Shown: positions 1-64,000 of the stretch, piece after piece
Layout of the letters: every line of letters begins with the position of its first letter
Numbering within the stretch: the first letter of the stretch is position 1
From: Gemmatimonadaceae bacterium
Lineage (GTDB): Bacteria; Gemmatimonadota; Gemmatimonadetes; Gemmatimonadales; Gemmatimonadaceae
Direction: 5' to 3'
NCBI GenBank assembly: GCA_050733495.1
Contig: JBOHTC010000236.1
Span: forward strand, 88,098-152,097
Length of the DNA: 64,000 nucleotides
Notes under the pieces: generated by a model
The model's input: only the letters and a program-made list of their open reading frames with translations
What the model was told of the DNA's origin: nothing
Database searches by the model: none
Made by a program: the position numbers and the translations under genes

Positions 1-658
1 AGCGCTTACTCGCACCAGTCGCCTTTCGGCCGCTCGATTTCCGACCACCCGACGATCGCGAGGAAGATTTCCTGGATGCCTTCGCAGTTCCACCCGAGGT
101 GCCGGCACCCGTTCGCGGGGCCGACGTCGCAGCGCTTCCGCCCGAAGCGCCTCCGCTGCGTCCCGACGACGTGGAGCTGCCAGCGAACGTGTTCCTGCCG
201 CTCGTCGATGGGCTGCCTGTGGTTGCGGACCCGCTCATTCCGCCGGTTGAAGTCGGTCCGTCGAAGCTGGTCCCGCCGAGGCCCGAACTGCCGGCTCCCC
301 CGCCGCCGCTACTTCCGAGTCCGCCGCCCGTCAGAGTGGATTCCTGCCGCTTGCCCGATCCCTTCGGGCGGCCCCTTCTTCCTCTGGGCGCTCCCCCGCC
401 GAAAAGATCTTCCTCTTCCTCTTCGTCCTCGCCCTCCTCTTCGGCCACTACAGTAGCGTCGGAGTCGACCTCTTCGTCGTCGTCCGCGTCTTCAGCGCTG
501 TCCCAGAGGCGATCGCTGTGGTCTTCATTGATTGCCCAGCCACCGTCCTCGTCCTCGTCGTCTTCGTAGGAACGCTTGCCGCGACTGAAGCCACCGAGAT
601 CGTCCGGGTCGTCGTCATCCGCGAAACGCAATGGCTCCATTGATTCACCGCTCGGCAT
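1..658 (-). CDS. Low-complexity, probably disordered protein: acidic N-half, Gly/Ser-rich linker, basic Ser/Arg/Lys tail; runs off the window edge
   Basis: Not in the ORF track because it has no stop in the window. ATG at 658 preceded by AGGAGG. Reads MPSGESMEPLRFADDDDPDD...EEEGEDEEEEEDLFGGG...KASRKSSSRSSGGRKSSGRKA. Confidence 0.8.
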   Translation of the reverse strand, partial: MPSGESMEPLRFADDDDPDDLGGFSRGKRSYEDDEDEDGGWAINEDHSDRLWDSAEDADDDEEVDSDATVVAEEEGEDEEEEEDLFGGGAPRGRRGRPKGSGKRQESTLTGGGLGSSGGGGAGSSGLGGTSFDGPTSTGGMSGSATTGSPSTSGRNTFAGSSTSSGRSGGASGGSAATSAPRTGAGTSGGTAKASRKSSSRSSGGRKSSGRKATGASKR

Positions 659-722
659 TAGTCCTCCTATAGAGTGTCCAGCATCGCACTGAAGTAGCGC
701 GCAATTTTCTGATTTCGCCCGC

Positions 723-738
723 TGCACGTCGCGTGCCT
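723..738 (-). promoter_or_regulatory. Putative sigma54-type -24/-12 promoter
   Basis: Minus strand reads AGGCACGCGACGTGCA (GG-N10-GC; consensus TGGCACGN4TTGCA), about 65 nt upstream of the ATG at 658. Confidence 0.35.
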
Positions 739-852
739 TGTGCATCCGCACTCGGAATACCTGTCATTCGGAATACCGATACAACGAGGGCGAGACGCCG
801 TCAAGACGAGCCCATTCACGCAAGAATCGGCGGCGGAATCAGTGTAGTACAG

Positions 853-1893
853 TTACTCCGATACCAGCGACTGTGCTCCGAGCCGTCGCGTAACAACATG
901 TACAAGCGCGTCATAAACACACGGATCGAACTGCTTTCCGACGTCCACTCTGAGGTGCTCAAGCGCCGCTTTCGGTTCCATTGGATCCCGGTAGGCGCGC
1001 TTCGATGTGAGCGCATCAAAGGTATCGGCGGCGCAAAGGATCCTCGCGCCAAGCGGGATGTCCTCGCCTGAAAAGCCATGAGGGTAGCCGGCGCCATCCC
1101 AATGTTCATGGTGGTGCTCGACATAGTTGAGCGGCGTCCGGAGATGGGAGAGGGGCGCGAGGATGTCCAGCCCAATCTGCACATGCTGTTTGACGTGCTC
1201 GAATTCTTCGGCAGTAAGCCGCCCGGGCTTGTTGAGAACGGATTCTCGAATCCCAATCTTGCCGACGTCATGGAGACGACCAGCGACTCGGAGGTCCTCA
1301 CACATTGCCTGCTCCAATCCCATCTCCACTGCCAACTGTCCCGCAAGCTCCGCGACACGCTGGGAGTGACCGCGCAGGTAGAGATCCTTCGCTTCCATCG
1401 CATTGATCAGCGTCTCCGCGATGTTGACCGACATCATTCGCAGAGCTTCTTTCTCGCGCTCGAGCTCCGCGGTTCTGAGAGCGACCTCCTCTCGGATCAA
1501 CTTGTCGACTCTCCGCTTCTCGATGAGACCTGCGCGCTTGTGAAGCGCGCGATCAACCGCCTGCTGCAGGTCAGCGAGCTCTACGGGCTTCATCAAATAG
1601 TCGCTTGCGCCGGCAGAGAGAACTTCAGTGGCGGTGGCGGCATCGTTGACAGCAGTAAGCATGATGATGGCGAGATCCTCGTCCCTTTGACGCGCTTGAG
1701 GGACAACCTGAACTCCGGTCATTCCCGGCATACGAACATCGCATAACATGAGGGAGAACAGCCCCTGGTCGAGAAGCTCGAGCGCCTGGTCGCCCGATCC
1801 AGCGATCTCCACCTCATAGCCGCGCGATCGCAGAAATTTCCGAAGAGCGAGGCGGATCGTCTCTTCGTCGTCGACGATGAGAATGCGCGTCAC
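853..1893 (-). CDS. Response regulator with HD-GYP phosphodiesterase domain (RpfG-like)
   Basis: REC domain (ILIVDDE, CDVRMP, KP) followed by LHDVGKIG and HHHEHWDGAGYP. Confidence 0.92.
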   Translation of the reverse strand: MTRILIVDDEETIRLALRKFLRSRGYEVEIAGSGDQALELLDQGLFSLMLCDVRMPGMTGVQVVPQARQRDEDLAIIMLTAVNDAATATEVLSAGASDYLMKPVELADLQQAVDRALHKRAGLIEKRRVDKLIREEVALRTAELEREKEALRMMSVNIAETLINAMEAKDLYLRGHSQRVAELAGQLAVEMGLEQAMCEDLRVAGRLHDVGKIGIRESVLNKPGRLTAEEFEHVKQHVQIGLDILAPLSHLRTPLNYVEHHHEHWDGAGYPHGFSGEDIPLGARILCAADTFDALTSKRAYRDPMEPKAALEHLRVDVGKQFDPCVYDALVHVVTRRLGAQSLVSE

Positions 1894-3989
1894 CTCGGAT
1901 CCTCGGCGTAGCGCGGGAGGGAGATCGTAAATGTCGTGCCGATGTCCGGCGTGCTCTCAACGCCAATCGTGCCTTGATGCGCCTGGATGATTCCGTAGCT
2001 CACGCTCAGGCCCAGCCCAGTTCCTTCACCGGGCGGCTTCGTTGTGAAGAAGGGTTCAAACACGCGCTCACTGACAGCCCGAGTCATTCCGTGTCCGGTG
2101 TCGGATACGATCAGAGAGACGGCTCCGTTTCGGCTCTGAGTGATTAGTGAGAGATGTCTGACTCTGGCGTCGCACAGCGCCGACTCCGCATTGACGAGGA
2201 GATTGAGCAAGACCTGCTGCAGCTTCTGCTCGTCGCCGCGCACCTTGGGGTTTGATTCGTCGAGGTGCATGTGCACTTCAATACCGTTCGATCTCGAGGC
2301 GAGGGCGCGGAGACGCACCGTGTGCTGGACTATGGTATTGATGTCGAGGGGGATGTCACGCGCGTCCGTTTTGCGGGCAAAAAGGAGGAGATCACGAATG
2401 ACTCCAATGGCCCGATCGGCTTCGCGTTTGATCAGGCTCACTGACTCGAGCTGCTCGCCTTGAAGCTTGTCCTCCAGGAGCAGTTGAGCGAAGGTGGATA
2501 TGCCAGTCAGAGGGTTGTTGAGCTCGTGGGCGACACCAGCGACGAGCTCGCCGATGGCGGCGAGCTTCTCGGTGCGACCGAGGTGGTCGGCGACTCGGCG
2601 CTCCTCGGTGAGATTGCGCACGCCGATCACGAGCCCGACGACGTTGTGTTCCGCATCTCGAATGTGGCTAAGCATGACGGCGGCGGGAAACTGCGTTCCG
2701 TCCTTGCGGCGGTGGGTGTGCTCACCTGTCCAGAGCGCCTTGTCGGGCGGAATTGCGGGAATAGTCTCTCGCGTCGAAAGCTGTGCGGAGGCTACCACAA
2801 AATCGTCGACGGAAAGACCCGTTATCTCGGAAGCATCGTACCCGTACTCGGTAATAGCGGCAGCGTTTGCGTACTGAACTCTCGCGTCAACGCCCAGTAT
2901 GAGGACGGCCTGGTCCATCGTTGCTAGTGCTGCCGCGAGAGTGCGCTCGCGGGCATGGATGCGTTGCTCCTCTTCGCTGAGGAGCCGCACGTCTATCGCG
3001 AGCGCCACAGCGGGGGCGAGGCGTAGGAGCGCGTCGACGTTCGGGCCTGTTTCGAGCTGGGGCGTATCCGAAATCACAACGAGCACGCCGATTCTTCGAT
3101 CGCTGGCGAAGAGCGGAACGGTAATGGCCGGCTCCTCGGGAATGCGCTCGGGGTTGTGGGCCAACTCGCGCAGGTTTTCTACGAAGGTCGGTTCTTCTCG
3201 CGCCCACGCGGCGCGCACGGCGCTGCGCTCGACGGGCGCGACGGTTCCTTTCATCGTTGTGCAGGCGCCGCATGCAGCAACGCATGAGAGAGTAAGACCG
3301 TCGCGTGATATCACACCAATCGCCTTTCCGCTGGAAGGGACGACGTCGGCGAGGATTTCCAGAATTGCCTGGCTCGCCTCCGCAACACCGAGGTTGCGGA
3401 GTGCCACCCGGGCGATCTCTGCGGCCGCTTCAGTCTGCTTCTGCTCCCTCCGCTGGGCCGCGAAAAGCCGCGCGTTCTCTATTGCAACCGAGGCCTGTCG
3501 AGCGATGAGCATGATCAGATCGAGATCGTCCGTTTCGTAAGCGTTTGCCTTGTAGGAGAGAACCTGCATCACTCCAACGGTTTTTTCGTGGTAGACGAGG
3601 GGCGCCGTGATCTCGCTTTGTACTTCCCGTTTTGCGGCGACCTGGAAAATCGTTCCCTTCCACCAGCGTTCCGGCTTCGACGAGACAAGCGGCTTTCCGC
3701 TTTGAAAAACGCTCGTGATGGTCTCGGTACCGTGGGGAAAATCAAGGACTCCCTCGCCGTGACGCTCCTCGGCGTCGACCACGATGCAGCGAGCGTTCAG
3801 CTTTCCAGACTCCGAGTCTGCGATCATGAGCGCGAAGCAGGGCGCATCGACCACGGAAGCGACGGCTTTGTAGATCTCGCGGTAGGCCTCGTCGAGAGAG
3901 ATCGTGGCGGAGATTGCTTGCTGCACTGTGGCTACAGCCGCGAACCGGGCCGCTCTACGCTGAAGCTCCTCGATCAGCTCAGTCGTCAA
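1890..3989 (-). CDS. GAF-GAF-PAS sensor histidine kinase (NtrB-like)
   Basis: H-box VAHELNNPL, N-box QQVLLNLLVNA, DTGHG, FEPFFTTK, GTGLGL; GAF and PAS segments upstream. Stop overlaps the GTG of the regulator. Confidence 0.92.
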   Translation of the reverse strand: MTTELIEELQRRAARFAAVATVQQAISATISLDEAYREIYKAVASVVDAPCFALMIADSESGKLNARCIVVDAEERHGEGVLDFPHGTETITSVFQSGKPLVSSKPERWWKGTIFQVAAKREVQSEITAPLVYHEKTVGVMQVLSYKANAYETDDLDLIMLIARQASVAIENARLFAAQRREQKQTEAAAEIARVALRNLGVAEASQAILEILADVVPSSGKAIGVISRDGLTLSCVAACGACTTMKGTVAPVERSAVRAAWAREEPTFVENLRELAHNPERIPEEPAITVPLFASDRRIGVLVVISDTPQLETGPNVDALLRLAPAVALAIDVRLLSEEEQRIHARERTLAAALATMDQAVLILGVDARVQYANAAAITEYGYDASEITGLSVDDFVVASAQLSTRETIPAIPPDKALWTGEHTHRRKDGTQFPAAVMLSHIRDAEHNVVGLVIGVRNLTEERRVADHLGRTEKLAAIGELVAGVAHELNNPLTGISTFAQLLLEDKLQGEQLESVSLIKREADRAIGVIRDLLLFARKTDARDIPLDINTIVQHTVRLRALASRSNGIEVHMHLDESNPKVRGDEQKLQQVLLNLLVNAESALCDARVRHLSLITQSRNGAVSLIVSDTGHGMTRAVSERVFEPFFTTKPPGEGTGLGLSVSYGIIQAHQGTIGVESTPDIGTTFTISLPRYAEDPR

Positions 3990-4821
3990 CGAACTCCACC
4001 GTAACTGGCCGCGTAATCACGCCCGATTTGACGCCTTCATCGAGGAAGAGCCGGATGGCACTCCTGCCGCGGTCTCCGTAATCGAGCGTCCAGTCGTTGA
4101 CGTACATCCCGACAAAAGTGTCGGCCTTGCCGCGGTCGAGTCCGCGCGCGAATCGCATGGCGTGGTCGAGGGCGTTTTTCCGGTGGTCGAGACCGTACGC
4201 GATGCTCTCACGGAGATGGCGCGAGACCTTTTTCTGGAGGTCTCTAGGCATGTCCTTCCGAATCACATTGCCGCCGAGCGGGAGCGGAAGGCCGGTTTTC
4301 TCGAGCCACCAGGCGCCCATGTCGGCTATGAGGTGCAGTCCATCATCCTTGTAGGTGAGCTGTCCTTCGTGAATGAGAAGTCCGGCATCGACATCACCGG
4401 CGAGGACCGCCTCTTCTATTTTGTCGAAAGGCCTGACCACCGGAATGAAGTCGGGCTGGAATAGTCTGAGAGCGAGGTAGGCGCTGGTCATCAGCCCCGG
4501 CACCGCGATCCTGCGCCCAGCGATGCTCTCCCGCGTCATCGGAACTTTCGAAACCAGCATTGGTCCGTAGCCATCGCCCATCGATGCGCCATGTGGCAGG
4601 AGCGCGTAACGATCGGAGAGGTACGCGTACGCGTGAATCGATACGGCCGTCACGTCGAGCTCTCCGCGCAAGGCGCGCCCGTTCAGCGTCTCGATGTCCT
4701 GGAGCTCGTGCACGTAGCTCACGCCCTCTGTATCTATCCGACCGTCGGCCAAGGCGTAGAACATGAACGCGTCATCGGAGTCGGGACTATGCGCGAGGTG
4801 AATCGTGGCGGATGGAGTCAT
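3979..4821 (-). CDS. mqnD: MqnA/MqnD family protein, 1,4-dihydroxy-6-naphthoate synthase (futalosine menaquinone pathway)
   Basis: HSPDSDDAFMFYAL N-terminus; LLIHEGQL, LPLPLGG and MYVND motifs. Confidence 0.85.
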   Translation of the reverse strand: MTPSATIHLAHSPDSDDAFMFYALADGRIDTEGVSYVHELQDIETLNGRALRGELDVTAVSIHAYAYLSDRYALLPHGASMGDGYGPMLVSKVPMTRESIAGRRIAVPGLMTSAYLALRLFQPDFIPVVRPFDKIEEAVLAGDVDAGLLIHEGQLTYKDDGLHLIADMGAWWLEKTGLPLPLGGNVIRKDMPRDLQKKVSRHLRESIAYGLDHRKNALDHAMRFARGLDRGKADTFVGMYVNDWTLDYGDRGRSAIRLFLDEGVKSGVITRPVTVEFVDD

Positions 4822-5639
4822 GACCTTCCGGTCAGGCTTTGATGTGCCTGCTTCAAGGCGTTGGAGATGTCGTCCTGGTGTCGCAGATATTCCTCGCGTT
4901 TTTTCGCCATTTCCGGTTTTTCAGCGGCAATGAGACGTCGTTCATACGAATGGAGCTGAGTGCTGTCGCCCGCGATCACTGCAAGGCGCGCTTCGAGTAT
5001 CAGGCCCAACAGGTGGTTGGGATTCTCGCGCAGGATACTGTCTGCCTGTGCTTTGGCGAGGGGAAGAGCTCCGGCGACTTCTCCTATGCGTCCCATGTCA
5101 TAGCGCTGATCCGCGTTCAACGGAGAAAGCATCGCATAAGCGGTAAGAGCCATTGGGGCGAAGAATTGTACGCTATCGATCTTTCCCTCGGTCGCCAGCA
5201 TCATCACCCGATTGTACAGACGATCAGCCCGCTCCTGAGGTGATAAGCTGGAGATATCGGGCGCGCGCATTCCTGCCGGTTGATCGTCGTTACTGACTCC
5301 TCGGTCATCGAGGCCCGCCTGCGGAAGGGCATTCTGAGACCCATCCACGGTGCTGCTACGTCGAGCATTGAACCCGCGACCGGCTGCCATCGCGAATAGA
5401 GCGAGGAAAGCCAGCGCCGCAACTATCCACGGGAGGGAGCTGGTTCTGGGCGCCGGCGAAGCTGCGGCTCCGACGGGAGTGCCGCAACGATGGCAGAATT
5501 TCGCACCGGGTGTCAGATCGGCGGAGCAAGTTGCGCAAGTCGCGCCGACCAAAGGAGTGCCACAGTTGGCGCAGTAGCGACCTGTCGTCGGATTTCCGCA
5601 CGACGGACAGGCCCGGGAGTCAGTTTCGGACGGCGTCAT
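4818..5639 (-). CDS. Double zinc-ribbon membrane protein
   Basis: Four CxxC pairs (CPSC, CANC, CATC, CHRC), one TM helix (WIVAALAFLALFAMAA), helical C-terminal domain. Confidence 0.75.
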   Translation of the reverse strand: MTPSETDSRACPSCGNPTTGRYCANCGTPLVGATCATCSADLTPGAKFCHRCGTPVGAAASPAPRTSSLPWIVAALAFLALFAMAAGRGFNARRSSTVDGSQNALPQAGLDDRGVSNDDQPAGMRAPDISSLSPQERADRLYNRVMMLATEGKIDSVQFFAPMALTAYAMLSPLNADQRYDMGRIGEVAGALPLAKAQADSILRENPNHLLGLILEARLAVIAGDSTQLHSYERRLIAAEKPEMAKKREEYLRHQDDISNALKQAHQSLTGRS

Positions 5640-5702
5640 GCGCTGAAATTAGTCAGCCGTGAGTGGCAATGCACCGCTCACGACGGCGCGCTGCAGTCGA
5701 TG

Positions 5703-7928
5703 CTACACCGGGAAAAGCATCTCTCGATACTTGGGGAGCGGCCAGAAGTCGTCGGCGACGCATAACTCGAGGGCGTCGCACGCTTTGCGCACTTCCGCCA
5801 TTGTGTCGGCACCCTGAGAGGTCAGTATGTCTGCCTGACGCGGTGGATCGTCGTGCATCGTCCCGACTCGTTCGATCACATCATTCAGCTCTTCGCGGTG
5901 CTTCTGAAGTTGCTTTACCAGCTCCCCGACTTTGTTTGCGGTCTCGATCTGTGGAATGATCGAGATTCCCGCCGCTTTGGATTGTGAAGCCGCGTTAGAA
6001 AGCTGGCCGAGGTATCCATAAGCAGCCGGGATCACGAGTGTGTCCACGATCTCGCGCAGCGTGTCGAGTTCGATGAGCATGTCCTTCACGTAGCGCTCGA
6101 CTCGGACGTGATAACGGGACTCGAGCTCCTCCTTGGTGAGAACTCCGAGCTTCGTCAACAGCGCGCGGGACTGCTTGGAGACCATCTCCTTGAGGGCTTC
6201 TGGTGTGCGGCGAAAGTTCGGCAGACCACGCTTGGATGCTTCCTTGACCCAGTCTTCCGAGTAATTGTTTCCCTCGAAGCGGACGGGAGCGCTTTCCTTG
6301 AACGCATCGCGAACGACCTTGAGAACCGCGTCGTCGACCGACTTGGTCTTCTTGAGGGTTTCACGGAGCGACTCTGTGATCTCGTCAATCGCGTCCGCCA
6401 CGGCGGTATTCAGCAAGGCGACGGGAAATGCTATCGAGGCCGAGGCTCCGACGGCGCGGAACTCGAACTTCTGTCCGGTGAACGCAAAGGGTGACGTGCG
6501 GTTGCGGTCTGTGTTATCGCGCTGAATCTCAGGAAGACGGGCGACTCCGAGCTTGATCATTTGCTGTTCCGCCGTGCCGGAGCTCTTGCCCGTCGCGATC
6601 TCTTCGATCACGCGGGTGAGCATGTCTCCCATGAAAACCGAAATGATCGCAGGCGGAGCTTCGTTGGCGCCGAGCCTGTGCTCGTTGCCCGAAGACGCGA
6701 TGCCGGCGCGCAGAAGCCCGGAGTGTTTGTAGACGGCTTTGAGCACGGCCGCGAGGAACATGAGGAAACGAAGATTCTGATGCGGCGTCTTGCCGGGCTT
6801 GAGAAGATTCAATCCGTCGAGGTCCGACGTTTCAGCGGTGAGGGACATCGACCAGTTGCAGTGTTTTCCTGAACCGTTGATTCCGGCAAACGGCTTTTCG
6901 TGAAGAACTGCCTGGAGATGGTGTCGAAGAGCGACGCGGCGCAGAGTGGCCATCACCAGCATGTTGTGATCGACCGCCAGATCCGTCTCCTCGAAGTACG
7001 GCGCCATTTCGAACTGGCACGGCGCCACCTCGTTGTGTCGGGTGGTGATAGGTACCCCGAGCTTGTAAAGCTCGAACTCGGCTTCAGCGATGCAGCCCTG
7101 AATTCGCTCCGGTATTCCGCCGAAATAGTGGTCCTCGAGCTGCTGACCACGAGGGGGTGGAGCGCCTATGAGAGTGCGTCCGCCCATGACAAGATCCGGT
7201 CGCATGGCGAAATGCGCGCGATCTATCAGAAAGTATTCCTGCTCCGGTCCGAGGGTTGTGTAGACTCGCTGCACACCCCGGTCGCCGAGCAGCTCGAGTA
7301 GCGCGATCGCTTTTTGGGAGAGCACATCGGAGCTGCGCAGAAGGGGAGTCATCTCGTCGAGCGCTTCGCCGTTGTAGCCGATGAAGACGGAGGGGATACA
7401 AAGCGTGCGAGCGCCCGTCGACTCGACGATGAACACTGGGCTTGCGGGATTCCACGCCGTGTAGCCACGTGCTTCCCAGGTGGCGCGCAACCCGCCGGAC
7501 GGAAAGCTTGACGCGTCCGGTTCACTCTGGATCAGCTGGTCGCCGGTGAAGGACTCCATAGGTTGTCTGTCGTCGTCAAACGCGAAAAAGGCATCGTGCT
7601 TTTCGGCCGTGAGTCCGGTCTGTGGCTGGAACCAGTGCGTGAAGTGCGTGACTCCCCGCGCGATAGCCCATTCCTTTATGACCTGAGCGACGACGGGCGC
7701 AATTGCCCGGTCGAGCTTTTTCCCCTGACGGATCGACGCTGCGAGACTCGCGAAGACCTCCCTCGGCAGCTTGTCGCGCAGCTGTCGAACGCCGAGAGTG
7801 TTGACGCCGAAGTATTGAGAGGTGGGGCCGGGTATGCCGTCTTCGTTGAATCCGGGAGCGACGCGTGGTGAGCGATTGGTGAGCTCCTGGACTATGGCCC
7901 TGCGCTGGCTGATTGTCGGGGCTGTCAT
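5703..7928 (-). CDS. Glutamine synthetase type III
   Basis: HFTHWFQPQTGLTAEKHD, EPDASSFPSGGLRATWEARGY, QLEDHYFG, HRLGANEAPPA, DRNRTSPFAFTG. Start placed at the ATG of MTAPTIS. Confidence 0.95.
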   Translation of the reverse strand: MTAPTISQRRAIVQELTNRSPRVAPGFNEDGIPGPTSQYFGVNTLGVRQLRDKLPREVFASLAASIRQGKKLDRAIAPVVAQVIKEWAIARGVTHFTHWFQPQTGLTAEKHDAFFAFDDDRQPMESFTGDQLIQSEPDASSFPSGGLRATWEARGYTAWNPASPVFIVESTGARTLCIPSVFIGYNGEALDEMTPLLRSSDVLSQKAIALLELLGDRGVQRVYTTLGPEQEYFLIDRAHFAMRPDLVMGGRTLIGAPPPRGQQLEDHYFGGIPERIQGCIAEAEFELYKLGVPITTRHNEVAPCQFEMAPYFEETDLAVDHNMLVMATLRRVALRHHLQAVLHEKPFAGINGSGKHCNWSMSLTAETSDLDGLNLLKPGKTPHQNLRFLMFLAAVLKAVYKHSGLLRAGIASSGNEHRLGANEAPPAIISVFMGDMLTRVIEEIATGKSSGTAEQQMIKLGVARLPEIQRDNTDRNRTSPFAFTGQKFEFRAVGASASIAFPVALLNTAVADAIDEITESLRETLKKTKSVDDAVLKVVRDAFKESAPVRFEGNNYSEDWVKEASKRGLPNFRRTPEALKEMVSKQSRALLTKLGVLTKEELESRYHVRVERYVKDMLIELDTLREIVDTLVIPAAYGYLGQLSNAASQSKAAGISIIPQIETANKVGELVKQLQKHREELNDVIERVGTMHDDPPRQADILTSQGADTMAEVRKACDALELCVADDFWPLPKYREMLFPV

Positions 7929-7943
7929 GGGTCTGCTGTTGAA

Positions 7944-8046
7944 ATGTGTGACCAATATTGCACAAACTGCACTTCCACTGGGTCAAATTCGCTACTTGTT
8001 GTCCCTGATGCAAGGAACTGCCTGGAGGTCCTTGCAGAAATTGCAA
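7944..8046. promoter_or_regulatory. Shared control region of the divergent glutamine synthetases, with dyad elements
   Basis: TGTG-N10-CACA (7947-7964), perfect TGCAAGGA-N12-TCCTTGCA (8009-8036), TTGCAGAAATTGCAA; AT-richer than the flanks. Confidence 0.4.
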
Positions 8047-8075
8047 AATCTAGTGAACAGGGCTACGTTCCCCCA

Positions 8076-9437
8076 ATGCCCCGCCATCGCTCAAGAATCC
8101 TCGAAACAACGGGCGCTACAGCCCAGGAAATCCTGGAGCTCGCCAACAAGAACAACGTCCGCTTCCTAAGACTGCAATTCACGGACATCCTCGGCATCAA
8201 CAAGAACATCGAGGTCCCCGCCTCCCAGTTTGAGAAGGCCCTCGCCGGCGATATGATGTTCGACGGCTCTTCAATCGAAGGGTTCGTACGCATAGAAGAG
8301 TCCGACATGCTACTCGCACCGGATCTTGGCACCTTCCAGATCTTCCCGTGGGGCGACGATAACAGCCGAGTGGCGAGGGTGATCTGCGACATCAATACTC
8401 CCGATGGCAATCCCTTCGCCGGCGATCCGCGCGGTGTTCTCAGAAAGATGATTGCGCGAGCCGCGGAGCTCGGCTACACCATGAACGCCGGCATGGAAGC
8501 CGAGTTTTTCATGTTTAAGCCGAGCAGCGACGAAGAACCTTCGACGACTACGCACGACGTGGGTTCCTACTTCGACCTCGCCCCCGCCGACCTCGGCGAG
8601 GATGCACGGCGGGCCATCGTCGACGTCCTGGAGCGGATGGGATTCGAGGTCGAGGCTGCGCACCATGAAGTCGCTCACGGCCAGCACGAGATCGATTTCC
8701 GCTATGCCGATGCTCTGAAGACCGCCGACAACATCACGACTTTTCGCTTCGTCGTGAAATACGTAGCTCGAACGTTCGGACTCACCGCCTCGTTCATGCC
8801 GAAACCGATTTTTGGCCAGAACGGAAGCGGCATGCACACCCACCAGTCACTCTTTCGGGGGAAACAGAACGCGTTCTGGGACGAGAAGGCACAATGGCAG
8901 CTGTCGAAGACAGCGCTCTATTACATAGGTGGGCTCTTGCGCCACGCGCGCGGATTCACGGCGATCACGAATCCACTGGTCAACTCCTATAAGAGACTGG
9001 TCCCAGGCTACGAAGCTCCCGTGAATGTCGCGTGGTCGATGCGAAACCGCTCCCCGATGATTCGCATTCCGGATCGAAGAGGATCTGGCACGCGGATAGA
9101 GCTGAGAATTCCTGACCCTTCAGCAAACCCGTATCTGGCGCTCGCGGCGCAGCTCGCTGCGGGATTGGATGGAATTACCACCAAGGCGGATGCGCGTGAG
9201 CCCGTCAACACGAACATCTGGGAGATGTCGCACCGGGAAAAGCGGCGTCTCAGGATCGACGACCTGCCGCACAATCTTGGCGAAGCCTGTGCCGAGCTGG
9301 AAAAGGACGACGTCATCACCGAAGCACTCGGAGAACACATCACGACGCAGTTTTTGGCGGCGAAGAGACAGGAGTGGGACGACTATATCACCCAGGTCTC
9401 GCAGTGGGAGCTCGATAACTATCTCGCGAAGTACTGA
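8076..9437 (+). CDS. glnA: Glutamine synthetase type I (GSI-alpha-like)
   Basis: FDGSSIEGF, HHEVAHGQHEIDF, FMPKPIFGQNGSGMHTHQS, NSYKRLVPGYEAP, RIELRIPDPSANPYL. Start moved to the ATG at 8076. Confidence 0.95.
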   Translation: MPRHRSRILETTGATAQEILELANKNNVRFLRLQFTDILGINKNIEVPASQFEKALAGDMMFDGSSIEGFVRIEESDMLLAPDLGTFQIFPWGDDNSRVARVICDINTPDGNPFAGDPRGVLRKMIARAAELGYTMNAGMEAEFFMFKPSSDEEPSTTTHDVGSYFDLAPADLGEDARRAIVDVLERMGFEVEAAHHEVAHGQHEIDFRYADALKTADNITTFRFVVKYVARTFGLTASFMPKPIFGQNGSGMHTHQSLFRGKQNAFWDEKAQWQLSKTALYYIGGLLRHARGFTAITNPLVNSYKRLVPGYEAPVNVAWSMRNRSPMIRIPDRRGSGTRIELRIPDPSANPYLALAAQLAAGLDGITTKADAREPVNTNIWEMSHREKRRLRIDDLPHNLGEACAELEKDDVITEALGEHITTQFLAAKRQEWDDYITQVSQWELDNYLAKY

Positions 9438-9444
9438 GGCGTGA

Positions 9445-10059
9445 ATGCCCGGAACTCTCGTCAAGTCACTCCCATTCGCTCTTACGCTACTGCGGCTTCT
9501 CCTTGCGCCGGTGCTGGTCGGCCTTGTCTACGCCGATGCTTCGGGCGTCACGTTCGCGGCAGTCGTGCTGGCAGCTTTCGTCTCGGATTATTTCGACGGA
9601 GTGGTTGCCCGCCGTCTCGGTGTCTCGACACCCGAGCTTCGCCACTTCGACAGCAGAGCGGATCTAGTGTTCTACGCGACCGCGGCGTGGGCCGTGTGGA
9701 TGATGCGGACGGACGTCGCGAGAACAATCGCGGTGCCAGCGCTCGTGGTCATCGCTCTGGACGTGATTCGGCACATTTTCGATTTCGTTAAATTCGGCCG
9801 AGACGTCGCGTATCATGCGTGGAGCTCCAAGGCGTGGGGTCTATCGCTCGCCCTTGCGCTAGTACTGCTGCTCGGGTTCGGCATCGCGCGACCGTTCGTA
9901 TGGATTGCCGTCTGGTTCGGCGTTGCGGCGCAACTGGAAGGTCTTCTGATCTCGGTGATTTTGCCGGAGTGGACGAGTGACGTCTCCAGCTTTGCGAGAG
10001 CGGTCGCGCTTCGGAAAACTGCGAACATCTCGGAAACGGTGCACGACAAGGACGCATAA
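9445..10059 (+). CDS. CDP-alcohol phosphatidyltransferase family protein
   Basis: LTLLRL and DYFDGVVARRLGVST..FDSRAD signature; multiple TM helices. Confidence 0.88.
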   Translation: MPGTLVKSLPFALTLLRLLLAPVLVGLVYADASGVTFAAVVLAAFVSDYFDGVVARRLGVSTPELRHFDSRADLVFYATAAWAVWMMRTDVARTIAVPALVVIALDVIRHIFDFVKFGRDVAYHAWSSKAWGLSLALALVLLLGFGIARPFVWIAVWFGVAAQLEGLLISVILPEWTSDVSSFARAVALRKTANISETVHDKDA

Positions 10060-10218
10060 GTCTTTTGGGGGCGCTGTGATTGCGGCGATCATCTGTGGCG
10101 CGAGCGAATCTGCAAGCACATTCTCGCCGCGCTACTCAGAGAGGGCAACGAACGTGTAGTGCGAGCGCTCGGCACTGTGGTCGAGCGCCTGCGCACCACG
10201 CGAGAAATCGCCGCCTGA
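10060..10218 (+). pseudogene. 5'-truncated SWIM zinc-finger gene remnant
   Basis: Directly after the TAA of the preceding gene, the same frame reads VFWGRCDCGDHLWRERICKHILAALLREGNERVVRALG...*. CxC..CxH SWIM signature; no start codon ahead of the motif. Confidence 0.6.
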
Positions 10219-10243
10219 AATCACATTGGAATCGTCGGGCCAG

Positions 10244-10507
10244 TCACCGGCTCGACGATTTTCTTCTTCCTCCTGATTTCCGTCGGCCGGAGCTCTTCCT
10301 GCCACGTTTGCGGGGAACTTTGGCGCCTTTCTTACGAGCTTCGGACAGTCCGATCGCGATTGCCTGTTTGCGACTCTTGACCTTTCCGCCTTTCCCTCCG
10401 CGTCCCGATTTCAGCGTTCCCTTTTTGCGGCGACGCATCGCGCTCTCGACTCGCTTCGATGCGGCTTTGCCATACTTCCGCCTGCCTGAAGATTTTCGCG
10501 CGGCCAT
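10244..10507 (-). CDS. Small, highly basic DUF6496-like protein
   Basis: MAARKSSGRRKYGK...KGTLKSGRGGKGGKVKSRKQAIAIGLSEARKKGAKVP; GGAGG RBS before the ATG at 10507. Confidence 0.8.
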   Translation of the reverse strand: MAARKSSGRRKYGKAASKRVESAMRRRKKGTLKSGRGGKGGKVKSRKQAIAIGLSEARKKGAKVPRKRGRKSSGRRKSGGRRKSSSR

Positions 10508-10551
10508 GCTCGTCCTCCGGAGTAGAATGGAATAACCGTTCCGCGTCGGGA

Positions 10552-10568
10552 TGGCGCATGTTGTGCCA
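10552..10568. promoter_or_regulatory. Palindromic site giving sigma54-like GG-N10-GC on both strands
   Basis: TGGCGCATGTTGTGCCA, between divergent genes starting at 10507(-) and 10615(+). Confidence 0.35.
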
Positions 10569-10614
10569 CAGAACATGATCGTGATCGATTCTTCGTCACT
10601 CTCAAGGCGCAATC

Positions 10615-10995
10615 ATGCACAGCCGGACGGGTACGGAAGCCGAAGCCATTAATCGTCTCACGATCGGTGTTCAGCCGGCGGAGATGCGGGCAATTCTCGT
10701 GCAATGTCTGGCTGGAGAGGTGGCTCCGTCGGTCGCTATCGCTCGGATGTTAGCCGAAGGCGCGCCACACACGGTGCGTGCGGCAATCGACGATGTGACG
10801 CGCCGCGCAGCAACGATCTCTCGAGCGAGCGATATGCTCGTGCACGACCGCGTCGACGAGCTAACGCAGATCTTCGTCGAGAACGTGGCTGCGCTCGCGG
10901 ATGTCAGCGACGCCAGGAAATCCACGCCGCGCCAGGACGCGCCCGTCCCCAGGTCGCAGGACTCGAATCAGCATAACGATTTTCGCAACGGTTGA
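10615..10995 (+). CDS. Hypothetical protein
   Basis: 126-aa ORF filling the gap; plausible helical composition; no recognised motif. Confidence 0.55.
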   Translation: MHSRTGTEAEAINRLTIGVQPAEMRAILVQCLAGEVAPSVAIARMLAEGAPHTVRAAIDDVTRRAATISRASDMLVHDRVDELTQIFVENVAALADVSDARKSTPRQDAPVPRSQDSNQHNDFRNG

Positions 10996-10996
10996 A

Positions 10997-11266
10997 TCAC
11001 CGAGGCGCCTCATCGGAATTGGGTGGACCACCGTGCTCGCGCCGATCCGAACGCCGACGATCCCCGCCCCGCCTTTCCTTGCGCGAACGCGAGCGAAGCC
11101 AGCGGTAAGTGACAAAGAAAGCGATGGCAAAGATGATCCAGTAAAACGGCTTCAGGAGCTGGTCTAACGCGGGCGCCTGCAACTCGATCCAGTAGATCAG
11201 AGCGATCAGGAGCAACGAGGTCCCCCACACGACGAGCAACTGATGAGGTCTCCGACCATAGATCAT
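10997..11266 (-). CDS. Small two-TM membrane protein with basic tail
   Basis: AGGAGG 10 nt upstream; two hydrophobic helices, then RSRSRKERRGGDRRRSDRR. Confidence 0.7.
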   Translation of the reverse strand: MIYGRRPHQLLVVWGTSLLLIALIYWIELQAPALDQLLKPFYWIIFAIAFFVTYRWLRSRSRKERRGGDRRRSDRREHGGPPNSDEAPR

Positions 11267-11389
11267 CCTGTGGTGGCCTCCTCAGCGGTCACACGCGAGG
11301 CGGAGATTCCGATCTGTTCGGCGCAATCTTGTAGAGAGCACGATTCGGGCAGACTGGTCTGGAAGGTTCCTTGCACCATCGAACTCCAA

Positions 11390-12073
11390 ATGGGTGTGAG
11401 CGTTCAGACGGCCAAGAAGCCGTACAACATCCACGCAATGCTCCGCCGGATTCGACTGGAAGTCAAGCAATTCGCCGACGCTGCGATGTTCGACCTCGCC
11501 GAACAGGGGTACGCGACTGCATTTCACCAACTCGTTGCGTGCATAATATCGGTGAGAACGCGGGACGAGGTGTCACTACCTACCGCCATTCGACTCTTCG
11601 AGATGGCGCCAACGGCCCAAGCGATCAGCCGAATGAGGGTGGCGCAAATTGCGGAAGTCATCCGGGCGTCGACGTTCTACGAGACGAAAGCACACAACAT
11701 CCACGCTCTCGCCAAACGCGTCGCTGAAGAATACCACGGAAACCTGCCGTGCGATTTCGAGGTGATGACATCTTTTCGCGGGGTTGGACCCAAGTGCGCT
11801 AATCTCACTCTGGGAATAGCGTGCGGGGCGACGGAGATCAGCGTCGATGTGCACGTCGATCGAGTCACCAATAGGTGGGGATACGTGCAAACGTCGTCTC
11901 CAGACGCGACTCGGGTGGCGCTCGAGAACAAACTGCCGACTAAGTACTGGGTGGAAATCAACCGGCTACTGGTGCCGTTCGGAAAGCACGTCTGTACGGG
12001 TCGCCTACCCAAGTGCTCGAGGTGCCCGGTCCTCGAATATTGCCGGCAGGTGGGGGTCACGGAGCAACGGTAG
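11390..12073 (+). CDS. nth: Endonuclease III (HhH-GPD, 4Fe-4S)
   Basis: IISVRTRD, FRGVGPKCA, VDVHVDRV, C-x6-C-x2-C-x5-C (CTGRLPKCSRCPVLEYC). Start shortened. Confidence 0.9.
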   Translation: MGVSVQTAKKPYNIHAMLRRIRLEVKQFADAAMFDLAEQGYATAFHQLVACIISVRTRDEVSLPTAIRLFEMAPTAQAISRMRVAQIAEVIRASTFYETKAHNIHALAKRVAEEYHGNLPCDFEVMTSFRGVGPKCANLTLGIACGATEISVDVHVDRVTNRWGYVQTSSPDATRVALENKLPTKYWVEINRLLVPFGKHVCTGRLPKCSRCPVLEYCRQVGVTEQR

Positions 12074-12578
12074 CCGGTGGTTGGTCTCCGGCAATTTGGG
12101 CCAGCGAGTCCCCGGTCAAGCGAAACGTCGCCCAATCGTGCATTTCCTTCGCGCCGATCTGCTTGTAGAAGTTGATCGCCAGCTCGTTCCATTTCAGAAC
12201 CGACCAATCGATGCGGCCGCAGTCACGATCGATGGCGATCCGCGCCAGTTTGCGCAGTAGGGCGAAACCAATTCCGTGTTTTCTCGCCGACGGCCTGACG
12301 AAAAGATCCTCGAGATAGATACCGCGTTTGCCGAGCCAGGTCGAATAGTTGTGGAAGAAAAGAGCGAAACCAGCTGGCATGTTGTCCAGATATGCGATCA
12401 GAACCTCAGCGGCGGGACGCGCCCCGAACAACGTTTCTACGAGATCTTTCTCCGAGACGGGCGCCTCACCCGGAAGCGCGCGCTCATATTCAGCCAGCTC
12501 CAGAATGAGCTGGCGAATGAGCGGGACATCCTTTCTCGTGGCGGCAACAATCCTGATCTCGGCTGAGGTCTTGGTCAT
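12057..12578 (-). CDS. GNAT N-acetyltransferase (spermidine/spermine acetyltransferase-like)
   Basis: YSTWLGKRGIYLEDLFVRPSARKHGIG, WSVLKWNELAINFY. Confidence 0.9.
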   Translation of the reverse strand: MTKTSAEIRIVAATRKDVPLIRQLILELAEYERALPGEAPVSEKDLVETLFGARPAAEVLIAYLDNMPAGFALFFHNYSTWLGKRGIYLEDLFVRPSARKHGIGFALLRKLARIAIDRDCGRIDWSVLKWNELAINFYKQIGAKEMHDWATFRLTGDSLAQIAGDQPPATVAP

Positions 12579-12629
12579 TCGGGCATTATCCGACTGGCAG
12601 AATCGGGTGTCAATGCCATCTTTTCGCGG

Positions 12630-15116
12630 ATGAAAAATCGATTCTGGAATCTTCTACTCATCTCGCTGGGCGCGGGCGCCTGTGGCTCTCCTTCGCCGCG
12701 GGTCAGGGCAGGAATCGCCGCACAGGATCCCGCCGGCGCGCGCCGCCTGCCGACCGGGGTGACGCTCGATCCGGCTGGTACCTCTTTCGATCTCGGATCC
12801 ATGCCGCTGGCGATGGCAGTGGCTCCGGAGAAGGATCGAGTCGTGGTCCTCCTTAACGGATGGATGAAACAGGGAATCCAGGTTGTCGACCCAGCCACGG
12901 AGCGCGTCACTCAAACCATACCGCTGCCGGCGGTATTTCTTGGGCTCACTTTCAGCCCTGACGGCAAATCACTCTACGTCTCCGGCGGCAACCAGGAGGT
13001 CATCTATCGTTTCGATTGGCGTGACGGAGCAGCGACTCTCGCCGACAGCATCGCGCTGATCGCCAAGAAGAAAGGAAGCCGGGGCATCAAGTATCCTGCC
13101 GGAATTGGAATCTCACCAGACGGCCGCACCCTGTACGCCGCAGAGAATCTTGATGACTCTCTCGCCGTGATCGATCTCGCAACGCGCAGGGTTGTACAAA
13201 GGCTTGGTACTGAGCGCTATCCGTATGGCGTCGCCGTCGCGCCGGATGGTACCGTTTACGTGTCAGCCTGGGACGGTTGGACTGTATCGATTTTCTCACC
13301 CACAGCAAGCGGAACGCTGAGCGAAGGTGTCCGGATACACGTTGGGCGACATCCGTCCGCCCTCGCTCTCAATCGCGACGGATCGCGACTCTTCATCGCA
13401 TCGGGAAGCACGGACAAAATTGCAGTCCTCGACACGAAGGCGCCCCGCGTCATTGCAACTCTCAACGACCCATCACCCGCCGGGAACGGCGAAGGCAGCA
13501 CTCCCGACGCGCTGGCGCTTTCGGCGGATGGTGGGCGACTGTTCGTTGCCGAGGCGGACAACAATGCGGCGGCGGTCTTCGATCTGTCGGCTGCGACATC
13601 GGGGATATCAACAGCCAGCGGTAACGACCTGCTGCTGGGGAGGGTGCCGGTGGGCTGGTATCCGTCTGCAATCGCAATCGAAGGCGGCGAGGTTCTGGTT
13701 GCGAACGGAAAAGGGCGCGGCACGGCGCCAAACGTCGGACACTGGCAGCCGGGCGAGCAACATCCGCGCGTTTCGCCTGATTACACGCTCGGGCAAATAA
13801 TGGGAACTCTAAGCGTTCTTCCGTTGTCGGCCTTCAGTGCCACTGACATCCCTAGCTATTCACAGCGGGTTGCTTCGGCCAATGGCTGGAACGCTGCGAA
13901 GCCCGCCGCGAAGTACCCGCCATTCGAACACGTCATCTACATCATCAAGGAAAACCGGACCTACGATCAAGTTCTGGGTGATCTAACTCAGGCGGATGGG
14001 GACTCATCCCTGACCTTCTTCCCTCGTGCCATCTCTCCAAACCATCACGCGCTCGCCGAACGCTTTGGAATCTTCGACAGATTCTTCGTGAACGCAGAAG
14101 TGAGTCCCGACGGGCACAATTGGTCTACCGCGGCGTACGTCACCGACTACGCGGAGAAAACCATTCCCACGCAGTATTCCTATCTGGGCCGGCCCTACGA
14201 CTACGAGGGAGGAAATCGTGATTCTGTCCCGGTTGACGATGTCGCCGAACCGTCGAGTGGATACCTGTGGAACCTGGCGGACCGCGCCGGGATCTCCTAC
14301 CGGAACTACGGCGAATACGTCGACGAGCCGGCGTCGATGTCAACTATGCAGCCGCAGGTCACGCCACCCGCTAAGCCGGTAGTGTATACAGCGACGAAGC
14401 CAACGTTGCGGGCGCATACCGACAGCGAGTATGCAGGGTTCGCGTTGAATGTCCCTGACCAGGTGCGCGTCGACGTCTGGCTGAAGGAGTTTCAGGAATA
14501 CGTAAGATCGGGACAGTTGCCGGCACTCGAGATAATGCGGCTACCTAACGATCACACGTCGGGCGCTAGTGGCGGAATGCCAACACCGCGCGCATACATG
14601 GCGGACAACGATCTAGCCCTGGGCCGGATCGTCGAGGCTCTGTCGAGGAGTCCGTTCTGGAAAAGCACCGTCGTCTTCGTCCTCGAGGATGACGCGCAAG
14701 ATGGTCCGGACCACGTCGATTCTCACCGCTCCCCCCTGCTCGTAATCTCGGCTTACAACAGGGGCAAGGTGTTTCACAGGTTCGCAAACACCACCGACGT
14801 GCTCGCTACTATCGAGGACATTCTCCACCTCGACAGAATGTCGCAATTCGATCAGTACGGCAGACCGTTGCGCGAAATATGGGAGACGACGCCGGATCTG
14901 ACGCCATACACGGCTCTGACGTCGAGCGTGTCGTTAACGGAGACAAATCCGAGGAGGGGAGCGATGGCTGAAGCGTCGAAGAGGCTCTCGCTGAAGAAAG
15001 AAGATACTTCGGACGAAGATCTCTTCAATCGCATTCTGTGGACGACGATCAAGGGCGACAAACCCTATCCGGGGACGAATAGGATGTCCACTCTGGAAGT
15101 GAACATGTCGCGGTGA
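12630..15116 (+). CDS. Lipoprotein: YncE-like beta-propeller plus phosphoesterase domain
   Basis: Lipobox AGAC; repeated SPDG propeller motifs; YIIKENRTYDQV, LPNDHT, DDAQDGPDHVDSHRS. Confidence 0.85.
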   Translation: MKNRFWNLLLISLGAGACGSPSPRVRAGIAAQDPAGARRLPTGVTLDPAGTSFDLGSMPLAMAVAPEKDRVVVLLNGWMKQGIQVVDPATERVTQTIPLPAVFLGLTFSPDGKSLYVSGGNQEVIYRFDWRDGAATLADSIALIAKKKGSRGIKYPAGIGISPDGRTLYAAENLDDSLAVIDLATRRVVQRLGTERYPYGVAVAPDGTVYVSAWDGWTVSIFSPTASGTLSEGVRIHVGRHPSALALNRDGSRLFIASGSTDKIAVLDTKAPRVIATLNDPSPAGNGEGSTPDALALSADGGRLFVAEADNNAAAVFDLSAATSGISTASGNDLLLGRVPVGWYPSAIAIEGGEVLVANGKGRGTAPNVGHWQPGEQHPRVSPDYTLGQIMGTLSVLPLSAFSATDIPSYSQRVASANGWNAAKPAAKYPPFEHVIYIIKENRTYDQVLGDLTQADGDSSLTFFPRAISPNHHALAERFGIFDRFFVNAEVSPDGHNWSTAAYVTDYAEKTIPTQYSYLGRPYDYEGGNRDSVPVDDVAEPSSGYLWNLADRAGISYRNYGEYVDEPASMSTMQPQVTPPAKPVVYTATKPTLRAHTDSEYAGFALNVPDQVRVDVWLKEFQEYVRSGQLPALEIMRLPNDHTSGASGGMPTPRAYMADNDLALGRIVEALSRSPFWKSTVVFVLEDDAQDGPDHVDSHRSPLLVISAYNRGKVFHRFANTTDVLATIEDILHLDRMSQFDQYGRPLREIWETTPDLTPYTALTSSVSLTETNPRRGAMAEASKRLSLKKEDTSDEDLFNRILWTTIKGDKPYPGTNRMSTLEVNMSR

Positions 15117-15640
15117 GCAGGACGAATTCAAGGATCGTCGAGGGGGAATCGCGCGGCATCCTTGGTTCCGATTCCGCGAGTCGGATGCGTCGCGTCCGGG
15201 TGCTCGGAAAACTGCTCGACAATTCGATATCGATTCCCGGGACGACCTGGAAGATCGGCTTCGATCCGATCGTCGGACTGATTCCGGGAATTGGAGATTT
15301 GATTGGCGCGGTGCTGTCCGGCTACATCGTTCTGGAAGCGGTACGCGCGGAAGTTCCGACGTTCACACTGGTGCGAATGCTGGTGAACGTTGGAATCGAC
15401 ACGCTACTCGGTGCTATTCCGGCTGTGGGCGACGTGTTCGATGCTGCATGGAAGTCGAACTCGATGAATGTCGCTCTTCTCGAGCGTCACCTGGGTGCCG
15501 CCGATGTAGCAGCGCCGAAAACGCATAACGTTATCGGCGTGGTGGTAGTCGCGGTTGTGGCGCTGGTTCTGATTCTGGGTGCCGGGCTCGCGTTGGGTGT
15601 GTTTGTGGCGCGATTGCTCTGGGGGCTCACGACCCGATAA
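15113..15640 (+). CDS. DUF4112 family membrane protein
   Basis: LLDNSISIPGT..IGFDPIVGLIPGIGD, GDVFDAAWKSN..N..LL. Confidence 0.85.
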   Translation: MSRTNSRIVEGESRGILGSDSASRMRRVRVLGKLLDNSISIPGTTWKIGFDPIVGLIPGIGDLIGAVLSGYIVLEAVRAEVPTFTLVRMLVNVGIDTLLGAIPAVGDVFDAAWKSNSMNVALLERHLGAADVAAPKTHNVIGVVVVAVVALVLILGAGLALGVFVARLLWGLTTR

Positions 15641-15651
15641 CTTTGTCGCAC

Positions 15652-15723
15652 GGCGCCGTGGCCAAGTGGTAAGGCGGCAGACTGCAAATCTGCTATTCGT
15701 CAGTTCGATTCTGACCGGCGCCT
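15652..15723 (+). tRNA. tRNA-Cys (GCA)
   Basis: GGCGCC acceptor stem, D-loop GCCAAGTGGTAAGGC, anticodon arm GCAGA-CTGCAAA-TCTGC, T-loop GTTCGATTC; CCA not encoded. Confidence 0.97.
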
Positions 15724-15907
15724 CTCAGGTCGGCCGTTCTCCCAGGCTCGGTGAGAGAGGGTGGCACGTAGCCGGCCGCCTGCACCCGATCGGCTGTGAC
15801 GAACATGATATATGGGTTGATGAAGAAGCACGTGTAACGGTAAAACCTTTTTGACTGAAGCTCCGTCCAACACCTATGTCCGCGGTAGCGGCTTCGTGGG
15901 GGGCGGT

Positions 15908-17302
15908 ATGCAGTGGTCGAAGGGTGGGACCGTGTCCGGCAGGTCGACTCAGGTACATTACGTCCCGCCGCACGCATGTAGCATCGGCGCTCTCACCCTC
16001 TTGCTCTCCGCCTGTCTCGAGACATCGAGCGCGTTTCAGGAGATGGCCGAACGGGCGAACCCAATTGCGCCCAACTCATTGGGGCGTGCGGAGGAATCCG
16101 CGGCAGCAGACGGCCGTACCGATGATTTCTGGGATGCGATTGCGAATCTCGACCTGGTTGCAGTGCGTCAGACGGCGCGCACGGATCCACAGGCGCGCTT
16201 CGCCGACGCCGTCGTTGCGCTCGCGGCTGGAGACGACGCGCGGGCCGAAAGATCGTTCGGTGAAATGAGTGTCGAGACGTCGGATCCAAACGTCGCGACG
16301 GCTTCGCAGCTGATGTTCGCGGCTACTCTCTTATACGAGCACAAGTGGTCGACCCTACGGAATCTGGCAACGGATTTGAAGCTCGCTTCAGCGGACAGTC
16401 AGAGCATTTCCGGAGTGCAGAGATGGGGCAACGCATTCGCCGAGCTCGATTCGCAAATAATCGAATTCCCGGACGTGCCCGTGACACTGCCGTTGCGGGT
16501 GACCCAGCTTGGGACTCCAATAATAAAGGTGAGCGTCAACGGCCATGAGTACCGATTCTGGCTGGACACTGGATCGAGTATCACCGTGCTCAGCTCCGAT
16601 GTCGCGGAAGAGGCGGGGGTTTCCGTTCTCGGCAGTGATACCCTCACGATTGCGACATTCGCCGGCTTTGCTCCAGCCAGGCCGGCGGTCGCAAAACGGG
16701 TAGAGCTGGGAAGCATAGTACTCACCAACGTTCCCGCGATAATCATCGAATCGCGGTTGATGCGGGTTCAGTCAACCGCCCCGGGAGTGCCGCCTTCGGG
16801 TCTGCCTGTAGATGGCATCATCGGATGGGACACAATCCGCAGGTTCGACATCTTGCTCGATTATGAAAATGGAAGAGTTACCCTGCAGCGACCGGATAAC
16901 CTCGGAACGCGCGGCACGTCGTCGCAAAACCTGATGTGGGTCGGCAAACCTTTCATCGAAGTGCGGACCAAATCAGGAATGACACTCCACTTCAGTCTCG
17001 ACACCGGTGCGCAGGCGAGTTTCCTGAACGCGTCCACTCTGAAGAAAGCGCGGGCCGTCGCGGGCAACTCGGATGCGCGGCCGTACGGTATAGCGAGGAG
17101 CGGCGGCCAAAAGGCCCAGGCTGTCCACGCATTGAGCGTTGATGTTGGAGGGAGGTCGATGATGTTGACAGGCCTGATCGTGTATTATCCTTCCTCAGCT
17201 GGCCTCGTAACCTGCGACGGAATCCTGGGCAGCGACATCGCGCAGTTTGGAAGTATCAGGATTGACGCCACCAATGGGCTGTTCTCCGTAGGTGCCGGAT
17301 AA
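15908..17302 (+). CDS. Lipoprotein with two retropepsin-like aspartyl protease domains
   Basis: Lipobox LSAC; FWLDTGSS..DGIIG and FSLDTGAQ..DGILG. Start uncertain (15851, 15908 or 15932). Confidence 0.8.
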   Translation: MQWSKGGTVSGRSTQVHYVPPHACSIGALTLLLSACLETSSAFQEMAERANPIAPNSLGRAEESAAADGRTDDFWDAIANLDLVAVRQTARTDPQARFADAVVALAAGDDARAERSFGEMSVETSDPNVATASQLMFAATLLYEHKWSTLRNLATDLKLASADSQSISGVQRWGNAFAELDSQIIEFPDVPVTLPLRVTQLGTPIIKVSVNGHEYRFWLDTGSSITVLSSDVAEEAGVSVLGSDTLTIATFAGFAPARPAVAKRVELGSIVLTNVPAIIIESRLMRVQSTAPGVPPSGLPVDGIIGWDTIRRFDILLDYENGRVTLQRPDNLGTRGTSSQNLMWVGKPFIEVRTKSGMTLHFSLDTGAQASFLNASTLKKARAVAGNSDARPYGIARSGGQKAQAVHALSVDVGGRSMMLTGLIVYYPSSAGLVTCDGILGSDIAQFGSIRIDATNGLFSVGAG

Positions 17303-17339
17303 TCACGATGTCGGCCATGGACCGGGCGAGCCCGGCAAG

Positions 17340-17358
17340 CGGGGTGAAACCCCGTTTT
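17340..17358 (+). terminator. Rho-independent terminator
   Basis: CGGGG-TGAAA-CCCCG-TTTT after the protease gene. Confidence 0.65.
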
Positions 17359-17448
17359 AGCTATCGGCGTAGATGAAGTACCAACCCATGGGTTCTCCTG
17401 CGTTTGGAGACCTTCCGTCCAATCCATCATCAGCATTACGAAAGGTTC

Positions 17449-20214
17449 ATGAGCTTCACTAAACGCTCCGCCGGTCTGGCGACGATACCCGTCTATGGAA
17501 CCGTCCTTACCGCCCTCGTGCTGAGCGCCGGCTCGGCCGCAAACGCACAGAGCACCGCCGTTTCCGCCTCGTTGCCGGTTGCAAGAGCTGTCGCCGCGAA
17601 TGAGGCAATCACGATCGATGGACGACTCGACGAAAGCGCCTGGGCGAAGGCGACACCGGTCACCGATCTGCACCAACAACGCCCCAACGAAGGCGCGCCG
17701 CCCAGCCAGCGTACGGAAATTCGGGTGCTCTATGACGCCCGGGCTCTCTACATCGGCGCGCGCATGTACGACTCTCTCGGCGCTCGCGGCATCCGGGCTC
17801 CACTCGCGCGACGAGACCAGCTGCTCGACGCAAACGGAAACAACGGGTCGTTCAATTCGCTCACCACCGACAAGCTGATCGTGATGCTCGACCCCTATCA
17901 CAACCACATTGACGAGGCATGGTTCGAGGTCAATCCGATGGGTGTGAAAGGAGATCAATTCAACGGTGACCCGTCGTGGGACCCGATCTGGGAAGCAGCT
18001 GCTCACGTCGATTCGCTCGGCTGGACAGCGGAGATGCGGATCCCCTACTCGCAGCTGCGTTTTTCGCGCGACAGTCTGCAGACCTGGGGTATGCAGATCT
18101 GGCGTTACACGGACAGACTAAACGAGCAGGACATGTGGTCGTTTCGGCGTCTTAGTGAAGCCGGCGGCCCAATGTATTTCGGATCTCTCACTGGTCTCGA
18201 GATCGAGCACCAGCCCCGGCAGCTGGAGATCCTGCCGTACGTAGAATCGCGCGAGCAGTACAAGTACGCGCTTCCCAGCGATCCCTACCACAACAACAGC
18301 TACGGCCGAGTGAGCGCCGGCGCCGATATGAAGTACTTGTTGACGTCGAACCTGGCGCTCGATGCGACGATCAATCCGGACTTCGGGCAGGTCGAGGTCG
18401 ACCCAGCCACGATCAATCTCTCGGCGTACGAGACTTACTACGCCGAGAAGCGGCCGTTCTTCGTCGCCGGCAGCAGCGCGTTCTCCTTCGGGAATTTCAG
18501 CTGCAACTTCTGCAGCAATACTTCGAGCCTCGATGTTTTCTACTCGCGGCGCATTGGACGCCCGCCGCAGCTCAATCCGTACGTTGGGAGTGTCGCGGAA
18601 TTCGCGGACACACCGGACAACACCACGATCCTCGGCGCCGCGAAAGTAACGGGCCGCACGAAGGCAGGCTATACAGTCGGACTTCTGGACGCGCTCACCA
18701 ATAGCGAGACAGCGCGCTACCTGCCTGGCCCGGGTTCTCCCGAGGAGACGCAGGAAGTGGAGCCGCTGACGAATTATTTCGTGGGCCGAGTGAAGAAGGA
18801 TCTGAACGGGGGCGCGACGACGATCGGCGGAGCTTTCACGTCAGCGCTGCGACGGATGGACGACACGGTGGTTTCCGATAGGCTCCGCCTCAACGCGGAG
18901 GCGGTCGGGGTTGACTTCGATCATAGCTGGCACCAGCGGGAGTACGGCTGGATTGGATCGATCGTCGCGTCCGACGTGGGTGGGACATCGCCTTCGATCG
19001 ACCTGACGGAGCAGTCGAGCGCGCACTACTTCCAGCGCCCAGACCGCCGCGTGACGACAGACGGAATTTTCAACGCGAAGTACGACCCGAACGCGACATC
19101 GCTGCAGGGCTACGGCTTCTACACGCGTATTGCCAAGAATACTGGAGACTGGTTCTGGGAGACCGCGCAGAACTGGCGCAGCCCCGGCTTCGAGGTAAAT
19201 GACCTGTCGTTTCTGGACCGTGCGGACTACAAATGGATGAACGCGAATATCGGACGGCAGTGGAGCACTCCCGCGCATTGGTTCCGCAACGCTGTGATTC
19301 TGGGAGGTGGGCAACAGCAGCTCAATTACGATGGGGATAAAACAGACGCGCAGTCGCAGCTTTACTTCGGAAACGAGTTTCGCAACTACTGGAACCTGCG
19401 GAGCTTTGTCATTCATCGTCCCGCCGAGCTTGATGACCGTCTCACACGCGGCGGGCCGGTCGTCATGCGGACGGGCTACAATTTCGGCGAGGCGGAGATA
19501 TCTACTGATGCACGGCAGCGCGCTGTCTTCGATTTCGCCGTGCAGGTGGCAAAGGGAATCCAAGCCGACACCCACACGCTGATCCTGACGCCGGGTGTTG
19601 CGCTCAAGCCTTCGACGAATGTCTTCATCAGTCTGTCGCCGAACTACGACGTGGACGAGGATGTAGCGCAGTACGTGGACGCGGTTAGCGATCCGACGGC
19701 AACGTCGTTTTACGGGACTCGCTACGTCTTCGCGTTCATCAAGACGCACACGTTGTCACTCGACACCCGAGTGAACTGGACGTTCACGCCGAACCTGACC
19801 CTGCAGCTTTATGCGCAGCCTTTCATCGCGAGCGGAGCGTACTCTTCGTTCCGCGAGTTCGCGGCACCGAGAACGGTTCAGAAGCTTGTGTATGGGCAGG
19901 ACATTGGAACGATCGTGCGTACGCCGGCAACACCTACCACAAGTGCGACATACACAGTCGATCCCGACGGTGCCGGCCCTGCCGCGCAGTTCAGTTTCCC
20001 GGATCCCGATTTCACTTTCCGGTCTCTGATCGGGAATGCAGTGCTGCGGTGGGAGTACCGTCCGGGATCTACGGTCTTCTTCGTGTGGACCCAGGACCGT
20101 ACGGGCAGCGATTCGAACGGTCAATTCGACTTCACGCAGCAGCGGCGGGAAATATTCCGCGACCGGCCAACGAACGTGTTCCAGATCAAGGTCAACTACT
20201 GGCTGGGCAGATGA
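17449..20214 (+). CDS. DUF5916 protein (N-terminal CBM9-like domain plus outer-membrane beta-barrel)
   Basis: Signal peptide; IDGRLDESAW, WTAEMRIPYSQLRF, DATINPDFGQVEVDPA, EKRPFF; ends KVNYWLGR. Confidence 0.85.
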   Translation: MSFTKRSAGLATIPVYGTVLTALVLSAGSAANAQSTAVSASLPVARAVAANEAITIDGRLDESAWAKATPVTDLHQQRPNEGAPPSQRTEIRVLYDARALYIGARMYDSLGARGIRAPLARRDQLLDANGNNGSFNSLTTDKLIVMLDPYHNHIDEAWFEVNPMGVKGDQFNGDPSWDPIWEAAAHVDSLGWTAEMRIPYSQLRFSRDSLQTWGMQIWRYTDRLNEQDMWSFRRLSEAGGPMYFGSLTGLEIEHQPRQLEILPYVESREQYKYALPSDPYHNNSYGRVSAGADMKYLLTSNLALDATINPDFGQVEVDPATINLSAYETYYAEKRPFFVAGSSAFSFGNFSCNFCSNTSSLDVFYSRRIGRPPQLNPYVGSVAEFADTPDNTTILGAAKVTGRTKAGYTVGLLDALTNSETARYLPGPGSPEETQEVEPLTNYFVGRVKKDLNGGATTIGGAFTSALRRMDDTVVSDRLRLNAEAVGVDFDHSWHQREYGWIGSIVASDVGGTSPSIDLTEQSSAHYFQRPDRRVTTDGIFNAKYDPNATSLQGYGFYTRIAKNTGDWFWETAQNWRSPGFEVNDLSFLDRADYKWMNANIGRQWSTPAHWFRNAVILGGGQQQLNYDGDKTDAQSQLYFGNEFRNYWNLRSFVIHRPAELDDRLTRGGPVVMRTGYNFGEAEISTDARQRAVFDFAVQVAKGIQADTHTLILTPGVALKPSTNVFISLSPNYDVDEDVAQYVDAVSDPTATSFYGTRYVFAFIKTHTLSLDTRVNWTFTPNLTLQLYAQPFIASGAYSSFREFAAPRTVQKLVYGQDIGTIVRTPATPTTSATYTVDPDGAGPAAQFSFPDPDFTFRSLIGNAVLRWEYRPGSTVFFVWTQDRTGSDSNGQFDFTQQRREIFRDRPTNVFQIKVNYWLGR

Positions 20215-20357
20215 CGGGCGTGCGATTCGGGCACCTCTTGTAGATCGGGAGCGGGATTCCGAACTTTCGGGGCGCTGTTGCCCACACGATTCCCACCAAA
20301 TGTGGCCGTCCCGAAAATCGTAATCGCTTCGAGAAGTAGATGGGTGGAGCGGCATAA

Positions 20358-21041
20358 CTGCTGACGCTCGTCGGTGTCCTCATCGTCGTAGTCGGATTTG
20401 TCCTCAGGATCAATCCGCTCCTCGTCGTCACGGTTGCTGGTCTTGCCACTGGCATGGCGGGCGGTCTCAATCCGCTTGCCGTCATTGCAGCGTTCGGCAA
20501 AGCATTCATCACCAGCCGTTATGTCGCGATAGTCTGGCTCGTTCTGCCAGTGATCGGTCTCCTCGAGCATGCCGGCCTCAAGGAGCGCGCGCGGTCTCTC
20601 GTTGGCGGACTCCGAGGTGCGACCACTTCGCGGATTCTGCTCGCGTATTTCGCTATCAGACAGCTCACCGCTGCCTTGGGGCTGACGTCCCTGGGCGGAC
20701 ACGCGCAAATGGTGAGGCCGCTCATCGCCCCGATGGCGGAAGGTGCCGCTGAGAACCGTTATGGTGAGCTCACAGAGGAAGTACGGAATCGAATACGAGC
20801 AAATGCCGCAGCGGTTGACAACATCGCGGTCTTTTTCGGCGAAGACATCTTCATCGCTATCGGGTCAATACTCCTCATCAAAGCATTCCTGGACCAGAAC
20901 GGCATCCACGTCGAGCCAACTCAGCTCGCGATCTGGGCGATACCGACTGCTCTATGCGCGCTCGTGATACACTGCACCCGACTTGTCCTCCTCGAGAGAT
21001 CTTTGCGCGCCCGACTCGCTGCCGACCGCCGGGAAAAGTGA
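20358..21041 (+). CDS. DUF969 family membrane protein (putative 5-oxoproline transporter subunit)
   Basis: LLTLVGVLIVVVGFVLRINPLLVV...LPVIGLLE...LGGHAQMVRPLIAPM...FFGEDIFIA. The N-terminal TM lies upstream of the tracked ATG; likely CTG start with GGAG RBS. Confidence 0.85.
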   Translation: MLTLVGVLIVVVGFVLRINPLLVVTVAGLATGMAGGLNPLAVIAAFGKAFITSRYVAIVWLVLPVIGLLEHAGLKERARSLVGGLRGATTSRILLAYFAIRQLTAALGLTSLGGHAQMVRPLIAPMAEGAAENRYGELTEEVRNRIRANAAAVDNIAVFFGEDIFIAIGSILLIKAFLDQNGIHVEPTQLAIWAIPTALCALVIHCTRLVLLERSLRARLAADRREK

Positions 21042-21994
21042 TTACCCTCGAACACATCTACTGGTTGAGCGGGGTGATGATGGCGGGCGTCGCCATCGTC
21101 AACCTTACAGACCGAAGCAATCCCCGCTGGTTCAACAACACTGCGTTCTGGGGGATATACGCGGTGACTTTTCTCGTCGGCACGCACCTTCCCGATCTCC
21201 TAAATGGATTTCTCGTGATCGCGATGGTTCTCTTCGCCAGTATCCGTGGACTCGGCCAGAGCCAGAAGGAAAGCGCGAGCCGAGAAGAGCGTGAGGCGAG
21301 CGCGAAACGCTGGGGCAATAAGCTCTTCATCCCTGCACTCACGATTCCGTTAGTGACGGTGCTCGGCACGCTTCTATTCAAAAAGATCACCTATCATGGC
21401 GTCTCATTGGTCGACGTCAGTCAGGTGACTGTGATCTCACTGGGAATCGCGACTCTGATTGCGCTAGGCGTGGGAATGGCGATGCTCAGACCACCAGCAC
21501 TCGCGCCGATCAGGGAAGCCAGGCGGTTGCTCGATGCCGTGGGTTGGGCCGCCGTGCTACCACAGATGCTCGCCGCGCTCGGCGCGCTGTTCGCCATCGC
21601 GGGAGTGGGTACGGTCGTGAGCGGGCTGGCGCACCGCTGGATTCCTCTCGATAATCCCTCCGTCGTAGTGCTGACGTATACGATTGGCATGGCGATCTTC
21701 ACGATGATCATGGGGAATGCATTTGCAGCGTTCCCGGTGATGACGGCTGGAATAGGACTGCCGTTGATCGTACAGCGATTCGGCGGGGATCCTACGGTTA
21801 TGGCGGCGATTGGAATGCTGTCCGGGTTTTGCGGAACGCTGATGACGCCAATGGCTGCAAACTTTAATATCGTTCCAGCCGCGCTCCTCGAGCTGCCCGA
21901 CGAGAACGCAGTCATCAAGGTTCAGATTCCGACTGCGCTGGCGTTGCTGACCGCCAACATCCTGCTGATGAACTTTCTGGTATTTCGTCGTTGA
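21038..21994 (+). CDS. DUF979 family membrane protein
   Basis: LPQMLAALG, MIMGNAFAAFPVMTAGIG, GFCGTLMTPMAANFNIVPAALLEL; GTGA overlap with DUF969. Confidence 0.9.
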   Translation: MITLEHIYWLSGVMMAGVAIVNLTDRSNPRWFNNTAFWGIYAVTFLVGTHLPDLLNGFLVIAMVLFASIRGLGQSQKESASREEREASAKRWGNKLFIPALTIPLVTVLGTLLFKKITYHGVSLVDVSQVTVISLGIATLIALGVGMAMLRPPALAPIREARRLLDAVGWAAVLPQMLAALGALFAIAGVGTVVSGLAHRWIPLDNPSVVVLTYTIGMAIFTMIMGNAFAAFPVMTAGIGLPLIVQRFGGDPTVMAAIGMLSGFCGTLMTPMAANFNIVPAALLELPDENAVIKVQIPTALALLTANILLMNFLVFRR

Positions 21995-23007
21995 GCCAGG
22001 AACAGCTCGCGCTCGACCCGCAAATCGCCTCCGGCTTTGCGAGGGTCGCGCTCTCGCACATCACGCGCGAGTACCCGAACCTTCTCCATCACTTTTTGAC
22101 GAGTGCGACGGATCTGCGACCGCCGCGCAAGCTTCATCCGGTTTTCTTCGGCAGCCTGGACTGGCACTCCTGCGTTCACGGTTATTGGCTACTCGCAACT
22201 GTTCTTCGTCTCTATCCGGAAATCGACGAGACAGCGAGAATCCGTGATCTGTTCGACGATCAACTGACAGCGACGAAGGTTCGGGGAGAGCTCGAGTATC
22301 TGTCGCACCCGTGGACCAACACCTTCGAGCGTCCATACGGATGGGCGTGGCTTCTCATGCTTTCCGCCGAGCTCAATCGCCACGACACGAGAGATGGGAA
22401 GCGCTGGAATGCGGCGCTGGCGCCGATGACCGCCGCGTTCGTCGACCGCTTTCTCGGGTTTCTTCCGAAGGTCACATACGCCACCCGGGTCGGAACGCAC
22501 TTCAACAGCGCCTTTGCCCTCACTCTTGCCCTCGAGTACTCAGAAGTTGCCGGCAACGGTGCTCTTCGGAAGACGGTGATCGGTAAAGCGGTCGAGTGGT
22601 ACACCGGTGACAAAGATTGCCAGGCGTGGGAGCCGGCCGGCGATGATTTTCTGTCGTCTGCACTAATGGAAGCTGAGTGCATGCGGAGAGTATTGAGCGG
22701 GAAAGAATTCGAGAAGTGGTTCGATTCCTTCCTGCCGCGCATCGTAGAGCGCGAGCCAGCGACGCTTTTCCAGCCGGCGACGGTGAGTGACAGGAGCGAT
22801 GGAAAAATCGCGCACCTCGACGGCTTGAACCTGAGTCGGGCATGGTGCTGGCGTTCGCTCGCGACGTCGCTGCCTGATTCCGACCGACGCCGCGAGATCG
22901 CGCTCGACGCAGCACGGACGCATCTCGCGGCAAGTCTTCCGCACGTCACCGGCGATTACATGGGCGAACACTGGCTGGCGACCTTCGCCCTCCTCGCACT
23001 TCTCTGA
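21991..23007 (+). CDS. DUF2891 family protein
   Basis: HPVFFGSLDWHSCVHGYW, FERPYGWAW, HLDGLNLSRAW, DYMGEHWLATFA. Confidence 0.9.
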   Translation: MSQEQLALDPQIASGFARVALSHITREYPNLLHHFLTSATDLRPPRKLHPVFFGSLDWHSCVHGYWLLATVLRLYPEIDETARIRDLFDDQLTATKVRGELEYLSHPWTNTFERPYGWAWLLMLSAELNRHDTRDGKRWNAALAPMTAAFVDRFLGFLPKVTYATRVGTHFNSAFALTLALEYSEVAGNGALRKTVIGKAVEWYTGDKDCQAWEPAGDDFLSSALMEAECMRRVLSGKEFEKWFDSFLPRIVEREPATLFQPATVSDRSDGKIAHLDGLNLSRAWCWRSLATSLPDSDRRREIALDAARTHLAASLPHVTGDYMGEHWLATFALLALL

Positions 23008-23016
23008 GCGGCCTCG

Positions 23017-23517
23017 TTGACTGATCAAACTCCGTCGCCCGTGGGCTCGGCAAGCACAGACGCAACAAGGCGCCTGGCTCTCAGCGCGCTCTTCCTCGGC
23101 ATTCTGGCCATCGCGATTGGCTACGCTGCCGCGTTCAGCCCGAGTGGTACTCCGACCTGGGCTTCGTGGCTTCTTGCCCTCGGAATTCCAACCGCCCTCG
23201 GCGGTATCATGGTTCTTGGCGCAACTCGAGGGCACCGCGGAATTGGGCCGCTCAAAATTCCTTTCCTGTTCGTGGTTGTAACACTCGCGGCTGGATTCTG
23301 CGCCGCGTTGGCCCTTCCCTCGGCTGAGAGTGCGCAGAGCCATCTCTGGCTCGGTTTGCCGATCAGAGCTGCACTCGTGATATATGGAATCGGACTCCTA
23401 CCTATAGTAGTGCTTCCCGTCGCCTACGCTTTGACCTTTAAGAGCCAGACGCTGACCGCCGAGGACGTCGAGCGTGTTCGAGAGCTCGGTCGCCAGTACC
23501 GCGCGGTCGACGAGTGA
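23017..23517 (+). CDS. Hypothetical four-TM membrane protein, possible SSS partner
   Basis: Four hydrophobic segments; GTGA overlap with the symporter. Confidence 0.7.
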   Translation: MTDQTPSPVGSASTDATRRLALSALFLGILAIAIGYAAAFSPSGTPTWASWLLALGIPTALGGIMVLGATRGHRGIGPLKIPFLFVVVTLAAGFCAALALPSAESAQSHLWLGLPIRAALVIYGIGLLPIVVLPVAYALTFKSQTLTAEDVERVRELGRQYRAVDE

Positions 23518-25034
23518 CGGGGATTCTGTCTTGTTGCGCGCTGGTCCAGGTCGCGCTGCCGAGCGCGGCACAGCCGGCTGTCGTTACAGTCGGCGTGTTC
23601 TATTTCGCGGTGATAATCGCGATCAGTATCTGGGCTGCGCGCCGAACGAGAACCGCGAGCGATTTTTTCGTCGCGGGCAAGGGCATCGGCCTCGTCGCTC
23701 TGACCGTTGCGTCGGTCTCGGTGTCGGTATCAGGGTTCGCGTTCATCGGTGGACCGGGGCTTATCTATGCTGTCGGGCTTGGCGCCATGTACATCGTACT
23801 GCCGGCTGCGGTAACGAATGTCATGGGTGCGTGGATCCTCGCCAAGCGAATGAGGCTCCTCGGTGAGGCACGCAATCTCATCACCATTCCCGATGCGATT
23901 GGGGCCCGTTACAAGTCACGCGCCGCACAAGGACTCGCGGCGATCGCGATTCTCGTTGGAATCATCGGATACATGGCCACCAACGCGCTCGCGATGGGTG
24001 TGGTGATCGATTCGATCTTCGGCGTCGGTCTGGGTTGGGGGATCTGGATCGGCATGGGCGTGACGCTCGCTTATTCCGCGTCGGGCGGTATCCTGGCCGG
24101 CATCTACAACGATGTTTTTCAGGGGATTCTCATGGCCTTCGCATCGGTCCTCGTTTTCCTGTTCGTACTCGGTTACGGTGGTGGACTCGGCGCGATCTCG
24201 CACACGATTCTCGCGCATGACCCTCAGTTTCTCGGACCGTGGGGCAGACTGACTCCTCTCGCTGCGCTCTCTTTCTTCTTCGTATTCTCGATGGGGTCGC
24301 TCGGCCAGCCGCAAGCGGTGCACAAGTACTACATGCTCCGCGACCCGCTGCAGCTCAAATGGTACCCGTTGCTGAAGACGCTCGGGTTGGTGCTCGTGCT
24401 CCTGCTTTATTTCAGCGTCGGCATCGGCGTGAAAGCGTTCGTCCTCGATGGGCGTCTCGCGCCACTCACGAGCCCTGACCAGGCGACTCCGGCCCTACTT
24501 CTCAACGTCACGCCGATAATTCTCGCCGCCCTCGTGTTCTCGGGCGTCGCAGCGGCGACTATGAGCGCGGCAAACTCTTTCATCAACATCGGCTCAGCTA
24601 TCGTGACCCACGATTTGCCGATCGCGTTCGGACGACGAGTGCGGAATGAGCTGGGCTGGGGGCGTGCCGTGACGGTACTGATCGCCGTTGCAGCCGCTAT
24701 TACTGCACAGCGCTCAGGCGCTACCGTCGCCTTCCTTGGAATTTTCGGATGGGGCCTTTTTTCTTCGACGCTCGTTCCAGCCCTCGCCGTCGGACTGAAC
24801 TGGGAGGGAGCGACGTGCGCCGGAGCGATGGCGTCGATCGCAACGGGTCTGTTCCTAACCCTTGCGCTGGAATCCGCGTCGTATGCAAAGGTGTTCACGT
24901 TTCCAGCTGGAGTTACCGCTTCTGCAGTCGCGATGGTCGCATCGTTCATCGTGTTTTTTGTCGTGTCGTTCCTGACTCGCCGCTCAGCAGCGGCTCAGCT
25001 CGACTCCGACGTCAGGCTCGTCATGGATCTCTGA
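23514..25034 (+). CDS. Sodium:solute symporter (SSS/PutP family)
   Basis: SDFFVAGKG, SGFAFIGGPG, ITIPDAIGARY, YSASGGILAGIYNDVFQG, AAATMSAANS. Confidence 0.9.
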   Translation: MTGILSCCALVQVALPSAAQPAVVTVGVFYFAVIIAISIWAARRTRTASDFFVAGKGIGLVALTVASVSVSVSGFAFIGGPGLIYAVGLGAMYIVLPAAVTNVMGAWILAKRMRLLGEARNLITIPDAIGARYKSRAAQGLAAIAILVGIIGYMATNALAMGVVIDSIFGVGLGWGIWIGMGVTLAYSASGGILAGIYNDVFQGILMAFASVLVFLFVLGYGGGLGAISHTILAHDPQFLGPWGRLTPLAALSFFFVFSMGSLGQPQAVHKYYMLRDPLQLKWYPLLKTLGLVLVLLLYFSVGIGVKAFVLDGRLAPLTSPDQATPALLLNVTPIILAALVFSGVAAATMSAANSFINIGSAIVTHDLPIAFGRRVRNELGWGRAVTVLIAVAAAITAQRSGATVAFLGIFGWGLFSSTLVPALAVGLNWEGATCAGAMASIATGLFLTLALESASYAKVFTFPAGVTASAVAMVASFIVFFVVSFLTRRSAAAQLDSDVRLVMDL

Positions 25035-25044
25035 CGGGCCAATA

Positions 25045-26442
25045 TCACTCGGTCGCGGACTTTTTCTTGGCTTTCGCTTCGACGACGCGCACGCTCTTGA
25101 TGTTCACGAACTCGTGGATCCCGAATTCCCCGAGCTCCCGACCGAATCCCGAATTCTTGACGCCGCCAAATGGCAGACGCGCATCCGACGCCACCATACC
25201 ATTGATAAAGAGAAGTCCCGATTCGATTTCCTTTACGAATCGATCGCGCTCCGCGGCATCGCGAGTCCAAGCTGATGCCCCGAGTCCAAAGGTCGTACCG
25301 TTGGCGATCGCGATGGCGGCTGTAAGGTCCTTCGCCTTGAAGACGGCTGCCACCGGACCGAATAATTCTTCGCGAGCGGCGGGAGCGTCGGGCGGAATAT
25401 CCGTCAGAACGGTTGGAGCGTAGAAAAAACCTTTGCGCTGGATTTTGTTCCCGCCGGTCCGAACCCGAGTACCCAACGCGACTGATGCCTTGACCTGTTT
25501 GTCGAGATCGTCGCGAATCCCACTCGTTGCGAGCGGGCCGAGCTGTGTCTTCTCGTCCATTGGGTCGCCGATACGGATGGACGACACGCCAGCGACGAAC
25601 TTATCGAGGAACGCGTCGTAAATCTGCTCGTGAACGATGAAGCGCTTGGCCGCAATGCAGGACTGGCCGTTGTTGATCATGCGTGCAGTCACCGCGGTTG
25701 ATACTGCCTGCTCGAGATGAGCGCTCGGCATGACTATGAACGGGTCACTGCCACCCAGCTCGACGACGCTTTTCTTGAGATTTCTTCCGGCAGCACCCGC
25801 GACGGATCTGCCGGCGCCTTCGCTGCCGGTGAGAGTCACGGCGGCGATGCGAGAATCTCCGATGATGCCCTCCACCATCTCCGATCCGATCAGAAGTGTT
25901 TGAAACGTTCCTTCGACGAAGCCAGCGCGCCGCAGAACGTCTTCAATCGCAAGAGCGCACTGCGGGACATTCGAGGCGTGCTTAAGAATGCCGACATTGC
26001 CAGCCATCAAGGCAGGCGCCGCAAATCTGAAGACCTGCCAGAATGGGAAATTCCATGGCATGATTGCCAGCACGACGCCGAGCGGCTGAAATGCGACCCA
26101 GCTCTTGCCGCCCTCCATTTGCACTGGCTGGTCTGCCAGAAATCTCTCCGCGTTATCAGCGTAATAGCGGCACCCGGTCGCGCACTTTTCCGCTTCGGCG
26201 ATCGCGGCGCCGATGGGCTTCCCCATCTCGATCGTCATCAGGCGTCCGAGCTCCCGGCACTCGGCGTCGAGAATCTCGGCTGCCTTTCGCATGCATGTGG
26301 CGCGCTGCGCGAATGACGTTCGACGGTGACGCTGAAACGCCATCACAGCGCGATCCAGACACTCGCTGACCCTCGTCGATGGGAACGGCTCGAAAGTGCG
26401 AACTGTCTCTTCTGTGGCCGGATTAATCGTTGCGATCGTCAT
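25045..26442 (-). CDS. NAD(P)-dependent succinate-semialdehyde dehydrogenase-like aldehyde dehydrogenase
   Basis: IMPWNFPFWQ, LKHAS, ELGGSDP, NNGQSCIAAKR, EELFGPV, PFGGVKNSGFGRE. Confidence 0.9.
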   Translation of the reverse strand: MTIATINPATEETVRTFEPFPSTRVSECLDRAVMAFQRHRRTSFAQRATCMRKAAEILDAECRELGRLMTIEMGKPIGAAIAEAEKCATGCRYYADNAERFLADQPVQMEGGKSWVAFQPLGVVLAIMPWNFPFWQVFRFAAPALMAGNVGILKHASNVPQCALAIEDVLRRAGFVEGTFQTLLIGSEMVEGIIGDSRIAAVTLTGSEGAGRSVAGAAGRNLKKSVVELGGSDPFIVMPSAHLEQAVSTAVTARMINNGQSCIAAKRFIVHEQIYDAFLDKFVAGVSSIRIGDPMDEKTQLGPLATSGIRDDLDKQVKASVALGTRVRTGGNKIQRKGFFYAPTVLTDIPPDAPAAREELFGPVAAVFKAKDLTAAIAIANGTTFGLGASAWTRDAAERDRFVKEIESGLLFINGMVASDARLPFGGVKNSGFGRELGEFGIHEFVNIKSVRVVEAKAKKKSATE

Positions 26443-26755
26443 GTCGCCATCTCGCTCGGCTCAAATCGCGCTTGGCGATTCGGAGTGTCGGTTTCTTTGG
26501 ATCCGTCAAATCCATATTCTTCCAGGGAACTTCGTACAGTGAATAGATGTGTCGCGCATGCAGCACGTGCTTGATAGGTCGTACCAAGGTCCATGCCGAC
26601 AGCCGCTGGATAACAGCCGACGCACCGATGAGGTATGCATCCACGAGTAGTGCGTCGGTCGTCCGGTCGACGCGGATCTCCTCAATTCGGCCGACGTGCT
26701 CGCCGTCGACGTCGCGGACCTTCGTTCCAAGAAGCCGCTCGACGTTAATCTGCAT
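26423..26755 (-). CDS. PRC-barrel-like small protein
   Basis: LLGTKVRDVDGEHVGRIEEI...VPWKNM pattern. Start at the ATG of MQINVE. Confidence 0.7.
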   Translation of the reverse strand: MQINVERLLGTKVRDVDGEHVGRIEEIRVDRTTDALLVDAYLIGASAVIQRLSAWTLVRPIKHVLHARHIYSLYEVPWKNMDLTDPKKPTLRIAKRDLSRARWRHDDRND

Positions 26756-27128
26756 CGTCGATCTCGTCGTGGCCCGAGCCTGGGATGCGCTCGATGATGT
26801 GACGCGCGATCCACACCTCCCAGTCGACCGCGCCTGTTTCCTTCGCCTCAACATCGACCCTGATGTCCTTGCCGGCCGTCTTGACGCGGGACCAGGGAAT
26901 GCGAACAGGTTCTTTTCGCCTGGGTCCTGTCGCGCGCGCAATCCTTCTTGCGAGCCGCTCGAAGAATGGATGTAGCCGAGCGCCCAGCGTGGAACCGCCG
27001 ATCTCGATGTGGGTGATTCGAGGCTGCGATCGCTCACCGAGCTGCATCACAAGGCCGTCGACTCTCCCCATTTTTTCGTCATCCTTGTCCATCAACTTCT
27101 TGTCGAGCACGTCTCGCACCAGATGCAA
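26745..27128 (-). CDS. PRC-barrel-like small protein
   Basis: VLDKKLMDKDDEKMGRVDGLV...RIPWSRV pattern. Confidence 0.7.
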   Translation of the reverse strand: MHLVRDVLDKKLMDKDDEKMGRVDGLVMQLGERSQPRITHIEIGGSTLGARLHPFFERLARRIARATGPRRKEPVRIPWSRVKTAGKDIRVDVEAKETGAVDWEVWIARHIIERIPGSGHDEIDDAD

Positions 27129-27129
27129 T

Positions 27130-28347
27130 TCAGCCCCCCATTATCTCGAGCGGAATCGAGATGATCGAAAGAACGAATGAGATAAGAATTACTATCGAGA
27201 CGACGGTGTTGCTGATCCAGCCGTTCCGGTGATCGCCCAGATAAATCGGATCGTTCATCAGGAAAAGGAATGGCACGATCGCCAACGGGAGAGTCGCCGA
27301 AGTGAGCGCCATCGATATCATCGTGATCTTGACGGGATCGAGGCCGAAGAGCAAAGGCACGGCGGCCAACAGTATGATGATTGTATAAGTGAAGGCAAAG
27401 CGGGCATTCCGTGAGGGATCAAGATCCTCGCTCCAGTTCCAGCCCAATCCCTGAGCGAAGAAGTACGCGATCGCGAGCGATATCTCTAAAGCAGCGCCAA
27501 GACACGGGAAAACCATCGAGAGAGCAAAAAGTATAAAGCCCCACCGGGGTAGCGCCGTCGTCATGAGTAGTGCCGCCTGTTCGAACTTGTCGACATCGAT
27601 CCCCCGCGGCTGGAGCGCGATTGCACCGCAGATGAGAACCGCCATCGACAACAATCCACCGAGACTCATCCCTAACACGGAGATCACGCGATTGATCGGG
27701 ATGTAGGTCTCGTCCCACTTGTCTTCGATCGCGCCCGATGAATAGAAGTACATGAGGTAGGGTGAGATCGATGCGCCCAGAATGCTCACCGCAACGAACC
27801 CGTATTTGGCTTTCTGGTCACCCGGCATGGTCGGGATGAAGCCGTGACCAACGCTGCCCCACTGCGGATGCAGCTTCACAGCGGCAACCGCGAAGGAGAG
27901 CGTAACGAGGCCAAGAAGCGAAGCCCCGTTCTCGATGAGGCTGAAGGTTCCCTTCCACATCAGAATCCACACGATGAACGACACGGGGATCGCCCACCAG
28001 GGGAACCCGATGCCTGTCAGGATCTGCAGTCCGAGCCCGATCCCACCCAGCTCGGCCACGAGCACCATGAATGCGACGAGGACAATGCCGAGCGCGACGA
28101 TGGAAAAGAAAGGAAATCCGAAGCGTTCTCGCATCGCATCGACAACAGTGTGCTTGCTTACCGCCGAGAGCCGCCCCGACATCTCCACGAGAAAAATCAG
28201 GCAGATCGTTCCGAGCAGTATTGCCCAGAGAAGCTGGTAGCCGAATGATGCGCCGGCCTGGACCGCTGTCACGACGGATCCGATCTCCAGAAATCCGCCG
28301 ATGCTCGTGATGATGCCAAGTGCGAGCTGCAGAATCTTCTTCTTCAT
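27130..28347 (-). CDS. Nramp-family divalent metal transporter, atypical motifs
   Basis: About 11 TM; GASFGYQLLW, VEMSGRL; TM1 reads FLEIGS instead of DPGN and TM6 ISPY instead of MPH. Confidence 0.8.
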   Translation of the reverse strand: MKKKILQLALGIITSIGGFLEIGSVVTAVQAGASFGYQLLWAILLGTICLIFLVEMSGRLSAVSKHTVVDAMRERFGFPFFSIVALGIVLVAFMVLVAELGGIGLGLQILTGIGFPWWAIPVSFIVWILMWKGTFSLIENGASLLGLVTLSFAVAAVKLHPQWGSVGHGFIPTMPGDQKAKYGFVAVSILGASISPYLMYFYSSGAIEDKWDETYIPINRVISVLGMSLGGLLSMAVLICGAIALQPRGIDVDKFEQAALLMTTALPRWGFILFALSMVFPCLGAALEISLAIAYFFAQGLGWNWSEDLDPSRNARFAFTYTIIILLAAVPLLFGLDPVKITMISMALTSATLPLAIVPFLFLMNDPIYLGDHRNGWISNTVVSIVILISFVLSIISIPLEIMGG

Positions 28348-28751
28348 TGCTTCTGTTGAGCGCTCTCCGCCAGTTGCTTTATGATTCTCTCCTCGGCGCG
28401 AAGCGAGTCGAGCTGTTTGGAGAAATCGGGGGAATTCCTGGCTTCGATCAGGCGCGCCATCTTCGCGATGTGAGCGCGGCTCGTGGTGATGATGCTGTCC
28501 AGAGAAGCTGAATCGAGAGTTGGCGGCGGCGATTTCAGGAGGCCGCTCGAGATCTGGAGAATGGTCTCGTTGGAGAGCTCCAGGGTTTGACGACTATAGC
28601 GGTCCAGCGTGGTGTGACGGAGCCATGCCTCGCCGGCCATTCCGGCCGTTGCAACCCAGGAGAGGATTGAATCCATCTGCTCTGCCGGTGTCGGCGGTTT
28701 GCACGCGGGGACAAAAGAGAGAGAGATGACGAGCAGATTCTTGACGCGCAT
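28344..28751 (-). CDS. Hypothetical lipoprotein
   Basis: Signal with VPAC lipobox; ATGA overlap with the Nramp gene. Confidence 0.65.
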   Translation of the reverse strand: MRVKNLLVISLSFVPACKPPTPAEQMDSILSWVATAGMAGEAWLRHTTLDRYSRQTLELSNETILQISSGLLKSPPPTLDSASLDSIITTSRAHIAKMARLIEARNSPDFSKQLDSLRAEERIIKQLAESAQQKQ

Positions 28752-28765
28752 GTGATTTACATTGC

Positions 28766-30319
28766 TTGCCTATGTCCAAAACCCGAATAGTCGTACTGCT
28801 CCTTTCACTTTTCGTGCTCAGCAGTTATGACACCGCATGCGGGCAGACGCCGGATTCAACGGCGCAGAACCTGACAGCGCCTCCCCCACTTCGCCACGAG
28901 TTCAGAGGCGTCTGGATAGCGTCCGTACAGAATATCGATTGGCCATCCGAGCCCGGTCTTTCCACTCGCGAGCAACAGCAGGAGTTGATCGAGATGCTCG
29001 ATCGCGCCGTGCAGCTACGTCTGAACGCGGTGATTCTTCAGGTTCGGCCGGCCGCCGATGCGCTCTATGCTTCCCCGTACGAGCCGTGGTCCGAGTACTT
29101 GACCGGGAAGATGGGCCGCGCACCCGATCCATATTACGACCCACTCGAGTTCGCGGTGACCGAGGCGCATCGTCGCGGTCTCGAGCTGCACGCGTGGTTC
29201 AATCCATACCGCGCACGTCATCCTTCCGGCAAGTCGAAGCCGGCGAGGAATCACATTAGTGTCACCCATCCGGAGCTGGTGAAGCGTTACGGATCCATGT
29301 TGTGGATGGATCCGGGCGAGCCCGCGGTTCGGGAGCAGACAATTCGCGTCGTGCTCGATGTCGTAAAGCGCTACGACATCGACGGCGTTCACATCGACGA
29401 TTACTTCTATCCGTACAAGGAAAAAGATTCGCGTGGGAGGACGATTGATTTTCCGGACGCGCGGAGCTGGCGACGCTATCGGGCTTCGGGTGGAACGTTA
29501 TCGAGAGATGATTGGCGTCGCGCGAACGTCGACAGCCTGATCCACCAGGTGTACGTGGGGATCAAGAATCTGAAACCGTGGGTGAAATTCGGAATCAGTC
29601 CATTCGGTGTGTGGCGTCCGGGATATCCATCGATAACAGCGGGGAAGTTTGATTCGTACGCCGAGCTGTATGGAGATTCGAGGAAGTGGCTGATGAACGG
29701 CTGGGGAGATTACTTCACGCCGCAGCTCTATTGGCCGATCGATCGGCCTGACCTGAGCTATCCCGTTCTGCTCGAGTGGTGGGTGGAGCAGAACGCGAAA
29801 GGACGCCACATATGGCCGGGCAATTACGTCGACAAGGTAAACGGTACTCCGACAGGCTGGCTTGCAGACGAGATTCTCAACCAGATCGCCGTCACTAGAG
29901 CGCAGAATGGCGCGACGGGGAATATCTATTTCAGCATGACCACGCTCATGGGCGACGCTGACAATCTCGCTCGCAAGCTGATGTCGGGACCCTACGCGAC
30001 TCGAACCATAGTACCGGCGTCACCATGGCTCGATAGCCTACCACCGCTTTCTCCGACAGTGAGAGTCGGCTGGGACGCCGCCGCATCCACCAATACTCTG
30101 TCACTCCAACCGCAGGGGGCAGAACCAACCTGGCTCTGGCTGATTCGAACCAGGGTCGGGAGCGACTGGACGACCGAGGTCGTGCCGGGCTTACAACGGT
30201 TTTACATGATTCCACGACTCGCAGGCGGACAGGTTGCCGACGAAGTCGCCGTATCCTCCGTTGATCGAACCGGTAACGAAAGTGCCCCGGTTTTATTAGG
30301 CCTCGCGCAGGGACATTAA
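28766..30319 (+). CDS. Glycoside hydrolase-like family 10 (YddW/UPF0748-like)
   Basis: EFRGVWIASV.N.DWPS, LELHAWFNPYR, RYDIDGVHIDDYFYP, FGISPFG, PQLYW. Confidence 0.9.
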   Translation: MPMSKTRIVVLLLSLFVLSSYDTACGQTPDSTAQNLTAPPPLRHEFRGVWIASVQNIDWPSEPGLSTREQQQELIEMLDRAVQLRLNAVILQVRPAADALYASPYEPWSEYLTGKMGRAPDPYYDPLEFAVTEAHRRGLELHAWFNPYRARHPSGKSKPARNHISVTHPELVKRYGSMLWMDPGEPAVREQTIRVVLDVVKRYDIDGVHIDDYFYPYKEKDSRGRTIDFPDARSWRRYRASGGTLSRDDWRRANVDSLIHQVYVGIKNLKPWVKFGISPFGVWRPGYPSITAGKFDSYAELYGDSRKWLMNGWGDYFTPQLYWPIDRPDLSYPVLLEWWVEQNAKGRHIWPGNYVDKVNGTPTGWLADEILNQIAVTRAQNGATGNIYFSMTTLMGDADNLARKLMSGPYATRTIVPASPWLDSLPPLSPTVRVGWDAAASTNTLSLQPQGAEPTWLWLIRTRVGSDWTTEVVPGLQRFYMIPRLAGGQVADEVAVSSVDRTGNESAPVLLGLAQGH

Positions 30320-30362
30320 TCGACCACGACCAGCCCTATCATTTGGCCGGATCCGGATGTGC

Positions 30363-30758
30363 CTATCTGTCTTCCCGCTTGAGCACCGCCGAGTTTATGC
30401 AGAACCGCTGGTGAGTGGGTCCCGGGCCGTCGTCGAAGACGTGCCCCAGATGCGCGTCGCATTTTGCGCAGAGGACTTCCGTTCGCCGCCCGAAAAGACT
30501 CGTGTCGGATTCGGTGCGAACGCTTTCTTCAGCGACAGGTTTGGTAAAGCTTGGCCAGCCCGTGCCGGATTCGAACTTCGCGTCGGAGTCGAATAACGGA
30601 GTCCCGCAACAGACGCAGCTGTAGGTTCCGGGCTGCTTGCTGTCGTGGTATTCGCCGGTGAAGGCCCGCTCTGTTCCCTTCTGTCGCGCAATTCGGTATT
30701 GCTCCGGGGTGAGCTCCTTCCGCCATTCTTCGTCGCTTTTCTTGACTTCGTCGCTCAT
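30363..30758 (-). CDS. msrB: Peptide-methionine (R)-S-oxide reductase
   Basis: [44 protein letters not shown]. Confidence 0.97.
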
Positions 30759-31030
30759 ATCGTTGCTACCCGCCGTTCCAAAAGCCGAGATCTCAGAGCC
30801 AACGCATCTGCGGTTGCCGCGCCGAGCGCTGTATTGTCAAAGATACACCACGTAGAAGCGCCCTGTGCCGATCGCTGCTGAAAAGCGAAAATGCGCCGGC
30901 ACCGAAGCCGCCCAGCGCTCGTAAGTCGCGAAACGATGTGGGCGGTAGAAGCCCGAATTGATCTCGACGGCGTTGAACACGCTGGCGTAGCGTTCGAGGT
31001 GGATTCGTGTGGAATATCCCCGTGCACCAT
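30755..31030 (-). pseudogene. Internally deleted, frameshifted DUF72 gene
   Basis: One frame gives HLERYASVFNAVEINSGFYRPHRFATYERWAASVPAHFRFS (DUF72 N-part). Another gives [19 protein letters not shown] (DUF72 C-end). They join near 30880. Confidence 0.75.
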
Positions 31031-32335
31031 CCTACCTTGACTGTCGTGTCGTACCCCTTGCTACGCCGACTTTGTGCCGTCGGGTCAGTCCTGACGGTCC
31101 TTGCCGGGTGCGTCCATTCTTCGGCCGCGCTGCATTCGACGCGCCGGATGAATTACTGGGAAGCGCTCGCGGAGCTGCATCCGGACGACGCGATAGCGGC
31201 TGCGCGAACGCCGTCGGAAAAGGAGTTCGCGCAATCGCTGCAAGGCCTGATGAACGGCGATATGGATTCCGCCGAGCGGGGATTCGGTGCGTTGCGACTG
31301 ACAGCGAAGGATTCCGTAATCCGCTCCGGCTCCCGAGTGATCTACACGGCGACGCTCCAGTACAAAGAGAAGTGGGACGCGCTAGCGGATCTGCGTAAAG
31401 AGCCCGCGCCGCTCAGGATCGATACGACGGACCGGGCGAGCATCGAGCTGTGGGCAACGGCATTTCGAAACGTGCCGCCAAAGACAGTGAGCTTCCGATC
31501 GCAATCGATGACGCTCCCGATGACGATGTCCGCGGTAGGGACACCCCTGATTCCGGTACGAATCGGCGACAGGGACTACAATTTCTGGCTGGATACCGGC
31601 TCGAGCATGACCATGCTCGCTTCCGATGTCGCACACGACCTGAAGATTGTGCCACTCGTTCCCGATACGCTGGAGATCGTGACGAGCACCGGACGCGTAA
31701 AAGCAAATCCGGGGCTCATTCCAGAACTGCGGATTGGCCAGCTCACCGTTCGTAACGCTCCAGCCATGATCGTCGAACACACGATGATGCAGATGCGGGA
31801 GCCGAGGCCGATCGAGCAGCCTCCGCCGGTGAAAATCGACGGAATCATCGGCTTCGACATCATCCGGCAGCTCGACATCGAGATGGACTATGGCGATGGC
31901 GTAATCAACCTGCGCAATCCGACAACGGCGAGACGCAACTCTGAAAGAAATCTGTTCTGGGTCGGGTTGCCCGTGGTGCGCATCATGAGCACCGACGGAA
32001 TTCCGCTCCATTTTGCGCTCGATACCGGTGCGCAGCTGACGTTCGTCACGGAGACGCTACTCGACAAGCTGCAAATCGCAGCAGCGAGAATCGAGAACCG
32101 CCGCGTCGGCGGACTGGGCGGCGAGATCTCACTCCGAGCGCCCGTGCTTCCCGATCTTCGGGTTCTCGTGCGCGGCTATCCCATTCTTTTCAGAGGTGCC
32201 GTCGTCCGCGCGCCCGTCTACCAGGTTCTCGCGTCGCTCGATGGCGTGCTGGGCGGCGATGTCTGGAATAGCGGCATCGTCCGCATCGACATGACAAACG
32301 GCATCTTCGCGATCAGCCGCAAAAAGGTGGACTAA
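31007..32335 (+). CDS. Lipoprotein with two retropepsin-like aspartyl protease domains (paralogue of 15908-17302)
   Basis: Lipobox LAGC; FWLDTGSS..DGIIG and FALDTGAQ..DGVLG. Start uncertain. Confidence 0.82.
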   Translation: MWNIPVHHPTLTVVSYPLLRRLCAVGSVLTVLAGCVHSSAALHSTRRMNYWEALAELHPDDAIAAARTPSEKEFAQSLQGLMNGDMDSAERGFGALRLTAKDSVIRSGSRVIYTATLQYKEKWDALADLRKEPAPLRIDTTDRASIELWATAFRNVPPKTVSFRSQSMTLPMTMSAVGTPLIPVRIGDRDYNFWLDTGSSMTMLASDVAHDLKIVPLVPDTLEIVTSTGRVKANPGLIPELRIGQLTVRNAPAMIVEHTMMQMREPRPIEQPPPVKIDGIIGFDIIRQLDIEMDYGDGVINLRNPTTARRNSERNLFWVGLPVVRIMSTDGIPLHFALDTGAQLTFVTETLLDKLQIAAARIENRRVGGLGGEISLRAPVLPDLRVLVRGYPILFRGAVVRAPVYQVLASLDGVLGGDVWNSGIVRIDMTNGIFAISRKKVD

Positions 32336-32348
32336 GCCCAAGTTGCTC

Positions 32349-32368
32349 TGTTAGGTTGATAACTAACA
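32349..32368. promoter_or_regulatory. Putative autoregulatory operator
   Basis: TGTTAG-N8-CTAACA inverted repeat overlapping the ATG of the ArsR-type regulator. Confidence 0.5.
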
Positions 32369-33591
32369 TGTCTGCCGCGCGACCCTTTGCCGTGAGTTTC
32401 GCCGTGACGCCGCGGTTCGACGTGTTCTACGCGCTGTACGCGCTGGCCAATGCCGCACCTTCGCCGTCGGATGAGTGGAAGGAGCGCGCAATCGCGCGGT
32501 TGCCGGAGGATTTTGGACGCGTTGCTGGTCGAGTTGCACCAGTGCCGCTTTTCTGGCCACTTCTTGCGGACGCGCTGCAGCAAACCTCCGGAGAGATGGC
32601 GTTCGACGAGATCGTTGACGCGATTCGCGCGCTACCGGCGGAGGAGCTGACGACAAATATCGTGTCCGGGATATTCCACGACAGTGGAACCGTGCGCTCG
32701 CTCGTGAGTGGACACAAGAAGCTCCGCGACGTGGTTTCACAGGACGGCAGCGAGAGCGGCGAGCTGTTGCGTGCCTTCGGCCTGCGCCCGTTCGACTCGA
32801 TGTCGCGGTCGGCAAAAGCAATTTCCGCGTTGCTGCTGCATCCCGATGCATTTCGTGAGGATCTCGCCCTGGTGCTCGAGCAATTCTGGTCGACCACATT
32901 CCGTGACGACTGGTCCGGTCTTGAAGCGCCGTTGCGCGCGGATTCGTTTCGTATGCGCGACCTTGCTGAAGAGCGGGCGATAGAGGATCTGGCGCGGGAG
33001 CTCGAGCTTCCGGTAGTCTTCGATCGAAAAGCCAGCGAGGTTCGTCCGCGAAGCGGGCCAGCGATACCGTACGGCCGGATCGACACCTGTTGCCTGATTC
33101 CTTCGGCGTTCAACACGCGTCACTGGTGGGCGAAATACGAAACGAAATCCGGGCGCGTCAGCCTTTACTTCCCGATCACGCGGGATGCGTCGGCCGCAAA
33201 CCGAAGAGCGACCGATGCGGCCAGGAGCAGCGCACCAGGCGCGCACGCCAGGCCCAAAGTGGATGCCGAATCCGTCTTCCGTGCCCTCGGCGATACCACA
33301 CGGTATGCGATCGCCTCGGTTCTCGCACGCACGCCTACGACTTCGGCGGAGTTGGCACGGATGTTAGGGGTCTCGAAGCCCACGATCACACACCACGTCC
33401 AGGCGCTGCGGTCCGCCGGCCTAATCGCCGAAACTCCGAAAGGAGGGTCGGTCCGGCTCTCGCTGAATCGCGAAACCGTTGGTGCGATATCTGAAGCGGC
33501 GGTTGGCCAGCTCTTCGCTTCGAAGGCCGACCTTAGCCTGGGTACAACCCGGAAACGGCGCGCCGGCCAGGACGCCGGAAAAGAAATTTAA
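32368..33591 (+). CDS. ArsR-family regulator with long N-terminal (DUF5937-like) domain
   Basis: C-terminal wHTH FRALGDTTRYAI..ELARMLGVSKPTITHHVQALRSAGLI. Confidence 0.8.
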   Translation: MSAARPFAVSFAVTPRFDVFYALYALANAAPSPSDEWKERAIARLPEDFGRVAGRVAPVPLFWPLLADALQQTSGEMAFDEIVDAIRALPAEELTTNIVSGIFHDSGTVRSLVSGHKKLRDVVSQDGSESGELLRAFGLRPFDSMSRSAKAISALLLHPDAFREDLALVLEQFWSTTFRDDWSGLEAPLRADSFRMRDLAEERAIEDLARELELPVVFDRKASEVRPRSGPAIPYGRIDTCCLIPSAFNTRHWWAKYETKSGRVSLYFPITRDASAANRRATDAARSSAPGAHARPKVDAESVFRALGDTTRYAIASVLARTPTTSAELARMLGVSKPTITHHVQALRSAGLIAETPKGGSVRLSLNRETVGAISEAAVGQLFASKADLSLGTTRKRRAGQDAGKEI

Positions 33592-33642
33592 AACTTTATA
33601 AACCCTTTCCTCGTACTCTGAGTCTAAGAGGTAGAGCCCGGC

Positions 33643-33702
33643 TTGGTCCGGCTAACGATAGTGCTACTGGCTGAGCTTGTAGGACGGGTGGGCCACCAGT
33701 AG
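33643..33702 (+). CDS. Ile/Leu/Val-rich attenuator leader peptide (MVRLTIVLLAELVGRVGHQ)
   Basis: TTG start after AAGAGG/AGAG; 9 of 19 codons are I/L/V, including rare CTA x2, ATA, CTT and GTA; followed immediately by a terminator. Confidence 0.7.
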   Translation: MVRLTIVLLAELVGRVGHQ

Positions 33703-33735
33703 CCAGCCCCGTGTCCGAAAGGATGCGGGGTTTTT
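33663..33735 (+). promoter_or_regulatory. Transcription attenuator (protector hairpin, antiterminator, terminator)
   Basis: GCTACTGG(33663)/CCAGTAGC(33696) stem; terminator CCCCGTGTCC-GAAA-GGATGCGGGG-TTTTT; GGACGGG(33682) can pair with its 5' arm. Confidence 0.75.
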
Positions 33736-33851
33736 CGTTAGGCGCTGCAGTGATTCGTTGCGACGCCCAGTCCCTCCCTCTCGCGGGACTTTCAGCGCTC
33801 ATACGCGCGCGATAGGTTTGCCTCCTCTTCGACGACGCTGATGGGGTGTGG

Positions 33852-34664
33852 ATGCCGGAAGTATTCGGACAGAAAATCCTCGAGGGAAAGTCCGCCGTCA
33901 TTACTGGCGGAGGCAGCGGGATAAATCTCGCGATAGCGAAGCGATTCGCGCAGCATGGCGTGAAGGTCGCGCTGATAGGAAGGACGAAGGAAAAACTCGA
34001 TGACGCGTGCGCCGCGATACGTAAGGCGGGTGGATCGGCATCCGGCCATCCAGCTGACGTCCGAGACTACGATGCTCTCGCCGCGGCAATCAAGGCCGCG
34101 CGTGACACGAACGGAGAGGTCGATCTCATGGTGTGTGGCGCCGCCGGCAATTTTCCCGCTCCAGCGCTTGGAATGTCGGCGAACGGCTTCAAGTCGGTGA
34201 TAGACATCGACCTTCTCGGAACATTCAACGCCTGCCGTGCAGCGTTCGAGCATCTGAGACGGCCGGGCGCATCGGTGATCAACATCTCCGCTATGCAGGC
34301 ATTTACGCCGATGCCGATGCAGGCGCACGTCTGCGCGGCAAAAGCAGGTGTGGACATGTTGACCAAGTGCCTCGCGATCGAGTGGGGTCCGCAAGGCGTG
34401 CGCGTCAATTCGATCGCTCCCGGTGCGGTCGACGACACCGAAGGCATGCGTCGCCTGGCGCCGACCCCAGAGATACGGAAGCGGTTCGCGCAAGCCGTTC
34501 CGCTCCAACGTTTCGCGACGAAGGACGAGATCGCTGATCTCGCGGTGTTCCTCTCGAGCGATGCGGCGAAGTTCATCACCGGGGCTGTGGTAGTGTGCGA
34601 TGGAGGTCAGTCTCTCGCGGGACTTGGCGTGAACATGATGGACGCGCTGCGTCCGCGCGCCTGA
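33852..34664 (+). CDS. SDR oxidoreductase, 2,4-dienoyl-CoA reductase-like
   Basis: ITGGGSGIN, GAAGNFPAP..MSANGFKSVIDIDLLGTFN, HVCAAKAGVD, VRVNSIAPG. Confidence 0.88.
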   Translation: MPEVFGQKILEGKSAVITGGGSGINLAIAKRFAQHGVKVALIGRTKEKLDDACAAIRKAGGSASGHPADVRDYDALAAAIKAARDTNGEVDLMVCGAAGNFPAPALGMSANGFKSVIDIDLLGTFNACRAAFEHLRRPGASVINISAMQAFTPMPMQAHVCAAKAGVDMLTKCLAIEWGPQGVRVNSIAPGAVDDTEGMRRLAPTPEIRKRFAQAVPLQRFATKDEIADLAVFLSSDAAKFITGAVVVCDGGQSLAGLGVNMMDALRPRA

Positions 34665-34692
34665 AGGATTCACCGATGACGAAAATTGCATC

Positions 34693-35283
34693 ATGAGCGA
34701 TATCCGGCGTCTTGCTGTTTTCTGCGGATCGAATCCGGGTGCGCGAGCAGAGTATATGGACGCCACGCGCGCCTTTGGCAGGCTGCTGGCGCGAAGAGGT
34801 ATTTCGGTGGTGTACGGTGGCTCGAGCGTCGGACTGATGGCAGCACTCGCGGATTCAGTGGGGGACGAGCTTGGTGACATCATCGGAGTAATTCCACGAA
34901 TGCTAGTGGAGCGTGAGGTCGCGAACACTGCGCTCACCGACTTGCGCGTAGTGGACTCGATGCACGCACGAAAGGCATTGATGGCGGAGCTCGCGGACGG
35001 ATTTGTCGCGCTGCCCGGAGGGATCGGCACCCTCGAAGAGTTCTTCGAGACATGGACGTGGGCGCAGCTCGGAATGCACACGAAACCGTGCGGGCTCCTC
35101 AACGTCGCCGGCTACTTCGATCCGCTTCTCGAGTTCCTCGACCACGCTGTCGCGGAGAAATTTGTCCGTGACGCTCACCGGGCAATGGTGATCGTGGAGA
35201 GTGACCCCGAGAAACTTCTGGCACGATTTGAATCCTACGAACCGCCGCGCGTGGTGAAGTGGGTGAACGCGGGCACGATCTAG
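34693..35283 (+). CDS. LOG family nucleotide phosphoribohydrolase (TIGR00730)
   Basis: [45 protein letters not shown]. Confidence 0.92.
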
Positions 35284-36170
35284 CTCCAGGTGAGCTCGTC
35301 GATCGAGCGCGGCCAATCCTCTTTGAGCAATCGCGACAGGGCGCGATCGGCCAGCAGCTTACCCTCCGTCTGACAGCGCGGGCAATAATTCGTCTCGTTG
35401 TCGGCGTAGCGGATCCTTTGGACTGGTGTTCCACAGACCGGACAGGGCTTGCCGAACTTTCCGTGGACGGCCATCTCGTCGCGGAACGCCGTGACCTTCG
35501 TTGGGAAATCTCCCTTTGACTCCCGCCGCAAGCGATCCGTCCACTCAATCAGCGTGGTCCTGGTTGCAGCGAACAGACGCTGTATTTCCTCTTCAGTCAG
35601 CCGACGGGTATGTCTGATCGGCGAGATTTTGGCCCGATGAAGAATCTCGTCGGAGTACGCGTTGCCAATTCCGCTGAAAAGTCTCGGGTCGGTGAGCGAT
35701 CGCTTGAGCGTATGATTCTCACGCATCAGTCTCTCCGTGAATTCCTCGATCGTGGAATCGAGAACCTCCAGGCCGCCACGCTCGAACTGCACGAGAGACT
35801 GCTCGCCCCGCACGAGCCAAAGTGACGCGCGCCTCTTGGAACCCGCTTCAGTGAGAATCAGGCTCCCGTTGGTAAAATCAAATGCCGCGAGCCCGATCTT
35901 GCCCGGCACCTTCGCGCCCGACGGAACCCAGCGCAGGCGGCCGGCGATCATCAGGTGAATCACAAGGAAGAGATCGTCTTCCAGCTCGACGACGATTCGC
36001 TTTCCCATTCGGCGCACGCCAAGAACGCGTTTGCCTTGCGCTGCGGAGATCGGCGGATCGACGGACCGCAGCAGAAAGGGTTTCGGGATGCGGACGCGCT
36101 CGAGTATCTGGCCACCGATTCTAGATTCCAGGGCCTCGATGTAAACCGTTATGTCGGGAAGCTCGGGCAC
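35280..36170 (-). CDS. Fpg/Nei family DNA glycosylase/AP lyase
   Basis: N-terminal [25 protein letters not shown], zinc finger CPVC..YCPRCQ. Confidence 0.92.
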
Positions 36171-36173
36171 GCG

Positions 36174-37976
36174 TTACCTGTAACTGTCCGCGATTGCCGC
36201 GAGCACGTAACTCAGATTTGCCGTCCCGTCCATGATCGGCTCGTTGGTCGAGTAGTCGCCCACATCGTCGTGGTAGACGATGAAGCCCGTGTTGAAGGGC
36301 TCGTACTCGTCCGGATCATGCAAATGGATGCCGAGAAGATTGTGGTATATCGATGAGTAAACCGGCCCATCGAGAAGCGCGCCGGTGAGCTCGATGTGCA
36401 ACTGGTCGTTTACGACAGAGTGCGGGGTGCGTGCGAAAATTCCATCATGCGGCAGGCCAATCACCATCGATACGCCCCATGGATTCGTCCCGAACAGCCA
36501 ATCGATCGCCGCCTGCTCGTACTCCCTGAACTGGTTGTCGCCGGTCATGCGTCGATACAAAAATGCCTGCGTCGCGAAGGAGGCCATGAGATTGTTCGAG
36601 CACCAGATGAACGGAATACCGATTCGAAAGCCATTGTCCGCACGCGCCACGACTGCGGCCAGGCCGCGGCGATAATAATTGGCGACCGTCTTTCGGTCTC
36701 TCTCGGTCGCGTTTCGCCAAACCTCATAGTGCCCATTGTTGTGCCACGGATACCACTCATAGTGCTTCGCGGTGTCCGCACCCATCCACGGCGTCACCGG
36801 CTCGCGCGCGGCATACTGCAAAGCGTCGCGCAAATAAGACCGATTACGAGTGAGCGCGTAGAGCTCCGACGCGGCGAGCTCCATGTCGTCGACCCAGTTG
36901 TCTTCCTCGTAGTAGTACGGCGCGTGACCGGGAGCGCCCTGACATACGCCCGGATATTTCTTGCCGATCGAATAGGCGGACAAGGCTTTTCGGCGCAGCT
37001 TCGCGGCGAACACCGGATCAGTCTTCCCGTAAATGGACGCGGCGAGCGCGAATGCACTCGCGTATTTGCCAGCGGTGGACGCAAGCCCATTCGACCTGTT
37101 CTTGTACTTGAACAATCCCTGGGGTTTTCCGGTGCAGGGATAAATTGGTCGTTCCTTTCCTTTTCCCCAGCCGTAATCCGCGGAATCGGTGGCGGGCAAA
37201 TCCCAATAGGTGTGATCGCGGTCGTCGCCGAGCTGATTGAACATGTCGGAGTCGGTCGGGAACATTCGCATGAGCCACTCGAGTCCGTGCCGCGCTTCGT
37301 CGAGGACGTCGGGCACGCCGTTTCCGCCAGGGAGTCCAAGCGAATTGAATCGATCCGCAAAAGAACGCGGATGATCGCGGTAGGCCATCAGCATCACGAA
37401 CGTTGCGTTCGATGACGTCATGACGTATTGGAGATAATCCGAAGCGTCAGCCCAGCCACCCGTCACGGGCACAAATTTGCCCGCGAGCGGCGATGAATCG
37501 ACAACGATACCGTCTCGGGCGTGTACGACGGTGTGAAAGACCGGATTGTACCCCGACCTCTGTTCTCGCATGTAGTAAAGGAGTGTGTCGGCTGCACCCG
37601 CATAGGCGTTTTCCCGGATGCGAATGAGCGGCGACACGAGGCCAGCGGCGGCAAGATGGTATTCCCCCGGTGCTTTGATCGACGAGAAATCGAGCCGGTA
37701 GGTTGTGGCGCAAGGTCCAAATGGCTTTGCGGCCGTTGCTGCTCTGCTGAGAGCGATCTTTCCTGCTCGATCCGAAACGCTAAAATCGCCCACAGTCAAT
37801 CGTTGAAGCGAACAAAGAACTGCGATTTTGGGAGCGTCGGGCAGGTAACCGAGCTGATTGATGCGGATTGCGCCACCCATCTGACTGGGCGCAGCGGTCT
37901 GCAACAGCGCGAATATCGAAAGGAGCATCATAGGCAGAAAAGATAGACGTGATGCGCGTGCGGAAGCCATATTCAT
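36174..37976 (-). CDS. Secreted glycoside hydrolase family 9
   Basis: Signal peptide; IRINQLGYLP, GGWADASD, GTNPWGVS, YHDDVGDYSTNEP. Confidence 0.85.
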   Translation of the reverse strand: MNMASARASRLSFLPMMLLSIFALLQTAAPSQMGGAIRINQLGYLPDAPKIAVLCSLQRLTVGDFSVSDRAGKIALSRAATAAKPFGPCATTYRLDFSSIKAPGEYHLAAAGLVSPLIRIRENAYAGAADTLLYYMREQRSGYNPVFHTVVHARDGIVVDSSPLAGKFVPVTGGWADASDYLQYVMTSSNATFVMLMAYRDHPRSFADRFNSLGLPGGNGVPDVLDEARHGLEWLMRMFPTDSDMFNQLGDDRDHTYWDLPATDSADYGWGKGKERPIYPCTGKPQGLFKYKNRSNGLASTAGKYASAFALAASIYGKTDPVFAAKLRRKALSAYSIGKKYPGVCQGAPGHAPYYYEEDNWVDDMELAASELYALTRNRSYLRDALQYAAREPVTPWMGADTAKHYEWYPWHNNGHYEVWRNATERDRKTVANYYRRGLAAVVARADNGFRIGIPFIWCSNNLMASFATQAFLYRRMTGDNQFREYEQAAIDWLFGTNPWGVSMVIGLPHDGIFARTPHSVVNDQLHIELTGALLDGPVYSSIYHNLLGIHLHDPDEYEPFNTGFIVYHDDVGDYSTNEPIMDGTANLSYVLAAIADSYR

Positions 37977-38007
37977 CCCTTCAAGTCAACCTTCGACCAC
38001 CGACTCG

Positions 38008-40086
38008 ATGAAAGCAACGATTGCGCTCACCCTCCTTGTCACCGGTCTCGCCTCCTCCGCAGCGGCACAGACGGATCTGCGTTTGATTCCGCAACCGCGC
38101 GAGATGCAGCTGGAAGGATCCGTTGCTCTCCGCGGAATTACCATCGCGCGTCCGACGAATTCCGAGGATCGATTCGCAGCGGCCGATCTCGCGAGCTCGT
38201 TCAAGGAACGAGGAATTCGAGTCAGCACCGCTGAGAATGGTCCAACACCCCGCGTGATACTGATGCGCCTCGATGGGTCGAGCGCCAAGAGCGTTTTGCG
38301 CCGGCATTCACTCGTCTTCGATCCGGCGATGCGAGACGAAGGGTATGTAATCACTCCCGATGGGAGCCGGATCGTTGTCATCGGCGCGACGGGAGCCGGA
38401 GTTTTCTACGGCGCGCAAACCGTGAAGCAGATCGTTAGCGGCGATGGCGCCGACGCCCGACTTTACCGCGCAACCATTCGCGACTGGCCGGCAATGCGCT
38501 ACCGCGGCTTTCACGACGATCTCTCGCGCGGGCCGGTACCAACGCTCGATTTTCAGAAGAAGCAGATCCGCACGCTCGCGGCCTATAAAGTCAACGTTCT
38601 CTCGCCTTACTTCGAGCACACTCTCGCGTATGACTCCAACCCGCTGATCGCGCCGCCTGGTGGCGCGCTCACACACGCCGATGTAAAGGAGCTGGTCGCG
38701 TACGCGGCGCAGTACCACTTGGACATAATTCCGGAGCAGGAAGCATTCGGACATCTCCACCACATGCTCAAGTACGAGATTTACTCGCCTCTCGGCGAAA
38801 CTCCGCACGGGCACGTCCTCGCGCCGGGTCAACCGGGCTCACTTCCGCTGATACGCCAGCTCTTCGCCGAGATCGACTCGATCTTCCCCAGCCACTTCGT
38901 TCATCTTGGCGCCGATGAGACCTTCGAGCTCGGACGCGGACAAACCGCCGAGCGTGTAAAGACAGAGGGTATCGGCGCAGTGTATCTCGACTTCCTGAAG
39001 CAGATCGAAGCTGCGTTGAGGCCGAGTGGAAAGAGGTTTCTGTTCTGGGGCGATATCGCGATGAATAGTCCGGACCTCGTCAAGACCCTGCCGCGCGATA
39101 TGATTGCCGTTCCGTGGACCTACGGCCGTGATTCTTCTTTCACGAGATTCATCGCTCCATTCCGCGATGCGGGAATGGAGACGTGGGTCGCGCCCGGCGT
39201 CAACAGCTGGAACCGCGTTTACCCGGACAACGCGGTGGCCCTCCCCAACATCCAGGGATTCGTCCGCGATGGGCAACGCCTTGGTGCAACCGGAATGCTG
39301 AATACGTCGTGGGACGACGATGGTGAGTCACTTTTCAACCAGACCTGGTACGGAGATTTGTTCGGGGCTGCCGCAGGATGGCAGGAGGGCGAAAGCAGTA
39401 TCGACGCGTTCGAATCGAGCTATGGTCGCGTCTTTCACGGCGACCTTAGCGGCAAGATCGACGAGGCGCAGCGACGACTGACTGCCGCGCACGCGCTTCT
39501 CCTCGCGGGACACGTCGGAGATGCCAGCGATTATTTGTTCTGGCTCGACCCGTGGAGCGCAGAAGGGCGCAGTATGGCGCAGCGGATCCGGCCGTACACC
39601 CACGACCTTCGGATCCTCGCAGAGTCGGCGCTCGTCTTTCTCGATCAGGCGGACCCACACATCGTTCGCGAGCGCGATGCGCTCGAGGCAATGAAGCTCG
39701 GCGCGCGCAAGATGGACTTCATCGGAATGAAATTCCAATTCGCCGACGAAGTAGTCGGGATGTACGATCGCGCGTCGGATTCGACGAATAAGTCAGCGGG
39801 CCGCGACCTCGCCGACATAACGGGAGCAAACGGCAGGTTGCAGGACCTGCGGGATGGCTATTCCCTGATTCGCGACGAGTACGAGAAGGCGTGGTTGCGA
39901 GAGAACAGGCCGTATTGGCTCCACAACGTGCTCGCGCGGTATGATATGGCGACGCAGATGTGGATCGACCGCGCCGACAGAGTAAACCTTGCAAGGCAGG
40001 AGTGGTATCGGACGCACCAGCTGCCGCCGGCGGAGAGTCTCGGTATTCCGGCTAGCATGCCGGGGCTGGCTCCTCTACCGCGGTAG
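38008..40086 (+). CDS. Secreted GH20 beta-N-acetylhexosaminidase
   Basis: Signal peptide; DEGY, IRDWPAMRYRG..DDLSRG, IPEQEAFGH, HLGADE. Confidence 0.88.
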   Translation: MKATIALTLLVTGLASSAAAQTDLRLIPQPREMQLEGSVALRGITIARPTNSEDRFAAADLASSFKERGIRVSTAENGPTPRVILMRLDGSSAKSVLRRHSLVFDPAMRDEGYVITPDGSRIVVIGATGAGVFYGAQTVKQIVSGDGADARLYRATIRDWPAMRYRGFHDDLSRGPVPTLDFQKKQIRTLAAYKVNVLSPYFEHTLAYDSNPLIAPPGGALTHADVKELVAYAAQYHLDIIPEQEAFGHLHHMLKYEIYSPLGETPHGHVLAPGQPGSLPLIRQLFAEIDSIFPSHFVHLGADETFELGRGQTAERVKTEGIGAVYLDFLKQIEAALRPSGKRFLFWGDIAMNSPDLVKTLPRDMIAVPWTYGRDSSFTRFIAPFRDAGMETWVAPGVNSWNRVYPDNAVALPNIQGFVRDGQRLGATGMLNTSWDDDGESLFNQTWYGDLFGAAAGWQEGESSIDAFESSYGRVFHGDLSGKIDEAQRRLTAAHALLLAGHVGDASDYLFWLDPWSAEGRSMAQRIRPYTHDLRILAESALVFLDQADPHIVRERDALEAMKLGARKMDFIGMKFQFADEVVGMYDRASDSTNKSAGRDLADITGANGRLQDLRDGYSLIRDEYEKAWLRENRPYWLHNVLARYDMATQMWIDRADRVNLARQEWYRTHQLPPAESLGIPASMPGLAPLPR

Positions 40087-41310
40087 AGACTTAGCCGAGC
40101 GAGCCGAGAGCGAGCGCTCAAAGAACTGGCGCGCTACGTCGACGTCTGCGTCCGAGATGTAACCAGGCCCGAGCCTTCTCGCTCCGTCGACAGCCAACGC
40201 CACTAGCTTGGCCGTCACGCGACGAATGTCCGGATCACTCAACCCGAGCCGTCCGGCGCGCTCTAGCAACGCTTCGCTGGCTGCCCCAAGCAAACCGCGC
40301 GCGGCCAGAGCGCTCGTCTGGTCGTAAGCGATTCCAGTCACGAACACGATCGGCGCCGCAAGAGAATCGCTCTCGATCGCGTCGGCGCACCTGATCTCGA
40401 AGAATTCCTTTGGCCTCACTTCCGGAAACAGCGTACTGAGATGGAAGAGCCAGTCGCTTTGCGTAGGATTACCCAATCGCATCCAATCGCGAAACGACAG
40501 CCAGGGACTAGAGCCATCGCTGCTTCTCATCGCGCCTGCGTCGAGCGCAAAACCAAGATATCGCTGCGCCGCATCGTGGGAATCGAACGGGAGTCCAGTG
40601 CGGGAGACATCGAGAGTGCGCCATAGATGCGCGCGGTAACTGGCGTGGCCGGTCGTCTTTCCCGCGTAGCTGCGCGAGTTGGCGAATAGCGCCACGATGT
40701 AGGGAGCGAGAGCGTTGAGGAGAGCCCATCGCGCCACGGGATCCGGGCCACGCTCGACATTGATCTGCACTGCTGCTGTCTGCCGCATCATCCGAATCCC
40801 GGACGGCCCGATGGAATCGAAATAGCGGGTCATCCGCACATAACGGTCTCTATTCAGCTGCAGGGGGACTTTGTCGACGTCGTTGCAGGGATCCACGCCG
40901 AGCGCAACGAGGTCGATCCCAGCGATGCGCATGGCATCGCGTATCATCGTGAGGAGATCCCGGATTCCGAGAATGACGGACGAAGCGGTTGGATGGGGGG
41001 CGCTGCTGATCTCGATCTGGCCGCCGGGTTCGAAGGAGATGCAGGATCCGTCCGACAGGGTCCACGACGGCGGATCGTTCTCCAGAACGTTCTCTACCCA
41101 ACCTTCCGATCGCGCCAATTCGGAGAGGATTCGCGCGGTGCCTGAGATGCCAGCACTGCCGTCGCCTCGCGGTAGCGCTGGCAATCGCGTCGACGCATGA
41201 ACCGGAATGACCTCCACCTCAACGCCGATCTTGAGTGGCGTCTCCGGGCTCGACGGTGAGAAGAAGCGCTCCCTCAAATCCTCGAGCAGTCCAGCTGCCG
41301 AGAGGCTCAC
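40075..41310 (-). CDS. egtA: Glutamate-cysteine ligase family 2 (EgtA-like)
   Basis: IGVEVE, ISFEPGGQIEISS, MMRQTAAVQIN, LSTLFPEVRPK..EIR; downstream of egtB and egtD. Confidence 0.75.
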   Translation of the reverse strand: MSLSAAGLLEDLRERFFSPSSPETPLKIGVEVEVIPVHASTRLPALPRGDGSAGISGTARILSELARSEGWVENVLENDPPSWTLSDGSCISFEPGGQIEISSAPHPTASSVILGIRDLLTMIRDAMRIAGIDLVALGVDPCNDVDKVPLQLNRDRYVRMTRYFDSIGPSGIRMMRQTAAVQINVERGPDPVARWALLNALAPYIVALFANSRSYAGKTTGHASYRAHLWRTLDVSRTGLPFDSHDAAQRYLGFALDAGAMRSSDGSSPWLSFRDWMRLGNPTQSDWLFHLSTLFPEVRPKEFFEIRCADAIESDSLAAPIVFVTGIAYDQTSALAARGLLGAASEALLERAGRLGLSDPDIRRVTAKLVALAVDGARRLGPGYISDADVDVARQFFERSLSARSAKSLPR

Positions 41311-41319
41311 GGTGCGTGC

Positions 41320-42312
41320 TCAGCTCTCCGCGCGTGCCAGTGCAAGAACGAAGGATTTGTCCTCAGCCGGGATCCATTTTTCCATCGAGAGTCCCGATGC
41401 CAAAAGGATGTCCTCCAGGGTCGCACGATCGTACTTGTAACTCAGCTCGGTGCGAATTGTCTCGCCTTCCTGGAAATCGATGCGCCCAATTTCTGGAATC
41501 GTCACCTGCAGCGGTCTGCGGGCGACTAAATGCATCTCGATTCGCCTGTGCGCCGCGCTATAGAATGCGCGGTGCCCGAAATCCCGCAATGGGAAATCCG
41601 CGCCGAGCTCGCGATTCAATCGCTCGAGCACGTTGAGATTGAACGCGGCGGTCACGCCCTGCGCATCGTTGTATGCGCGAGTGATGACCTCGGGGTCTTT
41701 GACAAGGTCGGCGCCGAGCAGAAACCGATCGGCGGGCGACATGGCGCGAGCGATGTGGGACAGAAGCCGGACCGCTTGCTCGCGGGAGAAATTCCCGATA
41801 GTGCTCCCGAGGAAAACAACCATCGTTGGGCTCGCAACTGGGGGAAGCACAAACGGCTCGGTGATGTCGGAGACGACGGGCGTTATCCGCATCGCCGGAT
41901 AATCTTCACGCAGCTGCGCGGCGGCCCCTTCCAGAAAATCTCGGCTGACATCGATCGGCACATAACATTCGGCGCATCCACTCTCACCCATCGCATCGAG
42001 GATGATGCGAGTCTTGGTTGCACTGCCGGCGCCGAGCTCGACGAGTGAGCACGGACGCACCGACTGCACGATCGCCGGAATCTTCCGCTCGAGCAGGCCG
42101 CGCTCAGCTCGCGTGAGGTAGTATTCCGGCAGCTGCGTGATCTCCTCGAAGAGCTCCGAGCCCCGCTCGTCGTAGAAATATTTCGGCGAGAGCTGCTTTG
42201 GCATTGCGGTAAGACCTTCGCGAACGTCGCGTAACATTTGCTCGCGCGAGCGGCGCACGGTGTACGGGGGGCTCACACCAAGGGTATCGGAAACGGCGTG
42301 GTCGTGGTTCAC
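41320..42312 (-). CDS. egtD: L-histidine N-alpha-methyltransferase
   Basis: PKYFYDERGSELFEEITQLPEYYLTRAE, ELGAGSATKT, FLGSTIGN, AYNDAQGVTAAFN. GTG start overlaps the egtB stop. Confidence 0.93.
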   Translation of the reverse strand: MNHDHAVSDTLGVSPPYTVRRSREQMLRDVREGLTAMPKQLSPKYFYDERGSELFEEITQLPEYYLTRAERGLLERKIPAIVQSVRPCSLVELGAGSATKTRIILDAMGESGCAECYVPIDVSRDFLEGAAAQLREDYPAMRITPVVSDITEPFVLPPVASPTMVVFLGSTIGNFSREQAVRLLSHIARAMSPADRFLLGADLVKDPEVITRAYNDAQGVTAAFNLNVLERLNRELGADFPLRDFGHRAFYSAAHRRIEMHLVARRPLQVTIPEIGRIDFQEGETIRTELSYKYDRATLEDILLASGLSMEKWIPAEDKSFVLALARAES

Positions 42313-43646
42313 GCGTCTCTCGCGCATCTGAAGCCGCTGAAGATCTGTCGGCGGATGGGGTAGTCCCAATTCCGGAACGTGTTTCGAATCGCGCCGGGAC
42401 GTGTGGCCCACGATCCGCCACGAAGTACCTTGTACTCGGGGCCGAAAAACTCCTCAGAATACTCCTTGTACGGAAAGCTCTCGAATCCCGGATAGCCGCC
42501 TAAATCGCTGGACGTCCACTCCCACACGTCGCCAATCATTCCATAGCAGCCAATGGGAGACACGACCGCATAGGTGCCGATGGGCGCCGTATCGAAGGAG
42601 AGCTGATCGACGTTCGCGATTCTGGAGTCGGCGTCGGACTCACCCCACGGAAATTTTCGCGCGGTCGACGTGGAAGAATCCCACGAAGCGGCAGCTTCCC
42701 ACTCGAGCTCGGTTGGCAGTCGCTTGCCATCCCAGTTTGCGAACGCTTCTGCTTCGTAGTAGGAGACGTGACAAACCGGACGCGTCGCGTCGACGGGTCC
42801 AACGATGTCCATTGCCCGGGTGATCCAGTCCTGTCCCTCGCGAACCCAATACATGGGAGCAACGGCGCCGGACTCCGCGAGCCAGCGTCGACCGCCTTCG
42901 GACCACAACTCCTCGCGCTCGTAGCCATTGTCGGCAATGAAATCCAGAAAACGTCCGTTGGTGACCGGATTCCTGTCGATAAGAAACGGTCGCAGCTCTA
43001 CCTCGTGGATCGGACGCTCGTTGTCGTAGGCGACGGTCCGGTCCAACGTGCCGATCGTCACGCGGCCTCCGCCGAATTCAACCATGCCGCCAGGCGGGAC
43101 AGGTCTGCGGGCGAACGTGATCGAGCGCGGGGCGCGGTACGACTCGCCTTTTTTCAGCTGCACTGTCTGAAGTATCGTCTCGTTGTGCTGATACTCGTGC
43201 TGAAGAACCATGTGGTACACGTATCCGCCGTGGAGGAGCGGATTTTCATCGTTCCACTCGATAGCATCGAGGCGGTCGAGGACGCGGCCACGAATTTCCT
43301 CCAGTCGCGTCATCATCTGCGCGAGCGTTGGGAGAGCCAGCGATGCGCGCGTAGCGCGCGGGTGCTCGAAAGGGTTGTAAAGCCCCGGCATCTCCGAGAA
43401 TTCAATCGGTCCGTCCAGGTTCTGGGTGAGCCATAGCTCCTCGAAATGGGCGATATGGCCGACATCCCAGATGATCGGACTCATCAGCGGATTGTGCTGT
43501 CGGTGGAGATCCTCGTCCGACAAATTCGAGATCAACAGCAGGGTTCGGTCGCGTGCCTCTTTCAGGAGTTGCGCGATGTCGCTCCTGGAGGGGGGCGACG
43601 ATGGGAGGGCGAGTCGAGGGGCGCTCATAAGGGGACAGAAGCTCAT
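42309..43646 (-). CDS. egtB: Ergothioneine sulfoxide synthase (DinB plus FGE-sulfatase domains)
   Basis: WDVGHIAHFEE, QHEYQHNET iron ligands, GDVWEWT, RNWDYPIRRQIFSGFR. Start may be 43628. Confidence 0.92.
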   Translation of the reverse strand: MSFCPLMSAPRLALPSSPPSRSDIAQLLKEARDRTLLLISNLSDEDLHRQHNPLMSPIIWDVGHIAHFEELWLTQNLDGPIEFSEMPGLYNPFEHPRATRASLALPTLAQMMTRLEEIRGRVLDRLDAIEWNDENPLLHGGYVYHMVLQHEYQHNETILQTVQLKKGESYRAPRSITFARRPVPPGGMVEFGGGRVTIGTLDRTVAYDNERPIHEVELRPFLIDRNPVTNGRFLDFIADNGYEREELWSEGGRRWLAESGAVAPMYWVREGQDWITRAMDIVGPVDATRPVCHVSYYEAEAFANWDGKRLPTELEWEAAASWDSSTSTARKFPWGESDADSRIANVDQLSFDTAPIGTYAVVSPIGCYGMIGDVWEWTSSDLGGYPGFESFPYKEYSEEFFGPEYKVLRGGSWATRPGAIRNTFRNWDYPIRRQIFSGFRCARDA

Positions 43647-43782
43647 GCAATGATATTGCCGGGGATCTAACTTGCTAGCTCGAGCATCTGACCTAGGTTA
43701 TAGCGCGCAATCCGCAGCTTTGCCGATCTTCAATCACTCCAGCAACTTAGCAGAATGGCCCCCGCTGGCCATCGAAAAGGAA

Positions 43783-44487
43783 ATGTCAGAACAAAGAATC
43801 GCACTGGTGACAGGCGGCAACCGCGGAATCGGCCTTGAGATATGCCGTCAGCTCGCGGTGCTGGGTACCCGCGTCATCCTGGGCTCCCGTGATCCGGGCA
43901 AAGGAGTAGCTGCGGCGGCGCGACTGATCGCGGAGTCACTTCCCCTGGAGGCACGGGAGCTCGACGTCTCCGATGAAGAAAGCATCCGCGAATGCATGAG
44001 ATGGATCCGCCGCGACCTCGGACGTCTCGACATTCTCGTGAACAACGCCGGTATCATGGTGGAAGAAGGTGATGCGAATCCCGAGCACGAGGTACAGATA
44101 ATCCGCGACACGATGCAAACCAACTGTTACGGTCCACTGCTGCTCTCTCGCTTGGCGACACCTATCATGAAAAGCAGGCGCTACGGACGGATCGTGAATC
44201 TCTCGAGCGGAATGGGGTCACTTGCGGAAATGGGCGCAGGCTATATCGCTTACCGGATGTCCAAGGCGGGGATCAACGTCGTGACGAGAGTGCTCGCGGC
44301 GGAGACTCAAGGGATGGGGATCCTCATCAACTCGGTGGATCCGGGTTGGGTTCAAACCGGGATGGGCGGAAGAGCGGCGCGTCGAAGTGTCGAGCAAGGG
44401 GCCGAAACACCAGTCTGGTTGGCGACCCTTCCCGACAGCGGGCCGACAGGTGGCTTCTTTCGCGACCGGAAAGCAATCGCCTGGTAG
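43783..44487 (+). CDS. SDR family oxidoreductase (carbonyl reductase-like)
   Basis: TGGNRGIG, LDILVNNAG, YRMSK, SVDPGWVQTGMGG. Confidence 0.9.
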   Translation: MSEQRIALVTGGNRGIGLEICRQLAVLGTRVILGSRDPGKGVAAAARLIAESLPLEARELDVSDEESIRECMRWIRRDLGRLDILVNNAGIMVEEGDANPEHEVQIIRDTMQTNCYGPLLLSRLATPIMKSRRYGRIVNLSSGMGSLAEMGAGYIAYRMSKAGINVVTRVLAAETQGMGILINSVDPGWVQTGMGGRAARRSVEQGAETPVWLATLPDSGPTGGFFRDRKAIAW

Positions 44488-44535
44488 AATTGCACTGACC
44501 AAGTTTCGAGAATAGGTTTTTTTCTTCCAGGTGTC

Positions 44536-46287
44536 ATGGCAAATCCAACCGAAGTTGTACTGAGCCCGTCGGGACGTCACAGTCCCTCCATCGGGTTTTT
44601 CGAGCGGCTGCCTCTGGTAGCTGGCGGCGTCGTCGCTGGCGTCGGAGCGCTCGTCCTCGCTGGCTGGTACCTCGAGCTCCCAACGGTCACGTCGTGGAAA
44701 GTCGGCGGGATACCGATGATTCCGCTCACCGCGCTTTGTTTCACACTGGCCGGAATCTCGCTGCTGCTCGCGGTGCGCTCCGGGCGCACTCCCACAACTG
44801 AAGCAGTTCAGCAAACCCTGGCAGCTCTCACCGCCACGATCGCTACTCTTACTCTGTATGAGTACGTCGCGGGAGGCGAGTCGCGCTTCGACATGCTTCT
44901 CTTTGGCGGCCGTATTCAGACCACGCCATGGGGACCTCCCGGCCGCATTGCGATAAACAGCGCCGCGAGCCTGCTTCTCTACTCGCTCGCTCTCCTCTCG
45001 GTTCCGCATGACCAGAGAAAACGTGATCTGCGGTCGCAGATGTTCGCCGCACCAGCGCTGTTCATCGCTCTTGTCGCGGTGCTGGGTTATGTATTTGGGG
45101 TGAGGGGCATGTACACACTCTCACAGTCGGGAATGGCGCTCCCGACCGCGATCACTCACCTCGTCATGGGGATCGGGATCATTTTCGCGGTGAAAGATCG
45201 GGGCGTACCGTCGTTGCTGATGGACGAAGGTCCGGCAGGAGTTCTGACGCGGCGCCTGCTGCCCGCCGCCGTTCTGGCGCCCATCATACTCGGCGTCGTG
45301 CGGTTCGCGGGCGAGAGCGCGGGCATTTACGAATCGGAATTCGGCATCTCGCTTTTTGCCGTCGCGACCATCCTCACGTTCGTCGGGCTCGTGCTTTGGT
45401 CGGCTAGAGTGCTGCGCGATACCGACAAAGAGCGCGTGGATCTGCTGGCGCTCGAGAAGGACGCCCGCGCGCATGCCGAAAAAGCCAGAGCGGAAGCGGA
45501 GGCGGCGCGAGCGGAGGCGGAAAGGGCGAACAACAGCAAGACCGATTTTCTCGCGGTGATGTCGCACGAGCTCCGGACGCCGCTCACCGCTATCATGGGA
45601 TACGAGGAGCTGCTGTCCGACGGTATTACCGGGCCCGTTACGGAGCTGCAGCGTCAGCAGCTCGGACGCATCAACGCCAGCGCCCGTCATCTGCTCGGTC
45701 TCATCGACGAGATTTTGACCTTTGCGCGTGTCGACATCGGACGCGAGCGAGTACGGTGGGAGTCGATGTCGGTGAATCACACTCTTACTGACGCCGCAGC
45801 TCTCGTAGAGCCGATGGCCACAGCGAAAAAGCTCAAGCTTATCGTCAAGCTCCTCGAAGAGGATCAGTCCATTCAGACCGACGGAACCAAACTGAGGCAG
45901 ATGCTGGTGAACATCCTTTCGAATGGAATCAAGTTCACCGACAGCGGTGAAGTGCAGCTCGGCTGCGCTGTGAACAACGGGATGCTCGAAGTCACCATCG
46001 CCGACACGGGTGTAGGCATCGCCGCCGAGAACATCGAGTATGTGTTCGAACCCTTCTGGCAGGCTGAGCAGACAGCCACAAGAAAAACCGGCGGCACCGG
46101 ACTCGGCCTGAGCGTGACGCGAAAGCTGGCGCGTCTTCTCGGAGGCGACGTTACCGTCGCGAGCCGGATGGGATCGGGCACGACTTTCCTTCTGACGCTG
46201 CCGATGAAAGCGCCGACTGGAGAGACGATACGGAAACGGGACACGCCTACGACTCCTACAAGCCCGCTCTACTCGCTGCACATCTGA
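44536..46287 (+). CDS. Membrane-bound sensor histidine kinase
   Basis: About 7 TM, coiled coil, MSHELRTPL, NGIKFT, DTGVG, FEPFWQ, GTGLGL. Confidence 0.9.
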   Translation: MANPTEVVLSPSGRHSPSIGFFERLPLVAGGVVAGVGALVLAGWYLELPTVTSWKVGGIPMIPLTALCFTLAGISLLLAVRSGRTPTTEAVQQTLAALTATIATLTLYEYVAGGESRFDMLLFGGRIQTTPWGPPGRIAINSAASLLLYSLALLSVPHDQRKRDLRSQMFAAPALFIALVAVLGYVFGVRGMYTLSQSGMALPTAITHLVMGIGIIFAVKDRGVPSLLMDEGPAGVLTRRLLPAAVLAPIILGVVRFAGESAGIYESEFGISLFAVATILTFVGLVLWSARVLRDTDKERVDLLALEKDARAHAEKARAEAEAARAEAERANNSKTDFLAVMSHELRTPLTAIMGYEELLSDGITGPVTELQRQQLGRINASARHLLGLIDEILTFARVDIGRERVRWESMSVNHTLTDAAALVEPMATAKKLKLIVKLLEEDQSIQTDGTKLRQMLVNILSNGIKFTDSGEVQLGCAVNNGMLEVTIADTGVGIAAENIEYVFEPFWQAEQTATRKTGGTGLGLSVTRKLARLLGGDVTVASRMGSGTTFLLTLPMKAPTGETIRKRDTPTTPTSPLYSLHI

Positions 46288-46499
46288 TCGCGCCGCGGAC
46301 CGCTGATATCACCGTGAAATCTGATTCGCCAGCGCGATCTCAGCGAATTCCGATACTGGTGTCCGGCTCCGCCGTCGCAGCGGTCCCTGATTCCTCCAGC
46401 GGCGCGACAAAGTAGAGGAGTTCCGGCCAGATCTGATGTGGGTTCACGCCGACATGCAGGTCAAGGGGCGTACACGCGCGGAGCGGGTAACTTTACTCA

Positions 46500-46961
46500 A
46501 TGCGATCTACGCCGGATCAGAAAGATCCAGATTGGCCGAAGTACGCCGAGACCGTCGTGACCTTCGCAATCGATCCGCCGGTGGAAATCGATCTGCGGAG
46601 GATTCCATCCAACTCAGACCTCGCGGCACTAAAGGCTGCCGGATTTGGGAGACCGTTCGCGATAGTGACAGCGGTCGATCCAGACGGAAGAGATCTTGCG
46701 CAAAACGAGAATGAAGAGAGAATGCGCTCGCTCGGGAGACGATTACTTGCAACCGGCCACACTTTCGTGCGTGCGAATTGCTGCTCGCCCGATCGCTCTC
46801 ACTGCGAGGGCAGCGTCGCTGTGGTCATGCCGCAAACGGAAGCGCTTGATCTCGCACGAGAGCTGGAGCAGGTGGCGATTTTCTGGTTCGACAGCGAGAG
46901 ATTCTGGATTTTCGGAGCGATCGTCGAGACAGACCCTCTGATCCTTCCCAGGAATTCGTGA
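46500..46961 (+). CDS. DUF3293 family protein
   Basis: FAIVTAVDP..NE.R...E.S........LARELEQVAIFW pattern. Confidence 0.7.
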   Translation: MRSTPDQKDPDWPKYAETVVTFAIDPPVEIDLRRIPSNSDLAALKAAGFGRPFAIVTAVDPDGRDLAQNENEERMRSLGRRLLATGHTFVRANCCSPDRSHCEGSVAVVMPQTEALDLARELEQVAIFWFDSERFWIFGAIVETDPLILPRNS

Positions 46962-46974
46962 GGTCGCTCACACC

Positions 46975-47012
46975 AACAAAAACGGAGCTCCAGTCGGAGC
47001 CCCGTTTTGTTT
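46975..47012. terminator. Bidirectional intrinsic terminator
   Basis: AAAAACGGAGCTCC-AGTC-GGAGCCCCGTTTT, with A/T tracts on both sides, between convergent genes. Confidence 0.7.
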
Positions 47013-47032
47013 ATTGCGAACGAGCATGACGA

Positions 47033-48532
47033 TCAGGTCAACGGCTTGTAGCGGTATCCGTATACGCCGCCTTTCGCCGACGCGATCTTGAATGCCTTCG
47101 TGCTCTTTGGCGCTACCGGCCCTACCGTCTCAGTCTGGGTATCGATGACGTTGCCAGCCTTGTCGAGCAAGTCCATCGTCAGGGTGTAAGTCTTAGCCGT
47201 GGTACCGCGATTCTCGATGGTGCCGCCGATCGACGTGTCCGTCGGGCGCCGGGAGAATTCCGTCACGACGAGCTTCACCGTCGCGTTCTCGGACTTGGCG
47301 TTCCAGTAGACGAGCGAATCAGTGTAGATCTTCTGGAGCTTCTTGTCCTTCGTGCCTTTGTACATCCCCTGATAGGCGAACGCGTACAGGAGCTGGTTGT
47401 CGGGGTTGCTCGGATCCATCGCCACGAGCTTGTCGATCAGAGGAAATGCCTTCTGGAACTGGTTGTTCTGGATATATGTCGCCGCGAGGTTGTTGATCGC
47501 ATCGCGGGAGTAAGGGTTCTGTGCCAGCGCCGCGTCGAACAGCTTCGTCGCATCAAGTTGATGTCCATTCCGTGACGCAACGACGCCCGCGTGCACCAGT
47601 GAAAGCTCGCCGTATTTCGATGGATTCGAGAGCATGGATGCGTAAACGGCCGGAACCGATGCACTATCGCCCTTTTCGTCGTACATCATGGCGAGATTGT
47701 CGATTGCGTCGGCCATGAGAAGATCGCTGTTCGCGACCGCTATGTAGTCCTGCCAGTCCTTGATCGCCGAGTCCGCGAGGGCGCGCTTGGTCGCCCCAGT
47801 CGCCTGCTGTACTCTGTCCGACTGCGCCGATCCGATTGCGTAAAGCGTCTTTAAGCGCACGTCGGTGTAGAGCGAATCAGTACCTGCGGCAGCAAGCGCC
47901 TGCTTCCAGTAATTGTTCGCAGCGGCCATGTCCTTACGGTTCAGCGCCACAGAGCCGAGCACCGAGTACGCGTAAGGAGCACGCTTGTCCAACACCAGCG
48001 AGCGCTTCGCCAGAACCTCGGCGGAATCCAGCTGGTTGTCGTTCAACGCGTTGATCGCCGCGTTCAGCGTATTGAGCCAGGGCTTCTGTTGACGCCACTG
48101 GGTGGTCAGCGGAACGCACTCGGGAGATGCGTGCTCGACGATAGAGAACGCCGAGTCCGCACCGGCGAAGAGATCGACGGTGCCTGTGGGATTCGTCGTG
48201 AGGCCCAGCGCGCTACGCGGAACTACAGGCGGCGTGTTGGGCTGCATGAGGTAAAGAACGTAGGCTTCCCCCCTCAGATAGTTGCGGGCGGTAGGGTTGT
48301 CGTTGCCGTTGTCGACGAGACGGAGGACGTCCTGGATGTCCTTGGTCGGATTACCCTTTTCGACAGATCCGAGCGCGCGAGTCATCGAGAACTGCGCTTT
48401 CGCGATATCGCCCTTTGTGTTCGCAGTAGGATCGCACGCCGGCACCGCGGCGGTCTGGGCGGCGACTGGCAGCGCGCCAAGAACGCCGAGCGAGAAAACG
48501 GCCGCAATCCCATTCACTATGGCTTTCATCAA
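47033..48532 (-). CDS. Secreted TPR protein with C-terminal FxLYD-like domain
   Basis: Signal peptide, helical TPR repeats, GTIENRG..LLDKAGNVI Ig-like tail. Confidence 0.7.
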   Translation of the reverse strand: MMKAIVNGIAAVFSLGVLGALPVAAQTAAVPACDPTANTKGDIAKAQFSMTRALGSVEKGNPTKDIQDVLRLVDNGNDNPTARNYLRGEAYVLYLMQPNTPPVVPRSALGLTTNPTGTVDLFAGADSAFSIVEHASPECVPLTTQWRQQKPWLNTLNAAINALNDNQLDSAEVLAKRSLVLDKRAPYAYSVLGSVALNRKDMAAANNYWKQALAAAGTDSLYTDVRLKTLYAIGSAQSDRVQQATGATKRALADSAIKDWQDYIAVANSDLLMADAIDNLAMMYDEKGDSASVPAVYASMLSNPSKYGELSLVHAGVVASRNGHQLDATKLFDAALAQNPYSRDAINNLAATYIQNNQFQKAFPLIDKLVAMDPSNPDNQLLYAFAYQGMYKGTKDKKLQKIYTDSLVYWNAKSENATVKLVVTEFSRRPTDTSIGGTIENRGTTAKTYTLTMDLLDKAGNVIDTQTETVGPVAPKSTKAFKIASAKGGVYGYRYKPLT

Positions 48533-48680
48533 GAATCTCCCTGCTTTCTGATGGGTGGGTTTGGATTAGCAGTCGGATAATATACCGCCCAGCATTCTTC
48601 GTTCCTGCCAGAGAGCAAAAATGGGCGTTGGCCGCCCAGGCTCACGGACGGGTATGCCTGGCATTCGTATATTTTCGTGA

Positions 48681-50030
48681 ATGCGGCGGAATCCCATCGT
48701 ACTCATCCACGGTTATTCGGATGATGGCGGAGCGTTCGACAAGTGGCAGGGCCTTCTCGAACAGCACGGCTATGACGTGGCGATGCTTCATGCTTGCACC
48801 TATCGCTCGCTAGCGAACGAAGTGTCGATCAAGGACATCGCCGAAGGATTCGATCGTGCGCTCAAGCTGCAGGCTGGATTGAGCGAGGATGAGCCGTTTG
48901 ACGCGATCGTGCACTCCACGGGAATGCTCGTGATTCGCGCGTGGCTCACTGCCTACGACGACCGCCGTCAGCGACTCAAGCATCTCATCGGGTTGGCGCC
49001 CGCTACTTTCGGCTCGCCGCTCGCACACAAAGGCCGCAGCTGGCTGGGCGCTCTCTTCAAGGGGAACCGGCATCTCGGTCCGGACTTCATGGAGGCTGGA
49101 GACAAGGTTCTGGACGGACTCGAGCTCGCCAGCCGCTTCACGTGGGATCTCTCGCACCTCGACCTCCTGGGCGAAGAGACCTTTTACGGCCCCACGCGAC
49201 GCACCCCTTACGTGTTCATCTTCAGCGGCAATCAGAGCTACGGTGGATTGCGCCGGCTCGTCGACAACGAGCCCGGGAGCGACGGAGTGGTCCGATGGGC
49301 CGCCTGTCCTCTGAATACGCGAAAGATCATGCTCGACCTCACCCAGGCCCCGGCTCTGGAAAGATCCGAGCAGCGGATCTCGGTGGCCGAGTGGCGGAAC
49401 ACCGATATTCCGCTCATCCACATCGAGGGCAAGAATCACGGGACCATACTGTCCGATCCGGGAGATGCGCTCATAGAACTGGTGGATGGCGCGCTACAGG
49501 TTTCGAGTGCAGCGGCTTTCACCGAGTGGATCGACGATGCGCTGGAACGAAGCCGGCCCGCGCGAGCAAAGGTCGACGAATGGCAGCAATTCGTGATTCG
49601 GGTCGTAGACGAGCGTGGTGACCCGGTGCCGGATTACAACATCCAGTTGTTCCGTAGAGGTACCAGCGCGTCGGATTCGGGAATCCACCAGTTCGATGTC
49701 GATGTTCACACCTACAAAGGCGACTCGAGTCTTCGCTGCTTTCACGTCCGACTGTCCGATCTTGACTACAAGAGGCTGCCGAACCTGTGGGTCCGCGTGA
49801 TCGCGACGTCGGGGTCGCAGCTCGTAGGCTATCAGGGTTTCGGCAGCGAGAAATCGTCGGTGCAAACAACCACGTCCGACGGGAAATGGGATGCATCGCT
49901 CAACATTTCCTCCCTGGTCGACGATACGGGAATCAAGTTCTTCTATCCATTCACCACGACGCTCGTCGAGCTGAAGCTCAATCGCGAGCCATTGCCGCTC
50001 ACGGGGAAAAATGAAGTCTGCTGGTTCTAG
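48681..50030 (+). CDS. Alpha/beta hydrolase (lipase/esterase-like) with extra C-terminal domain
   Basis: LIHGY oxyanion motif, IVHSTG nucleophile elbow, SDGVV, NHGTI. Confidence 0.75.
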   Translation: MRRNPIVLIHGYSDDGGAFDKWQGLLEQHGYDVAMLHACTYRSLANEVSIKDIAEGFDRALKLQAGLSEDEPFDAIVHSTGMLVIRAWLTAYDDRRQRLKHLIGLAPATFGSPLAHKGRSWLGALFKGNRHLGPDFMEAGDKVLDGLELASRFTWDLSHLDLLGEETFYGPTRRTPYVFIFSGNQSYGGLRRLVDNEPGSDGVVRWAACPLNTRKIMLDLTQAPALERSEQRISVAEWRNTDIPLIHIEGKNHGTILSDPGDALIELVDGALQVSSAAAFTEWIDDALERSRPARAKVDEWQQFVIRVVDERGDPVPDYNIQLFRRGTSASDSGIHQFDVDVHTYKGDSSLRCFHVRLSDLDYKRLPNLWVRVIATSGSQLVGYQGFGSEKSSVQTTTSDGKWDASLNISSLVDDTGIKFFYPFTTTLVELKLNREPLPLTGKNEVCWF

Positions 50031-50667
50031 TAACAGTCTCAATCGCACGGGGGTCGCGCACTTGCGTCGCGTCGATCCGGTGATGGCGCGAGTGATCGAA
50101 AAAGTAGGACGGTACCGCGGCTGGCCAGACAGCGCCGGCACGCACTTCGACGCGGTCGCGAGATCGATCGTATTCCAGCAATTGTCCGGAAAGGCGGCCG
50201 GCACGATTCACGGGCGTTTTCACGGATTGTACGGTGGCCGACCACCGCGTCCTGAGGAGCTCGCCGCGACTTCCGACGAGCAACTACGCTCTGTCGGACT
50301 TTCGCGTCATAAATCCGCCTATCTCAAAGACCTCGGAGCGCGTGTCACATCGGGAGAAATACCGATCGAGACGCTCCACGAGCTGACCGATGACGAAGTG
50401 ATCGCGGCGCTGACGCAGGTCAAAGGCATCGGCCGCTGGACGGCGCAGATGTTCCTCATGTTTCGACTCGGCCGGCCGGATGTCCTGCCCGATCTGGATC
50501 TCGGAATTCAGAAGGGAATTCAGAAGGCGTACCGTTTGCGAAAGCTTCCGGCGCCCGAGCGCGTCAAGAAAATCGGCGTGAAGTGGGCCCCTTATCGAAC
50601 AGTTGCGTCCTGGTATTTATGGCGCTATCTCGATACAGAGGTGGCTGTGCCGCGTTCGTCCGGCTGA
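50011..50667 (+). CDS. DNA-3-methyladenine glycosylase II family (AlkA-like)
   Basis: SIVFQQLS, VKGIGRWTAQMFLMF.L.RPDVLP..D, WAPYRT. Confidence 0.9.
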   Translation: MKSAGSSNSLNRTGVAHLRRVDPVMARVIEKVGRYRGWPDSAGTHFDAVARSIVFQQLSGKAAGTIHGRFHGLYGGRPPRPEELAATSDEQLRSVGLSRHKSAYLKDLGARVTSGEIPIETLHELTDDEVIAALTQVKGIGRWTAQMFLMFRLGRPDVLPDLDLGIQKGIQKAYRLRKLPAPERVKKIGVKWAPYRTVASWYLWRYLDTEVAVPRSSG

Positions 50668-50778
50668 GAACCTACAGTCATTGAACGAGATATCGGCGCG
50701 GCAGGGTTCTGGCATTAAGAAATGAGTGCCGCAACCTCGCACGAGTCTGCGCAAGATTTTTCACCGTAATTTCACAGT

Positions 50779-52146
50779 ATGTCCACGGCACACGCAGAGA
50801 TTGAATCTTCCGCCGCCCTGTTAGACGACAAAGCGGCGTCGCGTTGCAGAGCGGTTCTGACCGCACTTTTCGGCGAGCCCGCCAAACGCAAGTTCGATGT
50901 GAGATTCTGGGACGGGACGGTCGATCGTGGCGCCAGTCCCAGTCCCCCGTTCACGCTTGTCCTGAACCGGCCGGCGGCACTCAGGCGAATGCTCCTACCG
51001 CCGAGCGAGCTGTCGATCGTCGAGTCCTACATCGGCGGTGACATCGATATCGACGGCAGTATGGAAGCTGCCTCCAACCTCGGCGAAGAAATAGGCGAGC
51101 GGCTCCATTCTCCACTTGCCATCGCAAAGCTCGTTCGGCTGGTGATCGGACTTCCCGGTCAGGCCGAAGATGATCTCGCCGACACGCGATTTCCCGAGCA
51201 CTCCCGGAACCTGGGCCCCCGCCACACGCCTGTGCGCGACAGAGCGGCGATTCAGTTTCACTACGACATTGGCAACGAGTTCTACAAACTCTGGCTCGAC
51301 CGGCGCATGGTTTATTCATGTGCGTACTTCCGCTCGCCGGATTACACTCTCGACCAGGCGCAGGAAGCGAAGCTCGATCACATCTGCCGGAAGCTTCGGC
51401 TCAAACCCGGTCAGCGTCTGCTGGACATCGGCTGCGGATGGGGCGGCCTTATCATGTACGCGGCCGAGAATTATGGAGTTGACGCCACGGGAATCACCTT
51501 GAGTGAGAACCAGGCGGCGCTCGCGCGCGAAAGAATCGACAAAGCCGGGCTCGGCGATCGCTGCAGAGTGGCAATCCGCGATTACCGAACGCTCGTGAGC
51601 GACGATGCTTACGATCGGATCGCGAGCGTCGGCATGGTGGAGCACGTGGGACTAAGCCATCTCCCTGTCTACTTCGAATCCGCGTATCGCGCGCTCAAGC
51701 CTGGCGGGCTTTTCATGAATCATGGTATCGTGAGTCTGAGCGAAGCGCGGCCGAGATCGTTGGGTGAGAATATCTTCCGGAGATTCTGGAAAGCGGACGC
51801 GTTCATCGACAAATACGTATTCCCCGACGGGAAGCTCACCGCTTCGCGAGACGTAATTGGCGCCGCTGAAGCTGCAGGCTTCGAGGTTCGCGATGTCGAA
51901 AGCCTGCGCGAGCACTACGCGATGACGTTGCGTCACTGGGTGCGCTCGCTGGAAGAGAAGACCCAGGAGGCAACGGCCCTCGTCGGCAAGCACACCTTCA
52001 GGGTCTGGCGCCTCTACATGGCTGCGTCCGCCAACGCCTTTACAACAGCGGCGATAAACGTGTTGCAGACTTTGCTGGCGAAGCCAGATGCGCGCGGGCG
52101 CGCGCAGATTCCGCTCACTCGCGACGATCTTTACGCCGAGACCTGA
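50779..52146 (+). CDS. cfa: Cyclopropane-fatty-acyl-phospholipid synthase family methyltransferase
   Basis: FHYDIGNEFY, MVYSCAYF, LLDIGCGWGG, SVGMVEHVG, REHYAMTL. Confidence 0.85.
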   Translation: MSTAHAEIESSAALLDDKAASRCRAVLTALFGEPAKRKFDVRFWDGTVDRGASPSPPFTLVLNRPAALRRMLLPPSELSIVESYIGGDIDIDGSMEAASNLGEEIGERLHSPLAIAKLVRLVIGLPGQAEDDLADTRFPEHSRNLGPRHTPVRDRAAIQFHYDIGNEFYKLWLDRRMVYSCAYFRSPDYTLDQAQEAKLDHICRKLRLKPGQRLLDIGCGWGGLIMYAAENYGVDATGITLSENQAALARERIDKAGLGDRCRVAIRDYRTLVSDDAYDRIASVGMVEHVGLSHLPVYFESAYRALKPGGLFMNHGIVSLSEARPRSLGENIFRRFWKADAFIDKYVFPDGKLTASRDVIGAAEAAGFEVRDVESLREHYAMTLRHWVRSLEEKTQEATALVGKHTFRVWRLYMAASANAFTTAAINVLQTLLAKPDARGRAQIPLTRDDLYAET

Positions 52147-52203
52147 TCATAGAAGCTCTCCTTGTGGTACATTGGGTGGACACAATCCGTTTTGGAGAGC
52201 AGC

Positions 52204-52575
52204 ATGGCTGTAAAAGTCGTCACCAAGCCGGACCGGAGATACTTCCAGGACCGAGACGGAGCATTTCGTCCGATCGAGAACCTGAGCATCACGGCCGCAA
52301 CCCCGGTATATCCGGCCGTGCTGCACAAGACCCGTCGCACGATGATTCTCGCCGATGATCGCTCGCACGCAGTGGTCGCGCTCGACAAGGAGCAGGTCGT
52401 TGCGCGAAATGCCGCCCTTTCAGCGATTCTCATCGCGTACCAGGAGCCGACCGAAGTCACGTGGAAGGCGCTCGAGCGGCACATGGAAGCCGAAGATTCC
52501 ACCGCGGAGCTCGTGCGAGTAGCAAAGAGCAAGGCGTCGCTGGACCGGAAGAAGAAGGTCACCGAAAGCCGGTAG
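52204..52575 (+). CDS. Hypothetical protein
   Basis: GGAGA RBS before ATG; ORF fills the gap; no recognised motif. Confidence 0.6.
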   Translation: MAVKVVTKPDRRYFQDRDGAFRPIENLSITAATPVYPAVLHKTRRTMILADDRSHAVVALDKEQVVARNAALSAILIAYQEPTEVTWKALERHMEAEDSTAELVRVAKSKASLDRKKKVTESR

Positions 52576-52577
52576 GG

Positions 52578-53648
52578 ATGCCGGTTCTTTCCAGACGGCA
52601 AAGTCTGGCTGTTCTGACAATCGTTGGCGCGCTCGTCGGATGCGCAGCGCCCCCGCCGTCACCTCCAAAACCTGTTGTCGTCGGTCCACCAACGGACACG
52701 GTAAAAATTCCGCTCACCGATCTGCTGGCGCGGACCTATTACGGGAATGCTGGTGGCCTCTATCCCGGCGGACTCAATCAGCCGCCGCCGGACCACGACT
52801 CCGCGGCTCGGGCGCGCAGAAACACCATCAAGCCGCTCGACGTTAACGGTGATGAGAGCCCGTTCGGCAAATACGTACTGCTCTCGATTGGAGGTTCTAA
52901 CGCTACCCAGGCCTGGTGCTCGAAGGGCTCGGGCCCGCCGTGCGGTGCATGGACCTTCATGGGGGAAGCCGCGGCAGATCCGAGCGTCAATCACTACACG
53001 CTGGTCATCGTGAACGGCGCCGCCGATGGCCAGGACGCTACATCGTGGACATCGCCGAGCTCACCAAACTATGACCGGATAAAAGTGGGGCGGCTGACGC
53101 CCCTCGGACTCAGCGAAAATCAGGTGCAGGCGATATGGGTCGACCTCGAAGACGTGAGTCCGAAGGCATCGCTGCCGGCCGACACCGCTGATGTCTACGT
53201 ACTGCTAAATAGACTCAGTCAGACCATGCGTGCTCTCCGCGTTCGGTATCCGTACCTGCGGATCGTCTTTGTCTCGAGCCGCGTGTACGGCGGCTACGCG
53301 GCTACAGATCTCAATCCCGAACCGTACGCGTACGAGAGCGGATTCGCGGTCAAGTGGCTGATTGAGTCGCAGATCAACGAGATGCGCGGGCTCGCGCCGA
53401 ATCCGCACGTGGCTACGCTCAACTACACAAAGCGGCTTGCGTCATTGGTCTTGTCGGGACCGTACATGTGGGCTAACGGAACGGTGCCGAGGTCGGATCA
53501 GCTGGTTTGGACGCGCGCTGATTTCGAAGAGGATGGCACGCACCCGTCGCAGAGTGGCGAGAGCAAGATGGCTGGGTTGTTGCTGGATTTCTTCAAGAGC
53601 TCGACGTATGCAAAGTGCTGGTTCACCGTCAATCAGTATTGTCTGTGA
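52578..53648 (+). CDS. Lipoprotein, possible SGNH-hydrolase fold
   Basis: SRRQ plus LVGC lipobox; SIGGSN (block I-like) and EDGTHPS (DxxH block V). Confidence 0.6.
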   Translation: MPVLSRRQSLAVLTIVGALVGCAAPPPSPPKPVVVGPPTDTVKIPLTDLLARTYYGNAGGLYPGGLNQPPPDHDSAARARRNTIKPLDVNGDESPFGKYVLLSIGGSNATQAWCSKGSGPPCGAWTFMGEAAADPSVNHYTLVIVNGAADGQDATSWTSPSSPNYDRIKVGRLTPLGLSENQVQAIWVDLEDVSPKASLPADTADVYVLLNRLSQTMRALRVRYPYLRIVFVSSRVYGGYAATDLNPEPYAYESGFAVKWLIESQINEMRGLAPNPHVATLNYTKRLASLVLSGPYMWANGTVPRSDQLVWTRADFEEDGTHPSQSGESKMAGLLLDFFKSSTYAKCWFTVNQYCL

Positions 53649-53746
53649 TCGGGGCCGACGAGTTGCTCCAGTTCCTGTCGGTCATTTTGGAAAGTATCCA
53701 CCCTTCCGGAATGACGAGATCATCCACTCGCAATGAGAAAAGTCAT

Positions 53747-54253
53747 ATGCCATTGACAGAATTCGAGGACCTTCCTGACGATGCACGGACGTGGGTGTTT
53801 GGCAGCGACCGGACTCTCGACCGATCCGCATCGGATTTCCTTTTGCGCGAAGTCGATCACTTCCTCTCGCAGTGGAACGCGCACGGCGCGCCGTTGACGG
53901 TTGGTCGCGATTGGCGTTATGGCCGCTTTCTGACCGTCGCTGTCGACCAGTCCACAGCGGGCGCGTCGGGCTGTTCGATCGATGAACTCTTCCGTTCACT
54001 GAAAATCCTCGGTCCGCGACTTGGAGCGAGCATGGTGACGAGTGGTCTCATCTTTTATCGCGATGCCAAAGGCAAGGTCCAGTCGGTTGACCGCGAAGGT
54101 TTTGTGGAGTTGAGCGCCGAAGGCAGGATCAAACCGAGTACGAAGGTTTTCGATCCGACGGTGGTGACGCTCGGCGAATGGCGCGCAAGGTTCGAGCTCG
54201 AAGCGGCGAAATCGTGGCACGCCGGGCTTTTGCGGGAGAAGCAGCGCGCGTGA
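53747..54253 (+). CDS. Conserved hypothetical protein (ASGCSID motif)
   Basis: RTWVF, WNAHGAPL, ASGCSID pattern of a widespread uncharacterised family. Confidence 0.7.
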   Translation: MPLTEFEDLPDDARTWVFGSDRTLDRSASDFLLREVDHFLSQWNAHGAPLTVGRDWRYGRFLTVAVDQSTAGASGCSIDELFRSLKILGPRLGASMVTSGLIFYRDAKGKVQSVDREGFVELSAEGRIKPSTKVFDPTVVTLGEWRARFELEAAKSWHAGLLREKQRA

Positions 54254-54672
54254 AGTCACACACCTCGTACCTCACCTTCAACACGAAGAAGCGGCACGAG
54301 ATCATAGACATAACGGAAGAAGTCGAGAAGTGTCGCGCGGCCGCGGGCATCAACGAAGGAATGGTTCTCGTCTCGGCGATGCACATCTCGGCGTCGATCT
54401 TCGTAAACGATCACGAGCCGGGATTGTGGAAGGACATCCTCGATTGGCTGGAGAACAGAATCGCGCCCTGGTCGCCCGGGGAATATCGGCATAACACTGG
54501 AACGGGCGAGGACAATGCGGCGGCGCATCTGCGCTCGCTAACGATCGGACACGAAGTGATCGTTCCGGTTACGAAGGGGAAGCTGGATTTTGGCCCCTGG
54601 CAGCGGGTTTTTTACGGAGAGTGGGACGGTCAGCGTCCCAAACGCGTGCTGCTCAAGGCGATGGGCGAGTAG
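54250..54672 (+). CDS. yjbQ: YjbQ/UPF0047 family protein
   Basis: HISASIFVND.EPGL, YRHN..GEDNAAAHL, LDFGPWQ..FYGEWDG. Confidence 0.9.
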   Translation: MKSHTSYLTFNTKKRHEIIDITEEVEKCRAAAGINEGMVLVSAMHISASIFVNDHEPGLWKDILDWLENRIAPWSPGEYRHNTGTGEDNAAAHLRSLTIGHEVIVPVTKGKLDFGPWQRVFYGEWDGQRPKRVLLKAMGE

Positions 54673-54916
54673 CGTCGGTCTTGTCGACCGCCTCCTCGGC
54701 GCCAATGAAACCGATCCGACTGTGGGTGCCGTCGCAGAACGGCTTCACTACAGATCCGCCGCAGCGACACAGGGAGATTCTCGTCACGCCTTCGGGCGTG
54801 GTTTTCCTTCGCTCATTGGGAATGGGAATCGGATTTCCCTCGTGGTCGACGAGCTTCACGTCGCCGTAGACTCTGTAGGGACCGTTCTTTCTGACTTCGA
54901 TCGTGACGTCTGACAT
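54653..54916 (-). CDS. CDGSH iron-sulfur domain protein
   Basis: NGPY.V and LCRCGGSVVKPFCDGTH. Confidence 0.9.
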   Translation of the reverse strand: MSDVTIEVRKNGPYRVYGDVKLVDHEGNPIPIPNERRKTTPEGVTRISLCRCGGSVVKPFCDGTHSRIGFIGAEEAVDKTDATRPSP

Positions 54917-54995
54917 TTGTACGGAGTTAGGAAACTTGCGCCGACCCGATTGCACTCATGTTACTACGACCCGACCAAAGTTGCATAGGGCTTAG

Positions 54996-55502
54996 TCACA
55001 TTCGGAGTGTACTAAGCAACATATCGTGACTCCACTGATCCGCGAACCCGTTCTGCCTCAGAACTGTAGCGATCTGCCCCCAGTGCCTGATTCCGTGCAG
55101 GAAAACGTTCGAGGCGATCTTGTACTTGCTCGCCGTGACGAGGCCGGCAGTGAAGGTGCGAAAGGTGAGAACTCGATCCAGCTCGGCTTCCGCCGCCGTG
55201 GTAAGAAACTGCACCAGCAATCCACGTGCGTCGTCACCCAGCCCGAAGACATCCTCGATGGAAGTCTGGCGAAATTCTTCCCACTCAGTGACGTCCTGAT
55301 CGAGCAAGCGCTGAGCATACCGAAGCTCCACGGCGAAGATGTGCGTGACAACTCCTCCGATGGTGGCCATTCGGCCCGTCGCAAACGGAACGGCCCATGC
55401 TTTGGGGTGCTCCGTAAACCAGTCGTGCCAGCGATGGTGCTCCGCGGAGGTGAGCTCGAGGAGCGTCTCATAACTCAGCGCGCATCGATCAACTGCTCTC
55501 AC
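54996..55502 (-). CDS. DinB family protein
   Basis: VTHIFAVE, LHGIRHWGQIATVLRQ. Confidence 0.8.
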   Translation of the reverse strand: MRAVDRCALSYETLLELTSAEHHRWHDWFTEHPKAWAVPFATGRMATIGGVVTHIFAVELRYAQRLLDQDVTEWEEFRQTSIEDVFGLGDDARGLLVQFLTTAAEAELDRVLTFRTFTAGLVTASKYKIASNVFLHGIRHWGQIATVLRQNGFADQWSHDMLLSTLRM

Positions 55503-55936
55503 GCTCGCAGGTGATCGCCGCGCCAGTTTCGGATCGCGCGCTTGATGTCGTTCTGAGTTTTCAATTCGCCGTTCAGGGTACGGCGCATGAGATCAGGTAC
55601 TTCGTCGTCGGGCGCGAAACGGATCGCCACGAGCTGCGCAGGCGTCAGTTCCGCGATTCGTCCGCGAAGATCGGCGGGTACAAGTCGGTCCAGGCGCGTA
55701 CGTTCCTCTAGACGAATGAGACGATCCTGGGTTCTGAGTGGCATGCCACGCAGGAGCAGGACGGCGAGAAAAAGTGCGAGCGCGACCACGACGGACCATC
55801 CTGTAGAGACTCGCACATCGCTAGCGAAGCGAACAACGGTAACGATGACGTTGATAGCCAGAACCGGCAGCGCAAAAAAGTGGAAGGCGGGAATGAACCG
55901 CCGGTGAGTCGCGTATGTTTGCGTAGCCTGCGCCAT
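55499..55936 (-). CDS. DUF6526-like small membrane protein
   Basis: QTYATHRR..P.FH, two TM helices, QDRLIRLEE, QLVAIRFAPD.E. Confidence 0.75.
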   Translation of the reverse strand: MAQATQTYATHRRFIPAFHFFALPVLAINVIVTVVRFASDVRVSTGWSVVVALALFLAVLLLRGMPLRTQDRLIRLEERTRLDRLVPADLRGRIAELTPAQLVAIRFAPDDEVPDLMRRTLNGELKTQNDIKRAIRNWRGDHLRA

Positions 55937-56001
55937 TGCTGGTCTCCTATGTCGTCTCGTCGAGTGGATGAACTTACCACTCGCCTTGGGATGCGCGAGG
56001 C

Positions 56002-56457
56002 CTAGGTCGTCCTGGTTTCCGCTTCGCGCGCGTAGCGCTTGAGGCGTGCGACCATCGCGGTGAGTCCGGGCTCTCGCGTGGCCAGACCGATGCTTTCCAT
56101 CAAAGTGCTCACGAAGTCGGAGGGAATTCCGAGCGTCGTCGAGGGCGGCTGTCCATTCACCGCGCCGAATACTATCGCGAGCACCGCTGCGATCGTCGGC
56201 GACTCGCGGACATTCAAGTCGGCGTGGAAGTACATTCGCCCGTCCCGGATTTCCGGAATGATGTCGACGCGCGTCTGGCACTCTGGAACGGTGAAAGATC
56301 CACGATCGAGATCCCTGAATCGCTCTGGGAGCGGCTCGAGCTTTTTAGAGTACTGAACGAGGGCCTGCATTTTTTCCTCCCGCCCCATCGCGCGAAAGAG
56401 TCTCAGCACGCGCTCGATGGACGGAGGAATTCCCAAAGCGGCGGGAGCGTTCTCCAT
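56002..56457 (-). CDS. SufE family sulfur acceptor
   Basis: VPECQTRV with conserved Cys; TPxEI-like region. Confidence 0.75.
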   Translation of the reverse strand: MENAPAALGIPPSIERVLRLFRAMGREEKMQALVQYSKKLEPLPERFRDLDRGSFTVPECQTRVDIIPEIRDGRMYFHADLNVRESPTIAAVLAIVFGAVNGQPPSTTLGIPSDFVSTLMESIGLATREPGLTAMVARLKRYAREAETRTT

Positions 56458-56543
56458 CCGCGCAATCTAACCCGGCCAATATGCCAGCCGCATTCGCCCT
56501 GATTACCTTTCGCGAACTGGATCAACGCATTCGGAGAGGGTCG

Positions 56544-56972
56544 ATGCCAACGAGAAAAGCAAGCGCCACCTGGGAGGGTGGCTTGAAGGGCGGAAAGGGC
56601 TCCTTCAAGGGCGAGAGCGGAGCGATCAATGGACAATTCAATTTCAGCTCGCGCTTCGAGAGCGGATCGGGCTCGAATCCCGAGGAGCTCCTGGCGGCGG
56701 CGGAAGCGGCCTGCTTCAGCATGGCTCTGAGCGCGGGCCTCGAAAAAAACGGGACTCCGCCGACAAGAGTGGAGACGACCGCATCGTGCACGATTCAGCC
56801 GGTCCCCGGCGGATTCGGAATCACGACGATGAAGCTCAACGTCCAGGCAACCGTGCCGAAGATCGACAAGGTGAAATTCGATCAGATTGCGCAGGAGACC
56901 AAGGAAGGGTGTCCTGTGTCAAAGGCCCTGAAGGGAAACGTGGATCTGCAGTTGGAGGCGCGGCTCGTCTAA
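56544..56972 (+). CDS. osmC: OsmC family peroxiredoxin
   Basis: SRFE....NPEELLAAAEAACFSMAL, GCPVSKAL. Confidence 0.9.
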   Translation: MPTRKASATWEGGLKGGKGSFKGESGAINGQFNFSSRFESGSGSNPEELLAAAEAACFSMALSAGLEKNGTPPTRVETTASCTIQPVPGGFGITTMKLNVQATVPKIDKVKFDQIAQETKEGCPVSKALKGNVDLQLEARLV

Positions 56973-57078
56973 GCGCGGGACGTGCTGTCGGTGCGGTATC
57001 GGATCACCTATAGCGATCAGCGGTGCCTGAATATCGTGCCCATGCGGTTCGTAATCGTGGGACTCCAAACCGCGACAA

Positions 57079-57663
57079 TTACCGAGAGTAGTTCCTGATC
57101 TTGCTCTTGAGGAGCTCGCCGTTGGCGAAGATGATCTGTTCTCCGGATTCGCTCCGCACCCGGGTCGTCTTCAACCCGATGTGCTCCACTTTCCCGCGAT
57201 AATTCTCGACCGAGATCGCATCTCCCACCACGAAAGGCTTGTCGACCACGATGGCGATCGCGGCGAAAAGGTCGCCGAGGATGTTCTGGATGGCCAGCGC
57301 GGCGGCAAGACCGCCGATCCCGAGGCCCGTGAGAAGGGGTCGGATTTGAATCTGGAGGTTGCTGAGCGCGAAGAGGCCGAGCGTGATCCAGATCGTGACA
57401 CGTGCGACGGCTCCCAGAGCCTTGAACGTCGTGATGCTGCTCCCATCGACAACGTGAAGTTGGGTGTAGCGCTGCACGTAGTAGCTGACGATGATGTTCG
57501 TCCAGATCACGCCTTGCACGAAGAGCGCGAGAATGGTCGCGAACTTCGCGGCGTCCTCGCTGGTCTCGGGCAGATTCAATATTCGCGGGACAAACGAGGC
57601 GATCAGGGCCAGTATTAGAAAGAACGACCCGCGCAGAATCCTTACGGCCAGACTGTTTTTCAT
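57079..57663 (-). CDS. MscS-family mechanosensitive channel, short form
   Basis: GLGIGGLAAALA.Q..LGDL, DKPFVVGD, GKVEHIGLKTT; stops at NYSR. Confidence 0.8.
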   Translation of the reverse strand: MKNSLAVRILRGSFFLILALIASFVPRILNLPETSEDAAKFATILALFVQGVIWTNIIVSYYVQRYTQLHVVDGSSITTFKALGAVARVTIWITLGLFALSNLQIQIRPLLTGLGIGGLAAALAIQNILGDLFAAIAIVVDKPFVVGDAISVENYRGKVEHIGLKTTRVRSESGEQIIFANGELLKSKIRNYSR

Positions 57664-57742
57664 GTGCAGTAGTTAGGGTGCGTACTACTGACGGGTTTGG
57701 GTTGGGAACTGCAACTCGGTTTCTCGGCGTTAAGATCGGAGC

Positions 57743-58063
57743 GGCTGCGGACGCATCCATGAAACCGAAGCAGGGAGCGGCAAGCTCTGTAGCCGTAGCT
57801 TTTGGCTCTCATACTCGCAGTCCTGGGCGAGCTTCGACTGACTACTCTGACGGAGGTTTCATTCCTCTATCATCGTGCCGGGCTTCTGGCGTCTGGACAC
57901 CGAGACGGAAGTTTCTCCGGATGAAGCGCAGAGAATGCGAGTATATGAAAGCTCCAAGCTACGGCTACGAAGCTTGGAGCTCCCTGCTTCGGTTTTGTGG
58001 ATGCCAGTGAGGTAAGAAGCCTCAACGCCGAGCCAGTGAGGTAAGAAGCCTCAACGCCGAGCC
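57743..58063 (+). ncRNA. Candidate structured ncRNA or long hairpin element
   Basis: 57753-57819 pairs with 57936-58004 over about 65 bp, with several G-U pairs on the + strand; internal GGAA-capped hairpin; TAAGAT -10-like box at 57731. Confidence 0.45.
58003..58063. repeat. Two exact tandem copies of a 29-bp hairpin unit
   Basis: GCCAGTGAGGTAAGAAGCCTCAACGCCGA at 58003 and 58032, plus GCC. Confidence 0.95.
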
Positions 58064-58065
58064 TG

Positions 58066-59568
58066 TCAGGCCCCCTTCGCCAACCCGACACTATCCATTG
58101 CGTCGCAGGCATCGCAGTTCCCGCACCTCCACTCCGCGTCGACTTCCTCGCCAAAGTGCTCGAGGATGTACCTCGTGCGACACTGCACCGTCTGGCAGAA
58201 CTGGATCATCGTCCGAAGCTTCTCCTGATCCATGGCGCGGCGCTCCTCGTAGTCCTGAAGGTCCGCGCTCAGATCCACCGCGCAGAGATTCTCGCCAAGT
58301 CGCTCCCACTTGCCGCCGCGGTGCTCCCGCACCAACCCGTGTCGTTTCAGAAGCGCGAAGACGATCTTTGCCTTTCGTGACGGAATCCCCGTGATCTCCA
58401 CGATGTCTTCGAGCAGGACCGGAGTCTTGAGCGGATACTTCTCCATCGCGATCGCGACCTGTGCCGCCTCCTGCACCTCGGGATATTTCCCGCCGAGGAA
58501 ATACGACTGGATTCGCTTGTCCTCCACCCGATAGAGCACGCGGCAGACAGCCGGATCTCCGTCGCGACCTGCCCTGCCAGCTTCCTGATAGTATGCCTCG
58601 ATCGATCCGGGAAAATGGTAATGAATCACGAATCGCAGGTCCTGCTTGTCGATGCCGAGCCCGAACGCATTCGTCGCGATAATCGCCTTGAGCTCGCCTG
58701 CCATGAACCGGTCCTGAACGTCCTTCCGGTCCGCCGCCGGACGCTTGCCGTGGTAAAGTCCAACCTTGAACTCCGCTGCTTCGACCAGCATGTCGTGAAT
58801 ACGTTCGGCCTCCTTCACCGTCGCGACGTAGATCACGCCCGAACCCTCGAACTCCCTCAGCGCGTGCCGCAGCGTCGTGTCCTTGATCTGATCGTTGACG
58901 GTACGAATCACCTCGAAGCGCAGATTTGGCCGCGCGAAACCTGTGATCGTCACGTGCGGCGTCACCATACCGAGCTGGCGCACGATATCCTGCTGCACGT
59001 GCGCGGTGGCGGTAGCCGTGAGGGCGAGTATCGGCGGACGCCCGAGCCGCTTGGAGATTCCCCCAAGCGATAGATAGTCCGGACGGAAGTCGTGCCCCCA
59101 TTGGCTCACGCAGTGCGCCTCGTCAACGACGAAGAGGCTGATTGGGCGCGACATCAGATGCTCGAAGAATGCGCGATCCTTGAAGCGCTCGGGCGTCAGA
59201 TAAAGCATCTCGCCCTCGCCTTCAGCGATCTGACGGTGCGCCTCGCGCGTCTCCGATGTCGAGAGGTGCGAGTGCATCGCGACCGAGCTCACGCCTTGGG
59301 CGGAAAGCTTATCGTGCTGGTCCTTCATGAGCGCGATTAGCGGACTCACGACTACGGTGAGACCGGGGAGCTCGACTGCAGGGAGCTGGTAGATCACTGA
59401 TTTTCCGCTGCCTGTCGGCATGACTACGAGGGCGTCTTTTCCCTCGAGCACTGCGTTGATGGGTTCCCACTGGCCTGGACGGAAATCCTGATGCCCAAAG
59501 CGCTCCGTGAGCAGCTTGCGGGCTGCTTCTCTGTTGATGCTTTTTGACACTCTACCTGGTACAGGCAC
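58066..59568 (-). CDS. recQ: RecQ family ATP-dependent DNA helicase (no HRDC)
   Basis: MPTGSGKS, VDEAHCVSQWGHDFRP, ATNAFGLGIDK, YYQEAGRAGRDG, C..CRT...HFGE...CGNCD.C. Confidence 0.93.
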   Translation of the reverse strand: MPVPGRVSKSINREAARKLLTERFGHQDFRPGQWEPINAVLEGKDALVVMPTGSGKSVIYQLPAVELPGLTVVVSPLIALMKDQHDKLSAQGVSSVAMHSHLSTSETREAHRQIAEGEGEMLYLTPERFKDRAFFEHLMSRPISLFVVDEAHCVSQWGHDFRPDYLSLGGISKRLGRPPILALTATATAHVQQDIVRQLGMVTPHVTITGFARPNLRFEVIRTVNDQIKDTTLRHALREFEGSGVIYVATVKEAERIHDMLVEAAEFKVGLYHGKRPAADRKDVQDRFMAGELKAIIATNAFGLGIDKQDLRFVIHYHFPGSIEAYYQEAGRAGRDGDPAVCRVLYRVEDKRIQSYFLGGKYPEVQEAAQVAIAMEKYPLKTPVLLEDIVEITGIPSRKAKIVFALLKRHGLVREHRGGKWERLGENLCAVDLSADLQDYEERRAMDQEKLRTMIQFCQTVQCRTRYILEHFGEEVDAEWRCGNCDACDAMDSVGLAKGA

Positions 59569-59634
59569 AAAGCATTCCCCTCCAACGACTCGGTTTATCC
59601 CACTTACCCCGCCCGAGGTAGTCGAATAACCTCA

Positions 59635-60942
59635 GTGCGAATGCCAGCCGCCAACTCTTCCGGCTTCGAGATTTTCGCGTCGACGGCCCCCGGACTCGAG
59701 TCGATCACCGCGGGAGAGCTCAAGTCCCTCGGGATTCGCGGACGACAGGAACCCGGAGGCGTCGCGTTCGGCGGCGACCTCGAGCGGATCTACAGAACGA
59801 ACCTCTGGCTTCGTACTGCCAGCAGAGTGATCGTCCGGCTCGGCCGATTTCACGCAAGCACTTTTTTCGAGCTGGAGCGGCGCGCAAAGAAACTGCCGTG
59901 GGAGATTTTCCTTCCGCCGACGGGTGATGTACGCCTCAGGGTAACCTGCCGGAAATCAAAGCTCTATCATTCCGACGCGGTGGCCGAACGCGTGCTGGCG
60001 GCGATAGCAGCATCTGCGTTGCGTCAAGTAGGCGTTCGTGCGGAAAGCTCGGATGGCGATGCGGTTGATGACGATCTCAGCGCCGATTCCGCGAAACGAA
60101 GCAGCCCTTCGCAGCTGTATGTCGTTCGCATAGTCCACGACGAATGCGAGATAAGTGCTGACACCTCCGGTGAGCTTCTCCACCGTCGAGGCTACCGCCA
60201 GGAAATCGCGAAGGCGCCGCTGCGTGAGACGATCGCGGCGGCAATGGTGCTCGCGAGCGGGTGGAAGGGCGAGTCACCACTCCTCGATCCGATGTGCGGA
60301 TCGGGAACGATCCCAATTGAAGCAGCGATGGTCGCGCGAAAAATTGCCCCGGGAGCCAGGCGGAGATTCCAGTTTATGGACTGGCCGGGTTTCGATGGGC
60401 AGCTATGGCGCGAAATCATGTCGGAGGCGGACGCAGTCGCGACCGAGGAGCACCTCGAGATCGCTGGATTTGATAGAGACGCTGGCGCGATTCAGGCTGC
60501 GACGAAAAACGCGGAGCGGGCGGGCGTCGCGCAGGTTCTGAAGTTTGGAGTAGAAGCGGTGTCCGGTTCGATCCGCGCAATCGAGGATCCTTCGAGAGAA
60601 CGGGGCTGGATTCTCACCAATCCCCCCTACGGAGTTCGGGTCGGCGTCGCCGGCGATCTCAGGAATCTGTACGCGACCCTCGGCGCCCCGCTCGCGAAAA
60701 AGCCTGAATGGCGCCTTGGCGTCCTGACCTCCGATTCTGCGCTCGTTTACAACACCGGACTAAAAATGAGGGCTAGATTCAGTACTTCGAATGGCGGAAT
60801 TCCGGTGGCTTTTTTCGTAAGCGAAGGGGGCGGGAGCGAGCCGCCACGCGGACCCCTGGCAGGTGAGCCCAGGGGTCGGAAGGGAGCGGCGCCGAGGAGG
60901 GGTAAGCGACGTGGCCAACCCAAAGGTAGGCGGCATGACTAA
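59635..60942 (+). CDS. THUMP-domain RNA methyltransferase (RlmL-like)
   Basis: NLWLRTASR, LHRRGYR, APLRET.AAA, LDPMCGSGTI, TNPPYG. Confidence 0.88.
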   Translation: MRMPAANSSGFEIFASTAPGLESITAGELKSLGIRGRQEPGGVAFGGDLERIYRTNLWLRTASRVIVRLGRFHASTFFELERRAKKLPWEIFLPPTGDVRLRVTCRKSKLYHSDAVAERVLAAIAASALRQVGVRAESSDGDAVDDDLSADSAKRSSPSQLYVVRIVHDECEISADTSGELLHRRGYRQEIAKAPLRETIAAAMVLASGWKGESPLLDPMCGSGTIPIEAAMVARKIAPGARRRFQFMDWPGFDGQLWREIMSEADAVATEEHLEIAGFDRDAGAIQAATKNAERAGVAQVLKFGVEAVSGSIRAIEDPSRERGWILTNPPYGVRVGVAGDLRNLYATLGAPLAKKPEWRLGVLTSDSALVYNTGLKMRARFSTSNGGIPVAFFVSEGGGSEPPRGPLAGEPRGRKGAAPRRGKRRGQPKGRRHD

Positions 60943-61438
60943 CCCCAAGTCCTCGTTCGATGACAATCGAATTGGGACGATCGTATCGATAAATATCTCG
61001 GCGGGTGGTGTCCCTAAGAGGCGGGTTACTGGCGCCAGAGTGTTCCGTCTCGGGCTTGAAAAAGACGATCACAACGACAAAGAACACCACGGAGGGCCCG
61101 ATCGCGCCGTTTGCGTGTATTCGTTGGAAAAGATCCGTGAGCTCCAGCGCGAAGGCCATCCGATCGATGTCGGGACGGCCGGGGAGAATGTCACAGTTGA
61201 AGGAATCGACTGGGGACTCGTCGTTCCGGGGTCGTTCTTGAAGCTGGGCGACCAGGTTGTACTCGAAGTCGCCTCCTTCACCGCCCCCTGCGAAACGATC
61301 CGGGAATCCTTCATCGATGGCCGGTTCGTCCGGATTTCGCAAAAGCTCTATCCGGGATGGAGCAGGGTCTGCGCGCGGGTAGTTACTACGGGCGAAATCC
61401 ACTTCGGCGACACCATCGAAGTCACGCCGACCGCCTGA
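60935..61438 (+). CDS. MOSC domain protein
   Basis: GGVPK, HHGGPDRAV, AGEN.T, APC, RVVTTG.I..GD. Confidence 0.88.
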   Translation: MTNPKSSFDDNRIGTIVSINISAGGVPKRRVTGARVFRLGLEKDDHNDKEHHGGPDRAVCVYSLEKIRELQREGHPIDVGTAGENVTVEGIDWGLVVPGSFLKLGDQVVLEVASFTAPCETIRESFIDGRFVRISQKLYPGWSRVCARVVTTGEIHFGDTIEVTPTA

Positions 61439-61461
61439 CACCGCGCCCGCGGGCCGAAAAC

Positions 61462-61501
61462 GCGGTCCCACTTTTGGCCAGGAAAAGCGGTCCCACTTTT
61501 G
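61462..61501. repeat. Direct repeat upstream of the poly-HAMP kinase
   Basis: GCGGTCCCACTTTTG at 61462 and 61487 (25-nt period). Confidence 0.7.
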
Positions 61502-61603
61502 AATAGAAAAGATGATTCCTCCCCACCGGGCTTCTCGCCGGCAATCGGGCACATGGAATCCGCCAGGAAGGGCGGCAAGCAGTCACCCTAAGGAGTAAAA
61601 GTC

Positions 61604-64000
61604 GTGGAGATCGGCGACGCTATCGAATTCGAAGAGACGGGGTCCGAACAGGACTCCCGCTCGCAAGGCGCCAGAACATCCAGGCGCAAGAACGGCCGAT
61701 CCGGCCGGAACGCCGCGAAAACGCGAAGCAAACGAAACGGAAACGGGAACGGCAGCCCATCTCGTGGTGCCGAACGGGAAATCGACGTTCTGGCTCGAGA
61801 CGGCACCGTCCGCGAGGATGATCTCCGACGTTTGTTGTCCGCCATGCGCGACCTCAAGGAGGGCGACTTCAATGTCCGTCTGCCGGTGTCCGAGGATCCG
61901 TTGCTGGCAGAGATCGCCGAGGAGTTCAACGGAATCGCAAAGCAGAATACGCGTCTCTGTGACGAGATGACCCGCGTCAGCCGTACGATCGGGCGACAGG
62001 GCCAGATGAACGATCGCGCGTCGATTGGAGCTGTAACTGGCGGCTGGCGCACCACCGTCGATTCCGTCAACACGCTCATTACCGATCTAGCGTCGCCGAC
62101 GACTGAGGTGGCGCGCGTCCTCACGGCGGTCGCCGATGGCGATCTCACCCAGAAAATGGTGCTCGAGATCGACGGCAAGTCGGTGCAGGGAGAGTTCCTT
62201 CGTATTGCCACGACCGTCAACACGATGGTCGATCAGCTCGGGTCGTTCGCGGACGAAGTGACGCGCGTTGCGCGCGAGGTTGGAACCGAAGGGAAGCTTG
62301 GGGGCCAGGCAGAGGTGCCGGGCGTTGGGGGAACATGGAAGGATCTGACGGACAACGTGAACACCCTCGCTGGAAACCTTACCAGCCAGGTCAGAAACAT
62401 CGCGGCCGTCACGACTGCCGTCGCCAAGGGAGATCTGTCCCAGAAGATCACGGTCGAAGCGCGCGGTGAAACGCTGGAGCTCAAGAACACCATCAACACG
62501 ATGGTCGATCAGCTCAGTGCGTTCGCTTCCGAAGTGACACGCGTTGCCAAGGAGGTAGGTACCGAAGGCAAGCTCGGTGGGCAGGCGCAAGTATCTGGAG
62601 TGGGCGGCACATGGAAGGATCTCACGGACAACGTGAACGCCATGGCTTCGAACCTCACGGGTCAGATCAGAAACATTGCTGACGTTACGACGGCCGTGGC
62701 CAAGGGAGATCTGTCGCGAAAGATCACCGTCGACGTAAAGGGAGAGATTCTCGAGCTGAAAAACACCGTCAACACGATGGTCGATCAGCTCAGTAGGTTC
62801 GCTGAGGAAGTGACGCGCGTCGCCCGCGAGGTCGGAACCGAAGGTCGGCTCGGAGGACAGGCGCAGGTTCCACAAGTTGCCGGAACGTGGAAGGACCTTA
62901 CCGACAACGTGAACTTCATGGCGTCCAACCTCACTGGCCAGGTGAGAAACATCGCCGACGTCACCACCGCAGTCGCGCGCGGAGATCTTTCGCGCAAGAT
63001 CACCGCTGACGCGAAAGGCGAGATCCTCGAGCTGAAGAACACCATCAACATCATGGTGGATCAGCTCAGCGCGTTTGCTTCCGAGGTGACCCGCGTGGCG
63101 CGTGAGGTCGGGACGGAAGGAATGCTCGGCGGGCAAGCGGAGGTGCCAGGCGTTGGCGGGACATGGAAGGATCTGACGGACAACGTGAACACGCTCGCCG
63201 GAAACCTTACGAGTCAGGTCCGAAACATTGCCGCGGTGACGACTGCGGTCGCGAAGGGAGATCTGTCCCAGAAAATCACCGTCGAAGCCAAGGGAGAAAC
63301 GGCGCAGCTGAAGAACACCATCAACACGATGGTCGACCAGCTAAGCACCTTCGCTTCCGAAGTCACCCGTGTCGCGCGCGAGGTAGGAACCGAAGGCCGA
63401 CTTGGCGGGCAGGCTGAAGTGCCGGGAGTGGGTGGCACCTGGAAAGACCTCACAGACAACGTGAATGCAATGGCGTCGAGTCTCACGGGTCAGATCAGAA
63501 ACATTGCCGACGTCACTACCGCGGTCGCGAAGGGAGATCTCTCGAGGAAGATCACCGTCGACGTAAAAGGAGAGATCCTCGAGCTCAAGCAAACCATCAA
63601 CACAATGGTCGATCAGCTGAGCGCTTTTGCATCTGAAGTGACCCGTGTGGCAAAGGAAGTGGGCACCGAGGGCAAGCTCGGAGGCCAGGCCGAAGTTCTC
63701 GGCGTCGCGGGAACGTGGAAGGATTTGACGGACAACGTGAATTTCATGGCGTCGAACCTGACGGGCCAGGTCCGCAACATCGCCGACGTCACTACCGCGG
63801 TGGCAAAGGGAGATCTGTCGAGAAAGATCACCGCCGAGGCGAAGGGAGAAATCCTCGAGCTGAAGAACACGATCAACATCATGGTCGACCAGCTGAGTGC
63901 ATTCGCGGCGGAAGTCACCCGTGTTGCGCGCGAGGTCGGAACCGAGGGGAAGCTCGGCGGTCAGGCCAACGTTCCGGGAGTGGCCGGAACGTGGAAAGAT
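61604..64000 (+). CDS. Poly-HAMP protein, probably a group III-type hybrid histidine kinase; truncated by the window
   Basis: AGGAG RBS and GTG at 61604. Open to the window end (not in the ORF track). 92-aa repeats [17 protein letters not shown]...WKDLTDNVN. Confidence 0.9.
62012..64000 (+). repeat. 276-nt intragenic HAMP-pair repeats
   Basis: EG(K/R/M)LGGQ motif at 62288, 62564, 62840, 63116, 63392, 63668 and 63944. Confidence 0.95.

What the first reader, a model, noticed from the sequence alone, without database searches (positions are those of the whole stretch)
57731..58063. Large rod-like intergenic hairpin with an alternative fold, a candidate novel ncRNA
Seen: a 67-nt arm (57753-57819) pairs with a 69-nt arm (57936-58004). 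Several arm differences are G-U on the + strand, as expected of selection on RNA structure. The loop holds GACGGARGTTTC twice, one copy in a GGAA-capped hairpin. The 3' arm has its own perfect 11-bp stem (AGCTCCAAGCT/AGCTTGGAGCT), allowing a competing fold. TAAGAT precedes it. I see no tmRNA, RNase P, SRP or 6S signature. Inference: a structured or switching RNA, or a non-autonomous hairpin element.
Basis: partly seen in the sequence, partly recalled or inferred. Interest (0 to 1): 0.65.

Follow-up and report, generated by a model that had tools for sequence, protein, structure and literature searches.

The report
Dispersed mosaic palindromic repeat, not RNA gene
The big hairpin between the recQ and mscS genes is one internally deleted copy of a multi-copy, non-coding palindromic repeat found only in one genus of soil and cave Gemmatimonadaceae, so it is small repeated DNA of a familiar kind and not a unique structured RNA gene.

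Summary
The hairpin is real. Arms 57753-57819 and 57936-58004 pair, with fold z-scores of -8.9 (+ strand) and -10.4 (- strand). It is not a single-copy RNA gene.

- **Copy number and range.** Its roughly 85-110-nt arm occurs 19 times in this 3.5-Mb MAG and in 14 of 25 sampled genomes of the genus. Its 26-nt terminal block, GCTCCCTGCTTCGGTTTTGTGGATGC, occurs exactly in at least 120 soil metagenome contigs. Among 77 genera of the family, only this genus has it in more than one element.
- **The loop.** It is the remnant of a second repeat, a roughly 370-bp element with about 70-nt inverted ends and 10 near-full copies in this genome. An intact nested composite lies elsewhere in the genome.
- **The site.** The orthologous recQ-mscS spacer is about 40 nt and empty in two sister genomes. 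Others hold a remnant, a solo arm, arm pairs or unrelated hairpins.
- **The family.** In 68% of 133 elements the two arms are of different types. Median arm complementarity is 0.66, and partner arms do not co-vary.
- **Negative results.** I found no Rfam match, sigma-70-type promoter, target-site duplication or linked transposase.

Verdict: a MITE/BIME-like mosaic repeat, a new family of a known kind. How it moves is unknown.

The parts
57723..57752 (.). Left outer 'tail' module, CTCGGCGTTAAGATCGGAGCGGCTGCGGAC.
   Evidence: Inverted repeats I4 and I5. The tail motif ..ATCTYNACGCCGMG lies outside arms, or directly outside the second repeat, in other copies of the genome.
57753..57824 (-). Left arm, a type-1 unit in inverted orientation. 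It begins with the terminal block GCATCCATGAAACCGAAGCAGGGAGC (57753-57778).
   Evidence: nhmmer hit C236:145850-145926(-), alignment with 16 other copies, coordinates.
57825..57873 (.). Spacer that accompanies the nested second repeat. It holds a decayed small hairpin that includes GACGGAGGTTTC (57849-57860).
   Evidence: The same spacer, inverted, lies at C197:3755-3810, C132 and C154.
57874..57928 (+). Remnant of the second repeat ('B' element): about 55 nt of one terminal inverted repeat. It includes GACGGAAGTTTC in the GGAA-capped stem-loop.
   Evidence: It matches the roughly 70-nt ends of 11 paired B copies and of the 10 near-full copies of about 370 bp. The alignment to the intact composite C197 shows that about 430 bp are missing here.
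57933..58004 (+). Right arm, a type-1 unit. It contains the local 11-bp stem (57950-57960 with 57971-57981) and the invariant terminal block GCTCCCTGCTTCGGTTTTGTGGATGC (57979-58004).
   Evidence: nhmmer hit C236:146030-146105(+), coordinates. The exact 26-mer is in at least 120 metagenome contigs.
58003..58061 (+). Right outer tail, present as two tandem 29-nt copies (58003-58031 and 58032-58060). Each ends in ..CTCAACGCCGAG.
   Evidence: Direct repeat D1, 100% identical. Similar tandem iteration of end modules is seen in L104 and in G000 C14.
57079..57663 (-). Flanking gene, an MscS-type mechanosensitive channel of 194 aa. The element lies upstream of its start codon.
   Evidence: Pfam MS_channel_2nd, E = 2.9e-18. 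Syntenic with recQ across the genus.
58066..59568 (-). Flanking gene recQ (500 aa). The element starts 5 nt beyond its stop codon.
   Evidence: Pfam DEAD, Helicase_C and RecQ_Zn_bind.

Best explanation
The feature is one copy of a dispersed, non-coding, mosaic palindromic DNA repeat specific to one genus of Gemmatimonadaceae. It is not an RNA gene.

**The canonical element.** It is about 230 bp long. Two arms of about 85 nt lie in inverted orientation around a centre of about 55 nt. Both ends carry the same nearly invariant terminal block of about 26 nt, ..GCTCCCTGCTTCGGTTTTGTGGATGC. Further in, (A)GC(T) boxes recur every 7 nt with variable bases between them. In most elements the two arms are of different types.

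**The window copy.** It is a derived form built in three layers:
- two arms of the same type, which is why it looks like a near-perfect rod;
- an outer pair of inverted 'tail' modules, the right one tandemly duplicated;
- in the centre, the stump of a second repeat of about 370 bp, which nested there and then lost about 430 bp.

**Inferred, not shown.**
- An enzyme supplied in trans spreads the copies by recognising the terminal block.
- New copies tend to insert into the centres of existing palindromes.
- At this site the element is neutral, or acts at most as a hairpin barrier or RNase III target in recQ read-through transcripts ahead of the mscS promoter region.
For: - **Multi-copy in its own genome.** There are 41 BLAST matches and 19 arm units on 15 contigs. 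Contig depth in the source cave metagenome is about 10 times higher over the arms than over the flanks.
- **Range.** It is found in 14 of 25 same-genus genomes and in 0 of 16 genomes from other families of the order. Among 77 genera of the family, only this genus holds the block in more than one element. One other genus has a single inverted pair. The remaining scattered matches are at the level of the control pattern.
- **Spread in nature.** About 67 hits lie in Gemmatimonadaceae and Gemmatimonadales MAGs. At least 120 soil metagenome contigs hold the exact 26-mer.
- **Insertion polymorphism.** The orthologous recQ-mscS spacer is about 40 nt and empty in G013 and G009. G003 has a 26-nt remnant, G018 a solo arm, and G008 and G010 arm pairs. 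G022 and G041 hold unrelated hairpins. This genome's spacer is about 400 nt.
- **Nested composite.** C197:3290-3915 is arm, intact second repeat, spacer, arm. The second repeat has 10 near-full copies here, and related interiors occur in another species.
- **The hairpin is not the conserved feature.** Of 133 pairs, 68% join two arm types. Median arm complementarity is 0.66, and only 8 of 131 pairs reach 0.80. For most elements the partner arm pairs no better than arms from unrelated elements.
- **No sign of an RNA gene.** There is no Rfam match and no sigma-70-type promoter. Both strands fold about equally. There is no G.U strand bias. Solo units show no orientation bias relative to neighbouring genes, 7 in the same direction and 11 opposite.
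- **Heptad periodicity.** The lag-7 autocorrelation has z = 10.3 over 67 units and 2.5 in the window arm.
Against: - Movement is inferred only from dispersal and from presence or absence at one orthologous site. No empty-versus-filled pair close enough to fix exact junctions was found.
- No target-site duplication of 3-8 bp appears at any offset in 127 pairs.
- No pair of arms flanks a transposase. All 133 pairs are less than 600 bp apart. Widely spaced units (not inverted pairs) have housekeeping genes between them.
- Neither Y1/RAYT (4 of 26 genomes) nor IS110 (12 of 26) tracks the repeat across the genus.
- Transcription could not be tested. Only DNA runs hold this genome. The peat RNA runs held nothing of a relative's copy.
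- The extreme conservation of the 26-nt block and the 7-nt box pattern could reflect a host function rather than transposase binding.
Confidence: 0.85

Rival explanations
1. It is a structured or switching non-coding RNA gene, or a family of such genes, whose function depends on the long rod and on the competing 11-bp stem.
For: The fold is very stable. Four arm mismatches are G.U on the + strand. An alternative local stem exists. The sequence is not in Rfam, so it would be new.
Against: - The - strand folds as well or better (z = -10.4).
- The G.U count is 4 against 2, with 4 non-wobble mismatches.
- Across the family the arms are only about 66% complementary and do not co-vary.
- RNAalifold finds no consensus structure within a single unit.
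- The local stem is perfect or near perfect (at least 10 of 11 pairs) in only 2 of 17 copies in this genome.
- There is no sigma-70-type promoter and no canonical terminator.
- The loop is the stump of another repeat.
- The site is empty in sister genomes.
Confidence: 0.04
2. It is a REPIN/BIME-type element: inverted REP units mobilised by a RAYT (Y1 HUH) transposase acting on single-stranded hairpin DNA.
For: - The layout is an inverted doublet, and modules combine in a mosaic.
- There is no target-site duplication.
- Copies are intergenic and under-represented between divergent genes, 15% against a background of 26%.
- One Y1_Tnp gene exists in this genome.
Against: - Y1_Tnp is found in only 4 of 26 genus genomes. 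Two of those four lack the repeat, while the repeat-rich genomes G006, G010, G011 and G016 have none.
- No arm, tail or second-repeat copy lies on the contig that carries this genome's Y1 gene.
- The unit is 85-110 nt with no conserved internal palindrome, unlike 20-40-nt REPs.
Confidence: 0.05
3. It is a domesticated cis-element: a protein-binding array or a bidirectional transcription barrier at gene ends. On this reading, host selection conserves the 26-nt block and the 7-nt boxes.
For: - The 26-nt block is identical across many species while the rest diverges.
- The (A)GC boxes are periodic.
- Copies are enriched between convergent genes, 35% against 23%, and fit snugly after gene ends.
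Against: - The element is present or absent at orthologous sites, and unrelated hairpins replace it there.
- Half of the genus lacks it.
- No U-tract follows the hairpin.
- The context bias is modest (chi-square about 6.9, 2 d.f., computed by hand from the counts) and rests on a crude gene caller.
Confidence: 0.06

Closest known systems
Bacterial MITEs with full-length palindromic structure, such as the Correia/NEMIS elements of Neisseria and ERIC/IRU of enterobacteria (from my own knowledge)
   Same: Both are small (100-600 bp), non-coding, intergenic and multi-copy. Both have conserved terminal inverted repeats, can fold as a long hairpin when transcribed, and are present or absent between relatives.
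   Different: No target-site duplication was found; Correia elements duplicate TA. No autonomous insertion sequence with the same ends was found. The two arms are usually of different types, and the arms show 7-nt periodic boxes.
REP / BIME / REPIN elements of Proteobacteria, which are associated with RAYT transposases (from my own knowledge)
   Same: Both form inverted doublets, combine several short modules in mosaics, lack target-site duplications and prefer sites after gene ends.
   Different: Here the units are 85-110 nt rather than 20-40 nt, with no conserved internal palindrome. There are tens of copies per genome rather than hundreds. No RAYT gene tracks the repeat.
Convergent inverted pairs of heptamer repeats (GGGAATC) in Xanthomonas and GGGGA(C/T)T in Nostoc (Rehm et al. 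2015, PMC4692102)
   Same: Both have arms with a 7-nt period. Both occur as convergent pairs on opposite strands able to form stem-loops. Both are intergenic and under-represented between divergent ORFs.
   Different: Those are near-perfect G-rich tandem repeats with G-quadruplex potential. Here only an (A)GC anchor recurs, there are no G-tracts, and a long non-repetitive 26-nt block defines homologous dispersed copies.
Pneumococcal BOX elements and insertion sequences that target palindrome centres, such as IS1397 in BIMEs (from my own knowledge)
   Same: Both are modular, with end modules that can be tandemly iterated. One repeat nests in the centre of another.
   Different: There is no sequence relationship. 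Targeting of palindrome centres is inferred here from a few nested copies and has not been demonstrated.

Membership tests
MITE (TIR-type non-autonomous transposon) | Small, non-coding and multi-copy | tested here: met
   About 230 bp canonical and about 340 bp here, with no gene-sized ORF. There are 19 units in this genome and 234 units in 121 metagenome loci.
MITE (TIR-type non-autonomous transposon) | Conserved terminal inverted repeats | tested here: met
   Identity between the two ends stays at 0.54-0.98 through ..CGGTTTTGTGGATGC(C). It then falls to about 0.3 in 127 pairs.
MITE (TIR-type non-autonomous transposon) | Target-site duplication flanking the element | tested here: not met
   No direct repeat of 3-8 bp appears at any fixed offset. 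The best case is a 3-mer in 9% of 127 pairs. None is seen by eye at the ACGCCGAG ends.
MITE (TIR-type non-autonomous transposon) | A related autonomous element with the same ends | tested here: not met
   All 133 inverted pairs are less than 600 bp apart. A 98%-complete genome with 25 blocks has no pair at kilobase distance. Housekeeping genes lie between widely spaced units. Draft MAGs can still hide insertion sequences.
MITE (TIR-type non-autonomous transposon) | Insertion polymorphism between relatives | tested here: met
   The orthologous recQ-mscS spacer is about 40 nt and empty in G013 and G009, and is filled to different degrees in other genomes.
REP / REPIN / BIME | Short (20-40 nt) imperfect palindromic unit | tested here: not met
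   The unit is 85-110 nt. RNAalifold finds no consensus stem within it.
REP / REPIN / BIME | A cognate RAYT (Y1 transposase) gene, usually flanked by REPs | tested here: not met
   PF01797 is found in 4 of 26 genus genomes and does not follow the repeat. This genome's copy is on contig C218, which has no repeat units.
REP / REPIN / BIME | Inverted doublets and mosaic combination of modules | tested here: met
   Of 114 adjacent unit pairs in the metagenome loci, 94 are in the -,+ arrangement. Tail, arm, spacer and second-repeat modules combine in different ways.
Heptamer-repeat inverted pairs (Xanthomonas type) | Near-perfect tandem 7-nt units | tested here: inconclusive
   The lag-7 periodicity is significant (z = 10.3 for the family, 2.5 for the window), but only the (A)GC anchor repeats.
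Heptamer-repeat inverted pairs (Xanthomonas type) | G-tracts able to form G-quadruplexes | tested here: not met
   The arms contain no periodic run of G3 or longer, as the sequence shows directly.
Structured ncRNA gene | Match to a curated RNA family | tested here: not met
   cmscan at E up to 10 over the locus, and at E up to 1 over three other copies, finds nothing relevant.
Structured ncRNA gene | Base pairs kept by compensatory change | tested here: not met
   In the variable part, complementarity within an element is 0.66 against 0.60 for arms of unrelated elements. The window element ranks 13th of 82. Median complementarity over 131 pairs is 0.66.
Structured ncRNA gene | Own promoter and terminator, and a discrete transcript | not testable with these tools
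   The consensus scan finds no sigma-70-type promoter. No RNA run holds this organism, and the peat RNA runs were empty for a relative's copy.

The most novel reading that the evidence does not exclude
The family may be moved by a mechanism not yet described for bacterial small repeats. Four observations leave this open:
- its ends carry a 26-nt block that is invariant across species, plus 7-nt periodic AGC(T) boxes;
- it makes no target-site duplication;
- it has no autonomous partner and no linked Y1 or IS110 gene;
- it appears to nest in the centres of existing palindromes.

An unrecognised recombinase that acts on hairpin or cruciform centres could explain this. Alternatively, the block could be the binding site of a genus-specific host protein that gives these elements a function at gene ends.
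Probability: 0.1. Interest if true: 0.6.

Novelty: new member of a known kind. Interest (0 to 1): 0.25.

Why it matters
- **For annotation.** Long intergenic hairpins in Gemmatimonadaceae MAGs should be treated first as dispersed palindromic repeats. They are not candidate riboregulators, and they break assemblies: several contigs of this MAG end in these units.
- **For biology.** The family is a clean example of rapid turnover of nested palindromic repeats at gene ends, in a phylum where mobile DNA is almost undescribed.
- **Open point.** The one feature of wider interest is the unexplained mode of spread: conserved ends, no target-site duplication and no identifiable transposase.

Tried and rejected
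- **Rfam scans.** Scans of the locus and of three other copies found nothing.
- **RAYT hypothesis.** Y1_Tnp is rare in the genus and does not follow the repeat.
- **IS110 hypothesis.** It is present in 12 of 26 genomes but does not follow the repeat. This genome's four copies lie on contigs without repeat units.
- **Search for an autonomous element.** I looked between widely spaced units in MAG loci, in 121 metagenome loci and in a 98%-complete genome. Only housekeeping genes or short interiors turned up.
- **Target-site duplications.** A search at every offset found none.
- **Empty allele in the population.** Cave metagenome contigs showed only the filled form and other copies.
- **Transcription.** No RNA run holds this organism. 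Three peat metatranscriptomes held nothing of the palsa MAG copy, which is uninformative.
- **Structure within one arm.** RNAalifold found none on either strand.
- **The tail motif as an independent REP.** It is not abundant on its own: 11 strict matches, about half of them in or next to repeat copies (arms or B elements).
- **Viral contigs.** The single 19-mer hit did not match the arm profile and is a chance match.
- **Tn7-like ends.** The TGTGG motif points the wrong way, so I rejected this by inspection.

Full report
**Observation**

- Arms 57753-57813 and 57944-58004 are 84% complementary.
- The + strand of 57700-58070 folds at -189 kcal/mol (z = -8.9). The - strand folds at -178 kcal/mol (z = -10.4). 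No shuffle does as well on either strand.
- The two GACGGARGTTTC motifs, the GGAA-capped stem-loop, the perfect 11-bp local stem and TAAGAT are all at the stated places.
- The inverted repeat also continues outward to CTCGGCGT (57723) and ACGCCGAG (58025-58032). The last 29 nt are tandemly duplicated at 58003-58060.
- The element fills the spacer between recQ (58066-59568, - strand) and an MscS-type channel gene (57079-57663, - strand).

**It is multi-copy**

A search of the window's own 3.48-Mb, 289-contig genome gives 41 matches on about 25 contigs. They resolve into modules.
- **Arm.** Module A is a unit of about 85-110 nt: TATGAAAGC..AAGCTTGCCGCTCCCTGCTTCGGTTTTGTGGATGC. In this genome a tail of about 30 nt ending in ..CTCAACGCCGAG follows it. 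There are 17 aligned copies, or 19 by profile search.
- **Second repeat.** Module B is an element of about 370 bp with terminal inverted repeats of about 70 nt. It has 10 near-full copies here.
- **The window's loop.** It consists of a spacer that accompanies B, followed by about 55 nt of one B end (57874-57928).
- **The intact composite.** Arm, B, spacer and arm together lie at C197:3290-3915. Aligned to it, the window copy lacks about 430 bp.
- **Depth.** Contigs of the source cave metagenome confirm the sequence. Summed depth over the arms is about ten times that over the flanks.

**Distribution**

- Record titles identify the organism as an uncultured Gemmatimonadaceae bacterium.
- The arm is found in 14 of 25 same-genus genomes and in none of 16 genomes from other families of the order.
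- A pattern search for the invariant block over 151 genomes of 77 genera of the family finds more than one element only in this genus. One other genus has a single inverted pair. The remaining scattered matches are at the level of the control pattern.
- The single viral-contig hit did not match the arm profile, so it is a chance match.

**Presence and absence at the same site**

mscS and recQ are syntenic across the genus. The spacer between them differs from genome to genome.

| Genome | State of the spacer |
|---|---|
| G013, G009 | about 40 nt, no repeat |
| G003 | 26-nt remnant of a tail |
| G018 | solo arm |
| G001 | small tail-to-tail palindrome |
| G008, G010 | arm pairs |
| G022, G041 | long hairpins of unrelated sequence |
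| this genome | about 400 nt |

The spacer is therefore a hot spot where several hairpin families come and go. A motif next to mscS, AACTGCAAC, stays conserved, and the insertions lie beyond it.

**Anatomy of the family**

Profile searches of the MAG and metagenome loci give 133 inverted arm pairs.
- **Inner gaps.** They fall into three classes: 4-27 nt, 40-118 nt (mostly 50-65 nt) and 409-501 nt. The last class includes the composites with a B-like insert. None is at kilobase scale.
- **Arm types.** 68% of pairs join two different arm types, one with ..GTATGAAAGC and one with ..CCGGAAAAGC. 15% are type 1 with type 1, as in the window. None is type 2 with type 2.
- **Complementarity.** The median between arms is 0.66, and only 8 of 131 pairs reach 0.80.
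- **No co-adaptation.** In the variable part of the arm, a partner arm pairs barely better than arms of unrelated elements (0.66 against 0.60). The 1+1 subfamily accounts for most of that difference. For the window copy, 13 of 82 foreign arms pair as well or better.
- **Meaning.** The near-perfect rod is a peculiarity of a derived subfamily. The family does not conserve it.
- **What is conserved.** The terminal block is conserved, and so is a set of (A)GC(T) boxes spaced 7 nt apart. The lag-7 autocorrelation has z = 10.3 over 67 units and 2.5 in the window arm.

**Against an RNA gene**

- No Rfam family matches the locus, the composite, a B-only copy or a relative's hairpins.
- There is no sigma-70-type promoter. 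TAAGAT belongs to the repeated tail module.
- RNAalifold finds no consensus structure within a unit on either strand.
- The mismatch pattern shows no strand bias: 4 G.U on the + strand, 2 on the - strand and 4 others.
- Solo units show no orientation preference relative to co-directional genes, 7 in the same direction and 11 opposite.
- The 11-bp competing stem is perfect or near perfect (at least 10 of 11 pairs) in only 2 of the 17 copies in this genome.
- Transcription itself could not be tested. Only DNA runs hold this organism, and three peat metatranscriptomes held nothing of a relative's copy.

**Mechanism**

Dispersal of homologous copies across loci and species, together with the filled and empty orthologous sites, implies mobility. 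This is an inference. The usual signatures are missing.
- Across 127 pairs the shared inverted repeat ends at ..GTGGATGC(C).
- No direct repeat of 3-8 bp follows at any offset.
- No transposase lies between arms.
- A 98%-complete genome with 25 blocks has no widely spaced pair.
- Y1/RAYT transposases occur in 4 of 26 genus genomes and IS110-type genes in 12 of 26. Neither follows the repeat.

Three observations suggest insertion into palindrome centres and slippage at the ends:
- B replaces the arm-pair centre at a consistent junction.
- The arms lie inside an inverted tail pair.
- End modules are tandemly iterated here, in L104 and in C14.

I could not test either idea.

**Gene context**

Of 60 classifiable elements, 50% lie between co-directional genes, 35% between convergent genes and 15% between divergent genes. 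The background is 51%, 23% and 26%. My hand calculation from these counts gives chi-square of about 6.9 with 2 degrees of freedom, a modest bias. It is the same bias reported for REPs and for Xanthomonas heptamer repeats (PMC4692102). The gene caller I used is crude.

**Comparison and verdict**

The element works like a bacterial MITE or BIME. It is small, non-coding, palindromic, mosaic, dispersed and quick to turn over.
- It fails the MITE test on target-site duplication and on an autonomous partner.
- It fails the REPIN test on unit size and on a RAYT gene.
- It differs from the Xanthomonas heptamer pairs in having no G-tracts and a long non-repetitive terminal block.

I file it as a new family of a known kind.

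Earlier notes of this scan on other Gemmatimonadaceae genomes describe similar heptad-armed nested palindromes. I had seen the 7-nt periodicity in the alignment before reading those notes, and I tested it statistically afterwards. I took from them only the pointer to the Xanthomonas paper.

Noticed in passing
window 57667-57715: AACTGCAAC (57707-57715; GTTGCAGTT on the mscS strand) is conserved upstream of mscS in most of the genus genomes examined (9 of 14 spacers). A stem-loop, CAGTAGT..ACTACTG (57667-57690), abuts the start codon. Together they may be a promoter or 5'-UTR element of mscS.
   Followed up: partly
L051 (G022:C223:1-420) and L046 (G041:C5:820-2120): The same recQ-mscS spacer in two sister genomes holds long hairpins (about 115 and 185 nt) of unrelated sequence. 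They have AGCT-rich arms with roughly 7-8-nt periodicity. Several hairpin families therefore use this site.
   Followed up: partly
window 58003-58060; L104 about 2225-2300; G000 C14:7100-7160: The end modules of these repeats are often tandemly iterated: 29 nt twice here, about 24 nt three times in L104, and 20 nt three times in C14. This suggests slippage or repeated end-processing.
   Followed up: no
G000:C218:29485-29808 (L140): The only Y1_Tnp (IS200/RAYT-like) domain in this genome lies in a 596-aa open frame, which is unusually long for this family. No repeat units are nearby.
   Followed up: no
window 57079-57663: The MscS-like protein is only 194 aa and ends right after the beta-domain, so the usual C-terminal domain is absent. 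Orthologous open frames across the genus are of similar length (about 195-236 aa).
   Followed up: no
G000 contigs C80, C116, C132, C156, C214, C235: Several contigs of this MAG begin or end inside arm or B units. These repeats are one cause of the fragmented assembly, and copy numbers are lower bounds.
   Followed up: partly
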